This document shows, one piece after another, positions 1 through 64,000 of a stretch of 64,000 bases of DNA (within the stretch, counting starts at the first letter, position 1; every line of letters starts with the position of its first letter). The notes beneath the pieces are model-generated. The model made no database searches, was not told where the DNA came from, and worked only from the letters and a program-made list of their open reading frames with translations. The stretch comes from Planctomycetota bacterium. Its GTDB lineage: Bacteria > Planctomycetota > SZUA-567 > H5-PLA8. Location: the NCBI GenBank assembly GCA_038227875.1, contig JBBRPR010000012.1, positions 32,001-96,000 of the forward strand, in the 5' to 3' direction. Made by a program: the position numbers and the translations under genes.

Positions 1-645
1 TCTGGCGCGCTGGTCGTTGCGGCCTCGAACCCGTTTACGTTCGGATTGCTCAAGCCGGCCGGCAGCCTCGGCGCGGACATCGTCTGCGGCGAAGCGCAGT
101 CGCTGGGCGTGCCGCTGCAATACGGCGGGCCATACCTGGGCTACATCACCTGCAAGACGGAAACCGTCCGGCGCATGCCCGGCCGCCTGGTCGGGCAGAC
201 GCTCGACGTCAAGGGTCAGCGCGCATTCACGCTGACGCTTCAGGCGCGCGAGCAGCACATCCGCCGCGAAAAAGCGACGAGCAACATCTGCACCAACACC
301 GCGCTGTGCGCGATGATGGCGCACTTCTATATGTGCGCGCTGGGCCGCACCGGACTGAAGCGGGCGGGGGAGTTGAGCGTCGCCAAGGCCGACCTGCTCC
401 GCCAGAAGTTGAAGAAGGCGCGCGGCGTCACCGTGCCGGAGTACACCGTCTTCAACGAGTTCATCATCGAGACGCAGAAACCGGCGGCGCAGGTGTTGGA
501 GTATCTGCTCTCGCAGGGCTTGCTCGGCGGGCTGGACATGGGCACGTACGACAAGGCCCGCGCGAATCAGATTCTCGTCGCGGTTACCGAAAAGCGTTCG
601 GAAGAAGAGATCGACAGGTACGTCAGCGCCATTGCAGGCGCCTGA
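1..645 (+). CDS. gcvPA: Glycine dehydrogenase (decarboxylating) subunit 1, 5'-truncated by window edge
   Basis: Frame is open from base 1. Motifs GADIVCGEAQSLG, YGGPYLG, MPGRLVG and LQAREQHIRREKATSNICTN are typical of GcvPA. Adjacent to gcvPB. Confidence 0.95.
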   Translation, partial: SGALVVAASNPFTFGLLKPAGSLGADIVCGEAQSLGVPLQYGGPYLGYITCKTETVRRMPGRLVGQTLDVKGQRAFTLTLQAREQHIRREKATSNICTNTALCAMMAHFYMCALGRTGLKRAGELSVAKADLLRQKLKKARGVTVPEYTVFNEFIIETQKPAAQVLEYLLSQGLLGGLDMGTYDKARANQILVAVTEKRSEEEIDRYVSAIAGA

Positions 646-717
646 ATAAGGTGAGCGCGGAAAGCAATCGGCTTTCCGCTCGACGATGAATCTCACGACT
701 GACGTCAAGGAGCTGCA

Positions 718-2205
718 GTGGAGCTGATTTTTGAGAAGTCGCACAAAGGCAAGAACCAGAATTACTTTCCCGCCACCAATCCCGCCGGATCGCGCCCGGT
801 TTCGCAGGTGCTTCCGGCCGGATTGATTCGCGACGTCCATCCGGATCTCCCGGACGTGAGCGAACTGGAATTCGTGCGCCATATTCTGGCGCTCTGCCGC
901 CGCCAGGTGGGCATCGACAGCACGTTCTATCCGCTCGGATCGTGCACGATGAAATACAACCCGAAGATCAACGAGGCCGTCGCCCGCGATCCGGGTTTCG
1001 CGGCGATGCATCCGCTGCAGCCGGCGAGCACGGCGCAGGGCACTCTGGAGTTGATGTACGAACTCGAGCGGGGCTTGAGCGACATCACCGGCATGGACGA
1101 AGTGACGCTCAACCCGCTGGCCGGAGCGCACGGGGAACTGACCGGCATCCTGCTGATCAAGGCCTATCACGACGCGCGAGGCGATAAGAAGCGCACGAAG
1201 GTACTCTGTCCCACGGCTGCGCACGGCACCAATCCCGCCAGCGCAGCGATGTGCGGCTACGAAGTCATCCCGGTGCAGGGCACGCCCGAAGGCCTCGTCG
1301 ATCTGGCGAGCCTGGACAAGGTGCTCGATGATTCCGTCGCGGCGCTGATGCTGACCAACCCGAACACGCTGGGTTTGTTCGAGACGGAAATCCGCGTGAT
1401 TCAGAAGAAGGTTCACGACGCCGGCGGACTGCTCTACTACGACGGTGCGAATCTGAATGCGATTCTCGGCGTCGCGCGGCCGGGCGACATGGGCTTCGAC
1501 GTCGTCCATCTCAATCTCCACAAGACGTTCTCGACACCGCACGGCGGCGGCGGTCCGGGCGCCGGTCCCGTCGGTGTGAAAGAACGCCTGCGACCGTTCC
1601 TGCCGGTGCCGTACGTGAAGAAGCGGAACGTGCCGACGCCGGTCGGCCGTTCGGGATCGTCGAGCGCGTACGAACTGGCCTTCGACCGGCCGCAGAGCAT
1701 CGGGCGCGTCTGCACGTTCCAAGGCAATGCGAATGTGCTGGTCCGCGCGTTCACGTACATGCGCAGCCACGGCAACGACGGGCTCCCGGAAGTCGGCAAG
1801 AACGCGGTGCTCAACGCCGCGTACGTGTTCCAGCGGCTGGCGAAGACGTACAAACGCCCGCTGGCTTCGCCGTGCATGCATGAATTTATTCTCCAACCGA
1901 CGGACGAGATGCTGGCGAAGGGCGTGCGCACGCTGCACATTGCCAAGCGTCTGATCGATTACGGATACCACCCGCCGACGATTTACTTCCCGCTGGTGGT
2001 GAAAGAAGCGCTGATGATCGAGCCGACGGAAACGGAGAGCAAACGGACGCTCGACAACTTCTGTGAAGCGATGGAGAAGATCGCGAAGGAAGCGATCGAG
2101 ACTCCGGAGCTGGTGATCAACGCGCCGCACACGTCGCCGGTGGGCAAGGTTGACGAGACGAAGGCCGCGAAGGACCTCGACCTGCGTTTCTGCGCGTGCG
2201 AGTAG
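718..2205 (+). CDS. gcvPB: Glycine dehydrogenase (decarboxylating) subunit 2
   Basis: YPLGSCTMKYNP, AGAHGE, HGTNPASA, PLP-lysine motif HLNLHKTFSTPHGGGGPG and IEPTETES. GTG start with GGAG upstream. Confidence 0.96.
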   Translation: MELIFEKSHKGKNQNYFPATNPAGSRPVSQVLPAGLIRDVHPDLPDVSELEFVRHILALCRRQVGIDSTFYPLGSCTMKYNPKINEAVARDPGFAAMHPLQPASTAQGTLELMYELERGLSDITGMDEVTLNPLAGAHGELTGILLIKAYHDARGDKKRTKVLCPTAAHGTNPASAAMCGYEVIPVQGTPEGLVDLASLDKVLDDSVAALMLTNPNTLGLFETEIRVIQKKVHDAGGLLYYDGANLNAILGVARPGDMGFDVVHLNLHKTFSTPHGGGGPGAGPVGVKERLRPFLPVPYVKKRNVPTPVGRSGSSSAYELAFDRPQSIGRVCTFQGNANVLVRAFTYMRSHGNDGLPEVGKNAVLNAAYVFQRLAKTYKRPLASPCMHEFILQPTDEMLAKGVRTLHIAKRLIDYGYHPPTIYFPLVVKEALMIEPTETESKRTLDNFCEAMEKIAKEAIETPELVINAPHTSPVGKVDETKAAKDLDLRFCACE

Positions 2206-2297
2206 TCGAGGTACCTTGTTGACCATGGTCAACAACCCCAACTAATGGTGTTGTTGTACCTGTAGAACACCTTGGCACAAATTTGTGACAGGGTTGT

Positions 2298-2476
2298 TCG
2301 TAGTCCGGGCGTCCCGCCCGGTCTAACCACGCCCATGCAGAGACGCGCTCTTCAGGTAGGCGATATGCTCTACTGCGAAGCAAGCGGCTGTTGCTTCGCA
2401 ATCGAGCAATTTCTTTAAGCGAATTTACCTTTCAGTATTTGCCAAGATTAGACCGGGCGGGACGCCCGGGCTACGA
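2298..2476. repeat. Inverted pair of GTAG-type REP-like elements (REPIN-like)
   Basis: 2298-2326 (tcgtagtccgggcgtcccgcccggtctaa) is the reverse complement of 2448-2476 with 1 mismatch. A related copy lies at 12323-12344. Confidence 0.8.
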
Positions 2477-5400
2477 GAACAGGCAGTGCAACTTGGCGTG
2501 CGCGCGGGTCATAAAAGTGCCGCCGAGTTCGCCGGCCTGCGTGATGGCTTTCTTGTAAAACGTAACGAGCAGCGGATCGCCCCAGCCGAGGCGCTGGTTG
2601 GCTTTGAAGTACGTCGCGCGCATGCTGGCAATCTGGCGCATCGCACCGCGGAACGCGGCAGCGCGTTTGGGCGCGGGGGCCGCTTCGACATTCAGGATCT
2701 GCGAGAGCAGGTCGTGCATGAATTTGTAGTAGTTGCTCAAATTGGAATACGGGACGCGCGCGAGCAGTTCGCGGCCCTGCGCGTACTCGGCATTGAGGAC
2801 GGCGTCGCAGGCGAGCCACATCGAATGATTGTCGCTGCTGCTGTCCTTCGGCATTTGCGCCGCGGCGTTGCCGACGTCGCGGGCTTCTTTGACGCGATTC
2901 AGGCGGCGCAGCGAAAGTACGAGATTGAGCAGCGCCCACGGCTTGACGTCTTTGCGCTCTTTCCAGTTTTCCATCCAGAGCACGCAGTCCTGGTCTTCGT
3001 GGATTGCGGAGAGCACGTAGCCGGCAGCTCCCCACGTCGCGATTGTGCCGCCGAGAAATTCGCGGTTGGTCGCGACGTACGAACGGATCGCGGAGTTTGA
3101 TTTCTCGGACTTCAGCATCTCCAGGTAGGCAATAGCCAGCTCGCGCTTGCCTTCTTCGCCGCCTTTGAAGGCCTCCAGCCGCTTGAGTACGCGGGTGGCG
3201 CGTTTGTTGAGCAGCGAATTGGTAAGACCGCCGATCCAGAGCTCAAAGACGGACTTGTTGAGCGGCGACTGCTCCAGCAGTTCCTCGAGCGCTTGATGGG
3301 CCTCGTGAAGCACGTCGGCTTTGCTGAAAAGTTCGAGAGCCGATTTCAGGCGATCCTTGGGCACCTGGGTGTTGCGGCAGAGATCGCGGAAATGGCCGAG
3401 TGCCGACGCGGTATCCTTTTTGCGCAGGTAAAGTTTGACGCCGCGAAGCGAGGAGTATTCGTCCTTACCCATTTTCTCGAGCTGCAGTAGCGCCTCTTCT
3501 GCGTCGGGCGTTTTGATGGCGTCGTAGTGCAGGTCGAAGAGGCAGCGGCCCGCGTATTTGTACTCCGGCCAGAGCGTCAGCGCTTTTTTGAACTGCTCCA
3601 CGGCGTCGTCGGTCTTGCCGAGTTTTTTCCGCGCGTTGCCGAGGTACCCGTAGCAGGTGGCTTGCGCGGGGCGGATGCGGACCATCGCTTCGGCGGCCTT
3701 CTCGTACGCCTGGGTTTCGGCATCATCGAGTTCATCGGCGAGTTTCTGCCAGGTGGCGAAGACGTCGGGGTGCTTGCCGACGGCGGCTTTGAGCAGGTCG
3801 AGCGCTTCGACGCGCAGGTTGGCTTTGTCGAACGCGGTGAAGGCTTTGTCGAGCGGCCAGGAATCGTCGTGCTCGATCGTCGCCAGTTTTGCAAAATAGT
3901 CCTTCGCGGACGCGGTGTCCTTCTGCTTGAGGAAGAGCGGGATGTACCGCGCCAGCACGAAGCCGTCGTTGGGCAGGTGCTTGTCGACGGCGTCGAGGAC
4001 GCTCCGCGCTGCCGCGTCGTCGTGATCGTCGCTGAGCAGATCGAAGAGTTTCAGTGCGGCGTAGCGGTAGTCGGGCTGCAGTTCCACCGCGCGCCGAAAG
4101 TCGGCCTTGGCGCCATCGCGGTCGTTCTTCGCCAGCATGCGCGCGTTACCGCGGTAACCGTAGGGCACGGCATCTTGGGGGGCGTATTGAACCAGCTGCT
4201 CGGAGGCCTGCAGGCACGTTTCGAAATCTTCGAGCGATTCTGTCCAATCCGCCAGGCGTGCCCAGCCCCACGTGTAAGCCGGGTCGCGCGCCAGGGCCTT
4301 GCGCAGCAGTTCAACGGCCTTGCGCTTGTCGCCGGATTCGGCTTCGATCCACGCTTCACGTCCCAGCAACGACGTGGGAATATCCGAGCCGAAGATCGCC
4401 GGTCGGCAGGCGGCACGCGCCTCGTCGGGGCGCTTGAGGTGATGGAGCGTCGTCGCGCGGAGATCGTGGGCTTCTGCGTGGTAGGGATCGAGCTCGATGA
4501 CTTTCTCGGCGATCGCGAGCCGCTCGGCGCGCTGCGCGGGACGGTCGAGGACGCGGGCGAGCGTCATCCATGCTTTCGGATCGGCGGGGCGCTGTCCGGT
4601 CAGTTCGCGCGCGAGTTCGGCGGCGAGCTCCGGGCGCTTCAGGTCGGCGCTCCAGTCGCGCAGCGTGTTCCAGGCCCACGTGTAACCGGGGCTGAGTTTC
4701 AGTGCATGTTGCAGGCGCTTGAGCGCGGCTTCCTTTTCGCCGAGCCGCCATTCGATGTCCGCGAGGCAGCCGTGCGAGTAGTTGTCCAGCGGCGCGCGGG
4801 AAACGACTTGTTCGAGCAGTCCGCGCGCCCTGGCCAGATCCCCGCGCGTGGCGAACGCGTCGGCCAGTTCGCGCACGGGATAACCTTCCGACGGATCGAC
4901 GTCGCAGGCATTCTGGAGCGCGGCGATGCGGCCGTCGAAATCCTGGCGCGCGCGATGGACGGCGGCGAGATCGTGCCAGAGATGGCCGATGAGCGGAAAG
5001 CGCGCCGTCGCATCCGTGGCGGTCTTGAGCGCCTCGTCGAGGCGGTTCATCTGGGTGAGCTGCTGGATGACCGCCGACCACGCGTGCCAGAGATCCAGCC
5101 GCGCGTCGAGGGCGCCACGCAGCGCGGTGAGCAGCGAATCGGCGTCGAGTGCCTCCGTGGCTTCTGAACGGTAGGCGAGCAGGCCGTCGCCGAAATTCAC
5201 CTGCTGCACGATCTGGCCGTGAACGAAGGTCAGTTCGGCGCGCTTCTGGTCGATGGTTTCGCAGCAGGCGAGCAGTTCGCGGATGGCGAAGTGGCTGTCG
5301 ACGGAGAGCCGGATCGCGGCGCGGTAGGCTTCGCGGGCCGGTTCTCGCTGGTTGAGTCCCAGCAGCAGCCGCGCGCGGACGCAGTGGCCGAAGGTGTTCG

Positions 5401-8122
5401 AGGGGTCGAGCTGCAACGCGGTCTCGGCTTCGCGCAAGCCTTCCTCGAATTTGCGCTGTCGCATCAGCGCGCCGGCCAGTTCGCGATGGGTCCACGCATC
5501 GGCGGCATCGAGTTCGAGCAGATGGCGCACGACGGCTTCGGCGGCGACGGGATCATCGTCGCGCAGCCATTCGGTGCGCAATTGGTGGAGCATGAAGTTG
5601 AAAGGGAAACGCTCGCAGCACGCTTTCAAGTACGCATAGGTCGCGGCGCGGCCTTCGAGTTCGGCAATCAGCTGCGCCAGCGCGCGGTGGGCGTCGAAGG
5701 CGAGCGGTTCGAGCGCGACGATCTCTTCCCAGTGCTTGCGCGCTTCGAGGAGATTGCCCTTGTTGCGCGCCAGGACCGCGCTGGTGCGCAGCCAGTGCGA
5801 GCGGTGCGAGCGCTTTTCGGCGGCGGCGAGCAATTCGGACGCACGCGCGTGGCGGCCGTAGGCTTCGTAGGCATTGGCGGCGAAGAGCTGGAATTCCCCA
5901 TCGTCAGGGCGCAACGCGATGGCTTCTTCCAGAATACGGAAGGCGTCGTGCTGGCGGTCGAGGGCTTCGAGCGTCGAGTAGAGCGTGCGCGCCAGCGCGC
6001 TGGACAGTTTCCCGTTGCGCTGGAAGCGCTGCTCGACAAATTGCAGCGCGGCGGCCTGGGTTTTCTGGTGCTGGGCGGCGATGAAGTACGAGCGGACGTA
6101 GCGTTCGTCGGCGGAGGAGAGGCAGCTGGCGATGCGGTACGCTTCCGTCGCGCGTTCGAATTTTCGTTCGGTCCAGAGAATGTTGGCCAGAACGTTATAG
6201 TGCGCACCGTCGAAGGGACGGTAGCGGATGCATTTGTTGATGTAGTAGAGCGTCTCGGCGTCGTTGCGCGCATCACCGCAGAGCTCCTGCGCGTAGAAGA
6301 GCCAGAAGACCGGATCGAAGCGCGATTTCGCGGCGGCTTCGGCGATTGATCCGGATTGCGGGGGCGGGGTGGTGCTGGTTCCGGCGTTGGCGTCCGGGGC
6401 ACGCTTGATGTGGCAGAGCGTGCGCAGCAATTCCAGCCGCTGATCGCGGCGCGCGAGGTAGCGCAGGCAGTTGAGTTTCTGGAGCATCAAGCCAGCGTCG
6501 TCAGGGCAGAGTTTTAAGGCGGACTCGGCGCAGCTCAGCAGGGTCGTGTAGTCGGAGTCGTAACCGGCGATGGTGCGGCGCGCCAGAATCGTGAGGCGGT
6601 GGTTGGCGTCGCGAGCTTCCATGGTCTGGTACGCCTGCCACGCGCTGGCGCGGTCGTGGCTTTCCAGCGCGCGATTGAGTTCGTAGAGCTGATCGTAGAG
6701 CGCTTCGTCGTCGAAGGTGATGCCGGCGAGGAGTTCGGCCTTCTCCGGTGGAACCAGTGCCATGCAGCGGGGGCCGAAGGCGCGGTAGCGTTCCAGCGTG
6801 GTTTCGAGAATGAATTCGCGGAAGTGGCGCTCGTAGGGATCGCGGACCAGCAGCGTGCCGCGGAGTTCGTCGTAGCCGATCACGGCCTGCAGATGTCCGG
6901 AGGTCGGTTCGATGGTGGTGAGCGTGAAGGGCACGCCGCGGTCGATCAGCGCGCGGGCGTTGTCCCAGGTGAGCGTGAATTCCTTGACGATCCAGCCGCT
7001 CTTGATGGCCCAGTGGCGTTCGCTGTGCGCGGGCGTGCCGTCGTAGCAGATCTGTTCGGCGACATCGAGGTGATCGTAGGGCCGCGACCAGTAGCGGCTG
7101 AGTGTCGAGAGCGTGGCGGGCGCGCAGGTCATGTGGTGCTGGCGCACGAAGCCGACGTTGAGGATCACGCGCCGCGCCGGCGGGGCGGGTTGCGCGCCAG
7201 AGACTTTAGCGTTCAAGCGTTCCGCGAATTTGACGTGGAAGGGATTTTTCGACGCGGCTTTGCCGGCGTAATCGGCGGCCTTGGCGAAGTCGCCGCAGTA
7301 GTAGGCGGCGTCAGATTCGAGCATGTCCAGACCCAGCTGCGCGTACTCTTCCAGCAGCGGGGAGAGCTCTCGGCACTTCGCGTAGGATTCGCGGGCCTGC
7401 GGGTAGAGCTGCAATTCCGTTTGCAGCGCAGCGGTCTGACCGAGGATCGAGGGCGATTCGGAGTGCTTGGCGGCTTCCAGCAGCAGGTCGAGCGCGTCCT
7501 GATCGCGGTCCATCAACTGGAGCAGGTGGGCGGTCTGCTGGACGCCGGGGCGGAACCACGGGCGGAGTTCCAGCGCCTGCTTGGAGGCGGCGAGCGCGTC
7601 GGCGTAGCGGTCCTCAAGTTCGAAAAGGTACGAGCGTTCGCAGCAGAGCCAGGGCTGGCCAGTGGCGAGGGCTTCGGCGCGCTTCATCCATTCTTCGGCC
7701 TGATCGAAATCGCGGAGCCGGCCGATGACGTAGGCGTGGAAGGCGAACCAGTCGGCGCGGACTTCCGGGGAGGCGTCGAGGAAGTCGCCGCTTTCGCGCA
7801 TGAAGCGCCAGGCGACGAACGGGCCGCTGAATTCGGCCAGGCGGCGGGCGTAGTAGTAGCGCGCTTCGGGGTGGGTGCGGTCCTGGCGCCAGGCCATCAC
7901 ATGCATGAGGCTGCCCAGACGCGGCGAGCCGATGTTCATCGCCAGGCGTCCGCCGATCAGCCGGGCGGCGGTGTTGCGCCACGCTCGGAGCGGACTGTGC
8001 GCCACCGCGGCGGCGTGAGCCTGCGTGTACAGACCACGCTGGTAGAGGTCGGTGACCGTGGCGATCACGTCCGCGGGAACTTCCACGGGGTCGGTTTTTA
8101 GCGAGGCGAGGTTGACGTCCAT
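2471..8122 (-). CDS. Giant TPR-repeat protein with an internal C39-like cysteine peptidase domain
   Basis: 1883-aa ORF. Q-x4-C motif VRQHHMTCAPATL, His in GHLQAVIGYD and Asp in VRDPY. Many TPR-like helical repeats (e.g. ETALQLDPSN, RRAVELQPDY, KKALTLWPEY). Confidence 0.85.
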   Translation of the reverse strand: MDVNLASLKTDPVEVPADVIATVTDLYQRGLYTQAHAAAVAHSPLRAWRNTAARLIGGRLAMNIGSPRLGSLMHVMAWRQDRTHPEARYYYARRLAEFSGPFVAWRFMRESGDFLDASPEVRADWFAFHAYVIGRLRDFDQAEEWMKRAEALATGQPWLCCERSYLFELEDRYADALAASKQALELRPWFRPGVQQTAHLLQLMDRDQDALDLLLEAAKHSESPSILGQTAALQTELQLYPQARESYAKCRELSPLLEEYAQLGLDMLESDAAYYCGDFAKAADYAGKAASKNPFHVKFAERLNAKVSGAQPAPPARRVILNVGFVRQHHMTCAPATLSTLSRYWSRPYDHLDVAEQICYDGTPAHSERHWAIKSGWIVKEFTLTWDNARALIDRGVPFTLTTIEPTSGHLQAVIGYDELRGTLLVRDPYERHFREFILETTLERYRAFGPRCMALVPPEKAELLAGITFDDEALYDQLYELNRALESHDRASAWQAYQTMEARDANHRLTILARRTIAGYDSDYTTLLSCAESALKLCPDDAGLMLQKLNCLRYLARRDQRLELLRTLCHIKRAPDANAGTSTTPPPQSGSIAEAAAKSRFDPVFWLFYAQELCGDARNDAETLYYINKCIRYRPFDGAHYNVLANILWTERKFERATEAYRIASCLSSADERYVRSYFIAAQHQKTQAAALQFVEQRFQRNGKLSSALARTLYSTLEALDRQHDAFRILEEAIALRPDDGEFQLFAANAYEAYGRHARASELLAAAEKRSHRSHWLRTSAVLARNKGNLLEARKHWEEIVALEPLAFDAHRALAQLIAELEGRAATYAYLKACCERFPFNFMLHQLRTEWLRDDDPVAAEAVVRHLLELDAADAWTHRELAGALMRQRKFEEGLREAETALQLDPSNTFGHCVRARLLLGLNQREPAREAYRAAIRLSVDSHFAIRELLACCETIDQKRAELTFVHGQIVQQVNFGDGLLAYRSEATEALDADSLLTALRGALDARLDLWHAWSAVIQQLTQMNRLDEALKTATDATARFPLIGHLWHDLAAVHRARQDFDGRIAALQNACDVDPSEGYPVRELADAFATRGDLARARGLLEQVVSRAPLDNYSHGCLADIEWRLGEKEAALKRLQHALKLSPGYTWAWNTLRDWSADLKRPELAAELARELTGQRPADPKAWMTLARVLDRPAQRAERLAIAEKVIELDPYHAEAHDLRATTLHHLKRPDEARAACRPAIFGSDIPTSLLGREAWIEAESGDKRKAVELLRKALARDPAYTWGWARLADWTESLEDFETCLQASEQLVQYAPQDAVPYGYRGNARMLAKNDRDGAKADFRRAVELQPDYRYAALKLFDLLSDDHDDAAARSVLDAVDKHLPNDGFVLARYIPLFLKQKDTASAKDYFAKLATIEHDDSWPLDKAFTAFDKANLRVEALDLLKAAVGKHPDVFATWQKLADELDDAETQAYEKAAEAMVRIRPAQATCYGYLGNARKKLGKTDDAVEQFKKALTLWPEYKYAGRCLFDLHYDAIKTPDAEEALLQLEKMGKDEYSSLRGVKLYLRKKDTASALGHFRDLCRNTQVPKDRLKSALELFSKADVLHEAHQALEELLEQSPLNKSVFELWIGGLTNSLLNKRATRVLKRLEAFKGGEEGKRELAIAYLEMLKSEKSNSAIRSYVATNREFLGGTIATWGAAGYVLSAIHEDQDCVLWMENWKERKDVKPWALLNLVLSLRRLNRVKEARDVGNAAAQMPKDSSSDNHSMWLACDAVLNAEYAQGRELLARVPYSNLSNYYKFMHDLLSQILNVEAAPAPKRAAAFRGAMRQIASMRATYFKANQRLGWGDPLLVTFYKKAITQAGELGGTFMTRAHAKLHCLFS

Positions 8123-8176
8123 GCGGAATAAGACTTTGTCGGTTGGAGTTCAGGAGATGCGAGGTTTGATTCGGAT

Positions 8177-8623
8177 TTAGTTTTTCTTGGAGCCCATGTA
8201 GTGGGTGTTCATACACCAGCGGCCGTCGGCCTGTTTTTCGAGTTGGAGCTCCTTCTCTTCCAGATGGAAGCGGACCCATTTGACGCCGTTCTCGTCGCCT
8301 TCGGTGGTCTTGTTGGCGTCGAGCATCTTCTGCATGCGTTCCTTGTTGTCGTTCATCATCTTGGAGTGTTTTTCATCGGAGAGGAAGGCGACGGCCTTTT
8401 CCAGCGAGCCTTGCTTGTCGAGCAGGACCTTGCTGTCCGTGGGGGTCATGAGGTGGCTGACCCAGTAACCGTAGTCCTTGGCTTCGAGACTTTTGATCAG
8501 GGACGCGAGGGCCTTCTGGGGCGTGTCCTGGGGATATTTCTCGGCGTTGAGCGGCGTCTCGGCAGCGCTGGCATTCAGTGCCAGGGCAGCGACGGCGGAT
8601 AGAAGGACGTGCGTGAGGCGCAT
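8177..8623 (-). CDS. Exported hypothetical protein
   Basis: Probable ATG at 8623 with GGAGAG upstream. Signal-peptide-like start MRLTHVLLSAVAALALNASA. Host-like codon usage. Confidence 0.75.
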   Translation of the reverse strand: MRLTHVLLSAVAALALNASAAETPLNAEKYPQDTPQKALASLIKSLEAKDYGYWVSHLMTPTDSKVLLDKQGSLEKAVAFLSDEKHSKMMNDNKERMQKMLDANKTTEGDENGVKWVRFHLEEKELQLEKQADGRWCMNTHYMGSKKN

Positions 8624-8697
8624 GGCACTCTCCGGATAGGTTGAATGTAGGACAGATGAGTATGGCGTTATATTCAACGTGGGTCAACCCCATGTGC

Positions 8698-8725
8698 AAT
8701 GTTACGGAATGTTACAAAATGTTAC
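8698..8725. promoter_or_regulatory. Three AATGTTAC boxes at exact 10-bp period (candidate regulator binding array)
   Basis: AATGTTAC at 8698, 8708 and 8718. Confidence 0.45.
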
Positions 8726-9044
8726 ATGGATTTGGGCCTCCTTCCTGGTGCACGGTGCGATGCGAGAGCGGTGCCGCTCTGCGGTTGGCTGTCACTGTCC
8801 GGCTAAAAGTTATCGGTGGTCGGTTGTGGGCTTGCTGCGTGTGCATGGCGGCGTCCTTGGAGTGATCGCGTCTGCGAGTTCGGGATCGGTCCGGCTCGCG
8901 GTTCGATTTGCAGTAACCGACTACTTTTAGCCGGACGGAAATTGAGCAGGGTTGGCGCAGATACTTCTTGAAGTAGAGCATCACATATTTTCGATACTAT
9001 ATAAAGCAGTGATGGAGTGCAAAAGTCAAGTAATTTCTGTATAT

Positions 9045-9434
9045 TTAGTTAAAAAGATTTTATAATACGTGATGTGCAGCAGTGCACGGAGTGTTGTTCG
9101 TTTTCCCGCGTTTTGTGGGGGGTGTGGGTGAGTGGGGATTGAAAATGGCTCCTTGATCGGGATGGGGGCTTTGAGGCCTATCCTGGCGGCTGGGGCGCGG
9201 TTTGGGGCATGCTCTGGAGGGAGCTGATGTGTGATGGGCTCGTGCAGGGGTTCTTGTTTTTTCTCGCAAAGACGCAAAGCCGCAAAGTTCGTTAAGAACG
9301 GCGTTGTTTTTGGAGGTGGGCCGAAAATTGCATATTTCCCATTGTATCTATGCGGTCGAGAAACCCAAAAATAAAGTGTTTTCGTTAAAATTAGTAAAAA
9401 AGATTTTATAATACGTGATGTGCATTAGTGCACG
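9045..9434. repeat. 44-bp direct repeat pair containing TATAAT
   Basis: 9045-9088 and 9391-9434 match at 41/44 positions; shared core aaaaagattttataatacgtgatgtgca. Confidence 0.85.
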
Positions 9435-9586
9435 AGGCGCGTGGGTCGCGTGGGTGTGCGGGTGTTTGGCGCGCGGCAAGCCGCGAGGGGTCAGGGGTCA
9501 GGGATCAGTTCGATCGCAAACTGCCGCGAGCGAACCAACGGGGGGCAGGGGTCAGAGTAGACGCGCGATCTCCGAGTGGCTTGTTG

Positions 9587-10192
9587 TCAACCCCAACCCA
9601 ATTTGCCGAGTACCGCGTTTACATCTGAATTCATGCCGAGCAATTCCTGAATACGCGTTGCGGCCAGTTCGCGGTACTTTGGACGGATGGAACAATCCTT
9701 TTCCATGTAGACATCTTGACCCATGGATACAATTATGCCGATTTGGGCTAAACAGGCGGACATTGTGTTAAGGTCGGGAAACATTTTGCTTGCGTTCCAT
9801 TTTCCTTCGCCACGAAACGCGTGCAATACCTCGTCCGTGGTTCGATCAAAAATGAATGGATCGCCTCCCTCGTTGGCAACAACGAGCCAATCGTCGTTCC
9901 AGTCCCCAATGGGTTCGCCACTCAAGCCATTCCACCGATACCCGGCCTGAAACTTCCATAGGTCAGCAAGGCCAGAAAGAAAATAGGAATTACCGTGGTT
10001 CTGGATGGTGATGTTTGCCGGTCCCACTTCCCAATAGAAAAGTTCGACCGCTCTCGGTATTGGAAATGAACCCGTCCAATCTTGACGTGCCTGCGGTCTA
10101 ACCTCGCCGTGTAATGTGAGCAGTTGTTTCGACTCCTCGGCAGTGACCATTACCACCATCTCCACGCGTGCTCGTTCTTTTTTGCCGGGCAT
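9587..10192 (-). CDS. SMI1/KNR4 (SUKH)-like protein, putative immunity protein
   Basis: Pattern P..VELFYWEVG...WLVVANEGGDPFIFD...VLHA resembles the SUKH fold. Lower GC than flanking housekeeping genes. Start codon uncertain. Confidence 0.55.
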   Translation of the reverse strand: MPGKKERARVEMVVMVTAEESKQLLTLHGEVRPQARQDWTGSFPIPRAVELFYWEVGPANITIQNHGNSYFLSGLADLWKFQAGYRWNGLSGEPIGDWNDDWLVVANEGGDPFIFDRTTDEVLHAFRGEGKWNASKMFPDLNTMSACLAQIGIIVSMGQDVYMEKDCSIRPKYRELAATRIQELLGMNSDVNAVLGKLGWG

Positions 10193-10225
10193 GACGGAAG
10201 GGGATCATTGAGAACGCCTCCAGCA

Positions 10226-10729
10226 TCATTCGTCTTTCGGTTTGTTTGTAACATAGTAATTCCATGCGATATCGAAACCATCTTTCACGGACTTCAGCGC
10301 GTTCTCTCGCCTTTCCTTTTTCGTTTTATAAGCATCCACAATACTAATTGCGAAGTCAGCAAGTGTAAAACCCCACGCATCCGGGCTTTTAAAAATTCCG
10401 CTCCGAAGCGTTGTTTGTTGCGAATTCTCCACAACCCAAATTCGCGCAATTTCAATCGCGTGGTCACATTTCTTTGCCGTTGAAGGGATTTCCAATTCAT
10501 TCCGATGCTGCTTATTGGTCACGGATCCTTTTTGCTCAACTTCATGCGGAAGCTTTGAAACCAACCGCAGAAGCTCTACTTCGTGACCGAACTCGTCTGC
10601 GGTAAGTGATTCAGTCTTGATCTTGAGGGCGGTTTCGATCATTTCCGCGAGAGCCTCCGAAGTGAGCAGCCCTTCGGCTTTCGCCGCCGAGGCGAGTTCA
10701 TCGGGCAAATCAACTTGCACGGTAGTCAT
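10226..10729 (-). CDS. Hypothetical protein: antitoxin/RHH-like N-terminus plus DUF5076-like domain
   Basis: N-terminus MTTVQVDLPDELASAAKAEGLL; C-terminal ELEIP...IEIARIWV...AWGFTLAD resembles DUF5076. GAGGAG upstream of the ATG at 10729. Confidence 0.55.
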   Translation of the reverse strand: MTTVQVDLPDELASAAKAEGLLTSEALAEMIETALKIKTESLTADEFGHEVELLRLVSKLPHEVEQKGSVTNKQHRNELEIPSTAKKCDHAIEIARIWVVENSQQTTLRSGIFKSPDAWGFTLADFAISIVDAYKTKKERRENALKSVKDGFDIAWNYYVTNKPKDE

Positions 10730-10824
10730 TTCTGTTCTCCTCAATTAGCAGTGCTGACGATGGCGAATGTCCGCTCCGGCATCCAAGCGGGAATAGTGTA
10801 CTGCCCAGCGAAACCACAGTATTG

Positions 10825-10900
10825 ATCCCGGTGTCACCGGCCTTCGTGGTGTCGCTGCGCTCAACCACCGGCTAATTTCTATGAACCCTCCGGGTTCACA
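10825..10900. repeat. REP-like palindromic intergenic element
   Basis: Short hairpins ccggtg-t-caccgg and tgaaccc-tcc-gggttca flank ggtgtcgctgcgctcaaccaccggctaa. Confidence 0.4.
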
Positions 10901-11169
10901 GCGGGTGGTTGGAGTGCAGCGAGCATTGTGCGCCAATTTGTTTTGTGCACCGCTGGGTTCATAAATCGGCGCAGAATGCCCGCGCACTCCGTCCTCCATT
11001 CACCGAGATTTAGCATTCTCATAATTGGCTTTCGAAATGTCAAACTTGCGGAGTCTGCGACGGTGCACGTCGTAGCTTCCCCAGTAGGGCGAACTGATCG
11101 CTTTGGTCCGACAGTTGCGCAAAAGTCCAAGAGAAGACTGCAATTGGTATTCTTTGAGAGGAGACGGCC

Positions 11170-11715
11170 ATGTCCATTCAACTTAAACCCGCGAAAAGCG
11201 TTGCCGCGATTCCGGCGGTGTTTGGGATCTTTACGGAGCGTTCCAAGGCCGAGTTGGCGGTCGCGTTGTTGAAAGCGAATGAATATAAGGGCACAGAAAT
11301 CTCGGTGCTCTATCCGCATGCCAACGACCGCCGAGACCTGGTCGAGGTGCCGACGACCAAGGCGCTGCAAGGCGCGGAAATTGGCGCTGGAGCCGGGGCG
11401 GTCATCGGCGTGCTGGGCTGGATTTCGGGCATCGGCTTGCTGGCGGTTCCCGGAATTGGCGCACTGGTTGCCGCCGGACCGATCGCGGCATTGTTGCTGA
11501 CGGTTGGAGCTGGGACCGGAGCGGGCGTGCTGCTGGGAACGCTCTCGGGAATGGGCATACCCGATAAGGAAGCCGAGCGCTTCCACGGACGACTGCACAA
11601 AGGCGATATCCTGCTCTCCGTGCACACCCCGGACTCCGAACGGCTGATCCAGGCCAAGGAGATCATGGTTCAGACGGGGGCGGAAGATGTATACTCGGCG
11701 CGCGGGCATGCGTAG
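11170..11715 (+). CDS. General stress protein-like membrane protein (glycine-zipper type)
   Basis: AVFGIF...EISVL, Gly-rich hairpin GLLAVPGIGALVAAGPI, then GMGIP..EAERF...GDILLSVH. GAGAGGAG RBS. Confidence 0.75.
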   Translation: MSIQLKPAKSVAAIPAVFGIFTERSKAELAVALLKANEYKGTEISVLYPHANDRRDLVEVPTTKALQGAEIGAGAGAVIGVLGWISGIGLLAVPGIGALVAAGPIAALLLTVGAGTGAGVLLGTLSGMGIPDKEAERFHGRLHKGDILLSVHTPDSERLIQAKEIMVQTGAEDVYSARGHA

Positions 11716-11734
11716 CAGGGCGCGCTGACGCGCG

Positions 11735-11764
11735 AGGGGTCAGGGGTCAGGGGTCAGGGGTCAG
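11735..11764 (+). repeat. (AGGGGTC)4 heptamer tandem repeat
   Basis: Four exact units; related units at 9486-9503 and near 9548. Confidence 0.9.
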
Positions 11765-12126
11765 AATAGATGAGCGGCTGGCGAGTTGAGGACGCGCACA
11801 GGGTTGAGCGTGTTTAAATTGTCCCTATAGGACAACGATAAGTGATTGCGACTTTTTCCAGGGCTGCGCGGAGTCGCCGCATGCGCGTCGACTCGGCTTG
11901 CCCTTCGCTGATGAAAGTGGACCCGTTGGGTCCAACGGCGGCGCGCGCTCTGGAAAATTCCTTTAATGGAGACGTGCCACCCGCCATGCCGAACTATTTA
12001 ATATAAACACGGATGTAATCGGACATGCACCAGAGGCCACATAACATGGTCTCTAACATTCCGTGTTCTCGGGACCTTTGTTGGACTGATCATCCGCGCC
12101 GACGAGGTTCGTGTTCGCTCCGCTCA

Positions 12127-12157
12127 CCCACCCGATTTTCTTCGAAAATCGGGTGGG
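12127..12157. repeat. Perfect 14-bp stem hairpin
   Basis: cccacccgattttc-ttc-gaaaatcgggtggg. Confidence 0.75.
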
Positions 12158-12490
12158 CCACCCCTCGCGTTTATCCATAGCGTTCGGCAATGTAGCGCGT
12201 CACGACACTAGTCTCAACGGCGAGACCGTGGCACTCTCTTGAGTGCAAGCTGCTTGGATGATGTTTATCGATGGACACCGCCGGCAACGGCAGCTGCTAC
12301 TGCAACGGCAACGGCGGGGACTCCGGGCGGGCCGCCCGGACTACAAACGGCATGGGCGCTCCGCGGCGGGGTGTCCGTGAAATCTTTGCTGGGATTCGGG
12401 CGGCGGGATGCGAATCTTGTGCGTCTTGATCGGTAAAATGGACGATTCCATAGTCGGTCGTTTCGCATTGAGCACAGGGTTCTCTCTATA

Positions 12491-13786
12491 ATGTACGTCG
12501 TCAGCATCGCCGCTCGTCACATGAAAACGCGGAGTATCTCGTGGGTCGCGGTGGCGATGATCGCGCTGGTGGTGGTGATGTACCTGCTGATCATCTCGGT
12601 CGTCGAAGGTTTCAAAGCGCATTACATGGACAAACTGCAGAGCATCCTGGCGCATGCGACCGTCAGCGTCGGGCAGCTCACGGGCGGCATTGAACATCCG
12701 GAAGAGTGGGCCAAGGAATTGACCACGGCGGCACCGGGGATCAAGGGCGTGACCATCGGGCTGGAGACGCCGGCGATGGCGATCTTCAATTCGCCGCACG
12801 GTGGAGGGACGATCCAGACGATCGGGACGCTGCGCGGCGTCGATTTTCCGTTGGAGCTCAAGCACGGGCGGTTGAAGGAGATTCTGTTTCCGAAAGATTT
12901 GAGCGACCTGGGACAGCACGAGGTCGCCGGACGGATGCGGCCGGATTGCGTGATGGGCGGGTATTGGCGGAAGGCGTACGGGCTTTCCGTTGGCGATCGC
13001 GTCACGTTCATCTTCACGAAAGAGGACGGCGACCCCAAGCCGGTGGAGTTTGTAATCACGGGGTTTTTCTCCGGCGAGAGCGCGTACCTGGAGACGGGCG
13101 CGTACGTCGACCGGAAGATGCTGGCGGAGATGATTCAGGTGGAAGGGCGCGCCAAGACGCTCTCGATCTGGCTTGACGACCCCAACCGGCCGGACTTGAA
13201 ACAGATCTGCGACAAGCTGCGCGCGAAGATGACGGAGTTAATCCGCAAGGACGTGCGGCCGGGGAAGGAAGACCGGACGTCGTGGATTGAAATCGAAACG
13301 TGGCAGGACAAGGACAACAAGTTTTACCAGGCGATGACGCGCGAAAATCTGATGATGCGGTTTGTGCTGCTGATTTTCCTGCTGCTGGTCTCGTTTATCA
13401 TCTTTCTGATCTTCGGCCGGCTGGTCGCGGAGAAAGTACGCGACGTCGGCGCGCTGCGGGCGATGGGCGCGACGCCGGCGGGAATCTGCAGCTGTTTCCT
13501 GGTGCAGGGGCTGTTCGTGGGCGCAACCGGCGTGCTGGTGGGATTGCTGCTGGCGTGGGGCGTCATCGGGCACCTCAGCGACATTGCGTACTGGATCAAG
13601 GCGCTGACGGGCTTTGAGCCCTATCCGGCGGACTCGTTTGGCGTGACGGGGATTCCGCATGTGACGCTGCCGTTCGATATTTTCGTGATTTCGGCGATGA
13701 GCATCCTGGCGGCGGTGATCGGCGCGTTCTGGCCGGCGTACCGGGCCTCGCAGCTGAATCCGGTTGAATGCTTGAGGCACGAATGA
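12491..13786 (+). CDS. LolC/E-type (FtsX/MacB family) ABC permease, lipoprotein-releasing system
   Basis: N-terminal TM ending SVVEGF, periplasmic domain, then EKVRDVGALRAMGA, FLVQG and C-terminal [17 protein letters not shown]. Confidence 0.85.
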   Translation: MYVVSIAARHMKTRSISWVAVAMIALVVVMYLLIISVVEGFKAHYMDKLQSILAHATVSVGQLTGGIEHPEEWAKELTTAAPGIKGVTIGLETPAMAIFNSPHGGGTIQTIGTLRGVDFPLELKHGRLKEILFPKDLSDLGQHEVAGRMRPDCVMGGYWRKAYGLSVGDRVTFIFTKEDGDPKPVEFVITGFFSGESAYLETGAYVDRKMLAEMIQVEGRAKTLSIWLDDPNRPDLKQICDKLRAKMTELIRKDVRPGKEDRTSWIEIETWQDKDNKFYQAMTRENLMMRFVLLIFLLLVSFIIFLIFGRLVAEKVRDVGALRAMGATPAGICSCFLVQGLFVGATGVLVGLLLAWGVIGHLSDIAYWIKALTGFEPYPADSFGVTGIPHVTLPFDIFVISAMSILAAVIGAFWPAYRASQLNPVECLRHE

Positions 13787-14505
13787 GCGACGCGGCGGCG
13801 GTGGCAAAAAAAGCGGTGGTCAAAGCCGACAACCTGTCGCGCGTGTTCATCGACGGGCAGCGGCAACTGCAGGTGTTGTCCGGCGTCACGCTGGAATTGT
13901 TCGGCGGCGAAGTCGCGGCGCTGATCGGCAAGAGCGGCTGCGGCAAGAGTACGCTGCTGCATCTGATCGGGTTGCTGGACACGCCCAACGGGGGCGAGGT
14001 GCTGATCGACGGCACGCCGGCGGGCAATTTGAGCGAGCGGGAGCGCGCGTACATTCGCAACACGCGCATCGGCTTTATCTTTCAGCACTATTTTCTGCTG
14101 CCGGAATTCAGCGTCGTCGAGAACATCGAGATGCCGGCGAAGGTCGCGTTTTCGCCGACGGAGTGGTTGTCGAAGAAGCAGGAATACCGCGCGCGGGCGC
14201 TGCAACTGGTCGAGCAGGTGGGTTTGACGCCGCATGTAAACACGCGGCCGAAGACGCTTTCGGGCGGCGAGCGGCAGCGGGTCGCGGTGGCGCGCGCGCT
14301 GCTTTTGCAGCCGCGGATCCTGTTGTGCGATGAACCCACGGGAAATCTTGACCCGGAGACGGGAAGTCATATCATGGAGTTGATCTTCGACTTAAGCCGC
14401 AAGCACGGCACAGCAGTTCTGGTGGTGACGCACGACCGGACGCTGGCAGCGCGGGCGGACCGGACGTATCGGCTGGAGCTGGGGAGATTGGCGGACGAGA
14501 GGTGA
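13783..14505 (+). CDS. lolD: LolD-type ABC ATPase
   Basis: Walker [46 protein letters not shown] overlap with the permease stop. Confidence 0.85.
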
Positions 14506-14522
14506 TGTTGAACGGCGACAGC

Positions 14523-14594
14523 GGGAATTGGGAATCGGGATTCGTTGCGCGTTCCCCTTTGGCGAATCCCGATTCCCAAAATCCCGAATCCCGC
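14523..14594. repeat. Inverted heptamer-based repeat (GGGAATY/GGGATTC units), probable terminator or REP
   Basis: 17-bp arms at 14528-14544 and 14563-14579, immediately downstream of lolD. Confidence 0.7.
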
Positions 14595-14810
14595 AGTTCG
14601 TGCCGTTCATCATGTCGAATGTGACGCACAGGTACGCCTGCGGTTAAGGAAATGGAGTTTTGACTTTTTAGTTAAGTGCTCGCGAAAGAACGTGTTAAAG
14701 TTTGTCAGATTTCAGAGAGAGCAGTGTACTTTTTAATTGAGGCTTAGCCGAGTTGCCGTAACTCAAAACTAAGAACTCAACACTCAAAACTGTCCGCAGG
14801 ACTACAGACT

Positions 14811-16442
14811 GTGCCTCAGATCCGCGTCAAATCCGGTCCGCAAAAGGGGAAGATTATTCCCGTCGACGGCAACCAGCCGATCGTGATCGGGCGCGAGCCC
14901 TCGTGCTCGCTGCAGATCGTGGACCGTGGCGTGTCGCGCGAACATGCGCAGATTTTCCGCGTCGGCGAAATGGTGTTCATCCGGGACCTCGGCAGCCGCA
15001 ACGGCTGTTTCGTCAACGAGGAGCGGGTTAAAGAAGAATTGCTGCGCGAAGGCGATACGGTGCGCGTGGGCAATACGCAGCTGGTCTTCGAGAGCCGCCG
15101 CACGGCCCAGGAGCAGGGCCCCGAGCTGCAATACGAAGACGGCGGCGAGATTCGCACGTCGCTGGAATTGAAGATCGACGACCTCTACGTGGCCGAAGGC
15201 GAAGGCGTGACGCCCGGTCGCGAAGGCGAGATGTTCAAGGCCATTTGCCAGGCCACGCAGGTGATGCAGAGCGAATCCGACGAGACGAAGCTGTTCGGCA
15301 AGCTGCTGGAATTGCTGCAGGCGCACAGCCCGGCGGACAATGCATTCCTTTTTTTGCGCGACGAAGTGAGCGGCCAGATTTCACCGCGTTCCGTGCGCCC
15401 CAAGGGAACCGACAGCGGCGTGCCGATCTCGCGATCGATCCTGCGGCGCGTGATCACCGAATCGCGCGCGATCCTCACGGCCGACGCGATGCAGGACGAC
15501 CGCTTCAAGGCCGACGATTCGATCGTGATGAACAAGATCCGCTCGGTGCTGTGCGTGCCGATCCAAGGCAAGGGTGCGCCGATTGGCGCGTTGTACTGCG
15601 TGAATTCGCGGCTGAACGAAACGTTCGATCAGGCCGATTTGCAACTGGTCACGGCGATGGGCACCCAGCTGGGGTTGTCGTTGGAGAACATGTACCAGGT
15701 GCGCGGCCGGCGGCGCATGTTCCTGCGCACGATCGGACGGATTCTGTCGAGCCTGGAAGGTTACAAGACGCGCGAACGCGGACACGCCGAACGGGTGATG
15801 GTTTTCGCAGCGGCGATCGCCAAGGAAATGGGCTTTCAGGATCGCGATCTGCTCTCGACGGTGGTGGCGGCACTGCTGCATGACATCGGTAAGCTGCCGA
15901 GCGTCGCGGTGCTGGCGCCGGATCCAGCGGATCCGGCGGCGCATATCCTGGCGGGCATTGAATTCGTGCGCGACATTCCCGGCGTGGAGGAAGCGCTGCC
16001 CGCGATTCGTTCTCATCACGAACGCTTCGACGGCAGCGGATTTCCGGACAAGCTGAAGGGCGACAAGATTCCCATCGCGGCGCGGGTGGTTTCGCTGGCC
16101 AGCGATCTGGACAAGCTGGTCTTTCCGGCCGGCAATCAAGCTCACGCGGCGGAACCGGACCCGACGCTGGTGCGCAACGCGTTCGCGGAGATCACCAACG
16201 CCGCCGGAAAACTGTACGATCCGGAAGTGGTGCGCGCCCTGCTGGTGGCTCACCGCCACGGTGCGCTGCGGTCAATGAGCATCATGGAGCGGATGGCGTC
16301 GGATTCGAGCGCGGGAAATCCCGCGGTGGCTGGACACAACGCAGACACGACCACGTCGGCTCCGGCGGTGCGCGGAGCGTCGGCGAAGATGGCGGCGTCG
16401 GCGGGGAACGATACGACGACGGCGGTCAAGCCGGCGGAGTGA
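14811..16442 (+). CDS. FHA-GAF-HD(-GYP-like) signalling protein
   Basis: FHA motifs IGRE, VSREHA, DLGSRNG; GAF motif IRSVLCVPI; HD domain GHAERV, LLHDIGK, HHERFDGSGFP. Confidence 0.88.
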   Translation: MPQIRVKSGPQKGKIIPVDGNQPIVIGREPSCSLQIVDRGVSREHAQIFRVGEMVFIRDLGSRNGCFVNEERVKEELLREGDTVRVGNTQLVFESRRTAQEQGPELQYEDGGEIRTSLELKIDDLYVAEGEGVTPGREGEMFKAICQATQVMQSESDETKLFGKLLELLQAHSPADNAFLFLRDEVSGQISPRSVRPKGTDSGVPISRSILRRVITESRAILTADAMQDDRFKADDSIVMNKIRSVLCVPIQGKGAPIGALYCVNSRLNETFDQADLQLVTAMGTQLGLSLENMYQVRGRRRMFLRTIGRILSSLEGYKTRERGHAERVMVFAAAIAKEMGFQDRDLLSTVVAALLHDIGKLPSVAVLAPDPADPAAHILAGIEFVRDIPGVEEALPAIRSHHERFDGSGFPDKLKGDKIPIAARVVSLASDLDKLVFPAGNQAHAAEPDPTLVRNAFAEITNAAGKLYDPEVVRALLVAHRHGALRSMSIMERMASDSSAGNPAVAGHNADTTTSAPAVRGASAKMAASAGNDTTTAVKPAE

Positions 16443-16445
16443 CGT

Positions 16446-16485
16446 GATTGCGGATTGCGGATTGCGGATTGCGGATTGCGGATTG
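16446..16485. repeat. (GATTGCG)5.7 heptamer tandem repeat between convergent genes
   Basis: Read directly from the sequence. Confidence 0.9.
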
Positions 16486-16550
16486 GATGGGCCGTAAGAT
16501 CAGGCGGTCCGACGATTACCGCGTAGTGGTTTCCGAAAAATTCCTGCCGA

Positions 16551-18137
16551 TCACGCTGTGACGACGCTGTCTTCGGTTCCGAAAGACGCGTAGGTGCATT
16601 CGAACTGATACGCCAGCCAGGCGAAGCTGCAGAGCGCGACGAGGACAGCGCCGTCGGGGTATTCTTGTTTCAAGAGTGCGTCGTAAAGGCCGTGCAGGAG
16701 CATCGGGACGAAACAGATTTTGACGACGTACCATTTTGATTCGCGCAGTTCGGCCTGATTGCGGTAGGCGGAGAGGCCCACGGCGGCGGCCCAAATGCCG
16801 TGGAGCGCGACGCAGGAAATGAAGCGGATCAGGTAGATGTCGTAGCGCATCAGGCCGTTGTACATGCCGGCGTACATGATGCCTTCGGTCACGCCGAAAC
16901 CGACGCCGGAGGCCAGGCCCCAGACGCAGGCGCCGCGCCAGTCGAGCTTGGTGCGGTCGCGGAACATGTAGAAGAGCACGAGGCCTTTGCAGACTTCCTC
17001 ACACAGGCCGATGCCGAAGGTGAAGCCGACCAGACTGAGCGCGAAGCCGGAACTGGGGTCGTGCGCGAGTTGGTAGCACAAGCCGATGACTTTCAAGATG
17101 AGCATGAAGAGGGCGATCATGCCGCCGCCGCGGATCCAGACGCCGCCGGTGTGGAACGCCACCCATTGAAATCCCAGCAGGATGAGGATGCCGATGGTTC
17201 CGGTGAAAAGCCCGGAGAGCAGCAGGTGGCTGGCCTTGGCGTTGCCGAGCGGAAAGAGGAGCAGGATAATCGCCCAGTAAATCGCCGCTGAGACGATCGC
17301 GTAGAACCACTGCGTGTGGGAATTGCGCGGCAGGTGCGCGCCTTCGATGCGGCCATCGGGGAAGAGGCTCAGCAGCTTGCTGAGCCCGGACTCTTCATCA
17401 TCCTCCTGCATCGCCGACTTGATCTTTTCCTTCTGGGCGACGGGCAGGTGCTGGAGAGTGTCTTTGAAGCGCTGCTCGACGTTGTCATCGGGGCGGAAGA
17501 GCGAGAAAACGAGCGGGAAGAGCGCCAGCGAGAGCAGCCAGTAGCGCAACTCCGCGACGGCGCTGCTGCCGGGTTTGGGCTTATAGCGCGCGGAACCGAA
17601 GAGATTGGGTTTGTTCTCCGGGGGCACGATGCCCGTTTTGCCGCGCACGACCGGCGGGATGTAGGTCTTCGTGCGCGGATATGCGGCGCGGGAGGTTAGT
17701 GAGGGTTCGTGTGAGGCGGGCGGAGGAGGGGGCTGCAATTCCAGCTCATCGTTGGACGACGCGGGTGCGAAATCGGGCGATGCGAATGGATTGACCGGAG
17801 CGCGCGTGTCAGCGATGGGTGGTGCGACCGGCGGAGTCATGGCACGCGGAAATGTGGGTGGCGGCAGCCGCGAGGGAAGCGGCGTCACCGTGGCGGAAAT
17901 CGGACGGTTGGCGCTGCTGGGGCTGCGTGGAATCGGGACGGAGGTCGCAGTCGCTCGTGGGAGAATTCCGCCCGGCGGTTTTGGCGCGGGAGGGGGTGGA
18001 GGCGGTGGCGGTGCGGCCTGGGGTGCGTGGGGAATATTCACCCAGCCGCCACATTGCGGACACTTGCAGGTCTTACCGGCGAGGAAATTACTGGTTTGAA
18101 TGGTCTGGCCGCACGTACATTGCACAATAATAGGCAT
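16551..18137 (-). CDS. PrsW-family intramembrane glutamic/metalloprotease with N-terminal Zn ribbon and Pro-rich linker
   Basis: GLCEEVCKG, GVGFGVTE, ALHGIW and LLHGLYD motifs. N-terminal CTCG...CPQCG. Confidence 0.85.
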   Translation of the reverse strand: MPIIVQCTCGQTIQTSNFLAGKTCKCPQCGGWVNIPHAPQAAPPPPPPPPAPKPPGGILPRATATSVPIPRSPSSANRPISATVTPLPSRLPPPTFPRAMTPPVAPPIADTRAPVNPFASPDFAPASSNDELELQPPPPPASHEPSLTSRAAYPRTKTYIPPVVRGKTGIVPPENKPNLFGSARYKPKPGSSAVAELRYWLLSLALFPLVFSLFRPDDNVEQRFKDTLQHLPVAQKEKIKSAMQEDDEESGLSKLLSLFPDGRIEGAHLPRNSHTQWFYAIVSAAIYWAIILLLFPLGNAKASHLLLSGLFTGTIGILILLGFQWVAFHTGGVWIRGGGMIALFMLILKVIGLCYQLAHDPSSGFALSLVGFTFGIGLCEEVCKGLVLFYMFRDRTKLDWRGACVWGLASGVGFGVTEGIMYAGMYNGLMRYDIYLIRFISCVALHGIWAAAVGLSAYRNQAELRESKWYVVKICFVPMLLHGLYDALLKQEYPDGAVLVALCSFAWLAYQFECTYASFGTEDSVVTA

Positions 18138-18272
18138 AAGCGATCCTGAACGGCTGATTCGAGCTATATGAGCATCACTGTGTTGTTGAAGAATACGGAA
18201 GGGGATGAGGGATTGCTAATTAAATGTGGGCGGTGAGGTGGATATTGGATCACCTGTGCATATTTATAAACG

Positions 18273-18299
18273 CGAAACGCCTCCAACGGAGGCGCTTCG
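18273..18299 (-). terminator. Hairpin, probable terminator of the 18319-18768 gene
   Basis: cgcctcc-aac-ggaggcg stem followed on the minus strand by tttcgcgttt. Confidence 0.5.
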
Positions 18300-18318
18300 A
18301 GCCGGGAAGTAGAGATCG

Positions 18319-18768
18319 TTATTCGGAGGCGGTGCGGTCGGACGTGGACTCCATGTATTTGTCGAAGTAGCTCCGGGTCAAATACGTGCTGACGCGCGTG
18401 GGAAAGGCCCAGCCATTGTTAATGTAAAGCAGATACCAGCGCGCGATCTCCAGCTTGTCGTTCGCGGACAAGGGGTCGGAGTCGTGGTCTTCGAAGTGCT
18501 TTTTTTTATCGAAAAAGAAATCGAGCAATTTGTCGTTGGCGTAAGTGGCTTCGCTGGAGATCGACTCGTTTTCATTCATCGCATCGGTCGCTCGAGCGTG
18601 AAATGAGCGCTCCCAGGACGCGTCAATGTTCTCACCGCTGTGCGCTTTGAGATAGGCTTGCATCTGGGGAGTGAGCACTTCTTCTGCGTAGGCGTGCGTA
18701 GCTGCACCCGAAATGAGAACGGCGGCGACGACGAGCACTCCGAAGGACGGATTACGAATAATATTCAT
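18319..18768 (-). CDS. Exported hypothetical protein
   Basis: Signal peptide ending AYA. GAGGTG upstream. No recognised domain. Confidence 0.65.
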   Translation of the reverse strand: MNIIRNPSFGVLVVAAVLISGAATHAYAEEVLTPQMQAYLKAHSGENIDASWERSFHARATDAMNENESISSEATYANDKLLDFFFDKKKHFEDHDSDPLSANDKLEIARWYLLYINNGWAFPTRVSTYLTRSYFDKYMESTSDRTASE

Positions 18769-18884
18769 GGATGCACCTCTTTTTGTCTGCTGAGTGGTAG
18801 GCGGAGGATTTCACAGTTAACCGGTCGCCAAGAGGTGTAGAGCACTTCTTAAGCCGCAAATTCCAAGCGTCTCAAATTTCCAGT

Positions 18885-21461
18885 TCAGGGCTTTTTATCG
18901 TCGTCGTCTCCGTCGTCGTCAGCGGGCTCGCCGTTGGATTCAGGATAGGGCGCGTCGCCGCGAGCGGAGAACCAGATGGCGCGGTTTAAGGTGCCTTCGT
19001 CGGCGCAATCGGGGTTGGTGAAACACAGTGCCTTCGACTTCGTGGCCCACATTAACCCCGAGCCGCGCTGCTTTTCCAGAGGCGGATTGAGCGTATCCAG
19101 CGCAATCTTGTTGGCGATGCACTGAAAGGGCGTGGCGTCGGGTTTTTCCTGGAAGCAGTTGCGCATGGCAGTGGCGGAGAGATCGAGCTGGTTCATGCAG
19201 GGAAGACCCAGGATCAATTCCATGGTCTTGACCATTCCGGTCTGATTGTAGTTGGTGTGGTCGACGAATTTGCGGCGGGTGTACGGGCTGATCACCAGCG
19301 CGGGGGCGCGATGGCCATCGACATGGTCGGCGCCGTTCTGCGCGTCGTCTTCGACCACGAAGATACAGGTTTCCGGCCAGAAGCTGCTCTTGCTGATCGC
19401 TTCGACGATCTGCCCGACCGCCAGGTCGTTGTCCGCGACCATCGCTTGCGGTGTCGGCATGTTGGGCGAGAGTCCGGCGGTGTGATTGCTGGGCAAATAG
19501 ATGTAGGTGAGGTTCGGGAATTCCTTTTTCTGTTCGTTGAGTTTGAACTCGTCGAGAAAAATGTGAGCGCGGTAGACATCCGGAACATCGAGCAACCAGC
19601 CGGGATAGTCCGGATGGGTGTGCTCCTTCAATCCTGGCAGAGTGGCGTGCACGTTCACCTTCAGCCGTCCGGCGTTGTTCTTGAATTGCTTGTAGGCGTC
19701 GGCCCAGGAGAGCGCGGAATCGGTCAGCGTTCCTTCGCCGTAGTTGAAAAAAGTTTTGTGATGAGAGAGCGCGTTGTCCCACAGAAATCCGCTCGGCGAA
19801 AACGCGAGCGGGTCCTGCAGGTCGTTGGGCGCATCGCGTAGCGCGCCGAAGGATTTCTCGAGGTAATCGCTGCAGTAGGCCTCGTTGACCCACGCGTGTC
19901 CGTCGACGCTGAGTGTGCCGCTGCAGTAGAAATTATCGAAGAGCGTGAACTGGCGGGCCAGCGCGTGCTGGTTGGGCGTGTTGTCGTCGCCGAAATTCAA
20001 GAACGCAGGATCGCCGTTGCCTTCGGGGATATCGCCAAAAATCTGATCGTAGGTGCGATTCTCTTTGATGATGTAGACGACGTGCTTGAAACACGAGGGC
20101 TCACCATGGCGCGCAGGAATCGGCACGGACTTGATGTCCGCACGCGGCGGGTCGAGACCCGCCAGGCTGTACGCCAGGCGGTTGTTCTCACTGACTTCGC
20201 GCGAGTACGCGGCCAGGCGCGCGGCATCGGGGACGTCGATGATGGAGATCGTGCCCAGATGATCGCGGGTGCGATGGCCCAATTTCGGATCAGTCTGGCT
20301 CAACGCGCCGTGACCTTTTACGTTGGCGACGACCAGCGTCTTGCCGTCGCCGGAAATCAGGATCGCGCCGGGGAACCAGCCAGTGGGAATCAAGCCGGCG
20401 AGGACACTGTCCTTAGATCCGCCGACGATTCCCGACGCATTCGCTCCGAGAGCGATCACGGCGATGCAATTGTTGGTGCCGTTGGCGACGTAGAGCGTGT
20501 TGCCGTCGGGGCTCAGCGCGACGGCGTTGGAGCCGCTGCCGAGCGGTAATTTGCCATCGGGTTTGCAGGCGATGGTTTCGATGACGGCGTCCATCTGCGT
20601 GTCGATGACCGAGACGCTGTCGGAGGTGGCGTTGGCGACGTAGAGGCGCGTTTCCGCTGCGTTCAAGGTCATGCCACTGGGATGCAGTCCGACGCGGATC
20701 GTCTTGAGCTGCTTGAATTTTTCGCCGCTCCGGGCCACCACGGAGACGGTGCCGTCGTTGGCGATGCCGGTCTGCGGATCGACGCGGATGGCCGTGCCCG
20801 ACGTCTGGCCCACCGAGTTGCCGGCGCGCGGCGGATCGCCGCCCCAGTTGCTTACATAGACTTTGCCGCTTTTCGTAGCGACGACCGTGTATGGCGCGAC
20901 GCCGACGTCGACGACGTCGACCACTTTGTGTTTCAACAGATCGACGCGCTGGACGGAGTTGCCGAGCGTGGCGGCGACCCAGAGTGTGTTGGGTTCCGGA
21001 GCCCATGCCATGCCTGCGGGATTCGCTTCGCCTCCGGCCGGTGAGTTCAGGCGCACGTCGCCGTTCCAATCGTACGAACCCTTCTCGTCTGCAGCGGCGA
21101 TGCGCACATGGTTGCTCGCGTCGGTGACGAAGATGCGATCGCCATTAGCCAGCAATCCGGTGACGCCAAAGTCTGCCGGGCTAACCAGCGGCGCGTGCAG
21201 CTGTCCGGTGGTGAGATCGTAGAAGAGCAGCGATTTCATATTCTTAATCGCGACTGTTTTGCCGTCGGCAGTCCATGCCAGATCGACCGGTCGCCCCGCG
21301 AATGTGATCTGCTTGCCAGCGGGATGAAGAATTTGATTCGTGGGGACGACAATTCGGCCGTCGGGCTGAGTACCGACCTGCAACTGATCCGCCTCCGCGG
21401 CCTGGAGCGCCAAGGTCAGCGTGCTCATTGCCACAGCAAGGAATCTTAGCGCGTACATCAT
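18885..21461 (-). CDS. Secreted YVTN/YncE beta-propeller plus alkaline-phosphatase-superfamily phosphoesterase
   Basis: Signal peptide; LYVAN repeats; KHVVYIIKENRTYDQIFGD, SVDGH, VEDDAQNGADHVDGHR. Confidence 0.88.
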   Translation of the reverse strand: MMYALRFLAVAMSTLTLALQAAEADQLQVGTQPDGRIVVPTNQILHPAGKQITFAGRPVDLAWTADGKTVAIKNMKSLLFYDLTTGQLHAPLVSPADFGVTGLLANGDRIFVTDASNHVRIAAADEKGSYDWNGDVRLNSPAGGEANPAGMAWAPEPNTLWVAATLGNSVQRVDLLKHKVVDVVDVGVAPYTVVATKSGKVYVSNWGGDPPRAGNSVGQTSGTAIRVDPQTGIANDGTVSVVARSGEKFKQLKTIRVGLHPSGMTLNAAETRLYVANATSDSVSVIDTQMDAVIETIACKPDGKLPLGSGSNAVALSPDGNTLYVANGTNNCIAVIALGANASGIVGGSKDSVLAGLIPTGWFPGAILISGDGKTLVVANVKGHGALSQTDPKLGHRTRDHLGTISIIDVPDAARLAAYSREVSENNRLAYSLAGLDPPRADIKSVPIPARHGEPSCFKHVVYIIKENRTYDQIFGDIPEGNGDPAFLNFGDDNTPNQHALARQFTLFDNFYCSGTLSVDGHAWVNEAYCSDYLEKSFGALRDAPNDLQDPLAFSPSGFLWDNALSHHKTFFNYGEGTLTDSALSWADAYKQFKNNAGRLKVNVHATLPGLKEHTHPDYPGWLLDVPDVYRAHIFLDEFKLNEQKKEFPNLTYIYLPSNHTAGLSPNMPTPQAMVADNDLAVGQIVEAISKSSFWPETCIFVVEDDAQNGADHVDGHRAPALVISPYTRRKFVDHTNYNQTGMVKTMELILGLPCMNQLDLSATAMRNCFQEKPDATPFQCIANKIALDTLNPPLEKQRGSGLMWATKSKALCFTNPDCADEGTLNRAIWFSARGDAPYPESNGEPADDDGDDDDKKP

Positions 21462-21864
21462 GTGGTTGTGTGTCCTGAGATGCTGGAGCCCGGCTTGCCG
21501 GATCGGATTTGAACCTTAGCGCAACCACCGCGCCGAACGGCGAACGAGAGTGTGAAACCCAGTTGGTGCGGGGAACCGCGTTGTGCATCCCAAACGAATT
21601 CCACGACACACTGGATGATATTCGGTCAGTGGTGACTAATTCTGGTTCCTATCGCTCGTCAATGACCACGGAAATATGCGAATTGTTGCTATTAGTCCAC
21701 GAGCTATTCGGTCCACCAATCTCGCGCTTATAGCGCTGAAATTCGGTCATGGCGCAGGATGTGCATCAACTGAAGCTCGATAGTCAGTCTATCCATCACC
21801 GCCGTATCGCGCGCGCTGGGTATTAAAAGTCGCGCGATCTATTTGAGTTGGATGGGAGAACCGC

Positions 21865-24276
21865 ATGAAATCCTTCTATGCCGTCACGCTTTTGATCGCG
21901 AGTATGACGCTGCTGAACAGTACGGCGCCTGCATTTGGAGTCGAGCAGCTGGACCGCGTGATCTCGATGACCGGAGGCGGAAGCACTCTGTCTTATAACA
22001 TCGCCACGGCGATGAAGAGCACTGGCGTCTCCACCACCGCGACCGGAAAAGTTAAAGCGAAACTGACTCGAAAAGGGACGGCCATCAATGAACAGTTGAC
22101 GATTCAACTGCTCAACCTGGTTCCCAATTCTCCCTATCAGCTCATGGCCTTCATCGGCGACAGCGCGACTCCGACACTGTTAAACGGATTCACTACCAAC
22201 GCCGATGGAACCTTCACCAGCACGCTGAAATCGATGGGTGGAAACGCCAATCCCGCGTTGCTCAATGCGCTGGGTGTGCTCAGCAATGTGCGCGAAATCG
22301 ATATTGTCAATGGCGCTGGTCAAACGGTGCTCCAGGCGGACATGGTTGATCCGGACAAGCTGACGAGTTCCTTTAAGCGTCGGCTGGACAACACCGGAAT
22401 TGTGGTGGCTGCCATCGGCACGCTTCAAATTAAAGCGACCCAAAAGGGAATTCGCTTCCAATTGCAGGTCAGCGGCTTGACGCCATTAACGCCTTATCAA
22501 TTTCTGTGCAACGGACAGGTGTTGCAGAAGTTCACTTCGGACAAGAAGGGGAAACTGAAGTTCAAGCTGACGATTCCGTCTGGCGGCAATCCGGATACGT
22601 CGCTGGATGTATTCGATATTCGCGAGCTTTCGCTGACTGATGTAACCGGCGCAGTCGTGATTCTGCTGACGGGCGACAGTTTTCCGACGGTCATTTCCAC
22701 CACGCCGATCAGTGGCGCAACTGGCGCGGCCATCAACGGAACCATCACCGCGACGTTCAACAAAGCGATGGATCCGTCCACGCTCAGCGCGACGACGTTT
22801 ACCGTGCAGCAGGGAACCACCACGTACGCTGGCACGGTGACTTACAGTGGAACGACCGCGACGTTCGCGCTGGCCAGCAATCTGCCCGCGAATACCGTCA
22901 TTACCGCGACGATCACAACCGGCGCTAAAGATGTTGCCGGCACACCGCTGGCGTCGAATTACAGCTGGACGTTTACCACGCTATTTCTATCCAACGGAAA
23001 TCCGCCTCGCGTGATTGCGACCGCGCCGGCCGACAAGGCCACAAACGTAGCGTTGAATCGTTCCGTTACCGCCACCTTTGATAAGGCGATGGACGGGACG
23101 ACGATTAACACGACGACGTTCACGGTAACGCAGGGCGTCACGCCGATTTCCGGTGCAGTGACCTATTCCGGCGTAACCGCGGTTTTCAAGCCCACCACGA
23201 ATTTCGCCGCCAACTCTCTATTTACTGCCACGATTACCACCGGAGTCAAAGACTCGGTGGGGAATGCGCTGCTCAACAATTACACGTGGGCATTCACCAC
23301 GGGTTCGACCGCCGACGCAATTCCTCCTACGGTGCTTTCCACCAACCCAAATAACGCTGCAACCAATGTCGCGATCAATCAAACCACCAATGCCACCTTC
23401 AGTGAAGGGATGGACCCGCAAACATTCATTGCCTCCAATTTCTTCCTGACAGGACCTGGTGCGACGCCGGTTTCCGGAACGGTGGCCTACGACGTCAATA
23501 GCAACATCGGCAGCTTCGTCCCGTCGAGTAATCTCGCGCCTAATACCCTGTTTACGGCGACGGTGACGACCGGAGTCACGGACCTTGCTGGCAACGCGCT
23601 GGCGGCGAATAAGGTGTGGACGTTCACCACGGGAACGCAGCTGAATCAGACAAAGATCAACCTTGGGTCGGCAGGAAATTTCGCGACTCTAGCGGGGTCG
23701 ACGGTCACCAGCGTGGGTCCGACGGTGTTGAACGGCGATTTGGGAGTCAGTCCGGGTACGGCCGTGACCGGCTTCCCGCCCGGAATGATCAACGGAGCGA
23801 TTCACGCGGGCGACAACACCGCCGCTCAGGCCAAGGTCGATCTGCTCGCCGCGTACAACGACGGCGCTTCGCGCCTGAACCCCGCGGTGCTTCCGGGAAA
23901 TCTCGGCGGTCTCACGCTCACCCCAGGACTCTACAAGACCGCAAGTTCAACCGGCATCAACGGAACCGGGCCGCAAGCAATCTTGACGCTCGACGCGCAA
24001 GGCGACGCCAACGCCATTTTCGTCTTCCAAATGGGGACCACGCTGATCACGACCGTCGGCACTCAAGTTGTGCTCAGTGGAGGCGCGAAGGCCGCGAACA
24101 TTTACTGGCAGGTCGGATCGTCGGCGACGCTGGGCACGAACTCGATCTTCAAGGGCAACGTTCTGGCCGACCAATCCATCACGGTGACCACCGGCGTGGT
24201 GCTGGAAGGACGCGTGCTCACTCAAGTCGGTGGCGTGACATTGGACTCCAACACCATTACATCGCCGGCGCCTTGA
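21865..24276 (+). CDS. Secreted ice-binding-like protein: three Ig-like (Big_5) domains plus C-terminal DUF3494
   Basis: Three PxV.ST.P..AT.V..N..ITATF...MD...G.KD..G.L...Y.W.FTT repeats. DUF3494 signatures GDLGVSPGT, LTPGLY, IFVFQ, ANIYWQVGSSATLG, GRVL. Confidence 0.88.
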   Translation: MKSFYAVTLLIASMTLLNSTAPAFGVEQLDRVISMTGGGSTLSYNIATAMKSTGVSTTATGKVKAKLTRKGTAINEQLTIQLLNLVPNSPYQLMAFIGDSATPTLLNGFTTNADGTFTSTLKSMGGNANPALLNALGVLSNVREIDIVNGAGQTVLQADMVDPDKLTSSFKRRLDNTGIVVAAIGTLQIKATQKGIRFQLQVSGLTPLTPYQFLCNGQVLQKFTSDKKGKLKFKLTIPSGGNPDTSLDVFDIRELSLTDVTGAVVILLTGDSFPTVISTTPISGATGAAINGTITATFNKAMDPSTLSATTFTVQQGTTTYAGTVTYSGTTATFALASNLPANTVITATITTGAKDVAGTPLASNYSWTFTTLFLSNGNPPRVIATAPADKATNVALNRSVTATFDKAMDGTTINTTTFTVTQGVTPISGAVTYSGVTAVFKPTTNFAANSLFTATITTGVKDSVGNALLNNYTWAFTTGSTADAIPPTVLSTNPNNAATNVAINQTTNATFSEGMDPQTFIASNFFLTGPGATPVSGTVAYDVNSNIGSFVPSSNLAPNTLFTATVTTGVTDLAGNALAANKVWTFTTGTQLNQTKINLGSAGNFATLAGSTVTSVGPTVLNGDLGVSPGTAVTGFPPGMINGAIHAGDNTAAQAKVDLLAAYNDGASRLNPAVLPGNLGGLTLTPGLYKTASSTGINGTGPQAILTLDAQGDANAIFVFQMGTTLITTVGTQVVLSGGAKAANIYWQVGSSATLGTNSIFKGNVLADQSITVTTGVVLEGRVLTQVGGVTLDSNTITSPAP

Positions 24277-24308
24277 ACAGCCGGCGGTTTGTTCGTCAAT
24301 CTTAGGAG

Positions 24309-25841
24309 GTGCTCGTGAAAACCAAATTTGGACTCTTGTGCGCAGCGATATTCGTGGGATCACTTGCGTTAACACACAGCGCCCATGCCGCAGGTGTAGC
24401 GGCGGACAAAATTCATTTCAAAGACAAGGTGGATAAGGAATCCACCAGCCAGTTGCAAATGTCCTTTGCCGCGGTCAATGTCATCGGCTTGCCCACCACG
24501 GGCAAGAAACTGGTGCCGACGCTGGCCGGACAGACGGTGACGTTCACCCTCGGAAGCGCTTCGTTTCAAGGCACTGCCGATTCGAAGGGCAAGGTTGCCG
24601 CGCCGTTTAACGCCATGCTCCACGGCACCACATTTACGCTGAAGTACAAAGGCCTCCTGTTGATTTCGCTTTTGCCGCTTGCAACCGCCGACGGCAAGGA
24701 CAAGACCGTTGCCGCGCATTTCAGTGTAACAGCCAATCTGGCCGGCCAGGCGCAAGTGGTCCTGGTGGACAAGACGGTGGTCCTGATTTACACAGCCCGG
24801 AACGGGAACATTACGGGCAAAGGCCCGGCTCCTGAGCTGGACACAGTAAGTCCGACGGTGCTCTCGACCAATCCCGCAAACGGCGCCACAAATGCGCCCA
24901 TCAACCGGAATATCACCGCGACATTCAGCGAGAAGATGGACGCGTCCACGCTGAACACGTCTTCCATGACCGTGTTGCAGGGGAGCACGCCGGTTGCCGG
25001 CACTGTCAGCTATTCGGGCTCCACAGCCGTGTTCAAACCTACCGCTCCGTTGATTTTGAATGCCGCGTACACGGCTTCGATCGCCACCGGCGCCAAGGAC
25101 CTGGCGGGCAATCCGCTAGGCGCCACATTTACCTGGACTTTCAATACCGGCGCCGTCGCTGCTGCGGGACCTGCTCCAGTCGTGCTCGGTGCGGCCGGTA
25201 GCTTTGCGATCCTGGCGAAATCGGGAATAGATACCGTGCCGACCTCGGCCATCACCGGAAATATCGGCGTCAGTCCTGTGGCCGCCACGTTTATTACTGG
25301 CTTTGCCTTGGTCGCCGATTCCTCAAATGTGTTTTCAACGTCTACGCAGGTGACCGGGAAGGTGTTCGCCTCCGATTACGCCGTTCCCACTCCGGTTAAT
25401 CTGACGACGGCCGTCAACGATATGGAGACCGCCTACACCGACGCCGCGGGACGCCCCACGCCGGATTTCTCCGATCTGGGCGCCGGCAACATCAGCGGCC
25501 TGACACTGGTTCCCGGGCTTTACAAATGGGGCACGGGTCTTTCCATTAACACGGATGTCACGCTCAGCGGCGGACCCAACGACGTCTGGATTTTCCAGGT
25601 GGGTCAAGGCATTACGGAAGCCAATGGTGCGCACATTATTCTCACCGGCGGCGCGCTGCCTCAGAACATCTTCTGGCAATCTGCTGGAGTGGTGGCGATG
25701 GGAACGACGGCGCATTTCGAAGGTGTGGTGATGTCTCAGACGTCGATTACGCTGGACACCGGCGCCACGATTAACGGCCGATTGCTGGCGCAAACGGCAG
25801 TCACGCTGAAGTCAGCCACAGTAAGTCAGCCCGCGCAGTAG
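24309..25841 (+). CDS. Secreted ice-binding-like protein: one Big_5 domain plus DUF3494
   Basis: FAILAKSGI, ITGNIGVSP, AYTDAAGRP, LVPGLYKW, DVWIFQ, NIFWQ, GRLLAQTAVTL. AGGAGG upstream; start may be the GTG at 24315. Confidence 0.9.
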   Translation: MLVKTKFGLLCAAIFVGSLALTHSAHAAGVAADKIHFKDKVDKESTSQLQMSFAAVNVIGLPTTGKKLVPTLAGQTVTFTLGSASFQGTADSKGKVAAPFNAMLHGTTFTLKYKGLLLISLLPLATADGKDKTVAAHFSVTANLAGQAQVVLVDKTVVLIYTARNGNITGKGPAPELDTVSPTVLSTNPANGATNAPINRNITATFSEKMDASTLNTSSMTVLQGSTPVAGTVSYSGSTAVFKPTAPLILNAAYTASIATGAKDLAGNPLGATFTWTFNTGAVAAAGPAPVVLGAAGSFAILAKSGIDTVPTSAITGNIGVSPVAATFITGFALVADSSNVFSTSTQVTGKVFASDYAVPTPVNLTTAVNDMETAYTDAAGRPTPDFSDLGAGNISGLTLVPGLYKWGTGLSINTDVTLSGGPNDVWIFQVGQGITEANGAHIILTGGALPQNIFWQSAGVVAMGTTAHFEGVVMSQTSITLDTGATINGRLLAQTAVTLKSATVSQPAQ

Positions 25842-25990
25842 TAGTCATGCTATCGGCTTTTATTAAATGCGCACGATTGATGAAATCGTGCGCATGGTTT
25901 TTGATATTTGTCACAGCGGTGTACTTACTCACTACTTTCCATCAACCGAATACTTCTTCCAGCTCCCGTTATTCGTTCGAAGAATGCGCG

Positions 25991-26431
25991 TTAAACTTTA
26001 TTGCTAAACCAAATTTCGCAGGGGCCAAGAAGTCCCGGATTTCCAATATTTTGGAAAGCGCGGAACAAGCTCTTTGGGCGGAAGCGCTGGAACATGCGAA
26101 ATCCGCATTGGCCGGTGCGCTCGGCGGCTTCAACCAGGACGGCGGGCGATTTTTCGCTATCGATGGTTACTGCGCCATCGTAAACGAGCGCGTAGCTGCA
26201 AACAGTATCCGGCAATTCTGAGATATGTTTTCGCGCTTCTTCCACGGCTTCCGCGGGCGAGTTCCCTGTCATGAATCGGTGGAGTTCGCGCGAGCCGCCC
26301 CTTTTTTCGAACATGACAAAGGGAATAAGCGGTGAGCCGGCATCTTTAATGGAATCGATACCGTGATCCATCGCGGGCCAGAGTAGGTTCAAAAGTCTTT
26401 CTGTGGGACGCGGTCGGTCTGGTGTGGTCAT
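25991..26431 (-). CDS. Hypothetical protein
   Basis: 146-aa ORF with a globular-looking sequence (PLIPFV...YALVYDG..AVLVEAAE). GAGGA upstream. Confidence 0.6.
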   Translation of the reverse strand: MTTPDRPRPTERLLNLLWPAMDHGIDSIKDAGSPLIPFVMFEKRGGSRELHRFMTGNSPAEAVEEARKHISELPDTVCSYALVYDGAVTIDSEKSPAVLVEAAERTGQCGFRMFQRFRPKSLFRAFQNIGNPGLLGPCEIWFSNKV

Positions 26432-26748
26432 AGACTAGACCTTGTTTCCTCATAGTCGTAGCGATTCAGAATTAGCGCGACCAAGACATTAATCTAATGC
26501 GCTGGGACTCGCAATGCATCGTTATGTATATATGGAATTCGACGCTACTTATGGACGGAACCCGCGATAGGGTACTTTGCAATGCACATGTGCCTCCTCG
26601 CTATCTTTTTGCACATCATGTCCTTTCCTAGAGTGGCGGATATAAAACAAGGGTTTATAGTGGGTTCCAAAATTGATCGCAGCATGACCATGGGTTTTCG
26701 ACGTCTTAGACAAATGGCCTTTTTGCTTTCCGGGCAGTGGAGCTTTTG

Positions 26749-28599
26749 ATGGCGACTGGACTGGGAATCGACGTCGGGTCGGAGTCGATCAAAGTTGTTC
26801 AAGTTAAGGTGTCCGGTGGCGTCGTCACGGTCACGGGCGCGATCAAAATTCCGCGCGGGCCCATCGATCACGGGCCGGCGACCGGACCGGTGATGAAGCG
26901 TGACGGGCAGAGCTTCAGTCTCACTGAACAGGCTCCGCCTGCGGAAGAATCCCACGCGCCGCCGGCGTTTTCCATTCCGGATACGCTGGGCGAAGAACTC
27001 AAGAAAGCCAATCTCCGCCGCTCGGGGACGCTGGGAATTTCCGGGCGCGAAGTGATCTTGAAGTACCTGCTCACGCCGCCGATGCCGCCGTTGAAGATGA
27101 AGATGTTCATCGACATGGAAATTGGCGGCAAGATGGGTTCCAAGCAGGCAGTCGATTCCACCTACGATTACAAAGCGCTGAACATGCCGCTGGGTCTGCG
27201 CAACGACCTGGTGATCATGGCGGGGATGTGCAAGAACGAGCACCTCTATGCGGTCAACCAGGCGATGACCGAGGCGAAGGTCACGGCGAAGGTGATCACG
27301 CCGTCGAGCTTCGGGCTGATCAACGCGTACTTGAAGACGCAGACGCCTCCGCCGAATGAAACGGTGGTGCTCGTCGACGTCGGCCATGAACTGATGGAAA
27401 TTGCGATTCTGGAAGAGAATCGTGTCTACTTCGCACGCAGCGCGCCGGGCGGTGGAAAGAAGTTCACAACGGGCATCGAGAAGATATTGAAGTGCGGGAT
27501 GGTCAAGGCGGCGGAGTTCAAGCACGAACGCGCCAAGATTTTTGCGGAAGGCGAAAAGATTCCCGGCAAGCAGGAGCTGGCATTCCAGGCGGCGCTGAAA
27601 GAAGGCGCGGACAACATCGCCGGCGCGATACGATCGTCGGTGACCTTCTGCCGCACGCAGGCGAAGCTGCCGAAGCTCGATTACAATCGCGTGATCCTGT
27701 GCGGCGGCGGTGCGCGGCTGACGGGATTGCCGGAGTACCTCGAGAAGAAGATCGGCAAGCCGGTGCAGGTGCTGGATCTGGCGAAGGATCTGGATCTTCG
27801 CAAGCTGGACGCGGCCAGCGCGAAGTGCTTCGAAGGCAATGTGCCGGACATGGATGTGGCGCTGGGCCTGGCGATCATTGACGCGGATCCGTCGAGCTTC
27901 CACTTTTCGCTCGTGCCGGAAAAAGTGCTGCGCAAGCGCGTCTTCTTCCAGAAGACCGTTTACGGCATGGCGGCGGGCGTGGTGCTGGCGGTGGGGCTGA
28001 TTACGCCGTGGATGAATTCGTCGAAGGCCGTGGAATTGCAGTCGGCGCGCGCGGACGACTTTGCGCAGCTGGAAAAGGAAGCGCGGGAGAAGAAGAAATC
28101 GTTCCGCGCGAAGATTGAGGAAAATCAGGCATTGGCGCGGAAGGTTGACTACTACGCGCGGCAGACGCGCACGGGCCGTGCGTACCTGGATTTGTTCACG
28201 AAGCTCCGTGCAGAACTGCCTGCCGATGCGCAGGTGGTGTTCTTCGGTCCCACGACCGAAGCGCACAACAACAGCGGCGGATCGATGTCCTCCCCCGACG
28301 AAGCGGTGCGCGAAGTGACCGTGGAAGGGCATTACGATACGGATGTTTACCCGGGGACAAAGTTCCAGGACGCGTATGAAATACTGCGCAAGAAACTGCT
28401 GGAGATTCCGGGCATCTCGGATGTGACGTTCGTTGATAAGAACGATGCCAATCCCAAGCCGGGGAGCAAGGAATTCGAATTTAAAATCATGCTGCAGGAT
28501 AACAGTAAGCCGCTGACGGCGGTAAACGCGGCTCCGGCGGCGTCGGCGGACAAGCCGGCCAATCCGGGCAATGCCAATCTCGCTCAGAAAGGTGAATGA
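26749..28599 (+). CDS. pilM: PilM-like actin-fold protein fused to a TM segment and a PilN-like domain
   Basis: GLGIDVGSESIKVV, LVDVGH, VILCGGGARLTGL; then TM segment, coiled coil and ferredoxin-like tail. GGAG precedes the ATG at 26749. Confidence 0.8.
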   Translation: MATGLGIDVGSESIKVVQVKVSGGVVTVTGAIKIPRGPIDHGPATGPVMKRDGQSFSLTEQAPPAEESHAPPAFSIPDTLGEELKKANLRRSGTLGISGREVILKYLLTPPMPPLKMKMFIDMEIGGKMGSKQAVDSTYDYKALNMPLGLRNDLVIMAGMCKNEHLYAVNQAMTEAKVTAKVITPSSFGLINAYLKTQTPPPNETVVLVDVGHELMEIAILEENRVYFARSAPGGGKKFTTGIEKILKCGMVKAAEFKHERAKIFAEGEKIPGKQELAFQAALKEGADNIAGAIRSSVTFCRTQAKLPKLDYNRVILCGGGARLTGLPEYLEKKIGKPVQVLDLAKDLDLRKLDAASAKCFEGNVPDMDVALGLAIIDADPSSFHFSLVPEKVLRKRVFFQKTVYGMAAGVVLAVGLITPWMNSSKAVELQSARADDFAQLEKEAREKKKSFRAKIEENQALARKVDYYARQTRTGRAYLDLFTKLRAELPADAQVVFFGPTTEAHNNSGGSMSSPDEAVREVTVEGHYDTDVYPGTKFQDAYEILRKKLLEIPGISDVTFVDKNDANPKPGSKEFEFKIMLQDNSKPLTAVNAAPAASADKPANPGNANLAQKGE

Positions 28600-29585
28600 T
28601 GTTCTTTCACGAGAACAAAAAACTGATTCTGGGCGCGGCGGTGGGGCTGGGAATCTGGCTATGCGTCGTGTTCATGGGGATCAACAGCAACTGGGCGGTG
28701 CAGGCGCAGAAGCTGAAAGAGACCGAGACGGCGCGACAGAATTGGGACGGCTATTTCATCGCGAAGACCGGTCCCAAGCAGATGCCCAAGAAGGACGCCG
28801 AAAACGAAATCGAACTTTCCAATGCGAAGCTCAAGCAGAACCTGGGTGTGTTGCAGCATCTTGAGTTTGGCACGCCCGATACGCTTCGGACGTTCCAGGA
28901 AGCGGCAGCCGGCAGCGGTGACAAGAAAAGTTATTTCATTCAGCAACGCACGCTGGTTGAGCAGAAGGCGACCACGCAGTGGCACTTGAAGGTTCCGCCG
29001 GATCTGGACATGGTCTCCCGCGCCGACGATCCGGTCAGCCTGAATCTGATGCGCCTGGCGCTCGTGGACAAGTTTCTGCTCTCCTGCCAGGAAGCAAACA
29101 TTCAGCGGGTCACCAAGATCAAGTATGACACGCCGACAGTGATCGAGCCGCCGGAGATCAAGGCGGACCCGAATTCAAAAGACAAGGACGCGAAGGAAGC
29201 GAAGTACGATCCCAAAACGGACGCATCGAAAAAGGGCGGCAAGCCCGCACCGGCGCCGGAAGCGCAGGATAAGTTGATCCAGTTTCCCATTCGCGTGACC
29301 GTGATCGGCCCCGAGCGCGCCGTGGCGCAGTTGTTATTCGAAGTTCAGAAACAGACAGATCATATTCACGGCTATTTTTGCATTAACTCCGTCCGGGTTG
29401 AAATCAACGATGCGGCGACGGGTACGGTGAGAGGAACTCTGGCCTTGTCGGGCTTGCTATCGGAGAAACAGGCCAACGACATGCAGATCAAGTTGAAGAC
29501 CACGACCGGTGGCAGTGGAACAGGCGGCAGCGGAGGCGACGACGATACGCGTCCGTCGCGGAACGTGGATCCGGACAAGTATTGA
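28596..29585 (+). CDS. Putative PilO/GspM-like alignment protein
   Basis: N-terminal TM and coiled coil; C-terminal FPIRVTVIG...LLFEV...FCINSVRVE. Translationally coupled to pilM. Confidence 0.55.
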   Translation: MMFFHENKKLILGAAVGLGIWLCVVFMGINSNWAVQAQKLKETETARQNWDGYFIAKTGPKQMPKKDAENEIELSNAKLKQNLGVLQHLEFGTPDTLRTFQEAAAGSGDKKSYFIQQRTLVEQKATTQWHLKVPPDLDMVSRADDPVSLNLMRLALVDKFLLSCQEANIQRVTKIKYDTPTVIEPPEIKADPNSKDKDAKEAKYDPKTDASKKGGKPAPAPEAQDKLIQFPIRVTVIGPERAVAQLLFEVQKQTDHIHGYFCINSVRVEINDAATGTVRGTLALSGLLSEKQANDMQIKLKTTTGGSGTGGSGGDDDTRPSRNVDPDKY

Positions 29586-29624
29586 GGCGTGATAATTTTC
29601 AGTGCGTAGCGAGAGGCGATCACG

Positions 29625-30092
29625 ATGTCGGGCGTAATGATGATGGTTCACGAGCAGTTCGGGCGCATCCTGCTGGCGTTGGCGGTGGTGCTGACGATGG
29701 TGCTCTGGTCGCAGAATGGTTCTCTGGACCTCGCCCCCGTGGCGCAGCAGGACTTGAACCGTCAGGTGCTGGTTGACCTGGATAAGAATGCGCTGCCCAC
29801 AGCCAGCCAGGAAAAGTTCTACGCCAGCGGTACCGGTTCGGATTATGCCGGCGGACAGCGCTACATTTTCGTGGCGGAGAAGAAGCTCATTCCTTTCCAG
29901 CCGGTGGAACTGGACGTGCCGTCGGCCAACGTCACGCAGCCGGCGCAGATTCTGCCTGAACCAGGGCCGACGCTGGAAGGTTCGACCAAGCTGCCGCGTT
30001 TTGGTGACGAATTTCCACCGGTTGCGCTGACACCGAAAGATCCAAAAGACCCCAAGGACCCGAAGTCGGATCCCAAAGACCCCAAAAAGTAA
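29625..30092 (+). CDS. Small membrane-anchored hypothetical protein with (DPK)n tail
   Basis: N-terminal TM, Pro-rich body, position within the operon. Confidence 0.6.
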   Translation: MSGVMMMVHEQFGRILLALAVVLTMVLWSQNGSLDLAPVAQQDLNRQVLVDLDKNALPTASQEKFYASGTGSDYAGGQRYIFVAEKKLIPFQPVELDVPSANVTQPAQILPEPGPTLEGSTKLPRFGDEFPPVALTPKDPKDPKDPKSDPKDPKK

Positions 30093-30161
30093 AACGGTGC
30101 TCGACGGAGACTTCTTGGCATGGCAGCGCAGCACGGCCGGACAAAAGGACGTCTTACTAAG

Positions 30162-32501
30162 ATGAGAACCGCGACCGCACTTCCCTTATTGATTCTACTG
30201 ACCGGTGCGGCGCTGAGCATTTCGTGCCGCGCGGAGTCCGATCCGGACTTCGAACTGCGCCAGTACTCCGAAGTGTATTACAACGACGGTCGCAAGGAAG
30301 TTGGCGTGGTCACCCCGACCGACGACTCGTCCGTATTTAAAATCAAGGCGGTGCGCACGCAGATTTCCCACGACTTCAACATGCGTGACGTGAAGGAAAA
30401 GCGCGACCAGCGCACGGCCGACACAGCGATGGACGACTTCGCCAAGGACTGGAACAAGAGCAAGAATGCCACGCTGCTCCTCAAGCGCATGAAGTACGCG
30501 TGGGAGCATTGGAACATGCAGAAAAAAGTCGTGGCGCTGCTGGAAACGGCCGCGACGTCCAACGACCCCGACGTCCTGGAGTACCTCGCTGAGCTGTACA
30601 TGCAGGGCAATCGCGCCAGGGACGCGCAGCGCATCGGCGACGCCCTGGTAGCCGCCGCGCCGCAGCGGGCTCGCGCGTACATGTGGCGTGGCAAGGCGTT
30701 GCTGGAGCAGGGGAATCTGGCGGCGGCCGAAGGGGATCTCAAGAAAGCGTTTGAGATGGCCCCGACCGACGAGCAGGTGATGCTCGCCCGCAGCAAGTAC
30801 CTGGTCGCGGCAGGTCATCCCGACGAAGCCAACAAGATGTTGACGACGGTGATTTCCAAGAGCCCTCAAAACGCCAGCGCGATGGTGCAGCGCGGCATCG
30901 TGCTGCTCAACCAGGGCGATTTCGAAGCTGCGGAACAGGCGTTTGTCGCCGCGCCGCTCGACAATGACGAAGGACAGATCGGGCTGGCCGCGACGAAGCT
31001 GATGCGCAAGCAGTACGACGACGCCTACCGCATTGCCGAAGGCGTGCTGAGCAAGCATCCCAAATCGGCGGAAGCATACGAGATCGAAGCATTCGCGAAG
31101 CTGCTCAGCGGCGACAAGGAATCGCTCGACAAGTTCGAAGAGAAAATAACCAACGCGTTCAAAGAGCGCGCCGATCAGCCGCGTCTGCTGCTGGCCTATG
31201 CGGTTGGACTGGAACGCGAAGCCAAGTACATCGAGCTTGTGGGCGGCAAGACTGCACCCGACGATGCGAAGGCCAAGCGCGACCAGGCGGCGGCCAAGTA
31301 CAAGGAGCTCTTCGCCAAGGACACTTCCGACGCCTACTTGAAATACTTTGTCGGTGAATGGTTCTTCCGCAAGGGCGACTACGCCGCGGCCGAAGATGCG
31401 TTTAACAAAGTTGCGACGCTGTCTCCGAGCTACGCGCCGGGATTGGCAGCGGCGGGCGCCACAGCGCTGCGGTTGCGCAAGTGGGAGGCGGCTCAGAAAT
31501 TTTACGAAGCGGCCGGCGGACTGGATCCGTCCAGTGGCGAATACCAGGCGGGGCAGGGGTTGGCGCTGCTGGGCCAGAAGGATCTCGGCAAGGCGAAGGA
31601 GAAGCTTGGCCGCGCGTTAACGCTGGAGCCCAAGAACGTCAGTGCGCTCAGCGGACTCGGTTACATCTCCAACAATGCCCGCGACAAGGACTCCGCCGTG
31701 GCGTTTTTCGAACAGGCGCTGGCCGTTGACGGACGCTGCAGTTACGCCGCTGACGCACTGAAGAAAATTTATGCGCAGAGCAACCTCGACCTGGAGTACC
31801 AGACCTTCGACGAAAGTCTTGCGCCGCCGGGCTGGCAGGGCAAGGGGCGCGGCATGATCAAGCCGGTGTTGCAGGACGGCCACATCGTTTTCGCGGGGAC
31901 TCAAGGTTCCAGCCAGGGCGACGTGGTGGATTTCACCAAAGAAGTGCGCACCGATGCGTTCGTGCGGCTGGAAGCGGATATCAATGTGCCGGTCGGCATG
32001 CCGGTGACGGCTGGAGTGCGCATTTCCGGCGTCGGCGGATCGAAATTCTTCCTTGAATGGGCCCGGGTCGACGACGAAATGAAGATTCGCTTCCTGGACA
32101 ACACGGGCGGCACGGTCGATTTTGCATCGACCAGCATCAAGTGGCCGGACGACGGACACGCGCGCCTGGCCATCGAAACCAGCGACATGAAAGCCGGTGG
32201 CAAGTGCAACTGCGATCTGTCGATCAACGGCAAGAAGGTGCGCGGCGTACCGCTGATGCTCAACCGCACCAATTCGGTTTCCGCTGGCGTGTTCGTAATC
32301 GCTTCGCCGAATACCACGATCAGTGCGAGCGCCGACAACATCGCACTGCTCAGCCGCCATTCGTCGTCGACGACAGAAGGCACGGGCGCCGAAGCGATCA
32401 AGATTCTAAATCCAGAGGACAAGAAGCCTGATCCGGCGCCTGCTCCTGCTCCAGCTCCCACACCCGCTCCATCTCCCGCACCGAACAAGGACGGCAAATG
32501 A
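30162..32501 (+). CDS. Exported TPR-repeat protein with C-terminal beta-sandwich (lectin-like) domain
   Basis: Signal peptide MRTATALPLLILLTGAALS, multiple TPRs, beta-rich C-terminal region and PAPAP tail. Confidence 0.75.
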   Translation: MRTATALPLLILLTGAALSISCRAESDPDFELRQYSEVYYNDGRKEVGVVTPTDDSSVFKIKAVRTQISHDFNMRDVKEKRDQRTADTAMDDFAKDWNKSKNATLLLKRMKYAWEHWNMQKKVVALLETAATSNDPDVLEYLAELYMQGNRARDAQRIGDALVAAAPQRARAYMWRGKALLEQGNLAAAEGDLKKAFEMAPTDEQVMLARSKYLVAAGHPDEANKMLTTVISKSPQNASAMVQRGIVLLNQGDFEAAEQAFVAAPLDNDEGQIGLAATKLMRKQYDDAYRIAEGVLSKHPKSAEAYEIEAFAKLLSGDKESLDKFEEKITNAFKERADQPRLLLAYAVGLEREAKYIELVGGKTAPDDAKAKRDQAAAKYKELFAKDTSDAYLKYFVGEWFFRKGDYAAAEDAFNKVATLSPSYAPGLAAAGATALRLRKWEAAQKFYEAAGGLDPSSGEYQAGQGLALLGQKDLGKAKEKLGRALTLEPKNVSALSGLGYISNNARDKDSAVAFFEQALAVDGRCSYAADALKKIYAQSNLDLEYQTFDESLAPPGWQGKGRGMIKPVLQDGHIVFAGTQGSSQGDVVDFTKEVRTDAFVRLEADINVPVGMPVTAGVRISGVGGSKFFLEWARVDDEMKIRFLDNTGGTVDFASTSIKWPDDGHARLAIETSDMKAGGKCNCDLSINGKKVRGVPLMLNRTNSVSAGVFVIASPNTTISASADNIALLSRHSSSTTEGTGAEAIKILNPEDKKPDPAPAPAPAPTPAPSPAPNKDGK

Positions 32502-33013
32502 AGATGCGCACTTCCGGACGGGGCTTCACGCTTATCGAAATGCTGGTGGTCGTGGTGATCATCAGCATTCTCAGCTCGCTGGTGCTGGCGGCTGTCTCGT
32601 CGGCCCGCACGCGTGCGAAGGCGATGCAGACGCAGGGCACGATCACGGGTTTGGAAGCGGCGCTGGATCGCTATGAGTCGGATTTTCAGGACTATCCGCC
32701 GTCCGATGGCGATCAGACCGGGCTTGTTGGCGCAGAGAATCTCTACGATTGCTTGACCACGACGATGAAGACCGGGCCGTATATCACGCGCACTTCAGAC
32801 TTTCCAACCTGCGACCCGGGTAACCGCGACAAGCCCAAGTTCTGCGACGCGTGGAATCACCCGATCCGCTACATCCACCACCATGACTACGGCAACAAGG
32901 CGCCGAACAAGAGCACGTTCCGACTGCTTTCCGATGGTCCCAACAATACCGCCGAGCAGGGGGACGCCAGCTCCGACGACATTGTCAATTGGAACAAGCT
33001 GCGGCCGGAATAG
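32498..33013 (+). CDS. gspG: Major pseudopilin, GspG-like
   Basis: Class III signal RG|FTLIEMLVV; ALDRYESDFQDYPP, DAWNHPIRY, FRLLSDGPN, DDIVNW. Confidence 0.8.
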   Translation: MKMRTSGRGFTLIEMLVVVVIISILSSLVLAAVSSARTRAKAMQTQGTITGLEAALDRYESDFQDYPPSDGDQTGLVGAENLYDCLTTTMKTGPYITRTSDFPTCDPGNRDKPKFCDAWNHPIRYIHHHDYGNKAPNKSTFRLLSDGPNNTAEQGDASSDDIVNWNKLRPE

Positions 33014-33020
33014 AGATGGG

Positions 33021-33054
33021 TTGACCCCAGGCCAGCTGGCCCGGGGGTCTACAA
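33021..33054 (-). repeat. GTAG-type REP-like palindrome inside the pilin operon
   Basis: Minus strand reads ttgtagacccccgggccagctggcctggggtcaa. Confidence 0.55.
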
Positions 33055-33148
33055 CGCCACGGCGTGCACTGCATCGTAGAGGCAGATTGCAAAGTAGCTG
33101 CAGGCGGGACGTCTGCTCCAAACTAACTAAACGATTGCAGGGACTGGC

Positions 33149-34216
33149 ATGAGCGTTCAGATTCGACATCTTCGGCGCTCAATCTCCGCGCGCGGCATGA
33201 CGCTGATCGAACTGCTCGCGGTCATGGCCATTCTCGCGACGATGATGGGACTCAGCGCCGCCGTCTACTGGCGCATGTCGCAGAATATGAAGGAGCAGGG
33301 CGCAGCAGCGGAGATCGATGTCGCGCTCCGCCAGGCGCGCACCAATGCCGTGGCTTCCAACGCGCCGGCGTTCGTGGAATTGGATGCCGAGAATCATCTC
33401 GTCATTCCATGGGTCTACAAAGTGGTCGGGCTGTGGCATTTTGAGAACAAGGACGGATTCGGCCGCACGCCTGGCGCGCATTCGTCGGCGATCCTGCGCA
33501 GTTCGGATCTCAAGGACGACGGTAAGATCGGCAAGTGCGCGTATCTTCCTCCCGGGTCCTGCATCGACCTGGGTGTCAATCCCGATTTTGATTGCGATGA
33601 CGGCGGCTATATTGAAGCCTACGTTCGTCCCTTCGGCATCAACGATGGAGGCACGGGCTACATCTTCTATAAGCAGGATTCCTATTACCTCACGATCAAG
33701 ATGGATGGAACACTGCAGGGCAATGCCGGCGGGAAAAATGTTGATGCTTCCGACTACCACCTCGCGGCCGGTCGTTGGACGAAGGTCGCGCTGGCGTGGG
33801 ATCGCCATTCCACGCGCATTTTTGTCGATGATGCGGCAGAGGCGATCGGACCGGGTTCGGTGCCGCAGGTGAACGATCATCCCTTATTGGTCGGCCATGA
33901 AGACGGCGGATTTGTGGGCCGCGTCGACGAGGTCCGCGTCATGTCGGCGAGCAAAGGTCGCCAGGTGTTTCTGCCGGGCACGTCGACGCTCAAGCACACC
34001 ACGCAGCCCTGGGACGCGGTGTACTTCGCCAACGACGGCACGCTCGACATTCGTCATCATGCCGGTCCGGTGAGCATCACGCTGCTGCAGGGGACGACGG
34101 TGCGCACAGTGACCGTCTCGATGCTGGGGCTGACCTCGCGCGAAGAAGTGCAGAACAAGGAACAGTACACGCAGGACGAACAGGCCAAGAATCCGGATCA
34201 GGCAAAGGGACCCTGA
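33149..34216 (+). CDS. Minor pseudopilin (GspH/FimT-like) with inserted LamG-like domain
   Basis: RG|MTLIELLAV, ARTNAV; LamG-like VGLWHFE, GRWTKVALAWD, RIFVDD, FVGRVDEVRV. Confidence 0.8.
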   Translation: MSVQIRHLRRSISARGMTLIELLAVMAILATMMGLSAAVYWRMSQNMKEQGAAAEIDVALRQARTNAVASNAPAFVELDAENHLVIPWVYKVVGLWHFENKDGFGRTPGAHSSAILRSSDLKDDGKIGKCAYLPPGSCIDLGVNPDFDCDDGGYIEAYVRPFGINDGGTGYIFYKQDSYYLTIKMDGTLQGNAGGKNVDASDYHLAAGRWTKVALAWDRHSTRIFVDDAAEAIGPGSVPQVNDHPLLVGHEDGGFVGRVDEVRVMSASKGRQVFLPGTSTLKHTTQPWDAVYFANDGTLDIRHHAGPVSITLLQGTTVRTVTVSMLGLTSREEVQNKEQYTQDEQAKNPDQAKGP

Positions 34217-34220
34217 CGCG

Positions 34221-37200
34221 ATGAGACACCGACTGGGAGTACGCGCGCGCGGCGTGGCCATTGTCATGGTCATCGCGATTCTCGCCGGGCTGATGGCCCT
34301 GGCGGCGCCGTTTGTATTTTCGATGATCCAGCAGAGCCGCGCGGCGCGTGCGGACATGCACGCGATGCGCGCGCGCGAAGGCGCTCAGGCCGCGGTGGCG
34401 CATGGCATGGCGCAACTGTATACGACGCTGCGATACGATCTGAAAGATGAGAGCCCGGAAGTCACAACGCTGCAGGACATCAAAATCTCGATGGAATTTC
34501 CGTCGGCGAGCCCTGAGTTCAATGCGCTCAACATGGAATTTCAGAACCCCGACGGCCAGCTCTGGTCTGTCCGAGCGGAGGACGAACAGGGCAAGGTCAA
34601 CGTCAATTCCGCGGTGCCGGCGCTGTTGGGCAATCTGATGGGTTCAGCGGTCACCACCGATAAAGCCGCCAAGGGCGACACGGTACTGACGGTCGACGAG
34701 ACGAGCAGTTTTTTTGGCGGCGGCGGGGACCCCTCGCGCGTAAAGGGCACGGTCTGCATCGAAGGCGAAGTACTGCGTTACACGAATGTGAGCGGCAGCA
34801 AGATTCAGCTGATGGATCCGTTGCAGCGAGGGCATTCCAGCGGCGCGCTGGTTTTCGACGGCCGCGCCAACGCGATTGTGAATTTTCCGTATAAGAATGG
34901 CGGCCGTCGCTATTCCTCGACGTACGAAGTGAAAACCGCATGTGCCGGACTGGGTTTGGCCGCGGACGAATTCGCACGCATTGAACGGCTGATCACGGTT
35001 CACTCCGGCCTTGACGGTCCGGAATGGGGTCACTTCCCGCTGCCCACCCCGCAGGGGGCGGGAGCCTCGAATTTCGTCAATAATCCGCAACAACCGAATA
35101 ACCAGAATCAGCGCAAGCCGTCGAACAATCTACAGGCGGACTCGGGCATCGGACCCGGAACGCTGCTACGCGATTCGCAGGGCCAGAACTATGGCCGTCT
35201 CGCGCACGTGACCCGGCGCTTCGATGGCACGCTGGTGCTAGAATACGAAGCGGGTATGCAGATCAATATCGGCACGCAGCAAAGTCAGGTCGGAGGCAAT
35301 GTGGCCTCGCCTTACGTGGAGCCACTTCAGCTTCATCCGATCAACATTAATACCGCGCCGCGAGACGTGCTGATCGCGTGTTTCAAGGGGCTCTGCATCG
35401 AAGGCCACAACAACGCGATCAAGCGCGCCACGGCCGAAGCGCTGGTCGACTTCATGTTCCGACAGAAAAAGTCGTACGCCACGAAGGAAGAGCTGCGCAG
35501 GGTCTTCGAGCAGGCGCACAAGGCCGGCATCCTGACGATCCAGGATCGCGACGCCGCGTTCATCAATGCGACGGAAATGAGCAGCCTGAAATTGCGCACG
35601 TCGACTGTCCCATTCTGCTTCCATTCGTGGGGCACGTACACGCTGGAAGGCAGCGGCGTCGAGAACTCGGACAACGGTGTGCAGTTGGCTCGCAATACCG
35701 TTCGCCAGATCGTCAGCCTGCCGACACCGATGTCCAATCGCTTTAAAATTCAATACCAGTCCGGATTTCAGGATCTGGTCGACCGCGGCATGACCAGCCG
35801 TGTGGTTACGTTTCCAGTACCCATTTTGAAATACCGCACACAGAAGGATGCTCCGGAATTGTTCCTGCCGGATTCCACTTCCGGCAATGTGCGGCTGGAC
35901 GTCGGCGAATCGGGACTCTTCAATCTTCAGGGCGAGCAGTTCGACCACTGCAACAATCCGCAGGAGAACGGTTACCGGCAGGACGGCTACGACTTGCGCC
36001 AGCACGATGGCTGGACACTCGATCCGGCCACGAACCTGGGGCAGACGCCCAATCAGGTTGCGTCGGTTCCGACGTCGCTTGAAATGTGGTATCGGCCTCT
36101 GGGAAGTTCGAACTGCGTGCTCTACGAAGAAGGCCTGGAAGATGAACGCAACCGCGTCACGTTCTCCTACGATCCGCGCCATCAGCCTGTCGGCGGCATG
36201 GTGATCTCGATTTACGACGCGGGCTTGGAATGCAAGGACGCCAACGTCAGCTTCCAGCATTTGAAGCGCAAGCCGGTGGAGTTCATCTACCCGGTAACGC
36301 TGGAAGCCGGGGACTGGTACCACCTTGCCGGTTCGTGGAAGACTAGCCAACCCAATGGACAGGAAGTACGCGTCGACGCGCAGCCCGTCCCGTCGCCTCA
36401 GGATGGCGAGATCGTGAACCGGCCGGGCACGAAACTCGGGTCGGATTTGGGACTCGACGACATCGACACGATGGAACTGGAAGACGCCGACAAGGCCGAC
36501 TTTCCCAACGCCGGAGCGGTAAAAGTCGGCGAAGAAATTATTGAATACCAGACCCGCAGCGGCACGTCGTTGAAGACGCTCAACCGCGGTGCGCGCATGA
36601 GCGCCATTGCCAAGCACTCGCAGGGCGAGCTGGTGATCCCGTACGGTTACTCCAACCATCTGGCGCAAAATCTGCGCGTGGGCGGCGCGACCTTGTCGGA
36701 GGACCTCGACATGGCGCAGAACACGCACACGGTCGTGAACATGCCCTCACCGCCGAACAAATACCGCTTCGTGCTCGACACCGATACCGGCAAGATTCCC
36801 GTCGACGACGCCACGAATTTTCCGCCGTCCGGATATGCGATCTGCGAAGGCGAAGTGTTTTACTATGGCCGCAAGACTGCGACGTCACTCGAACAACTCA
36901 CCCGCGCGTACAAGGGACCCGCGCGCAATCTGCACGACCGCGCGCAAATTACGCTCTGCAGCATCCAGATTTCCAACTCGGCGCAGTACGATCCCAAGGG
37001 CATTGTCCAGATCGACGACGAAACCAACGACAAGAAAGTGGAATGGATCTATCACGACGCCAAAGAAATCAACAACGGCAAGCACTACCTGGTCGGTCTG
37101 CTTTACACCGCCAACAACCTGGGTGGGTATCGCACTACCACCATGGACACTCCCACACCGTCAGGCGGCACGAACTGGGGTATGGCGAACTTCCGCAATC

Positions 37201-38708
37201 AGTTCGGCATCGGCGGCGTCAAGATGGCGCATTCAAAAAAGGCGAAAGTCATTCCCGTGGTGCGGATGAGCGGCCCCCAGTGCGGCAACCAGGCCTCGCC
37301 CTACGGCGATCAGGGCATCAGCGAGCTCTCGATCCTTGAGAAGGGGCGGACCGACGGCGATCTGCGTTACGTCAAGCAGGCGTACATCGCGCAGTACCCG
37401 AACTTCAACGGTCAGCCTTGTCCGCAGACGCAGTTCACGGGCTGGGGTTTTGACTTCTACGTAGGCCTCAACGATTTCGTCTCGCGCGATTTTCCCGCGA
37501 ACACCACGCGCTTCCTGAAATGGCCTTCGGGTGAGCTGCCCGACGCCGTCGGCGCCAAGCGCCACATCTGTGCGGACCGGAACGGCAACACCATGAAGGG
37601 CCATGTCGACGAATGGATCTGCAACATTCACAACACCACCGTCGGTCGCATCGCGATGACCACCGAAGGGCAGGGGATCAAGGCTGCCGACGAAACCATC
37701 GACCTGGAAGACTTCGATGCGTGGCCTCAAAACGGCACGGTCGGTAACCGTCTCAACTGGCCGCAAACGGGTGGGCTGGTGCGCATCGAGAACGAGCTGC
37801 TCTTCTATAAGTCCGCAACGCAGGGCGATATTCAGTTCTACGCTGATGTCTTCCCGCCCCTGAAGGACAAGCCGCCGCAACGCACCAAGTCTGACCGCAC
37901 GATTTCGTACTGCGGCAAGACCGAAACGCATCCGAATATTCAGACTCGCCACGTTGTCCGGCTCAATGGCGTGATTCGCGGCGTCTTCGGGACGAAAGCC
38001 GACAAGCATCCGCTCGGTGCGGCGGCGATGCTCTTCGACGGCATGCCGGTCTCCATGCTGACGAGTTTGATGAAAACGAAAGACGACACGTTCAACATCA
38101 AGAACGGAGCGGGATTTCCCAACGAGGGCTATGCGCTGCTGGGCAACACGCGCAACGGCACGGAAATCGTTTCGTGGCAACAGGGAGGCGGCACCTCGTT
38201 CTCTGGTTGTGCGCCGTTCCGCGGGCGTTTCGGCACAACCGAGCAGGATCACGACGCCGACGAGATTGTGCGCTGCCTGCCGTTCCGGTATTGGGACCGG
38301 GACTCGCTGACATACGACGGCGCAGGATTGGCGTATGTTCAAAGCGGCTACTACGCGACTGAGGCGACGTGGGACGGCATCGAACTTCTCCTGACCGGCA
38401 CAGAAGAACAACCGCGTCCCAACACCGTGCGGCCGCGCATGCTCATCCGTTACGATGGCAAGCCCGCGTGGGATGCGGAGCCCACCAATCAGCCCGGCGG
38501 GCTCTATGAGTACCTCTACCGGGACGGATATCTGCAACTGGGTGGTATCCACGCCAACCAGATCGAAATCCGCGTGTACTGGGACTTTACACACGGGTCT
38601 TTCCAGCCGGGACTGGACTGGAAGCGGACGTTCAGTATCGAGAAGCTGCGGGGCGTGTACCATACTCCACTCATCATGAGGCGAATGGAAGAAGTTGAGC
38701 GGCGCTGA
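34221..38708 (+). CDS. Giant GspK/PilX-like tip pseudopilin (1495 aa) with LamG-like domain and repeated beta modules
   Basis: RG|VAIVMVIAILA with no Glu5; EDEQGKVNVN and PININTAPRDVL are GspK hallmarks; LEAGDWYHLAGSW. Confidence 0.8.
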   Translation: MRHRLGVRARGVAIVMVIAILAGLMALAAPFVFSMIQQSRAARADMHAMRAREGAQAAVAHGMAQLYTTLRYDLKDESPEVTTLQDIKISMEFPSASPEFNALNMEFQNPDGQLWSVRAEDEQGKVNVNSAVPALLGNLMGSAVTTDKAAKGDTVLTVDETSSFFGGGGDPSRVKGTVCIEGEVLRYTNVSGSKIQLMDPLQRGHSSGALVFDGRANAIVNFPYKNGGRRYSSTYEVKTACAGLGLAADEFARIERLITVHSGLDGPEWGHFPLPTPQGAGASNFVNNPQQPNNQNQRKPSNNLQADSGIGPGTLLRDSQGQNYGRLAHVTRRFDGTLVLEYEAGMQINIGTQQSQVGGNVASPYVEPLQLHPININTAPRDVLIACFKGLCIEGHNNAIKRATAEALVDFMFRQKKSYATKEELRRVFEQAHKAGILTIQDRDAAFINATEMSSLKLRTSTVPFCFHSWGTYTLEGSGVENSDNGVQLARNTVRQIVSLPTPMSNRFKIQYQSGFQDLVDRGMTSRVVTFPVPILKYRTQKDAPELFLPDSTSGNVRLDVGESGLFNLQGEQFDHCNNPQENGYRQDGYDLRQHDGWTLDPATNLGQTPNQVASVPTSLEMWYRPLGSSNCVLYEEGLEDERNRVTFSYDPRHQPVGGMVISIYDAGLECKDANVSFQHLKRKPVEFIYPVTLEAGDWYHLAGSWKTSQPNGQEVRVDAQPVPSPQDGEIVNRPGTKLGSDLGLDDIDTMELEDADKADFPNAGAVKVGEEIIEYQTRSGTSLKTLNRGARMSAIAKHSQGELVIPYGYSNHLAQNLRVGGATLSEDLDMAQNTHTVVNMPSPPNKYRFVLDTDTGKIPVDDATNFPPSGYAICEGEVFYYGRKTATSLEQLTRAYKGPARNLHDRAQITLCSIQISNSAQYDPKGIVQIDDETNDKKVEWIYHDAKEINNGKHYLVGLLYTANNLGGYRTTTMDTPTPSGGTNWGMANFRNQFGIGGVKMAHSKKAKVIPVVRMSGPQCGNQASPYGDQGISELSILEKGRTDGDLRYVKQAYIAQYPNFNGQPCPQTQFTGWGFDFYVGLNDFVSRDFPANTTRFLKWPSGELPDAVGAKRHICADRNGNTMKGHVDEWICNIHNTTVGRIAMTTEGQGIKAADETIDLEDFDAWPQNGTVGNRLNWPQTGGLVRIENELLFYKSATQGDIQFYADVFPPLKDKPPQRTKSDRTISYCGKTETHPNIQTRHVVRLNGVIRGVFGTKADKHPLGAAAMLFDGMPVSMLTSLMKTKDDTFNIKNGAGFPNEGYALLGNTRNGTEIVSWQQGGGTSFSGCAPFRGRFGTTEQDHDADEIVRCLPFRYWDRDSLTYDGAGLAYVQSGYYATEATWDGIELLLTGTEEQPRPNTVRPRMLIRYDGKPAWDAEPTNQPGGLYEYLYRDGYLQLGGIHANQIEIRVYWDFTHGSFQPGLDWKRTFSIEKLRGVYHTPLIMRRMEEVERR

Positions 38709-39993
38709 CACAAAAACTTCTGCAACAAGCACGGTGAAAACCCGGCGCGGCATGACGCTCGTCGAGGTCATGATCACGTTGTCGATTTTTATCGTGCTGG
38801 CCGGCATGACCTTGATGGCCGTGCGCGAAGTCATCGCGAGTTGGACGATCGGCGAGCGCCGCCGGGTGCTTTATGAAAAGGCTTCGGCGTCGGTTGACCT
38901 GATGGCCGACGACATCCGGCAGATGATCACACTGGAGGAGCCCAACGCGACCAGTCAGCCGCTGGACGTTCGCGCCAAGATGATCGGCGACATCGACTCA
39001 ACCACCGGATTACAGCGCCTGATGTTCGTGCGCGCATTCGAAGGCGGACCCGAACGCGCACTGACGCTCAACGCCGGTGATGGAAAGGTAAACGAGACGG
39101 CCTTTACTCCCGATAAGAAGGTGGAAGGTGTGAAGGCTGGCCCCGCCGTGGCGACGCCGGACACCGCGGATTTTACCGGCCAGAAGATCGCCGACTTCAA
39201 GGCGCTCGGCGGCATGGCGATGATTGGTTATTTTTTGGCGATTGATCCGCAGACGCACGAACGAACGCTTTACCGTGCCGTCCACGCGCCGGTGGCGGGG
39301 CCGTTGTCGACGATGATGACGCCGGAAACCGCGCAGGTGGTCGCGTCCGACGTGCTTTACCTGGGCTTCGACTATTGGAGTCAAAACACGGATTCGTGGA
39401 AGGATCAGGCGTCCGATTCGAAGGTCAAAGGTCCGGAGAAGATATGGGATTCGACGCGCGGCATCCGTCCGCTCAACCATTTCAGCCTCTACCGCGGCAC
39501 CGATTCGCTCAACGATCCGTCCGACGACGTCTTTCCGCAAATGATCAAGATCATTGTCACGGTTGATTCTCCGATGCCCCGCTGCGTCAACACCAAGTTG
39601 TCCGACGACATTGGCGAACGCGATGGGGAAGTCGGTGTCGAGAGCACCAAGGGTTTTCCAGACGGCGGCGACGACGACTCATATATCCTGATCGACGACG
39701 AGTGGCTGCATTACAGCAAGAAGACCGAATACAGTTTTGTCATCGACAAGCGCGCTCAGCGGGGCACGCACGCGGTTGGACATTCGGCACGGGCGAGCAT
39801 TCGCGTCGGCCGGACATTCCGCCGCATCGTCTACATTCCCAATTGGCGCTCAAACTACATGTCCAATGAAGAGTACTTCGCACGGCGTGCGGAGCAGTTG
39901 AATCAGAGTCAAAATCAGAATCAGAACCAGAACAACGGCGGAAACCGTAAAAATAATAACAATAACAACCGGCGGCGGAGGACCGACGAATGA
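38695..39993 (+). CDS. Minor pseudopilin (GspJ/PilW-like), enlarged
   Basis: RG|MTLVEVMITL, MADDIRQM, LYRAV, FPQMIKIIVTV. True start may be the GTG at 38734. Confidence 0.78.
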   Translation: MSGADTKTSATSTVKTRRGMTLVEVMITLSIFIVLAGMTLMAVREVIASWTIGERRRVLYEKASASVDLMADDIRQMITLEEPNATSQPLDVRAKMIGDIDSTTGLQRLMFVRAFEGGPERALTLNAGDGKVNETAFTPDKKVEGVKAGPAVATPDTADFTGQKIADFKALGGMAMIGYFLAIDPQTHERTLYRAVHAPVAGPLSTMMTPETAQVVASDVLYLGFDYWSQNTDSWKDQASDSKVKGPEKIWDSTRGIRPLNHFSLYRGTDSLNDPSDDVFPQMIKIIVTVDSPMPRCVNTKLSDDIGERDGEVGVESTKGFPDGGDDDSYILIDDEWLHYSKKTEYSFVIDKRAQRGTHAVGHSARASIRVGRTFRRIVYIPNWRSNYMSNEEYFARRAEQLNQSQNQNQNQNNGGNRKNNNNNNRRRRTDE

Positions 39994-40424
39994 CGCGCCG
40001 GACTTCCCGCCCACGCGGTATGACGCTGATTGAAGTGCTGATCTCGTTTGCGATTTTGCTGACGGGCATGGTCAGCATTTTCGCTGTGCTGAACGCGGGG
40101 TTCGCGAACCACAAGCGCGCGATCAACGAGACGGAAGCCTCAATCGCAGCCGAATCGCTGCTCGATGGCATGCGCGCGGACTTTGCCGCGGGAAGTGTGC
40201 CGAGTTCCGATCTGAAGACATCCTTCCGCGAATACCCTGATGACCCACGCTTTACTTACAACCGGCTGGTGTTGCCGTTGGCTCCTGCGCGGCGCGGCAC
40301 CATCGGCGGAGCGGCCGATAAGGAATATTTCGTCCGCGTCACCGTGCGCTGGATGGAGAAGGGCGACGACAAGCTCGTCTCGTGCGACACGATCATGTTC
40401 CGCGGCGAAGACCGGCGGCGCTGA
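39990..40424 (+). CDS. Minor pseudopilin (GspI/PilV-like)
   Basis: RG|MTLIEVLISFAIL and C-terminal YFVRVTVRW. Confidence 0.8.
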   Translation: MTRRTSRPRGMTLIEVLISFAILLTGMVSIFAVLNAGFANHKRAINETEASIAAESLLDGMRADFAAGSVPSSDLKTSFREYPDDPRFTYNRLVLPLAPARRGTIGGAADKEYFVRVTVRWMEKGDDKLVSCDTIMFRGEDRRR

Positions 40425-40427
40425 TGA

Positions 40428-41168
40428 CTAACCGCCGGCCAGCGCGCGGCGCCACGTGGCGAGGACGTTTTCGCAGACCTGGGGGATTCCCACGCCCTTC
40501 GTAACCTGTGTGAAGAGGAATGGTCCGTCACCGCGCATTTTGCGGGCGTCGCGTTCCATCACTTTCAGATCAGCGCCGACATGCGGAGCGAGGTCGGTCT
40601 TGTTGATCACCAGCAAATCCGACTGCGTGATGCCGGGTCCGCCCTTCCGCGGGATCTTGTCGCCGCCGCTCACGTCAATCACATAGATGGTATAATCGAC
40701 CAGTTCGCGGCTGTATTGCGCGGCGAGGTTGTCACCGCCGCTTTCCACGAAGAGCAACTCGGGATGCAGGTCTTCCATGAGTTGCTCGAGGGCCAGCAGA
40801 TTGTGGCTGATGTCTTCGCGAATCGCCGCGTGCGGGCAGCCGCCGGTCTCGACGGCGCGAATGCGCGTCGCCGGCAGCGCCTGATTGCGGATTAGGAATT
40901 CTGCATCTTCTTTGGTGAAGATGTCGTTGGTGACGACGCCGAGCTGAAATTCATCACGCAAAGCGCGGCAGAGCGCCAATAGCAGCGCGGTCTTGCCGCT
41001 GCCCACGGGGCCACCGATGCCGACGGTGAACGAGCGGGCCTTGTAGTCGCGCGAGAGCGGTTTGTCGCGTTCGTGGAAAAGTCCGGCGTGCGCCCAGTTC
41101 TCGTGCGTGTGGCCGTGATCGCCGTGACTGTGCCCGTGTTCGCCGTGACTGTGGCCGTGGTCGTTCAT
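40428..41168 (-). CDS. ureG: Urease accessory GTPase UreG with His-rich N-terminus
   Basis: [28 protein letters not shown]-terminal [19 protein letters not shown]. Confidence 0.96.
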
Positions 41169-41183
41169 CGGTAGTGCTCCATG

Positions 41184-41843
41184 CTAAGAGTAGAACAAAC
41201 GCGAGTAGAGTCGGTCGTGAGTGGCCTGAAAAATGTCCAGCAGCGGGGCCGTCTGCGCAAGGTCCTCGCGATTGAGTTCGCCACAGCGGTCGAGAACCGC
41301 GTTGACGTGCGGGTACGCGGCGAACTGAAGCTGCTGGCCTTCAAACGGTCCTACGATGCCCAGGCGGACGGCCGCCGAGACTATGCCGCGGAGCTGCGTG
41401 AAGAGGCAGAGTTCCTGCGTGTGGAAAAGATTGACGCTCAGCGCTCGCATCGTGGCTCCGCAGAGGGGCGCGTAATGAAAGCTGGATTTTGCTGCTTTGG
41501 CGGTGCGTTGGAGCGCGTCGATTTCCGGGAGCGGAAAGCAGCGCCCGCACGTCGAGAGCAACGCGCGGCCTTGCATGCGGCTGGCACGGTTGGCGACGGC
41601 GTTGGTCAAGAAGATGTCGCAGCGGCGGTCAAGCTCTAGTAGATCCTCCGGCGCATGATGCGCGGCGTTGACGAGCGGGACCACGCCGAATCCGGTCTGC
41701 CAGAGCGAATCGACGAGAAAACTTTGCAACGCGGCTGCGTTGGCAACTTCGCCCTGCTGCCACGCGGCTTCCAATCCGGCAGAGTGGGCGAAGCCGCCCG
41801 TCGGAAATGCTGAGTCGGCGAGTTGGAGCAGTAGCCAGTCCAT
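41184..41843 (-). CDS. ureF: Urease accessory protein UreF
   Basis: ATG at 41843 gives MDWLLLQLADSAFPTGGFAHSAGLE; SAAVRL; C-terminal HDRLYSRLFYS. Confidence 0.93.
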   Translation of the reverse strand: MDWLLLQLADSAFPTGGFAHSAGLEAAWQQGEVANAAALQSFLVDSLWQTGFGVVPLVNAAHHAPEDLLELDRRCDIFLTNAVANRASRMQGRALLSTCGRCFPLPEIDALQRTAKAAKSSFHYAPLCGATMRALSVNLFHTQELCLFTQLRGIVSAAVRLGIVGPFEGQQLQFAAYPHVNAVLDRCGELNREDLAQTAPLLDIFQATHDRLYSRLFYS

Positions 41844-41851
41844 GCCGGGCC

Positions 41852-43567
41852 TCAGAAGAGGAAGTACCGCTGCGTCAGCGGCAGCGATTTCGCCGGCTCG
41901 CACTTCAGGTGCACACCATCGGCAAAGACGCTGAACGATTCGGGATCGACGGTGATCTTCGGCGTCGCATCGTTGAGCTTCATGTCGCTCTTCTTGACCG
42001 TGCGGCAGCCGCGGACGGCAATGCACTCCTTTTGCAGGCCGTATTTCTGAACGACGTTGTCTTCGAGCGAACGCTGCGAAACAAACGCGAGACTCGTGCG
42101 CGGCGTGGCCCGGCCGAACGCGCCGAACATCGGGCGCATCAACACAGGCTGCGGCGTGGGGATGGAAGCGTTGGCGTCGCCCATCTGCGCCCACGCGATG
42201 AAGCCGCTCTTGAGGACCATCTCAGGTTTCGCGCCGAAGAAGGCGGGCTTCCAGAGGATCAAATCCGCTAGCTTGCCAACTTCGACGGAACCGATTTCAT
42301 GGCCGACGCCGTGGGCGAGGGCGGGGTTGATCGTGTACTTCGCGACGTAGCGGCGGATGCGCTGGTTGTCGTTCGCGCCTTGTTCGCCGGGCAGCCGGCC
42401 GCGCTGCTGGCGCATTTTGTGCGCTGTCTGCCACGTGCGAGTGACGACTTCGCCGACACGTCCCATCGCCTGGCTGTCGCTGGAGATCATGCTGATTGCG
42501 CCCAGGTCGTGGAGGATATCCTCGGCGGCGATGGTCTCGCCGCGGATGCGGCTTTCGGCGAAGGCAACGTCTTCAGTGATGTTCTTGTCGAGATGGTGGC
42601 AGACCATCAGCATGTCGAGGTGTTCGTCGAGCGTGTTGACGGTGAACGGACGCGTGGGATTCGTGGAACTGGGAAGAACATTGGGTTCGCTGCAGACTTT
42701 AATGATGTCGGGTGCGTGTCCGCCGCCGGCGCCTTCGGTGTGATAGGTGTGAATGGTGCGGCCCTTGAACGCGGCGATGGAATCGTCCACGAATCCAGAT
42801 TCGTTGAGCGTATCGGTGTGGATGGTGACTTGAACGTCGTGCTCGCCGGCGACGGTGAGGCAGCAGTCGATGGCGGCGGGTGTGGTCCCCCAATCTTCGT
42901 GGAGCTTCAAGCCGATCGCGCCGCCGCGAATTTGATCCAGCAGGCCGTGGGGCAGGGAGGTGTTGCCTTTTCCGGTGAAGCCGAAGTTCATCGGCAGGCC
43001 GTCGGTGGCTTGGAGCATCAATTCCAGATGGCGTGCGCCGGGCGTGCAGGTGGTGGCGTTGGTCCCGGTCGCCGGGCCGGTGCCGCCGCCGATAAAGGTG
43101 GTGACGCCGCTGGCCAGCGCTTCAAAAACCTGCTGCGGACAAATGTAGTGAATGTGCGAATCGATGCCGCCAGCGGTGATGATGTGGCCTTCGCCAGCGA
43201 TGACTTCGGTGGTGACGCCGACGATCATGCCCGGCGCGACGCCGGCCATGACGTCGGGGTTACCGGCTTTGCCGATGCCGTGGATGCGTCCATTTTTGAT
43301 ACCGATGTCGGCTTTGTAAATGCCGGACCAGTCGACGATCAGCGCGTTGGTGATGACACAGTCCAGCGCATCGGCCTGCGACACGCCGGAGGCTTGGCCC
43401 ATGCCGTCGCGGAGGACTTTGCCGCCGCCGAATTTGCATTCGTCGCCGTAGACGGTGTGATCGCGTTCGACTTGGGCGATCAGACCGGTATCGCCGAGCC
43501 GCACGGTGTCGCCAGTCGTCGGTCCGAAGATGTCCGCGTACTGATTGCGTTTGATGGAGAGACTCAT
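41852..43567 (-). CDS. ureC: Urease alpha subunit
   Basis: [57 protein letters not shown]. Confidence 0.98.
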
Positions 43568-44358
43568 GCGGCACCTCCTGCTTTCGGCGGTTCCGGTTCG
43601 TGGCCAAATCCCCGCGACGCGACGGCGGCCATCGCCTTCGCCTGATTTTCAATACTGACCGGACCATCCGCGACGGCGTTGCCACCATGGATGACGCGAT
43701 TGCCGGCGATGGCGCAAAGTTGGACAGTTTTGGATTCGCCGGGATCGAAACGGACGGCGGTGCCGGCGGGAATGTCGAGCCGCTTGCCGTAGGCACGGGT
43801 GCGATCAAAGCTCAGTGCGCGGTTGGTTTCAATGAAATGGTAATGGCTCCCCACTTGGATTGGGCGGTCGCCACGGTTGGTGACTTTCAGCACGGCAACG
43901 TCGCGGCCGGCGTTGAGTTCGATCTCGCCGGCGGCCGTAGCGACTTCGCCGGGGCTGACCGATTCCGGCGCGTTTACACGCTGAGCGGCGAAGGCTTCGG
44001 GCTTGGGCACGGGCAGGAAACTGCCGTACAGCGCCAGCGCGAGATTGCCGTGCTCGGCGACGATGGGCGTGTGGACGGTGACCAATTTCGAGCCGTCGGG
44101 AAACGTGCCTTCGATCTGGACTTCGTGGATCAGATCGGGAATGCCGTCGAGCACTTCGGCGCGGCCGAGCAACTGGCGGCCCAGGTCCATGAGCTCCGCG
44201 ACCGATTTGCCTTCGCGGATGAATTCGAGCATCTGCGTGGCGATCAGCGCGACGGCTTCGGGATGATTCAAGCGCAGGCCGCGCGCGAGGCGTTTTTGCG
44301 CGAGGAAGCCGGCTTGATGGAGCACCAATTTATCGAGTTCGTGCGGCGTTAAGTGCAT
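43564..44358 (-). CDS. ureAB: Fused urease gamma/beta subunit
   Basis: Gamma motifs [13 protein letters not shown] and [12 protein letters not shown] and beta motifs [13 protein letters not shown] and [12 protein letters not shown] in a single ORF. Confidence 0.96.
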
Positions 44359-44371
44359 GAGCTGTCCTCGA

Positions 44372-45262
44372 TCACCATTTTCTCGACCACGGATTGTCGC
44401 CTAAAAGCGTGGGCACAAAGCTTAAAGTGGCGTGAATATTTCGCCCAACTTCTTCCACGGAAGATCCCAGAATGCGCAGCAGCGTGCCGGAATTCCTGAG
44501 CGGACTGGCGGTGCAGAGCAGATCGGCATTGCGCTTTAGTGGCGCCGCGGCGAGCGCGGCCTGAATGTCGGCTCCGAATTGCGCCAAACGCGGGCCGCAG
44601 AGGACAATCGACGCGAACGAATTGAAGCGGCGCAGCCGGCTGGCGATCGGGCCCTGCTCGGGGTTGAGGCGGAGGACGTCGTGGAGAATCTCGTCGCCAT
44701 GCTGTTCGATCGTCGTTTTGTTTTCGTAATGACGGAAAGCCCAGCGTTCGCCCATCGCGACACGCCCAGCCGACAGCCAATCGACGAAAACCAGATTGGC
44801 ATCCCCGGCGAGCGAAAAATGCTGAGTCTGAGAGAATTGTGAGTCGGCGAAACAGACCAGCGGGTCGGGAGCGATGATCAGTAACCCGCCGGAGTCAACG
44901 GTGGCGTGCAGCGCTTGCGAGGTTGCCAATTCCGAGCGGTAAACCTTGGTCGACGATTGCGTCGAGTAGAAAGCCGTGGCATGTGCGTCGACCTTAATCT
45001 GAACATCAAGGGTATCGCCGCCGACAAGTCCGCCGCCATATGTACTGGAATAAACCCAAGCCCCGCAGCCGTGGTTGCGCGGGTGGAGAAACTTCAGGGG
45101 ATTTTGCGCGAATTGGCGTTGCAGTACTGTGCCCGTTTCAGTGCGCAAAAATTGCAGCACACCGCGACCGGGCTTGGAATTGAACTGCGGAATTAAATAT
45201 TGCGGCGCAGCAGATTCCATCTTGTTGCCGGTGAAAAAGCGTGCGCTGAGAGAGGCGTCCAC
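44372..45262 (-). CDS. ureD: Urease accessory protein UreD
   Basis: [34 protein letters not shown]. Start may be the ATG at 45220. Confidence 0.92.
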
Positions 45263-45278
45263 GAAAAATTCTTCCCGA

Positions 45279-45977
45279 TTAGACGCTAAGGTGTTCTTTG
45301 ATCGAATGCAGTTCCAGGGACGCGGTCAGTCCGCCTGTCACGATGCGTCCGCGATTCATGATGACATAACTGTCGCCGAATTCTTTGACAAAATCGACGT
45401 ACTGTTCCACCAGGACGATGGCCATGTCGCCGCGCTTGCTGAGCTTGCGCAGCACTTCGCCGATCTGCGTGATGATCGACGGCTGAATGCCTTCGGTCGG
45501 TTCGTCGAGTAGCAGCACACCGGGATTTCCCGCCAGCGCGCGGCCGATCGCCAGTTGCTGCTGCTGACCGCCGGAAAGATCGCCGCCCATGCGCCCGCGC
45601 ATCTGGTGGAGCACGGGGAAGAGTTCGAAGATTTCATCCGGAATCTTTTTCACGCCGTCTTCGCGCGCCTGCAATCCGACGCGGAGATTTTCTTCGACGG
45701 TCATGCGCGGGAAAATCTCGCGGCCCTGCGGCACGAGATTGACGCCGAGCTTCGCGCGCGTGTATGGCGGCAATTGCGAGATCTCTTTTCCCGCCAGCAG
45801 GATGCTGCCGGCCGCGGGCTTCAAGGTACCCATGATGTTGCGCAGCAGCGTGGTCTTGCCGACGCCATTGCGGCCCATGATGCAGGTGACCTTGCCCAGT
45901 TCGATGTCGAGCGTGATGCCGTAGAGAATCTGCGCTTCTCCGTAGGCGAAATCGAGTTTGTTGATGCTTAAGATCAT
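45279..45977 (-). CDS. urtE: Urea ABC transporter ATP-binding subunit
   Basis: GRNGVGKT, VPQGREIF, GGDLSGGQQQQLAI, DEPTEGIQPSI. Confidence 0.93.
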   Translation of the reverse strand: MILSINKLDFAYGEAQILYGITLDIELGKVTCIMGRNGVGKTTLLRNIMGTLKPAAGSILLAGKEISQLPPYTRAKLGVNLVPQGREIFPRMTVEENLRVGLQAREDGVKKIPDEIFELFPVLHQMRGRMGGDLSGGQQQQLAIGRALAGNPGVLLLDEPTEGIQPSIITQIGEVLRKLSKRGDMAIVLVEQYVDFVKEFGDSYVIMNRGRIVTGGLTASLELHSIKEHLSV

Positions 45978-45980
45978 GCG

Positions 45981-46724
45981 TTAGCGGCCCAAGTACGCTT
46001 CGATGACGCGCGGATCGGCTTGCACGGTGGCCAGCGGTCCTTCGCAGAGGAGCTTGCCTTCGCAGAGCACAGTGACCTTGGTACTGATCTGGCGCACAAA
46101 TTCCATGTCGTGTTCGATCACGATGATGGTGTGTTGTCCGGCGAGTTCCAGCAGCAATTCGCCGGTGAGGCGCGTTTCTTCGTCGCTCAATCCCGCGGCC
46201 GGTTCGTCAACCAGCAGCAGCTTGGGGCTCTGCAGGATCAGCATGCTGATCTCGAGCCATTGGCGCTGACCGTGGCTGAGATGTTTGGCGGCAATGTTCG
46301 CTTCGCCTCCGAGCCCGACGCGTTCCAGCAACTGCATGATGCGGTTGTGCTGATCGCCTTTGATTTTCGCTCTGAGGGTGTGAAGCGTGCCGCGTTCGCC
46401 GGGGAGTGCGAGTTCCATGTTTTCGTAGACCGAAAGACTGTCGAAAACAGTGGGCGTCTGAAATTTACGGCCGACGCCGAGCGCGCCGATGGAATCTTCC
46501 GGCAGCTTGGAGATTTCGCGGCCCTGAAAGTAGACGAGCCCTTCGGTCGGCTTGGTTTTGCCGCTGATGACGTCACAGAGCGTGGTCTTGCCGGCTCCAT
46601 TGGGGCCGATGACGACGCGCAATTCGTTCTCGGCAACGGAGAATTCTTCGATGTCGAGCGCTTTAAAGCCGTCGAAGAGGACTTTTACTTTTTCCAGACG
46701 GATCATGCTGTCGGTGGCGCTCAT
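45981..46724 (-). CDS. urtD: Urea ABC transporter ATP-binding subunit
   Basis: FDGFKAL, GPNGAGKT, GRKFQTP, LSHGQRQWLEI. Confidence 0.93.
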   Translation of the reverse strand: MSATDSMIRLEKVKVLFDGFKALDIEEFSVAENELRVVIGPNGAGKTTLCDVISGKTKPTEGLVYFQGREISKLPEDSIGALGVGRKFQTPTVFDSLSVYENMELALPGERGTLHTLRAKIKGDQHNRIMQLLERVGLGGEANIAAKHLSHGQRQWLEISMLILQSPKLLLVDEPAAGLSDEETRLTGELLLELAGQHTIIVIEHDMEFVRQISTKVTVLCEGKLLCEGPLATVQADPRVIEAYLGR

Positions 46725-47956
46725 GCTTTGACTCCTTGCGCCTTAGATTCCACCGCTGAAGCGGGAGGAGTGGCGGTGGGCGGGAGCGTTGATGCGGACT
46801 TGGCTTCTTTCACGTCGGGGAAATATTTCTTCCAGAGTCCGACAAGGCCGTCGGGCATGAAAAGCACCACGCCGAGGAAGAGCAGACCGAGCACAAACTG
46901 CCAGCCCTTGGGGCCGAGCAGAAGTTCCAGTGTTTTCTGCATGAACGAGGCGTCGTTCGCGCCGACGTTCGAGTAGATCTGATTGTAGATCGTGCCGCTG
47001 GTGAGAATCGAATAGAGGTAGTTGACGACCACCGAGCCGAGGATGGCCCCGGAAAGCGTGCAGCGTCCGCCGACGGCGACGAGCACTACCAGGAAGATGG
47101 ACTTGTCCGGCTCCATGTTGAACGGCGTGATGATGCCCGTCTGCGGGGTGTAGAGCATGCCGCCGATGCCGGCGATCGCGGCGGCGAGCGTGAAGACGGA
47201 AAGTTTGTAGAAGAGAGGCTTGTAGCCCAGAGCTCGGAGGCGCCCTTCGTTGTCGCGAATGGCGGCGAGGACACGGCCGAAGCGGGAATTCACGAGCGCG
47301 CGGCACAGTAGGTAGAGCGCGGCGAGCACGAGCACTGTCAACAGGTAGAGTCCCAACTTTACGCCGGGTTTGGTGAGATCGAATCCGCCCAGCGTGACGA
47401 AGTTGGTCAGGCCGTTGGTGCCGCACAGCCGCAGTTCGTTGCGGCGGAAGAGGAGACAGACGCCGAGCGTGGTGGCCTGCGTGATGATCGAGAAATACAC
47501 GCCTTTGACGCGGCTGCGGAAGGCGAAAAATCCGAAGATGAACGCAAAGAGTCCTGGCACGAACATCGCGAGGAGGATCGCCACGGGCAGCGTTTGAAAG
47601 GGCTCCCAGAACGCGGGCAGTTTGAAGCCGCTGACATCGGACGTCACGACGAACAGGCTGCGCGGGATGCCTTCGCCGTCGAGCGGGCCGTGCAGGGCCA
47701 TGTGCATGCCGATGGCGTAACCGCCGAGTGTGAAAAACATGGCTTGGCAGAGCGTCAGAATGCCGGTGTAGCCCCAGACCAGATCGATGCCGATGGCGAC
47801 GATGGCGAAACAGAGAAATCGGCCGAGCTGGTTGACAGTTTCGATGCTCAGCACGTTCGCGGCGTAAAGCGCCGGAACGACTACCATCGCCAGCACCAGA
47901 CCGAAAATCGGCGCGTTCGCGGCCCAGCGGTTGGAGGGACCGGGGGCGTTAGACAT
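46721..47956 (-). CDS. urtC: Urea ABC transporter permease
   Basis: DLVWGYTGIL, FRSRVKGVYFSIITQA, GTNGLT, AIRDNE. Confidence 0.92.
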   Translation of the reverse strand: MSNAPGPSNRWAANAPIFGLVLAMVVVPALYAANVLSIETVNQLGRFLCFAIVAIGIDLVWGYTGILTLCQAMFFTLGGYAIGMHMALHGPLDGEGIPRSLFVVTSDVSGFKLPAFWEPFQTLPVAILLAMFVPGLFAFIFGFFAFRSRVKGVYFSIITQATTLGVCLLFRRNELRLCGTNGLTNFVTLGGFDLTKPGVKLGLYLLTVLVLAALYLLCRALVNSRFGRVLAAIRDNEGRLRALGYKPLFYKLSVFTLAAAIAGIGGMLYTPQTGIITPFNMEPDKSIFLVVLVAVGGRCTLSGAILGSVVVNYLYSILTSGTIYNQIYSNVGANDASFMQKTLELLLGPKGWQFVLGLLFLGVVLFMPDGLVGLWKKYFPDVKEAKSASTLPPTATPPASAVESKAQGVKA

Positions 47957-49652
47957 CGGCGTGTCTGCCTTTCGCCGGGAAGAAGCCAGACGGCCGCCAC
48001 TGAATAAAGACGACGACGAAGAGCAAGATCAGCACTTTTGCCCAGACGGCCTGGAATAGCGGTTCAAGCACCTTGTTGAGGCAACCCAGCGTCATGCCTG
48101 CCCAGATCGCACCAGCCAGTTTTCCAACACCGCCGGTGACGACAACCATGAACGAGTCGACGATGTAATTCTGGCCCATGTCCGGTGTGACGCCGCCGAT
48201 TTGAGTCAGCGCGCAACCGGCCAGACCGGCGAGCCCCGCACCGAGCGCGAACGTGTAGCCATCGATTTTTCGCGTCTGCACGCCCAGCGCGGCGGCCATG
48301 TTGCGATTCTGAGTGGTCGCGCGCAGCAGCAGCCCCAAGTTGGTTTTTCCAATGATCAAGTACATGCCCACAATGCAGACGATACAGAACGCGATGATGA
48401 AGATTCGATTGTACGGAAGGACGACGCCTTGCACGATCTCCGCGCCGCCCTGCAGCCACGTCGGGCTGTTGACAGCGATGTTGTCGCCGAATTGCAGGCG
48501 CACGAGCTGGATCAGGATCAGACTTATGCCGTACGTGGCGAGCAACGTTTCCAGGGGCCGACCGTAAAGGTGGCGGATAATCAGCCGCTCCATCAGGTAG
48601 CCGACCAACGCGGACGCGAGAAACGAAATCGGGATCGCGAGCACGAAATACCAATTGAACGCGCTGGCCGGAAGCCAGTGGTTGGCCATCGCCGCTTCGA
48701 AACCGCGCTGCGTGAGGTACGTGGCGTAGGCACCGATCATCATCAATTCGCCGTGAGCCATGTTGATCACGCCCATCAGGCCGAAAATGATCGAGAGGCC
48801 CAGCGCCATCAGCACGAGAATCGATCCCAGCGACAGGCCGCTGAATACGTAGGAAACACCGCGGCCGAAGGATTCGTGACTTTCGATCGTGGCGACGGCG
48901 TCGTCAATGGGCTTCTGAAGCTGCGTAAGCTTGGTGCTTTTCTTCAGGTCCTTGAGTTTCGAGAGCGCGCGGCCGGACGTGAGCTGTCCGAGCTTCGCGA
49001 TCGCTTTCTCGAGCTCCTCGGGCTTGGATTCGGGATCGGAGAGTTGGAGCAGCGCGATGCTTTCTTCGATAGCCGTGCGCACCTTCGCGTTCTGCTCCAG
49101 TTCCAGGCGCGCTTTGAGCGCGGGAATCAGATTGGTGTTGTCACCGTCGCCGACTTTCACCACGGCGTTCAAGCGCGCATCGGTGTCGGCATCGCTGAGG
49201 CGCAGACGCACGATGGCGTCTTTCACCGCGATGCGTTCGCGGTTGGAGACATCGACTTCTTTCAGCGCGCTTTTGAGGATCAATCCTTCCGGCGCGGCGT
49301 CCTTGTCCACGATGACTTCTCGCGTGAACGGATGGAGCAGTTTGACGCGCTTGGTTTCTTTCGTTTCTTTGGGATCGCCGGTTTCTTCGCCGATGACGAT
49401 TTGGCCTTTGAACAGGTAGGCGTTGCCCTTGGAGTAGTCTTCGAAAAATGCGATGAGCCGGCTGTCGCCGCTGGCGGCAAGCGCGTTGATCGCGGCCTTT
49501 TTGATCTTGGCGGAATCGTCGGTCAACTCGAGGAGTTTGGCGGAAAGATCCGGCGCCGCTTCAGGAGTTGCGGCCTGGAGGGCACTGGCGCCACAGACAG
49601 TCGCGAACAGTACGGCCAGCGCGGTAAGAGTTGAAAATCGGAAGGGCAACAA
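47949..49652 (-). CDS. urtB: Urea ABC transporter permease with N-terminal periplasmic HEAT-like region
   Basis: GLMGVINMAHGE, LYGRPLETLLAT, YIVDSFMVVVTGG. N-terminal signal peptide and helical domain. Confidence 0.92.
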   Translation of the reverse strand: MLPFRFSTLTALAVLFATVCGASALQAATPEAAPDLSAKLLELTDDSAKIKKAAINALAASGDSRLIAFFEDYSKGNAYLFKGQIVIGEETGDPKETKETKRVKLLHPFTREVIVDKDAAPEGLILKSALKEVDVSNRERIAVKDAIVRLRLSDADTDARLNAVVKVGDGDNTNLIPALKARLELEQNAKVRTAIEESIALLQLSDPESKPEELEKAIAKLGQLTSGRALSKLKDLKKSTKLTQLQKPIDDAVATIESHESFGRGVSYVFSGLSLGSILVLMALGLSIIFGLMGVINMAHGELMMIGAYATYLTQRGFEAAMANHWLPASAFNWYFVLAIPISFLASALVGYLMERLIIRHLYGRPLETLLATYGISLILIQLVRLQFGDNIAVNSPTWLQGGAEIVQGVVLPYNRIFIIAFCIVCIVGMYLIIGKTNLGLLLRATTQNRNMAAALGVQTRKIDGYTFALGAGLAGLAGCALTQIGGVTPDMGQNYIVDSFMVVVTGGVGKLAGAIWAGMTLGCLNKVLEPLFQAVWAKVLILLFVVVFIQWRPSGFFPAKGRHADV

Positions 49653-49675
49653 GGAATTCCTTTGGCGTTTAGAGT

Positions 49676-49710
49676 GAATCCCGGCCGCTTGACAGCAGCG
49701 GCCGGGATTC
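49676..49710. terminator. Stem-loop between urtA and urtB (mRNA stabiliser or partial terminator)
   Basis: gaatcccggccgct...agcggccgggattc, 14-bp arms. Confidence 0.7.
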
Positions 49711-49734
49711 TCTGCGGACGTTGTTCGCTAAAAT

Positions 49735-51000
49735 TTACTTCTTGGGACCGCCGGTGGGCGCGGGGATCTTGGAAGCATCCGGCCACAGGTACGAGCTGTA
49801 CGAGTCGGGCTTGACGAGTCCCTTGGACTTCCAGACGATCTTGAACTGGCCGTCTTTCAGGATTTCGCCGACGTAGACCGGCTTCAACGTGTGCTGATTC
49901 TTGTCGTCCATCTTCTTCTTGCCGCCCGGAGCATCGAACTCCAGACCGTAGACTGCGGCGCGAACTTTGTCGACTTCGAAGCTCTTGGCCTTTTCGCAGG
50001 CCGCCTTCCACACGTACACGCCATAGTACGCGGCTTCGATCGGGTCGTCGGTCACGCGGTCCTTGCCGCCGGGCAAGTTGTTCTTGGCGCAGAACGCCTT
50101 GAACGCTTCGACGAAGGCTTTGTTTTCCGGCGTGTCGATCGACATGTAATAGTTCCAGCAGGCGAGATGCCCGACCAGAGGCGGTACGTCCATCGCGCGG
50201 AGTTCGTCTTCAGCGACCGAGAACGCCATGATCGGGCAGTCAGCGCTGGTCAGTCCCTGATTGGCGAATTCCTTGTAGAATGGCACGTTGCTGTCGCCGT
50301 TGATCGTGGAGAGGACGCAGGCCTTGCCACCCTTGGCGAACGCCTTGATCTTGCCGACGATCGTCTGGTAGTCCTGATGATGGAACGGCGTGTACTCTTC
50401 GAGCACGTTTTCGTCCGGCACGCCTTTGCTCTTCAAGAATGCCTTCAGCACCTTGTTGGCCGTGCGCGGGAAGACGTAGTCGGTACCCAGCAGGTAGAAC
50501 TTTTTGTAGCTGCCGCCATCTTCGCTCATCATGTATTCAGCGGCAGGCACGAGCTGCTGGTTGGGTGAGGCCGCGGTGTAGAAGACGTTGAGCGACTGTT
50601 CTTCACCTTCGTACTGCACGGGGTAGAAGAGCAATGCGTTATTGGATTCGAACACCGGCAGCACGGACTTGCGGCTAACCGACGTCCAGCATCCAAACGT
50701 CACAGCGACCTTGTCCTGATTGATCAACTGCTTGGCTTTTTCAGCGAACAAATCCCAATTGCTGGCCGGATCGACCACGACGGGTTTGATCTGCTTGCCG
50801 AGCACGCCGCCCTTGGCGTTGATTTCATCGACGGCCATCAACACAACGTCCTTGAGGGACGTTTCGGAGATCGCCATCGTTCCGCTGAGCGAATGCAGAA
50901 TGCCGATCTTTACGGGTTCGTCTTCCGCGCGAGCAACACCCAGTGTCGTCACAGCCAGTGCCAACACCAATGCCAACATCGCCCTGCAATTTACTCTCAT
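49735..51000 (-). CDS. urtA: Urea ABC transporter substrate-binding protein
   Basis: KIGILHSLSGTMAISE, FGCWTSVSRK, YPVQYEG, GTDYVFPRT, STINGDSN. ATG at 51000 with GGAGGA upstream. Confidence 0.95.
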   Translation of the reverse strand: MRVNCRAMLALVLALAVTTLGVARAEDEPVKIGILHSLSGTMAISETSLKDVVLMAVDEINAKGGVLGKQIKPVVVDPASNWDLFAEKAKQLINQDKVAVTFGCWTSVSRKSVLPVFESNNALLFYPVQYEGEEQSLNVFYTAASPNQQLVPAAEYMMSEDGGSYKKFYLLGTDYVFPRTANKVLKAFLKSKGVPDENVLEEYTPFHHQDYQTIVGKIKAFAKGGKACVLSTINGDSNVPFYKEFANQGLTSADCPIMAFSVAEDELRAMDVPPLVGHLACWNYYMSIDTPENKAFVEAFKAFCAKNNLPGGKDRVTDDPIEAAYYGVYVWKAACEKAKSFEVDKVRAAVYGLEFDAPGGKKKMDDKNQHTLKPVYVGEILKDGQFKIVWKSKGLVKPDSYSSYLWPDASKIPAPTGGPKK

Positions 51001-51294
51001 CCTGTCCTCCTTAATTGGTACATCACCCCCGCGGATGCGTCCCTCATGATTGTCCTGCGCCACTGGTTTCATTGGACATCCCGTGAATGACGCCGATCAC
51101 AGGAGCCAGTGTTTGTTATTGAACAGTGCCTTGATCAACTGTAAGCAACGTGAGCACGACTCTTCTCACAGGTGATCATGTGCGTGTTGTGCTAATGAAC
51201 GAAGCACAAACTGAGCCATCTGGACGTGATCTTGGGAAGTGCCATGCGTGGCCGAGACGAGCGTTTGCCGTGTGTCAGAACTGATGCGAGAAAA

Positions 51295-51328
51295 CAAAAA
51301 AGCCGGGTGGTCGCGGGCCCACCCGGCT
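51295..51328 (-). terminator. Intrinsic terminator after the porin gene
   Basis: Minus strand agccgggtgg...ccacccggct followed by a T run. Confidence 0.75.
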
Positions 51329-51374
51329 CTTCCAAGTTTGACGGCGGACGAAAACTTCCGCGTCTAACTTGTTT

Positions 51375-52943
51375 TTAGAACATCACCTGGAAACACAGCG
51401 CGAAGCTGTTGTTCTTCACGTTGTGGAAGGGCGCCGCGGCGGGGCCTTCCGGATTTTCCATGACATTGTAGTTGGCCTGGATCTTGGCGTTGTGGCCCTT
51501 GATGTAGTAATTGATGCCCGCCGTCCATTCCTTCGTCTGGTAGACGTTGGTGCGGTTCGCGTCGGCCGGATCAACGATTTCAACGTTTGTGTACTGCTGG
51601 TACCGCGCGGCGAATTCGAAGGGCACGAGCCACGAGGGGAGACCGCCGCCGCAACCGCAGCTTCCGCCGCTGTTAAAGATGCTGTCGCTGAGTTTGTATC
51701 CAACGGCGGCATAGAAGCCGTGGGTGTCAAACGGATTGTTGGGGCTCTGACCAGCGCTCGCGGGATCCGTCAGGTCCACCGGCAGGAAGCCGGCGAAATT
51801 GCGGTCGTGAACGTAAGCGAATTCACCCTTGACCCACAGACCCTTGACCGGGCCCTGCGGGAAGTAATCCATGAACGCGCTGTAGCGGCGCGCGAAAACT
51901 TCGCGGCGGTTGAGGCCGGGCGCCGGATTGTTCACCGGATCGTACGTGCCGGTCTGACCGTGCTTGCCGCCACCTGCCGAGCCGCCCATTTCCAGGCTGC
52001 CCCAGAAGCAATCTTTCCAGACCGGGCGGACCATCAACGTACCGAGAAAATCCTTGGCGTCGTTGTCGTCAGCGCGGTTCTGGGACTGGAACGTGCCTTC
52101 CGGGCTGTGATAGTTGCCAGCGCCATTGAACGCGCTGAGCCAGTACTGCACGCGGCCGTTGTCGCCGCCGCCACAGTACGCACCGCCGCCGCCGTTGTCG
52201 ATCCAGCTGCCGTGAACGGTCAGGCCGATGTCGCGGGCGAAGTGATTACCGACGAACGAGCGTTCGACGAAGTCGAGTACTGAATTCGGGTTGAAGTCTT
52301 CCATGCTGAACGTCGGCAGGTACTGACCGACTGTGAAGTCATGGTGCGGAACGAAGCCGTGGAAGTTGATCAACGCGTCCTGCAGAATCGCCGGAGCGAA
52401 ACCCGCGCCGGTCTGGACGCCGCCAATGCCGACATTGGTGCCGGTCTTCGGCAGGAATGCGTTGCCCTGATTGTCTTCGAGCGGGGTGTGGCTGGCCTGA
52501 TCGCGCGCGAAGTCGACCATCACGTACGAGGTGATGTATTCGTGGATGTCCATGTTCATGTTCAGTTCGGCGCGGCGCACGCGGAACGAGCTGAGATCGC
52601 GGACCTGGTTGGAATCGGCGATTCCGACGGTCTTGTTCGAGAACAGACCCTTGTTGTCTTTCTGGAAACCGTAGTACCAGATCTGGACCATACCGCCGAG
52701 CTTCAACTTGCCGGTGCCCGTGGTTACGGTGTGATCTTCACAAACGCCGCACTTGGTGTCGAGCACGCGTTCGGTGTTACTGGTGACGATCGGGGTCGCT
52801 TTCTGCTTATGGACTTCGTCGATCTCCTTCTTCATCGCTTCCCATTCGGCTTGCGACACTTCGAACGCACGGCAGGCCTGCTGGACACCGATGGCTCCCA
52901 AGAGCGCCACGATTACCAACAGACTACGGATTTGTTGCATCAT
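51375..52943 (-). CDS. Outer-membrane porin (OprO/OprP-like)
   Basis: Signal peptide, FRVRRAEL, LQDALI, LDFVERS, RDIG, WTAGINYY and C-terminal Phe. Confidence 0.78.
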   Translation of the reverse strand: MMQQIRSLLVIVALLGAIGVQQACRAFEVSQAEWEAMKKEIDEVHKQKATPIVTSNTERVLDTKCGVCEDHTVTTGTGKLKLGGMVQIWYYGFQKDNKGLFSNKTVGIADSNQVRDLSSFRVRRAELNMNMDIHEYITSYVMVDFARDQASHTPLEDNQGNAFLPKTGTNVGIGGVQTGAGFAPAILQDALINFHGFVPHHDFTVGQYLPTFSMEDFNPNSVLDFVERSFVGNHFARDIGLTVHGSWIDNGGGGAYCGGGDNGRVQYWLSAFNGAGNYHSPEGTFQSQNRADDNDAKDFLGTLMVRPVWKDCFWGSLEMGGSAGGGKHGQTGTYDPVNNPAPGLNRREVFARRYSAFMDYFPQGPVKGLWVKGEFAYVHDRNFAGFLPVDLTDPASAGQSPNNPFDTHGFYAAVGYKLSDSIFNSGGSCGCGGGLPSWLVPFEFAARYQQYTNVEIVDPADANRTNVYQTKEWTAGINYYIKGHNAKIQANYNVMENPEGPAAAPFHNVKNNSFALCFQVMF

Positions 52944-53092
52944 TCGTCCCCCTTGTCATCGTGATCGGAGTGACCCGATGACCGCCTATTAACAAAAACT
53001 TTACAAAACAATCAAAACACAACACCACTCCTGCTCGAATTAGAGCAGGTCGCTGGCTCTTGCCCACTAAACCGCGTGTGTTATTACTCACG

Positions 53093-53109
53093 TGCACTAC
53101 GGATGCCAA
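53093..53109 (-). promoter_or_regulatory. Sigma-54 (-24/-12) promoter candidate for the porin/urea locus
   Basis: Minus strand TTGGCATCCGTAGTGCA with exact GG-N10-GC spacing. Confidence 0.55.
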
Positions 53110-53346
53110 AACTGAAATCTTTCCAGTTTTATTGAAGGCTTCGCGCAGTCGTAACTCGCATGTTCCTGCTAGGAAAGGCGGAGAGAGTAGGCATAAATTT
53201 TTCGAACACAAGCGACGAACGAAAAATAAATTTTCGAGTGCTTAAAAGCGATCCGTTTCACCGTCGTATCCTGCTCGCGCTGCCCATAATCAAGCAGCAC
53301 TGCAAACGAGGCAAAAATCACATCTATACAAAACTTGAGCGAAAAA

Positions 53347-54258
53347 TCAGCGCTGTCGAAGGGCGAAGAATCCCACTGCTCGCAGTTCCATTTCCAGTTG
53401 CTTCGCCTGCTCTGCGTTGAGATTTTTTATCGGCAGGCGCATCTGGCCGCAGTCCACGCCCAGCATTTTCATCATCGCCTTGCCGGCGGACAGGCCACCG
53501 TGGCGGATCATAATCTGGATGATGCGGTTGGCCTGATGCTGTCCCGCACGCGCGCTGTCTAGGTCACCGGCATTGAACGCCGCGATTACCTTTAAAAAGA
53601 GGGGTGCGATAAAATTGTACGTCGAACCCACCGCGCCAACGGCGCCAGCGGCCAGCGCGGAGAGCAGCATTTCGTCCCGGCCGAAGAGCACCTGGAAGCG
53701 GCCGTTCTCCATCCGCAAGCATTCGAGATAATCCATCAGATCTTCTTGCGTGAATTTCGCGCCGGCTAAGGTTGGGATACGGTCCGCGCCGCGTGCGAGA
53801 AACTCCGACACTTTCAAGTTCACACCGGTGAGGCTGGGGATCTGATAGTAATAAAAGGGGAGTTTCGGCGCTGCAGACGCGACATCGCGGCAGACTTCCA
53901 CCAGCGTGTCCACATCCGCGGGTTTGAAGTAATAGGGTGAGAGTGCGGCAATTCCCATCGCACCGGCTGTCTGTGCATCGGCAGCGAGCGCCTGCGATTC
54001 CCGGACGGACGTGTGCCCAACATGAGTGACGATTGCCAACCTTCCGCGCGCCGCCGCGACGAAGGCGCGGTTGACTGCGATACGTTCGGCGGTGGTCAGC
54101 GAGGAACTCTCGCCGGTCGAACCGCAGACGAACGCGCCGCGCACGCCGTCCTTGATGAGGTGTTCGACGATGGCGGAAATGCCTTCGAGATGGATGTCAC
54201 CCGCGGAGGTCATGGGTGTAAACGGAGCTGCAATCAAGCCGGTCAATTTTTCAGTCAT
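53347..54258 (-). CDS. nanA: DHDPS/NanA family aldolase, probably N-acetylneuraminate lyase
   Basis: CGSTGES, FYYYQIP, Schiff-base lysine in AKFT, GRDE, GAVGSTYN. Confidence 0.7.
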   Translation of the reverse strand: MTEKLTGLIAAPFTPMTSAGDIHLEGISAIVEHLIKDGVRGAFVCGSTGESSSLTTAERIAVNRAFVAAARGRLAIVTHVGHTSVRESQALAADAQTAGAMGIAALSPYYFKPADVDTLVEVCRDVASAAPKLPFYYYQIPSLTGVNLKVSEFLARGADRIPTLAGAKFTQEDLMDYLECLRMENGRFQVLFGRDEMLLSALAAGAVGAVGSTYNFIAPLFLKVIAAFNAGDLDSARAGQHQANRIIQIMIRHGGLSAGKAMMKMLGVDCGQMRLPIKNLNAEQAKQLEMELRAVGFFALRQR

Positions 54259-54261
54259 GAG

Positions 54262-54915
54262 TCACCTCGGAGTGGAATTGGAAAGGTTGCGGGACTGTTC
54301 GAGCTTTAGTCGTGTGGGAGTTAGATGTTCACGCATCGCACGTTCGGCTATGTCGGGGTCGGCTTGCTTCAGGCGCTTCAAGAGTAATTCGTGCGGAGCC
54401 ATGACCCCACGGCGTTGCGGAGCGAGCATCTGCTGGAGCATGAAGAAGAAGCCCAGGCGAACGTGCCGTTCGAACTCCTGCAGGAGCAGCCGGGAGCCGG
54501 AGCACTCCGCAAGGGTGCGATGGAAGGCGACTTCGTGTGTCCATTGTTCCGGCGGCGTCGGTGCCGTCCGATCCGCAGCGCGCGCGAGTCGGGAAAGTTC
54601 CGCCAGCCGCGCGCGCACGGGTTCGCCGCAGGCCATCCGTGCCGCCTGGCATTCCAGCGCTTCGCGGAGAATCCACAGATCGTACTGCTGCGCCGGACTG
54701 ATCAAGCTGACGCGCGTACCTTTGCGGGGAAGCGTTTCGAGCAGGCCTTCGTTTTCGAGCTGCACCATTGCTTCGAGCACCGGCGCGACGCTGAAGCCGA
54801 GTTCGTCGGCGACCGAGCGCCGGTTGAGCAGCGTTCCCGGCGGCCAGTCGCCGGCGAGAATGCGTGCGAGCAGGTGTTCTTTGGCGCGCTGAGCGAGCGA
54901 TAGGGTGCCTTCCAT
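54262..54915 (-). CDS. GntR (FadR/FCD-type) transcriptional regulator
   Basis: wHTH ILAGDWPPG...LGFSVAPVLEAM..LENEGLL..PRKGT; FCD motifs REALE, FHRTL, AMREHL. Confidence 0.88.
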   Translation of the reverse strand: MEGTLSLAQRAKEHLLARILAGDWPPGTLLNRRSVADELGFSVAPVLEAMVQLENEGLLETLPRKGTRVSLISPAQQYDLWILREALECQAARMACGEPVRARLAELSRLARAADRTAPTPPEQWTHEVAFHRTLAECSGSRLLLQEFERHVRLGFFFMLQQMLAPQRRGVMAPHELLLKRLKQADPDIAERAMREHLTPTRLKLEQSRNLSNSTPR

Positions 54916-54950
54916 GACATGTAGTATGTCACATGATATATCACAGTCAA
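54915..54950 (-). promoter_or_regulatory. Sigma-70 promoter with overlapping palindromic operators
   Basis: TTGACT-16nt-CATACT; palindromes TGACAT-N5-ATGTCA (54915-54931) and TGATATATCA (54934-54943). Confidence 0.55.
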
Positions 54951-54996
54951 GATGTTTGTGCTCCCCGGCGCGAGACGTGAAGTGAAGCGCACATTT

Positions 54997-56295
54997 TTAA
55001 TGTGAACTGGAGGAGCGGACTACATCCGGCGCATTTTTCAATACGCCCAGTTTGCGCGCGAGCGCCTCGATGGCATCGCACGACGCGTCAACCGGCCGGA
55101 TGCCGTCGAATTTCCGAGCCACCTCGCGTGCGTGCTGTGAAAAGGCAGGTTCTTCCACCAGCCGCCGCAGCAGCGGAGAGAGATTCTCCGGCGTGAAATT
55201 CTTGCGCGAAAGTGACAGGGCCACGCCGAGTTGCTCGGCGCGGAAAGCATTGTCCGGCTGGTCGTGAGCCATTGGCATAATCAGCTGCGGAATGCCGGCG
55301 TGCAGCGCCTGCGCCATCGTGCCGATTCCGCCGTGATGAACCAGCGCCGCGCAACGCGGCAGAATCGCGCTGAACGGCGCATACGCGAAGTGCTTCACGC
55401 CCGGCGGCAGAGTCGGCGGAATGTTTTCGGCGTAGCGCGTCAGCAGCAGGGCGCGGCGGCCGATGGTGTGGCAGGCTTCCGCGGCGGCATTGAAGAAAAA
55501 TCGGGCCTGCAGCATGGCCGATCCCGGCGTGAACGCGATCGGCGGGGAGCCATCGTTTAAAAAGTCCTCGAGCTCCGCGTCGAGGGCAGTCAGGCCTTTT
55601 TCGTCATACAGCGGAAAGCCCGGCATGAGTACCTGCGACGGCCAGTCTGGCGGAGGACCGGCGAACCATTCAGGAAAAAGTCCCAGCACCAGTTGCGGTG
55701 AATTGATGTAGTCGGAAAAAATTCCGCCGGTCAGTGGCTCCAGTCCCAGTTCCTTGCGGAACTGATTCAGCGGCTTGAGCAGGATGGGATCGACGACGAT
55801 CTTTTCGCCCATTTTAAACATCGACCGCCGCATCCACGCCGGAGCCCACGCGGGCATGCCGGAATAGCGCGGCGGTTGCGCGTGGCTGTAGATCGCCATG
55901 GGCTGCAATTGCGTGGTGATCAACGGCACGTTCAATTTGTCGTGAGCGACGCGCGCGCCCAGGCAGAGCGCCGCACCGATCAGGATCGTTTCTCCCGGAA
56001 CGTGATGGCGCGCCACAATGTCATACGACTTATTCAGTAAACCCAGCAGCGACCACTCCAGCACTTTCTGCGTGCCTTTGGTGGGGTGCCAGATGTCCGG
56101 ATCGTTGATCGCGTTGTGGTACTCCTCGGCGGTGCCCAGCGCTTCAAACGCGAGTCCCGCCTTGACCGCCAGCGGCTTGAAGTGTTCGTTGGTCACGAAC
56201 AGGACGTCGTGTCCGCGGTCACGCAGCTTGATCGCAATTCCCAGCAAGGGATGAACGTCGCCGGAACTGCCGATGGGTATCACGAGAACTTTCAT
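54997..56295 (-). CDS. GT1-family glycosyltransferase (RhlB/MGT-like)
   Basis: GSSGDVHP, FTPGSA, VHHGGIGT, AHDQPDNA. ATG at 56295. Confidence 0.88.
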   Translation of the reverse strand: MKVLVIPIGSSGDVHPLLGIAIKLRDRGHDVLFVTNEHFKPLAVKAGLAFEALGTAEEYHNAINDPDIWHPTKGTQKVLEWSLLGLLNKSYDIVARHHVPGETILIGAALCLGARVAHDKLNVPLITTQLQPMAIYSHAQPPRYSGMPAWAPAWMRRSMFKMGEKIVVDPILLKPLNQFRKELGLEPLTGGIFSDYINSPQLVLGLFPEWFAGPPPDWPSQVLMPGFPLYDEKGLTALDAELEDFLNDGSPPIAFTPGSAMLQARFFFNAAAEACHTIGRRALLLTRYAENIPPTLPPGVKHFAYAPFSAILPRCAALVHHGGIGTMAQALHAGIPQLIMPMAHDQPDNAFRAEQLGVALSLSRKNFTPENLSPLLRRLVEEPAFSQHAREVARKFDGIRPVDASCDAIEALARKLGVLKNAPDVVRSSSSH

Positions 56296-56344
56296 GCGGA
56301 ATTTTAGTGTAGGGGAGGGTGGGACTGGGGGCAACTGGCGACTA

Positions 56345-56707
56345 TTATGTCGAACGTTCCGACTTAGTATGCCTGCGATTCATATACTCACATATACTAC
56401 CCACCGTATAAAACAGGATGCCCGTGCAGATCGCGTCAATGAGCAAGCCAAATACGTCGACATGCTTGACCCCCTGCAATCTCAACAAATCGTCCAGCTC
56501 TAACTTTCCTGTAGGAAACTTGGCACGGTGCGGATTTTCGCTGCACAGATAAAAGAGTGCAGGAAAGCCGATACCATATGTCTTTGCTTTTGCGTCAACG
56601 GCTTGCACTTTGGTATTTATGGCCAACCACGCCGCAAACAACACAACCATCACGACAATGGTGCTTAAATGAACCTGCAACAGGCGCAGCGGTTTCTGTT
56701 CGGACAC
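56345..56707 (-). CDS. Small two-TM hypothetical protein
   Basis: QVHLSTIVVMVVL TM segment, GFP motif, second TM ending CEY. Lower GC. Confidence 0.55.
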   Translation of the reverse strand: MSEQKPLRLLQVHLSTIVVMVVLFAAWLAINTKVQAVDAKAKTYGIGFPALFYLCSENPHRAKFPTGKLELDDLLRLQGVKHVDVFGLLIDAICTGILFYTVGSICEYMNRRHTKSERST

Positions 56708-56912
56708 GATTTATAAATTCTCTCGCTACACTGTTCGCGTGCAGGCTTCAATCGAGCAGCTGGCGGCCAAGTGGTCACCTATTAAGAATTTGTTTTCCTG
56801 TTGCCGTGATACACTTCGAAAGCGATAAGTGACACCCCAAATGGCAAGGCCATTGATGCGGCGCGGAAGATTCCGCACGCGCCGCGATCGCATCAGGAAA
56901 GGACTTTTCGAT

Positions 56913-58499
56913 ATGAACGCTTTGCTCCTCCCCGACTTCAAAGAGGTCCTCGAGCAAAAAGACGACGCGGCCATCCGCGCGCTGCTCGAAAATCTGCTGC
57001 CGCCGCAGGCCGCGGAGTTGCTCGCCGCATTGAGTCACGAACAGGCATCGTACGCGCTGGAAGTGCTTCGCGACGACAAGGAAGCGCTGATCTTCGAATA
57101 CCTCCCGGAGCAGGTTCAGTATGAACTCGCGGTTGGCGCGGGACGCGAGCAATTGGCGAAACTGGTCTCGGCCATGTCTCCCGACGACCGCGTCCGGTTT
57201 ATCAAGACGCTGCCGGGCAAAATTGTTGACGAGTTGATGCCGCTGCTGGCCCAGGCCGAACGCAACGACATCAAGCGCCTGTTGACGTTCCCCGATGGTA
57301 CCGCCGGCGCGCGCATGAATACGGATTACGCCTCCGTCGGCGAAGGTTTGACCTGCGGCGTGGCTCTGGAAAAAGTGCGCCACGAAGCGCCCAACAAGGA
57401 AACGATCTACACGGTCTACGTGCTGGACAACGACCGACATCTAGAAGGCGTCATCGGCCTGAAGGAATTGTTGTTGGGCCGATCCGATCAGCTGGTCTCG
57501 TCGATCATGCGCAAGGAAGTGGTCGCCGTGCGCGGAGACGAGCCGGTACAGAAAGCCGGCGAACTGGTGAAGCAGTACGATTTGATTGCGCTGCCGGTGC
57601 TCGACGACCGCGGCCGCATGCTGGGCATTGTCACCGTCGACGATTTGATCGATTCGATGGAAAAGAAGACCACCGAGGAAATCCTGAGCCTCGGCGGCGT
57701 CGAGCCCGGCGCGCTTGACAAACCGTATTTCCAAAACCCAATCAGCCTGGTGGTACGCAAACGAGTGGGCTGGTTGCTGCTGCTGTTTGTCGCCGAGATG
57801 TTCACCGGAACAGTGCTGCGCCATTTCGATGAGGCGATCGAACGGGTCGTCGCGCTCTCATTTTTTATTCCGCTGCTCATTGGCACCGGAGGTAACGCCG
57901 GTTCGCAGACCGTCTCGACGATCATCCGCAGCCTGGCGCTGAAAGAAATCAAGACCTCCGACTGGCCGAAAATTCTTGCGCGCGAAGCGACTAGCGGATT
58001 GTTTTTGGGGTTACTGCTGGGCGTGGTGGGATTCGGACGTTCCTTGATGTGGGCGCCGGACGATAAGATGCTGGCGTTGACCATCGGCTGCACGCTGGTG
58101 GCGATCTGTGCCTGGGCCAATTCCGTCGCAGCGATGATTCCCATCTTCGCGCAGCGCGCCGGAATGGATCCGACCGTGCTCTCCGCCCCGCTAATCACCA
58201 CGCTCGTTGATGCGACAGGCCTGGTGCTTTACTTCAACATCGCCTCTGTGTTTATCGCCAAACTCAGCGCGCCGCCGATTGCCGTCAGTGAGGTTCTGCG
58301 CTCCAAGTTGCTTCAAGTTGCGGGCGACGCGCCCACTGAAATGGCGCAGAAACTGCGCGACATGGCCGGCGCGACGCCGCCGGAAGCGAAGAACGAATGG
58401 CTCTTCCCGGCCATCGCACTGGTCACGCTTTCGATCATCTTCTACATGATGTCGCGCCACAAGCCGAACAATCCTCAAACAACCAGCTCGATGGCGTAA
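56913..58499 (+). CDS. mgtE: Magnesium transporter MgtE with C-terminal extension
   Basis: MSPDDRV, TAGARM, CBS pair, GIVTVDD, GTGGNAGSQ, SAPLITTLVDATG. AGGAAAGGA before the ATG at 56913. Confidence 0.93.
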   Translation: MNALLLPDFKEVLEQKDDAAIRALLENLLPPQAAELLAALSHEQASYALEVLRDDKEALIFEYLPEQVQYELAVGAGREQLAKLVSAMSPDDRVRFIKTLPGKIVDELMPLLAQAERNDIKRLLTFPDGTAGARMNTDYASVGEGLTCGVALEKVRHEAPNKETIYTVYVLDNDRHLEGVIGLKELLLGRSDQLVSSIMRKEVVAVRGDEPVQKAGELVKQYDLIALPVLDDRGRMLGIVTVDDLIDSMEKKTTEEILSLGGVEPGALDKPYFQNPISLVVRKRVGWLLLLFVAEMFTGTVLRHFDEAIERVVALSFFIPLLIGTGGNAGSQTVSTIIRSLALKEIKTSDWPKILAREATSGLFLGLLLGVVGFGRSLMWAPDDKMLALTIGCTLVAICAWANSVAAMIPIFAQRAGMDPTVLSAPLITTLVDATGLVLYFNIASVFIAKLSAPPIAVSEVLRSKLLQVAGDAPTEMAQKLRDMAGATPPEAKNEWLFPAIALVTLSIIFYMMSRHKPNNPQTTSSMA

Positions 58500-58567
58500 T
58501 GCCGAACCCATTTGACAGCCGCGCCATCAGAAGCATCATCGATACGGACCTTTTGCCGGAGGATACG

Positions 58568-59347
58568 ATGAAGCGATGGACTGCGGTTTTCACTCTGAGT
58601 CTGGTGGCATTCATGGCGCGCGCGGAAGTTCACACCGAATCCGTGACCTACAAGCAAGGCGACACGGCGCTCGAAGGATACCTCGCGTACGACACGGGCA
58701 TTCAAGGCAAGCGGCCTGGCGTGCTGATTGTGCCCGATTGGATGGGACCGGGAAAGTTTTCAAATGAACGCGCGGAGGCACTGGCGAAACTCGGTTACGT
58801 CGCCTTCGCTGTCGACATCTACGGCAAAGACGTGCGCCCGAAAGATGCGAAAGAAGCGGGCGCTCAGGCCGGAAAATTTAAAGGCGACCGCAAGCTGCTG
58901 CGCGAGCGCGTGCTAGCCGGACTGGAAGTGCTGAAGGCGCGCGACAACGTCGACGTCACGAAAATCGCCGCGATCGGCTACTGCTTCGGCGGCACCACGG
59001 TGCTGGAACTTGGTCGAGCCGGCGCGCCAGTGGCCGGACTCGTGAGCTTCCACGGCGGCCTCGACAATCCCACCCCGGAAGATGGAAAAAATATCAAAGG
59101 AAAGGTGCTCGTTCTGCACGGCGCCGACGATCCGAACGTTCCCCCCGAACAGGTCGCCGCATTCGAAGACGAAATGCGGAAGGGCGGCGTGGATTGGGAA
59201 TTGGTAAAGTACTCGAAAGCCGTCCACGCTTTCACCAACCCGGCCGCCGGCAACGACAACTCGAAGGGCGTTGCTTACAACGAACTGGCCGACAAGAGGT
59301 CATGGCAGGCGATGAAGGATTTCTTCGCGGAGATTTTCGCGAAGTGA
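58568..59347 (+). CDS. Exported dienelactone hydrolase family protein
   Basis: GYCFGG nucleophile, HGADD, HAFTNP. GGAGGA RBS and signal peptide. Confidence 0.9.
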   Translation: MKRWTAVFTLSLVAFMARAEVHTESVTYKQGDTALEGYLAYDTGIQGKRPGVLIVPDWMGPGKFSNERAEALAKLGYVAFAVDIYGKDVRPKDAKEAGAQAGKFKGDRKLLRERVLAGLEVLKARDNVDVTKIAAIGYCFGGTTVLELGRAGAPVAGLVSFHGGLDNPTPEDGKNIKGKVLVLHGADDPNVPPEQVAAFEDEMRKGGVDWELVKYSKAVHAFTNPAAGNDNSKGVAYNELADKRSWQAMKDFFAEIFAK

Positions 59348-59379
59348 CTCTGTGTCCCACGGAGGAGTTGACGTCGCCA

Positions 59380-59428
59380 ACCTTTGTGCCCAAAGGCACA
59401 AAGGTCTGGGCATCCATCAGCCCAGACC
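59380..59428. repeat. Twin hairpins (REP-like or terminator)
   Basis: acctttgtgcc-caaa-ggcacaaaggt and ggtctgggc-N8-gcccagacc. Confidence 0.6.
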
Positions 59429-59578
59429 CATGGGTTCCATGCAAGACTGTCCGAGATGGCGGTGCGGCCACTTGAGCATCGTGACAGTGGCCGTGCGGCC
59501 GCAAGCTCGCCGTCGTAACTTTCTCGTTGACATTTCCCTCCACCCAATTACAAACGTCCCCGACAAGTAAATAGCAGT

Positions 59579-59751
59579 CCGCTTATCGAGAGTGGTCGAG
59601 GGAACAGGCCCTACGACGCCACAGCATCCGAAAGTGGAAACAGATGTGCCACCGTGCCTCTGAATCCGCTCTAAAGTGCTAACTCCTGCGATGCCGACGG
59701 AACCTTTCGACTTTTGAGTCGACTGGGACGCACGGATCGGAAGATGAGCGG
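59579..59751 (+). ncRNA. SAM-I (S-box) riboswitch
   Basis: P1 ccgcttatc/gatgagcgg; conserved ATCGAGAG, GAGGGA..GGCCC, ACG.CACAGCA, GTGCTAACTCC, AAGATG. Confidence 0.88.
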
Positions 59752-59963
59752 GGCGACAGGAATTCCGAGTCTTCCCCTGTAACCCCTTCCATCACGCGGT
59801 CAGCTCGTTGCCTTTTCCATCCGGGCAATGCGCGCTGAAAGCGTGGGCTTCATCTTTGCATTTTCTCGATGTGTTTTACGCGGGCTGCTGGATTTTCATA
59901 TCCGGCGCCGCGGCATGTCGTCGCGACCGGAACTTCTGGGTTGTTCGGGATCGGGAGGAAGCC

Positions 59964-61241
59964 ATGCCGGCGAAATACATCCGTGGTTTGAAGTGCCGCG
60001 AGTGCGGACGCCATTACGAGAGCAAGCCCGTCCACGTCTGCGAAGTCTGCTTTGGGCCGTTGGAAGTCGACTACGACTACGAACTGATTGCCAAAGACGT
60101 GTCGCGCGAAAAGATCGCATCGCGTGACCGCAACATGTGGCGCTACTCGGAATTTCTCCCGCTCGACCGCGAACCGGCCGTCGGCAAGAACACGGGCTTC
60201 ACGCCGCTGATCAAGGCCGACCGCCTGGCCAAGCGCCTGGGCCTGCGCGAATTGTGGGTTAAAAACGACGCGGTCAACTATCCGACGCTGAGCTTCAAAG
60301 ACCGCGTGGTCTCGGTGGCCATCAGCAAAGCCAAGGAATTCGGCTTCACCACTGTCGCTTGCGCAACCACCGGCAACCTTGGCAATTCCGTCGCCGCGCA
60401 GTCCGTCCGCGCGGGGCTGGAATGCTACATTTTCATGCCCGCGAACTTGGAACAGGGCAAGATCATCGGCACCAGCATCTACGGCGTGAACGTCGTCGGC
60501 ATCAGCGGCAACTACGACGGTGTCAACCGCCTCTGCAGCGAAATCGCGGGCAAGTTCGGCTGGGCGTTTGCCAACATCAACATGAGGCCTTTCTACGCCG
60601 AAGGCAGCAAGACGATGGGCCACGAAATCTGCGAACAGCTCGGCTGGAAAGCGCCTGACAACGTTGTCGTGCCGATGGCCGGCGGCAGCCTGATCTGCAA
60701 GATCGACAAGGCGATCCATGAATTCCAGAAGACCGGCCTGATCGATAAGAACAGCCGCACGAAAGTCTTTGGTGCGCAGGCCACCGGCTGCAATCCAATC
60801 ACGCACGCCGTCAAGGAAGGCTGGGAACTGTTCAAGCCCACCAAGCCCAACACGATCGCCAAATCGATCGCGATTGGCAACCCGGCCGACGGTTTCTATG
60901 CGATCAAGACGATGCGCAGCAGCGGTGGCCACGGCGAGGACGTGACCGACGAAGAATTGATCGACGGCATCAAGCTGCTGGCCGAGACGGAAGGCATCTT
61001 CACCGAAACCGCCGGTGGCGTGACCGTCGCGGTGACGCGCAAGCTCGTCGCGCAGGGCCGCATCGATCCGAATTCGTCGACGGTGATCTGCATCACCGGC
61101 AACGGTCTGAAAACTCTCGACGCTGTCGTCAACAACGTCTCCAAGCCCGACGTGATCGAAGCCAAGCTGAGCGAATTCGAGAAGCTCATCACCGTGCTGA
61201 AGGAACGTACGGCCAGCCAGCATGCGGTTGCCGCAAAGTAA
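59964..61241 (+). CDS. thrC: Threonine-synthase-like PLP enzyme with N-terminal Zn ribbon (candidate sulfur-transfer/homocysteine synthase)
   Basis: CRECG..CEVC, PTLSFKDR, ATTGN, EGSKT, SIAIGNP, ITGNGLK. GGGAGG before the ATG at 59964. Confidence 0.85.
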   Translation: MPAKYIRGLKCRECGRHYESKPVHVCEVCFGPLEVDYDYELIAKDVSREKIASRDRNMWRYSEFLPLDREPAVGKNTGFTPLIKADRLAKRLGLRELWVKNDAVNYPTLSFKDRVVSVAISKAKEFGFTTVACATTGNLGNSVAAQSVRAGLECYIFMPANLEQGKIIGTSIYGVNVVGISGNYDGVNRLCSEIAGKFGWAFANINMRPFYAEGSKTMGHEICEQLGWKAPDNVVVPMAGGSLICKIDKAIHEFQKTGLIDKNSRTKVFGAQATGCNPITHAVKEGWELFKPTKPNTIAKSIAIGNPADGFYAIKTMRSSGGHGEDVTDEELIDGIKLLAETEGIFTETAGGVTVAVTRKLVAQGRIDPNSSTVICITGNGLKTLDAVVNNVSKPDVIEAKLSEFEKLITVLKERTASQHAVAAK

Positions 61242-61324
61242 TTTCGAGTACGGAAAGAGAATTTCGCGCGCTCCTGGGATACCCAGGAGCCAGAGCCACG
61301 AGCTAAACGCCAGGAGCCACTCCC

Positions 61325-61897
61325 ATGTCCGTTAAAGTCCGTATTCCCGACGTACTGCGCAAGCTGACCAACGGTTCCGATCTCGTCACGGTGGAAGCGT
61401 CGACCGTCAAAGAGATGATTGATGCGATCGAAAAAGCGCATCCAGGTCTGAAGGAACGCATCTGCGACGAGCAGGGTAATGTGCGCCGCTTCATCAATAT
61501 CTTCGTCAACGAGGAAGACATTCGCTTCGACGACAATCTGAACACGAAGCTCACCGCCGGCGCGGACGTCTCAATCCTTCCGGCCATCGCAGGCGGCAGC
61601 AGCAAGGCCAAGCCCGCGGCGAAGGAATCGAAGGAAGCTGCACCACCACCGGCCGAATTCGTGCGCCGCGTCTACCTGACCTTCAACCGCGAGCAGTGCA
61701 CGCAGCCGATCATCTATCATATGGTGAAGAAATTCGACGTGGTCCCGAACATCCGCGGCGCGTCAGTCACTGAAGACCTCGGCATCATGAGCGTCGAAGT
61801 CAGCGGCACCCGCGACAACGTCGAGAAGGCGCTGGAGTGGGTAAAGAAACAGGGACTGAAGGTGGATCCGATTGAGATGAATGTGGTGGAGCCGTAA
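61325..61897 (+). CDS. MoaD/ThiS/CysO-like sulfur carrier fused to a NIL domain
   Basis: VKVRIP..LR...RRFINIFVNEEDIRF...ILPAIAGG, an Ala/Pro/Lys linker, then RVYLTF...PIIY...FDVVPNIRGASV...ALEW...GLKVDPIE. Confidence 0.85.
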   Translation: MSVKVRIPDVLRKLTNGSDLVTVEASTVKEMIDAIEKAHPGLKERICDEQGNVRRFINIFVNEEDIRFDDNLNTKLTAGADVSILPAIAGGSSKAKPAAKESKEAAPPPAEFVRRVYLTFNREQCTQPIIYHMVKKFDVVPNIRGASVTEDLGIMSVEVSGTRDNVEKALEWVKKQGLKVDPIEMNVVEP

Positions 61898-62038
61898 ACG
61901 TGGACTCACTCGATCGCGCCGAAGCGATGGTGGGAGGCCTGAAGTTCAAGTCTTAGCACCGGGACAAACATTGCTGCATGCCGCGAGAATCGATTTCGCC
62001 GGCCACACGATTGCTTTAAATAAACCCGAGACACTGCC

Positions 62039-63094
62039 ATGTCAATCGAACGCTACAACCGCCAGATACTCCTCCCCTTCATCGGTGAAGAGGGCCAGAA
62101 AAAAATCTCCGCGTCCACCGCCGTCGTTGCCGGCTGCGGTGCGCTCGGCACGGTGATCGCCAATGTTCTCGCGCGCGCGGGTGTCGGAAACCTCCGCATC
62201 ATCGACCGCGACTTCATTGAAGAGAGCAATCTGCAGCGCCAGGTGCTCTTCGATGAACAGGATTGCCGCGAGAACATGCCCAAGGCCGCAGCTGCGGAGC
62301 GCAAGGCCAAACAAATCAACTCTGAGATCAACATCCAAGGCATCGTCACGGATATCAATCCGGCGAATGTCGAAGAGTTGATCAAGGGCGCGGACGTCGT
62401 CGTCGACGGTGCGGATAATTTCGAGACACGGTTCGTGCTCAACGACGCCTGCGTGAAGCACAACATTCCGTGGATCTACGGCGCCGCCGTCGGTTCAACG
62501 GGCATGACCATGACCATCATCCCCGGCCAGACGCCGTGTCTGCGCTGCCTCTTTGAAACCGCGCCGCCGCCGGGAATGACGCCGACCTGCGATACCGCCG
62601 GTGTGCTCGGCGCCGTCACGGGTCTGATCGGAAATTATGAAGCGGCCGAAGCGCTGAAAATTCTGGCCGGCCGCCGCGAGGCGATCAATACACGGCTCTA
62701 TTCGATCGACCTCTGGTCCAGCGAGATGCATCAGTTCAAGATCGCCAAGGCCCGCGATGTCGCCGATTGCCCGTGCTGCAAGCGCCGCAACTTTGAGTTC
62801 CTCGAAGGGCAGGGAGCCAGCACCACGACCGGGCTCTGTGGACGCAACGCCGTTCAGATCAATCCGCGCAACGGTTCGAAGCTGGACCTGCAGGACCTCG
62901 CCAAGCGCCTGCAGGTGGCGGGCGGCTTGACCAACGTCAACGCCAATAAATTCCTGCTGAAGTTCAACGCGCCCGGCGGCGACGACGGCACCGGTCTGGA
63001 GATCACCGTGTTTCCCGACAGCCGCGCGATCATCAAGGGCACGAAAAAAGTTCCCGACGCGCGCACCGCGTACGCCAAGTACATCGGCGCGTAG
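62039..63094 (+). CDS. ThiF/MoeB-family adenylyltransferase (E1-like), no rhodanese domain
   Basis: RYNRQ, GCGALG, DRDFIEESNLQRQ, DNFETR, CLRC, TCDTAG, CPCC, LCGRNAVQI. Confidence 0.92.
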   Translation: MSIERYNRQILLPFIGEEGQKKISASTAVVAGCGALGTVIANVLARAGVGNLRIIDRDFIEESNLQRQVLFDEQDCRENMPKAAAAERKAKQINSEINIQGIVTDINPANVEELIKGADVVVDGADNFETRFVLNDACVKHNIPWIYGAAVGSTGMTMTIIPGQTPCLRCLFETAPPPGMTPTCDTAGVLGAVTGLIGNYEAAEALKILAGRREAINTRLYSIDLWSSEMHQFKIAKARDVADCPCCKRRNFEFLEGQGASTTTGLCGRNAVQINPRNGSKLDLQDLAKRLQVAGGLTNVNANKFLLKFNAPGGDDGTGLEITVFPDSRAIIKGTKKVPDARTAYAKYIGA

Positions 63095-63103
63095 CCGATT
63101 TCC

Positions 63104-63487
63104 ATGCCTGCCGAAAACGATCCCGCGGAGTGGGTGAGCAACGCCGCCTACTTGCGCGGGATCGCGTTGTTTAACCAGCACCTATTCTGGGAAGCCCACG
63201 AAGCCTGGGAGGAAATCTGGCTGGAAGTCGACGGCGTTCAGTCCGACTTTCTTCAGGGCCTGATTCAATCCGCCGCCGCGTTCCTGAAATACCGCCGCGA
63301 CGAGCCTGCGCCCGCGCTGCGACTCTACAACACCGCCAAGGAAAAACTCGACCGTTGCCCTGATCTTTATATGGGACTAAAGGTCCGTGAATTTCAGTCC
63401 GCGATGGCCGCGGCGCTTGCGCCGGTGATCACCGGGCCCTATCAGCCGCTTGAGGCGAATTCGATTCCTCAAATCACCACGGGCTGA
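63104..63487 (+). CDS. DUF309 domain protein
   Basis: GIALFN..FWEAHEAWEEIW, FLQGLIQ. Confidence 0.85.
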   Translation: MPAENDPAEWVSNAAYLRGIALFNQHLFWEAHEAWEEIWLEVDGVQSDFLQGLIQSAAAFLKYRRDEPAPALRLYNTAKEKLDRCPDLYMGLKVREFQSAMAAALAPVITGPYQPLEANSIPQITTG

Positions 63488-63598
63488 AGGCAGATCCTGT
63501 CCCCAATCCCAGTCCTGAAAATCCGTTCCGGCGTTGAAGCCAATTCGCTCGCGTTATACACTGAGTTACAGAGACGAAGGGACACCTAAAAAAGGAGC

Positions 63599-64000
63599 AT
63601 GCCAAGAGTGAATTCAAACTACGAACGCTTGATGCCGAAGAACGACGACGACGAAGAGGGGAAGCCGAAGCCGGAAACTCCAAAGTCGGAAAATCTGGAG
63701 CTCAAGCTGCTCGAGAGCCGCACGATCCTGGTCGAAGGCCCCGTCAACGACAAGATGTTCCACGCGGCCGTGGCCCGGCTGCTGTACTTGGAACAAAAGG
63801 ACCCGAAGGCGGAAATTACCGTGTTCGTCAACTCGCCCGGCGGCTCCGCGGACAGCGGTTTCGGCATCTATGACACCATGAAGTTTGTGTCGTGCCCGAT
63901 CCGCACGATCTGCACCGGACTGTGCGCCTCGGCTGCCGTGGTAATTTTCCTCGGCGGATCGAAGGGCAAGCGCTACACGACTGCCAATTCGCGTTTCCTG
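63599..64000 (+). CDS. clpP: ATP-dependent Clp protease proteolytic subunit, 3'-truncated by window edge
   Basis: Manual translation gives RLLYLE, FVNSPGGS, IYDTMKF, GLCASAA, NSRFL. AAGGAG upstream. Absent from the ORF track because there is no stop in the window. Confidence 0.93.
   Translation, partial: MPRVNSNYERLMPKNDDDEEGKPKPETPKSENLELKLLESRTILVEGPVNDKMFHAAVARLLYLEQKDPKAEITVFVNSPGGSADSGFGIYDTMKFVSCPIRTICTGLCASAAVVIFLGGSKGKRYTTANSRFL

Follow-up and report, generated by a model that had tools for sequence, protein, structure and literature searches.

A SAM-I riboswitch-linked operon of a Planctomycetota bacterium as a likely MetM/MetO route to homocysteine with a sulfur carrier fused to a NIL domain

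In the window, the whole stretch of 64,000 nucleotides of DNA that was analysed, a SAM-I riboswitch precedes a run of four genes, and the five elements described in the first-pass annotation (the switch and, co-oriented behind it, a threonine synthase (ThrC) homologue, a sulfur carrier, an E1 and a DUF309 protein) were all recovered on the forward strand. The aptamer (59580..59750) matched RF00162 along the entire model (1-108 of 108) with 59.9 bits (E 2.3e-11), above the gathering score of 44.4. It is followed by a leader that would hold the expression platform (59751..59963), where a Shine-Dalgarno-like GGGAGGAAG at 59953-59961 precedes the ATG of the first gene; homologues begin at the same MPAKY. 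This metM-like gene (59964..61241) codes for a ThrC-family PLP enzyme of 425 aa with an N-terminal Cys-rich ribbon, recognised through Pfam, NCBIfam and PDB matches. The second gene spans 61325-61897 as one frame and comprises a metO-like sulfur-carrier domain (residues 1-91, 61325..61597) that ends in PAIAGG, with the Gly-Gly codons at 61592-61597, a Lys/Ala/Pro-rich linker 3' of these codons that is predicted to be disordered and is our proposed cleavage region (61598..61654), and a NIL domain (about residues 111-184) with a short C-terminal tail and the stop codon (61655..61897). A ThiF/MoeB-type E1 adenylyltransferase of 351 aa (62039..63094; Pfam ThiF 267.8 bits, with PDB matches) and a DUF309 protein of 127 aa (63104..63487; Pfam 71.8 bits) complete the operon. 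The gaps between the four genes measure 83, 141 and 9 nt, and no terminator-like site was found between them on the forward strand.

SAM riboswitches govern methionine and sulfur genes, and this operon would be turned off when SAM binds its leader. No second SAM-I match was found in the organism's own genome assembly, which is 88% complete. Two stem regions of the aptamer are enlarged by long insertions (41 and 39 nt, against 13 and 5 in the model), and the aptamer is conserved in the relatives' loci L004, L005, L006 and L013. Furthermore, of the 43 related loci scanned (10/12, 11/11 and 17/20 in three batches, taken from 80 fetched loci), 38 have a SAM-I aptamer 5' of their MetM-like gene; these loci cover Actinomycetota, Chloroflexota, Verrucomicrobiota, Cyanobacteriota, Kiritimatiellota and Planctomycetota. 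Within the leader, the 3' strand of the P1 closing stem is able to pair with GGGCUUCAUCUUU near 59845-59857; this pairing option left the modelled accessibility of the ribosome-binding site unchanged, and neither a terminator-like site nor a Met-rich frame of at least 20 aa was found in 59751-59963.

The carrier protein had been named MoaD-NIL, a designation borne out by Pfam, which placed a ThiS domain at residues 5-91 (47.8 bits) and a NIL domain at 114-180 (57.1 bits). The first-pass annotation was silent on the order of these parts, in which NIL follows the Gly-Gly and thereby blocks it. The carrier domain aligned with the solved ThiS/MoaD-type carriers 4n6e_B and 3dwg_C (70 and 64 bits) through the Gly-Gly end of each of those chains, and we take 3dwg to be the CysO entry of Mycobacterium tuberculosis. 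In the window protein the Gly-Gly is internal and followed by 99 residues of linker and NIL domain; the two other carriers found in the genome end with a free Gly-Gly. A structure model gave two confident domains with a disordered join (pLDDT <50 at residues 89-109; NIL fold confident at 110-184), and the NIL part matched the MetN chain 3dhx_A weakly (E 0.0017). The fusion recurs: at E <= 1e-5 the fused protein has 443 matches in the database, and of the 120 that were listed, 114 contain both ThiS and NIL. Among the 80 loci listed, out of 220 relatives found, 63 have a carrier close to the MetM-like gene, most of these carriers having an exact Gly-Gly end, the MetO-NIL fusion occurs in eight, and a separate NIL gene adjoins metO in 32. 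Counted by genome, 11 of 41 relatives, own genome included, have the fusion. The PAIAGG motif with its Gly-Gly is invariant in 20/20 aligned fused homologues, but the linker differs freely among them, its length ranging from a few to nearly 30 residues, a contrast that suggests selection for a C-terminus that functions. The extra NIL domain covers the reactive end of the carrier and probably has to be removed by cutting first; since the Gly-Gly is internal, the carrier could act as a sulfur donor only if cleaved.

By Pfam, the operon E1 consists of a ThiF domain alone, with a rhodanese domain absent, and about 110 residues at its C-terminal end form a further conserved region. It is 79-91% identical across seven relatives. 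A thiF-type E1 adjoins the carrier in 10 of the 80 loci listed, all of them from Planctomycetota, and is kept beside the fusion in 8/8 fused-clade loci. When a MoeZ-type protein of a relative was used as query, the E1s of the own genome matched its adenylation half only, the operon E1 being the best match, while the match to the rhodanese half was another, single-domain frame of 126 aa on contig C8; the function of MoeZ is probably covered by a different architecture in this genome. Additionally, a TIGR01977 cysteine desulfurase gene lies directly 3' of thiF in three relatives' loci (L007, L008 and L009), and the genome's own TIGR01977 enzyme, 71% identical to the relatives' copy, is encoded on contig C39, unlinked to the operon.

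The first-pass annotation had also noted the lack of nearby genes for a JAMM protease, a rhodanese or a sulfite reductase. This holds for the four operon genes, in which the Pfam search found no protease of any kind, but not for the genome as a whole, which has the rhodanese-like frame and the cysteine desulfurase mentioned above and one clear Prok-JAB (JAMM) gene on contig C30 (61.7 bits). The translation of this gene shows an intact E...HxH...SxxD motif, and the gene stands among unrelated genes, unlinked to the operon. Its homologues occur in 11/11 fusion genomes and in 6/30 others, these being related, non-independent genomes whose groups were set after seeing the data. In the relatives G033 and G034 the JAMM homologue is flanked by a cysM-like gene on one side and, on the other, by a carrier with an extended or fused Gly-Gly. 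In Deinococcus, the unlinked stand-alone JAMM DR0402 cuts the MoaD-MoaE fusion DR2607 and bares its C-terminal Gly (PMC8832034), which offers, by analogy, a precedent for JAMM cleavage of carrier fusions. We infer that the Mec-like JAMM on C30 is the best candidate for cleavage of the carrier.

It is unlikely, in our judgement, that MetO-NIL stays uncleaved and donates no sulfur, with MetM using free sulfide or persulfide and the carrier-NIL protein serving as a regulatory or scaffolding subunit. Such a role would agree with a Gly-Gly that is blocked in every member of the fused-carrier clade, with an operon that encodes no protease and with homologues in some of which the first NIL strand begins a few residues after the Gly-Gly; Na2S has also been tried as a sulfur source in MetM-like assays, as described in PMC12172450. 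However, the invariant PAIAGG beside a freely varying linker, the dedicated and highly conserved E1 retained at every fused-clade locus, the JAMM homologue in every fusion genome and the published JAMM cleavage of a carrier fusion (PMC8832034) all argue for a carrier that is processed and used.

The enzyme encoded by the first gene matched Pfam PALP (240 bits) and passed the cut-off of the NCBIfam thrC family TIGR00260 (288.8 against 167.1 bits). In a tree of 50 rows, the window's protein and 43 carrier-linked proteins from several phyla, 44 MetM-like proteins in all, formed one side of a branch of length 0.97 (SH-aLRT 100), with six ThrC paralogues of the same genomes on the opposite side. 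The phylogeny suggested in the first-pass annotation therefore places the window protein in the carrier-linked clade, apart from the paralogues. C11, C14 and C26, together with K112, the lysine of SFKDR, are invariant, and the clade takes in members from Actinomycetota with 51-54% identity to the window's protein; no Streptomyces record is among the 80 loci listed of the 220 relatives. A second thrC had been named as a point to check, and a separate ThrC-family gene was indeed found on contig C24, so the window gene is not the sole thrC. The C24 protein matched the solved threonine synthase chain 6cgq_A with 222 bits, against 190 for the window protein, and the chloroplast threonine synthase 1e5x_A with 221 against 140. 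The window protein matches TIGR00260, yet it is not the genome's sole or primary ThrC, and it is predicted from sequence to be an O-phosphohomoserine-dependent homocysteine synthase.

The rest of the genome was consistent with such a role. HomK (TIGR02535) is encoded on contig C10 (490.5 bits, cut-off 446.3) and MetH on contig C31 (1669 bits). A search for metX, metY and metB had likewise been proposed: neither MetX nor MetA had a match in the genome, so no other homocysteine route through either enzyme was found, an absence that is unproven because the assembly is 88% complete. The genome also gave one Cys/Met-metabolism PLP enzyme, the sole one found, which stays below every NCBIfam cut-off and could be a sulfhydrylase.

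We regard it as very unlikely that the ThrC-like enzyme works on threonine, whether as a second synthase or by metabolising it, with the carrier genes serving another pathway. Apart from the TIGR00260 score, this idea draws on a 'ThrC' of Microcystis, 51.6% identical to MetM and with a MetO-like neighbour gene, for which weak threonine synthase and threonine deaminase activities and a behaviour in cells that is not fully MetM-like are described (PMC12172450). The Microcystis protein is a member of the wider MetM clade that behaves differently, and it counts against the explanation that we favour. Weighing against a threonine function are the better ThrC candidate on C24, the position of the genome's only SAM-I switch, of a class that controls methionine and sulfur genes, in front of this very operon, the retention of the switch upstream in most loci scanned, the separation of the enzyme clade from the ThrC paralogues and the outcome of the MetX and MetA searches. 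That the product is cysteine or another thio-compound, as in CysO/CysM, is extremely improbable: the carrier's best solved relatives are 4n6e_B and the presumed CysO chain 3dwg_C and relatives of the same class carry cysM-JAMM-carrier clusters, but the partner enzyme is ThrC-like and not CysM/CysK-like, control is by SAM, and the MetH that is present needs homocysteine.

All these data make it likely that the operon encodes a SAM-repressed MetM/MetO route to homocysteine in which the carrier is cleaved from a MetO-linker-NIL pro-protein. HomK, whose gene is present, would make O-phosphohomoserine. The carrier is translated as the pro-protein, with its Gly-Gly internal, and a protease, for which the C30 JAMM is the candidate, would cut after Gly91 to bare this end. 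The ThiF-type E1 would, judging from its family, adenylate the carrier C-terminus, and addition of sulfur, the likely donor being a persulfide of the TIGR01977 cysteine desulfurase, would give the MetO-thiocarboxylate. As in the published system, MetM would then swap the phosphate of O-phosphohomoserine for the thiocarboxylate sulfur; by analogy with CysO/CysM/Mec, the same JAMM could subsequently free homocysteine from the carrier, and MetH, also present as a gene, would methylate it to methionine. The gamma-replacement on O-phosphohomoserine with the carrier thiocarboxylate had been put forward in the first-pass annotation, and at the level of sequence it is supported by the enzyme clade, the conserved link to the riboswitch and the gene content of the genome.

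The core pathway is not new. A report on a thrC homologue and carrier in Streptomyces, mentioned in the first-pass annotation, does exist, and describes a thiocarboxylate route from O-phosphohomoserine to homocysteine by MetM/MetO, with Mec and MoeZ, in Streptomyces albulus (Hasebe et al. 2024, Appl Environ Microbiol 90:e01247-24; cited by both the GapMind 2026 preprint and PMC12172450). A SAM riboswitch lies upstream of S. albulus metM (PMC12172450). The predicted membership of the window operon in the MetM/MetO group rests on the relatives from Actinomycetota and on what these two citing papers state about S. albulus. As they describe it, that system shares with ours a ThrC homologue beside a ThiS/MoaD-type carrier and the riboswitch upstream, and a Mec-like JAMM gene and an E1 are likewise present here, where the JAMM would act on MetO. 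The departures from the published system are the carrier, with its Gly-Gly masked by a linker and a whole NIL domain, the E1, which is operon-encoded and has no counterpart of MoeZ's rhodanese domain, and the unlinked JAMM gene. In addition, HomK and not ThrB would supply O-phosphohomoserine, and a DUF309 gene is attached to the window operon.

Other carrier systems provide further parallels. In the CysO/CysM/Mec/MoeZ cysteine pathway of M. tuberculosis, a carrier thiocarboxylate gives its sulfur to a PLP enzyme that acts on an O-phospho amino acid, and a JAMM hydrolase acts at the carrier C-terminus. The window carrier aligns end to end with 3dwg_C, the presumed CysO chain, and the window system differs from CysO/CysM in its ThrC-like enzyme, its proposed product, homocysteine, and its control by a SAM riboswitch. 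Wolinella succinogenes (HcyS/HcyD/HcyF/MetY) makes homocysteine from a carrier thiocarboxylate, with MetY acting on O-acetylhomoserine, a dedicated E1, and an HcyS Gly-Gly masked by a single residue that is trimmed by a JAMM protease; the window operon, by contrast, has a ThrC paralogue as its enzyme, and 99 residues of linker and domain form the mask. MoaX of M. tuberculosis is, besides the Deinococcus protein, another JAMM-cleaved MoaD-MoaE linear fusion. As in these fusions, a whole domain is translated here after the carrier Gly-Gly and cleavage would be needed for the carrier to work; their downstream domain is the carrier's enzyme partner MoaE, whereas in the window protein that place is taken by a small NIL domain, for which no catalytic role is known.

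In this regard, the same NIL Pfam domain forms the C-terminal domain of MetN, the methionine importer ATPase (3dhx_A), and is found in the NIL/ferredoxin protein MA1822, which belongs to the DUF39 homocysteine pathway (PMC5764234). Both are linked to methionine or homocysteine; unlike in either of them, NIL accompanies a sulfur carrier in the operons described here, within one protein or as a neighbouring gene. Binding of methionine or a related metabolite is the most likely function of the domain and would add control at the protein level. A more specific and rather doubtful proposal is that NIL is a metabolite-sensing pro-domain, in which binding of methionine, homocysteine or SAM decides whether the JAMM protease gains access to the carrier Gly-Gly. 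If so, the flow of sulfur to methionine would be gated not by the riboswitch alone but also post-translationally, through regulated maturation of a ubiquitin-like carrier, and the separate NIL proteins encoded beside metO in 32 of the 80 loci listed would be free regulatory subunits.

Lastly, the DUF309 gene, which begins 9 nt past thiF, was found beside the cluster in five of the 80 loci listed, all binned as Verrucomicrobiota or Proteobacteria, and was absent from the loci of the eight closest relatives. Its membership of the system is uncertain, and it may be an accessory with a loose association or nothing more than an adjacent gene; a second DUF309 copy is present in the same genome on contig C14.

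The window, part of contig C12 of a 9.3 Mb genome in 176 contigs that is 88% complete, carries a SAM-I aptamer (59580-59750, + strand; full-length Rfam match, 59.9 bits against a gathering score of 44.4), followed after a leader of 213 nt by four genes on the same strand. These code for a ThrC-family PLP enzyme (59964-61241), a carrier-NIL protein of 190 residues (61325-61897) with a ThiS/MoaD domain at residues 5-91 and a NIL domain at 114-180, a ThiF/MoeB-type E1 (62039-63094) and a DUF309 protein (63104-63487). The Rfam match and the gene coordinates thus confirm the riboswitch-led run of co-oriented genes described in the first-pass annotation. The intergenic gaps are 83, 141 and 9 nt, clpP lies 3' of the DUF309 gene, and no terminator-like site was found on the + strand between the genes of the operon, nor in the leader. 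The leader also contains no methionine-rich frame of at least 20 aa, and in a simple thermodynamic comparison the accessibility of the ribosome-binding site was 0.34 both with and without the 3' strand of P1. The aptamer is the sole SAM-I match in this 88% complete genome. A SAM-I aptamer was also found 5' of the MetM-like gene in 38 of the 43 related loci scanned, those without a match being L007, L016, L015, L041 and L052, the last of which has just 151 nt available upstream.

The phylogeny of the ThrC-family proteins separated the window enzyme from ThrC paralogues. The public genome scan found 220 relatives, and 80 loci among them were retained; the closest relatives of the window locus were Planctomycetota metagenome-assembled genomes. 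The tree holds 50 of the 91 extracted sequences, the numerous Verrucomicrobiota having been thinned; L039 was left out as a split gene, and the ThrC-family frames of L124 and L126 fell below the phmmer threshold. In this tree a branch of length 0.97 (SH-aLRT 100) divides 44 MetM-like proteins, including that of the window, from six ThrC paralogues encoded in these same genomes. Since the groups were defined by score to the query, the division is to some extent built in; it does agree with gene context, as the 44 adjoin carrier genes and riboswitches. Furthermore, each of five other genomes examined contains a MetM-like gene plus at least one further ThrC-family gene, and the genome under study has its second ThrC on contig C24. 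The solved threonine synthases are matched better by this C24 protein than by the window protein (222 versus 190 bits to 6cgq_A, and 221 versus 140 bits to 1e5x_A). Judged by its sequence, the window enzyme is of the MetM kind, and both its place in a carrier-linked clade and the presence of a second thrC agree with the non-threonine role first proposed for it. In an uncultured Actinomycetes genome (L032:5869-7497, + strand), a MetM-like enzyme and then a carrier are encoded in a single 543-aa frame ending in Gly-Gly, which may be an enzyme-carrier fusion.

The Streptomyces route by a ThrC homologue and a carrier, mentioned in the first-pass annotation, has indeed been published for Streptomyces albulus. 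According to the GapMind 2026 preprint, which cites Hasebe et al. 2024, this organism converts O-phosphohomoserine into homocysteine through a thiocarboxylate pathway. MetO serves there as the carrier, Mec as hydrolase and MoeZ as ligase, and the synthase is MetM, a ThrC homologue that is 'often misannotated' as threonine synthase. PMC12172450 places a SAM riboswitch 5' of S. albulus metM. The core chemistry of the pathway is therefore already published and the gain in this respect is modest.

The rest of the genome is consistent, at the level of gene content, with the MetM/MetO route. HomK (TIGR02535), an alternative homoserine phosphotransferase, is encoded at C10:33006-34184 (+) with a score of 490.5 bits, above the cut-off, and on this family match it fills the homoserine phosphorylation step. 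As homoserine kinase candidates, canonical ThrB gave only a weak match of 33.7 bits and alternative ThrB gave none in this genome; HomK without canonical ThrB agrees with the account of alternative homoserine kinases in the parts of the GapMind 2026 preprint consulted. Additionally, a complete MetH is present. MetX and MetA had no match in the genome (88% complete, so that absence is not proof), and its sole Cys/Met-metabolism PLP enzyme, which best matched methionine gamma-lyase, reached none of the NCBIfam cut-offs. No route to homocysteine besides this one turned up in the 88% complete assembly.

The difference from the published pathway is, as encoded, a carrier masked by a NIL domain. A stop codon comes immediately after Gly-Gly in the carrier gene of most related loci. 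The carriers of the window and of 8 close relatives instead continue for another 88-100 residues beyond Gly-Gly, first as a linker rich in Lys, Ala and Pro and then as the NIL domain. Of 41 related genomes, counting our own and the unpublished G017, 11 encode this MetO-NIL fusion, and 443 database proteins match the fused protein at E <= 1e-5. Both Pfam domains (ThiS and NIL) are found in 114 of the 120 matches listed among these 443, and the listed matches include records named Limnocylindrales and Omnitrophica. A sequencing or assembly error was rejected as the source of the fusion, because 8 loci, 11 genomes and hundreds of database proteins share it. PAIAGG is invariant in 20 of 20 aligned fused proteins, and their linkers differ in length, some having a few residues and others almost 30. 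Moreover, the AlphaFold model of MetO-NIL has two confident domains and between them a disordered stretch (89-109) that holds Gly-Gly. In ThiS/MoaD systems adenylation of the carrier requires its C-terminal glycine to be free, and MetO-NIL would therefore have to be cut to expose Gly-Gly before serving as sulfur donor.

A candidate for the cutting enzyme is a JAMM protease encoded on contig C30, the one clear JAMM gene of the genome (61.7 bits), in whose translation the E...HxH...SxxD motif is seen and whose neighbouring genes are unrelated. A JAMM homologue was found in each of the 11 fusion-bearing genomes and in 6 of the 30 others, counts that come from mutually related genomes and from groups drawn after seeing the data; four of these six encode a MetO- or CysO-like carrier. 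Two relatives of the same class have the JAMM gene flanked by a cysM-like gene on one side and a carrier gene on the other (L111, G034:C167, 1931-4777; L112, G033:C45, 1433-4885). The G033 carrier has 12 residues after Gly-Gly, and that of G034 forms the first part of a 482-aa frame that continues into a MoeZ-type E1. Both other carriers found in our genome end at free Gly-Gly, which makes MetO-NIL the only masked carrier found there. We infer that the C30 protease cuts MetO-NIL, much as a stand-alone JAMM cleaves the MoaD-MoaE fusion in Deinococcus according to the portion of PMC8832034 consulted. One of the other carriers, a second MetO-like protein of 35% identity at C4:239363-239641 (-), ends at free Gly-Gly directly upstream of the gene for a 359-aa protein without family assignment.

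The operon E1 is the best match in the genome to the adenylation half of MoeZ-type E1 and, unlike MoeZ of the S. albulus system, has no rhodanese domain. This E1 is highly conserved (79-91% identity in 7 relatives), and the conservation extends to some 110 C-terminal residues without assignment; the structure model, built from an 8-row alignment (mean pLDDT 46), was too poor for reading this region. In L007, L008 and L009 the gene directly behind thiF (9110-10258, 9093-10313 and 9091-10311, respectively) encodes a TIGR01977 'cysteine desulfurase family protein', which suggests cysteine as sulfur donor. Our genome's copy (C39:70794-71942, - strand) is 71% identical, unlinked to the operon and adjoins a ferredoxin with two [4Fe-4S] motifs.

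A carrier gene lies within reach of the MetM-like gene in 63 of the 80 loci, and a NIL domain is found in 40 (8 fused and 32 separate, with carrier then NIL in 23 and NIL then carrier in 9). An adjacent ThiF gene was seen in 10 of the 80, all Planctomycetota. The NIL domain occurs elsewhere in the methionine importer MetN and, in the section of PMC5764234 consulted, in the NIL/ferredoxin protein of the DUF39 homocysteine pathway; a metabolite-sensing domain is thus the natural guess by analogy. The predicted complex of MetM with the NIL domain scored 0.17 against a mark of 0.32, in a prediction without controls that speaks neither for nor against contact. The literature searched gave no account of a NIL partner of a sulfur carrier or of a NIL-masked one; Hasebe et al. 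and its supplements, outside this search, may bear on it. The fused form raises direct questions: is it a pro-protein carrier for an amino-acid pathway, which enzyme cuts it, and do metabolites control the cut? An iterated profile placed DUF309 beside the cluster in only 5 of the 80 loci, none of them from the closest relatives. The proteins of solved structure related to DUF309 are hypothetical proteins, and the literature searched by word-start matching gave no described function, the opened match holding only DUF3090-type names.

In the database, the source names of MetM-type enzymes are threonine synthase and those of the carriers molybdopterin-synthase subunits; because of this misannotation, reconstructions of metabolism in Planctomycetota, Verrucomicrobiota and Chloroflexota will wrongly predict methionine auxotrophy.

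Lastly, small genes lie between metO-NIL and thiF in five close relatives (L004:8013-8384, L013:8168-9259, L010:8429-9099, L005:7958-8608 and L006:7943-8191), where the window has only 141 nt. They include one PD-(D/E)XK_3 protein and two PIN-domain proteins with short frames before them, and look like toxin-antitoxin or other selfish insertions within a biosynthetic operon. Rfam Acido-Lenti-1 RNA matches (gathering score 37) were found at L005:7310-7355 (-; 41.4 bits), in the metM-metO spacer, and at L022:3623-3683 (+; 40.8 bits). In the window, positions 43120-43414 (+) match the Rfam 5' ureB sRNA (RF02514) over its full length with 109 bits, which may simply mark a conserved coding region of the urease gene rather than an sRNA.
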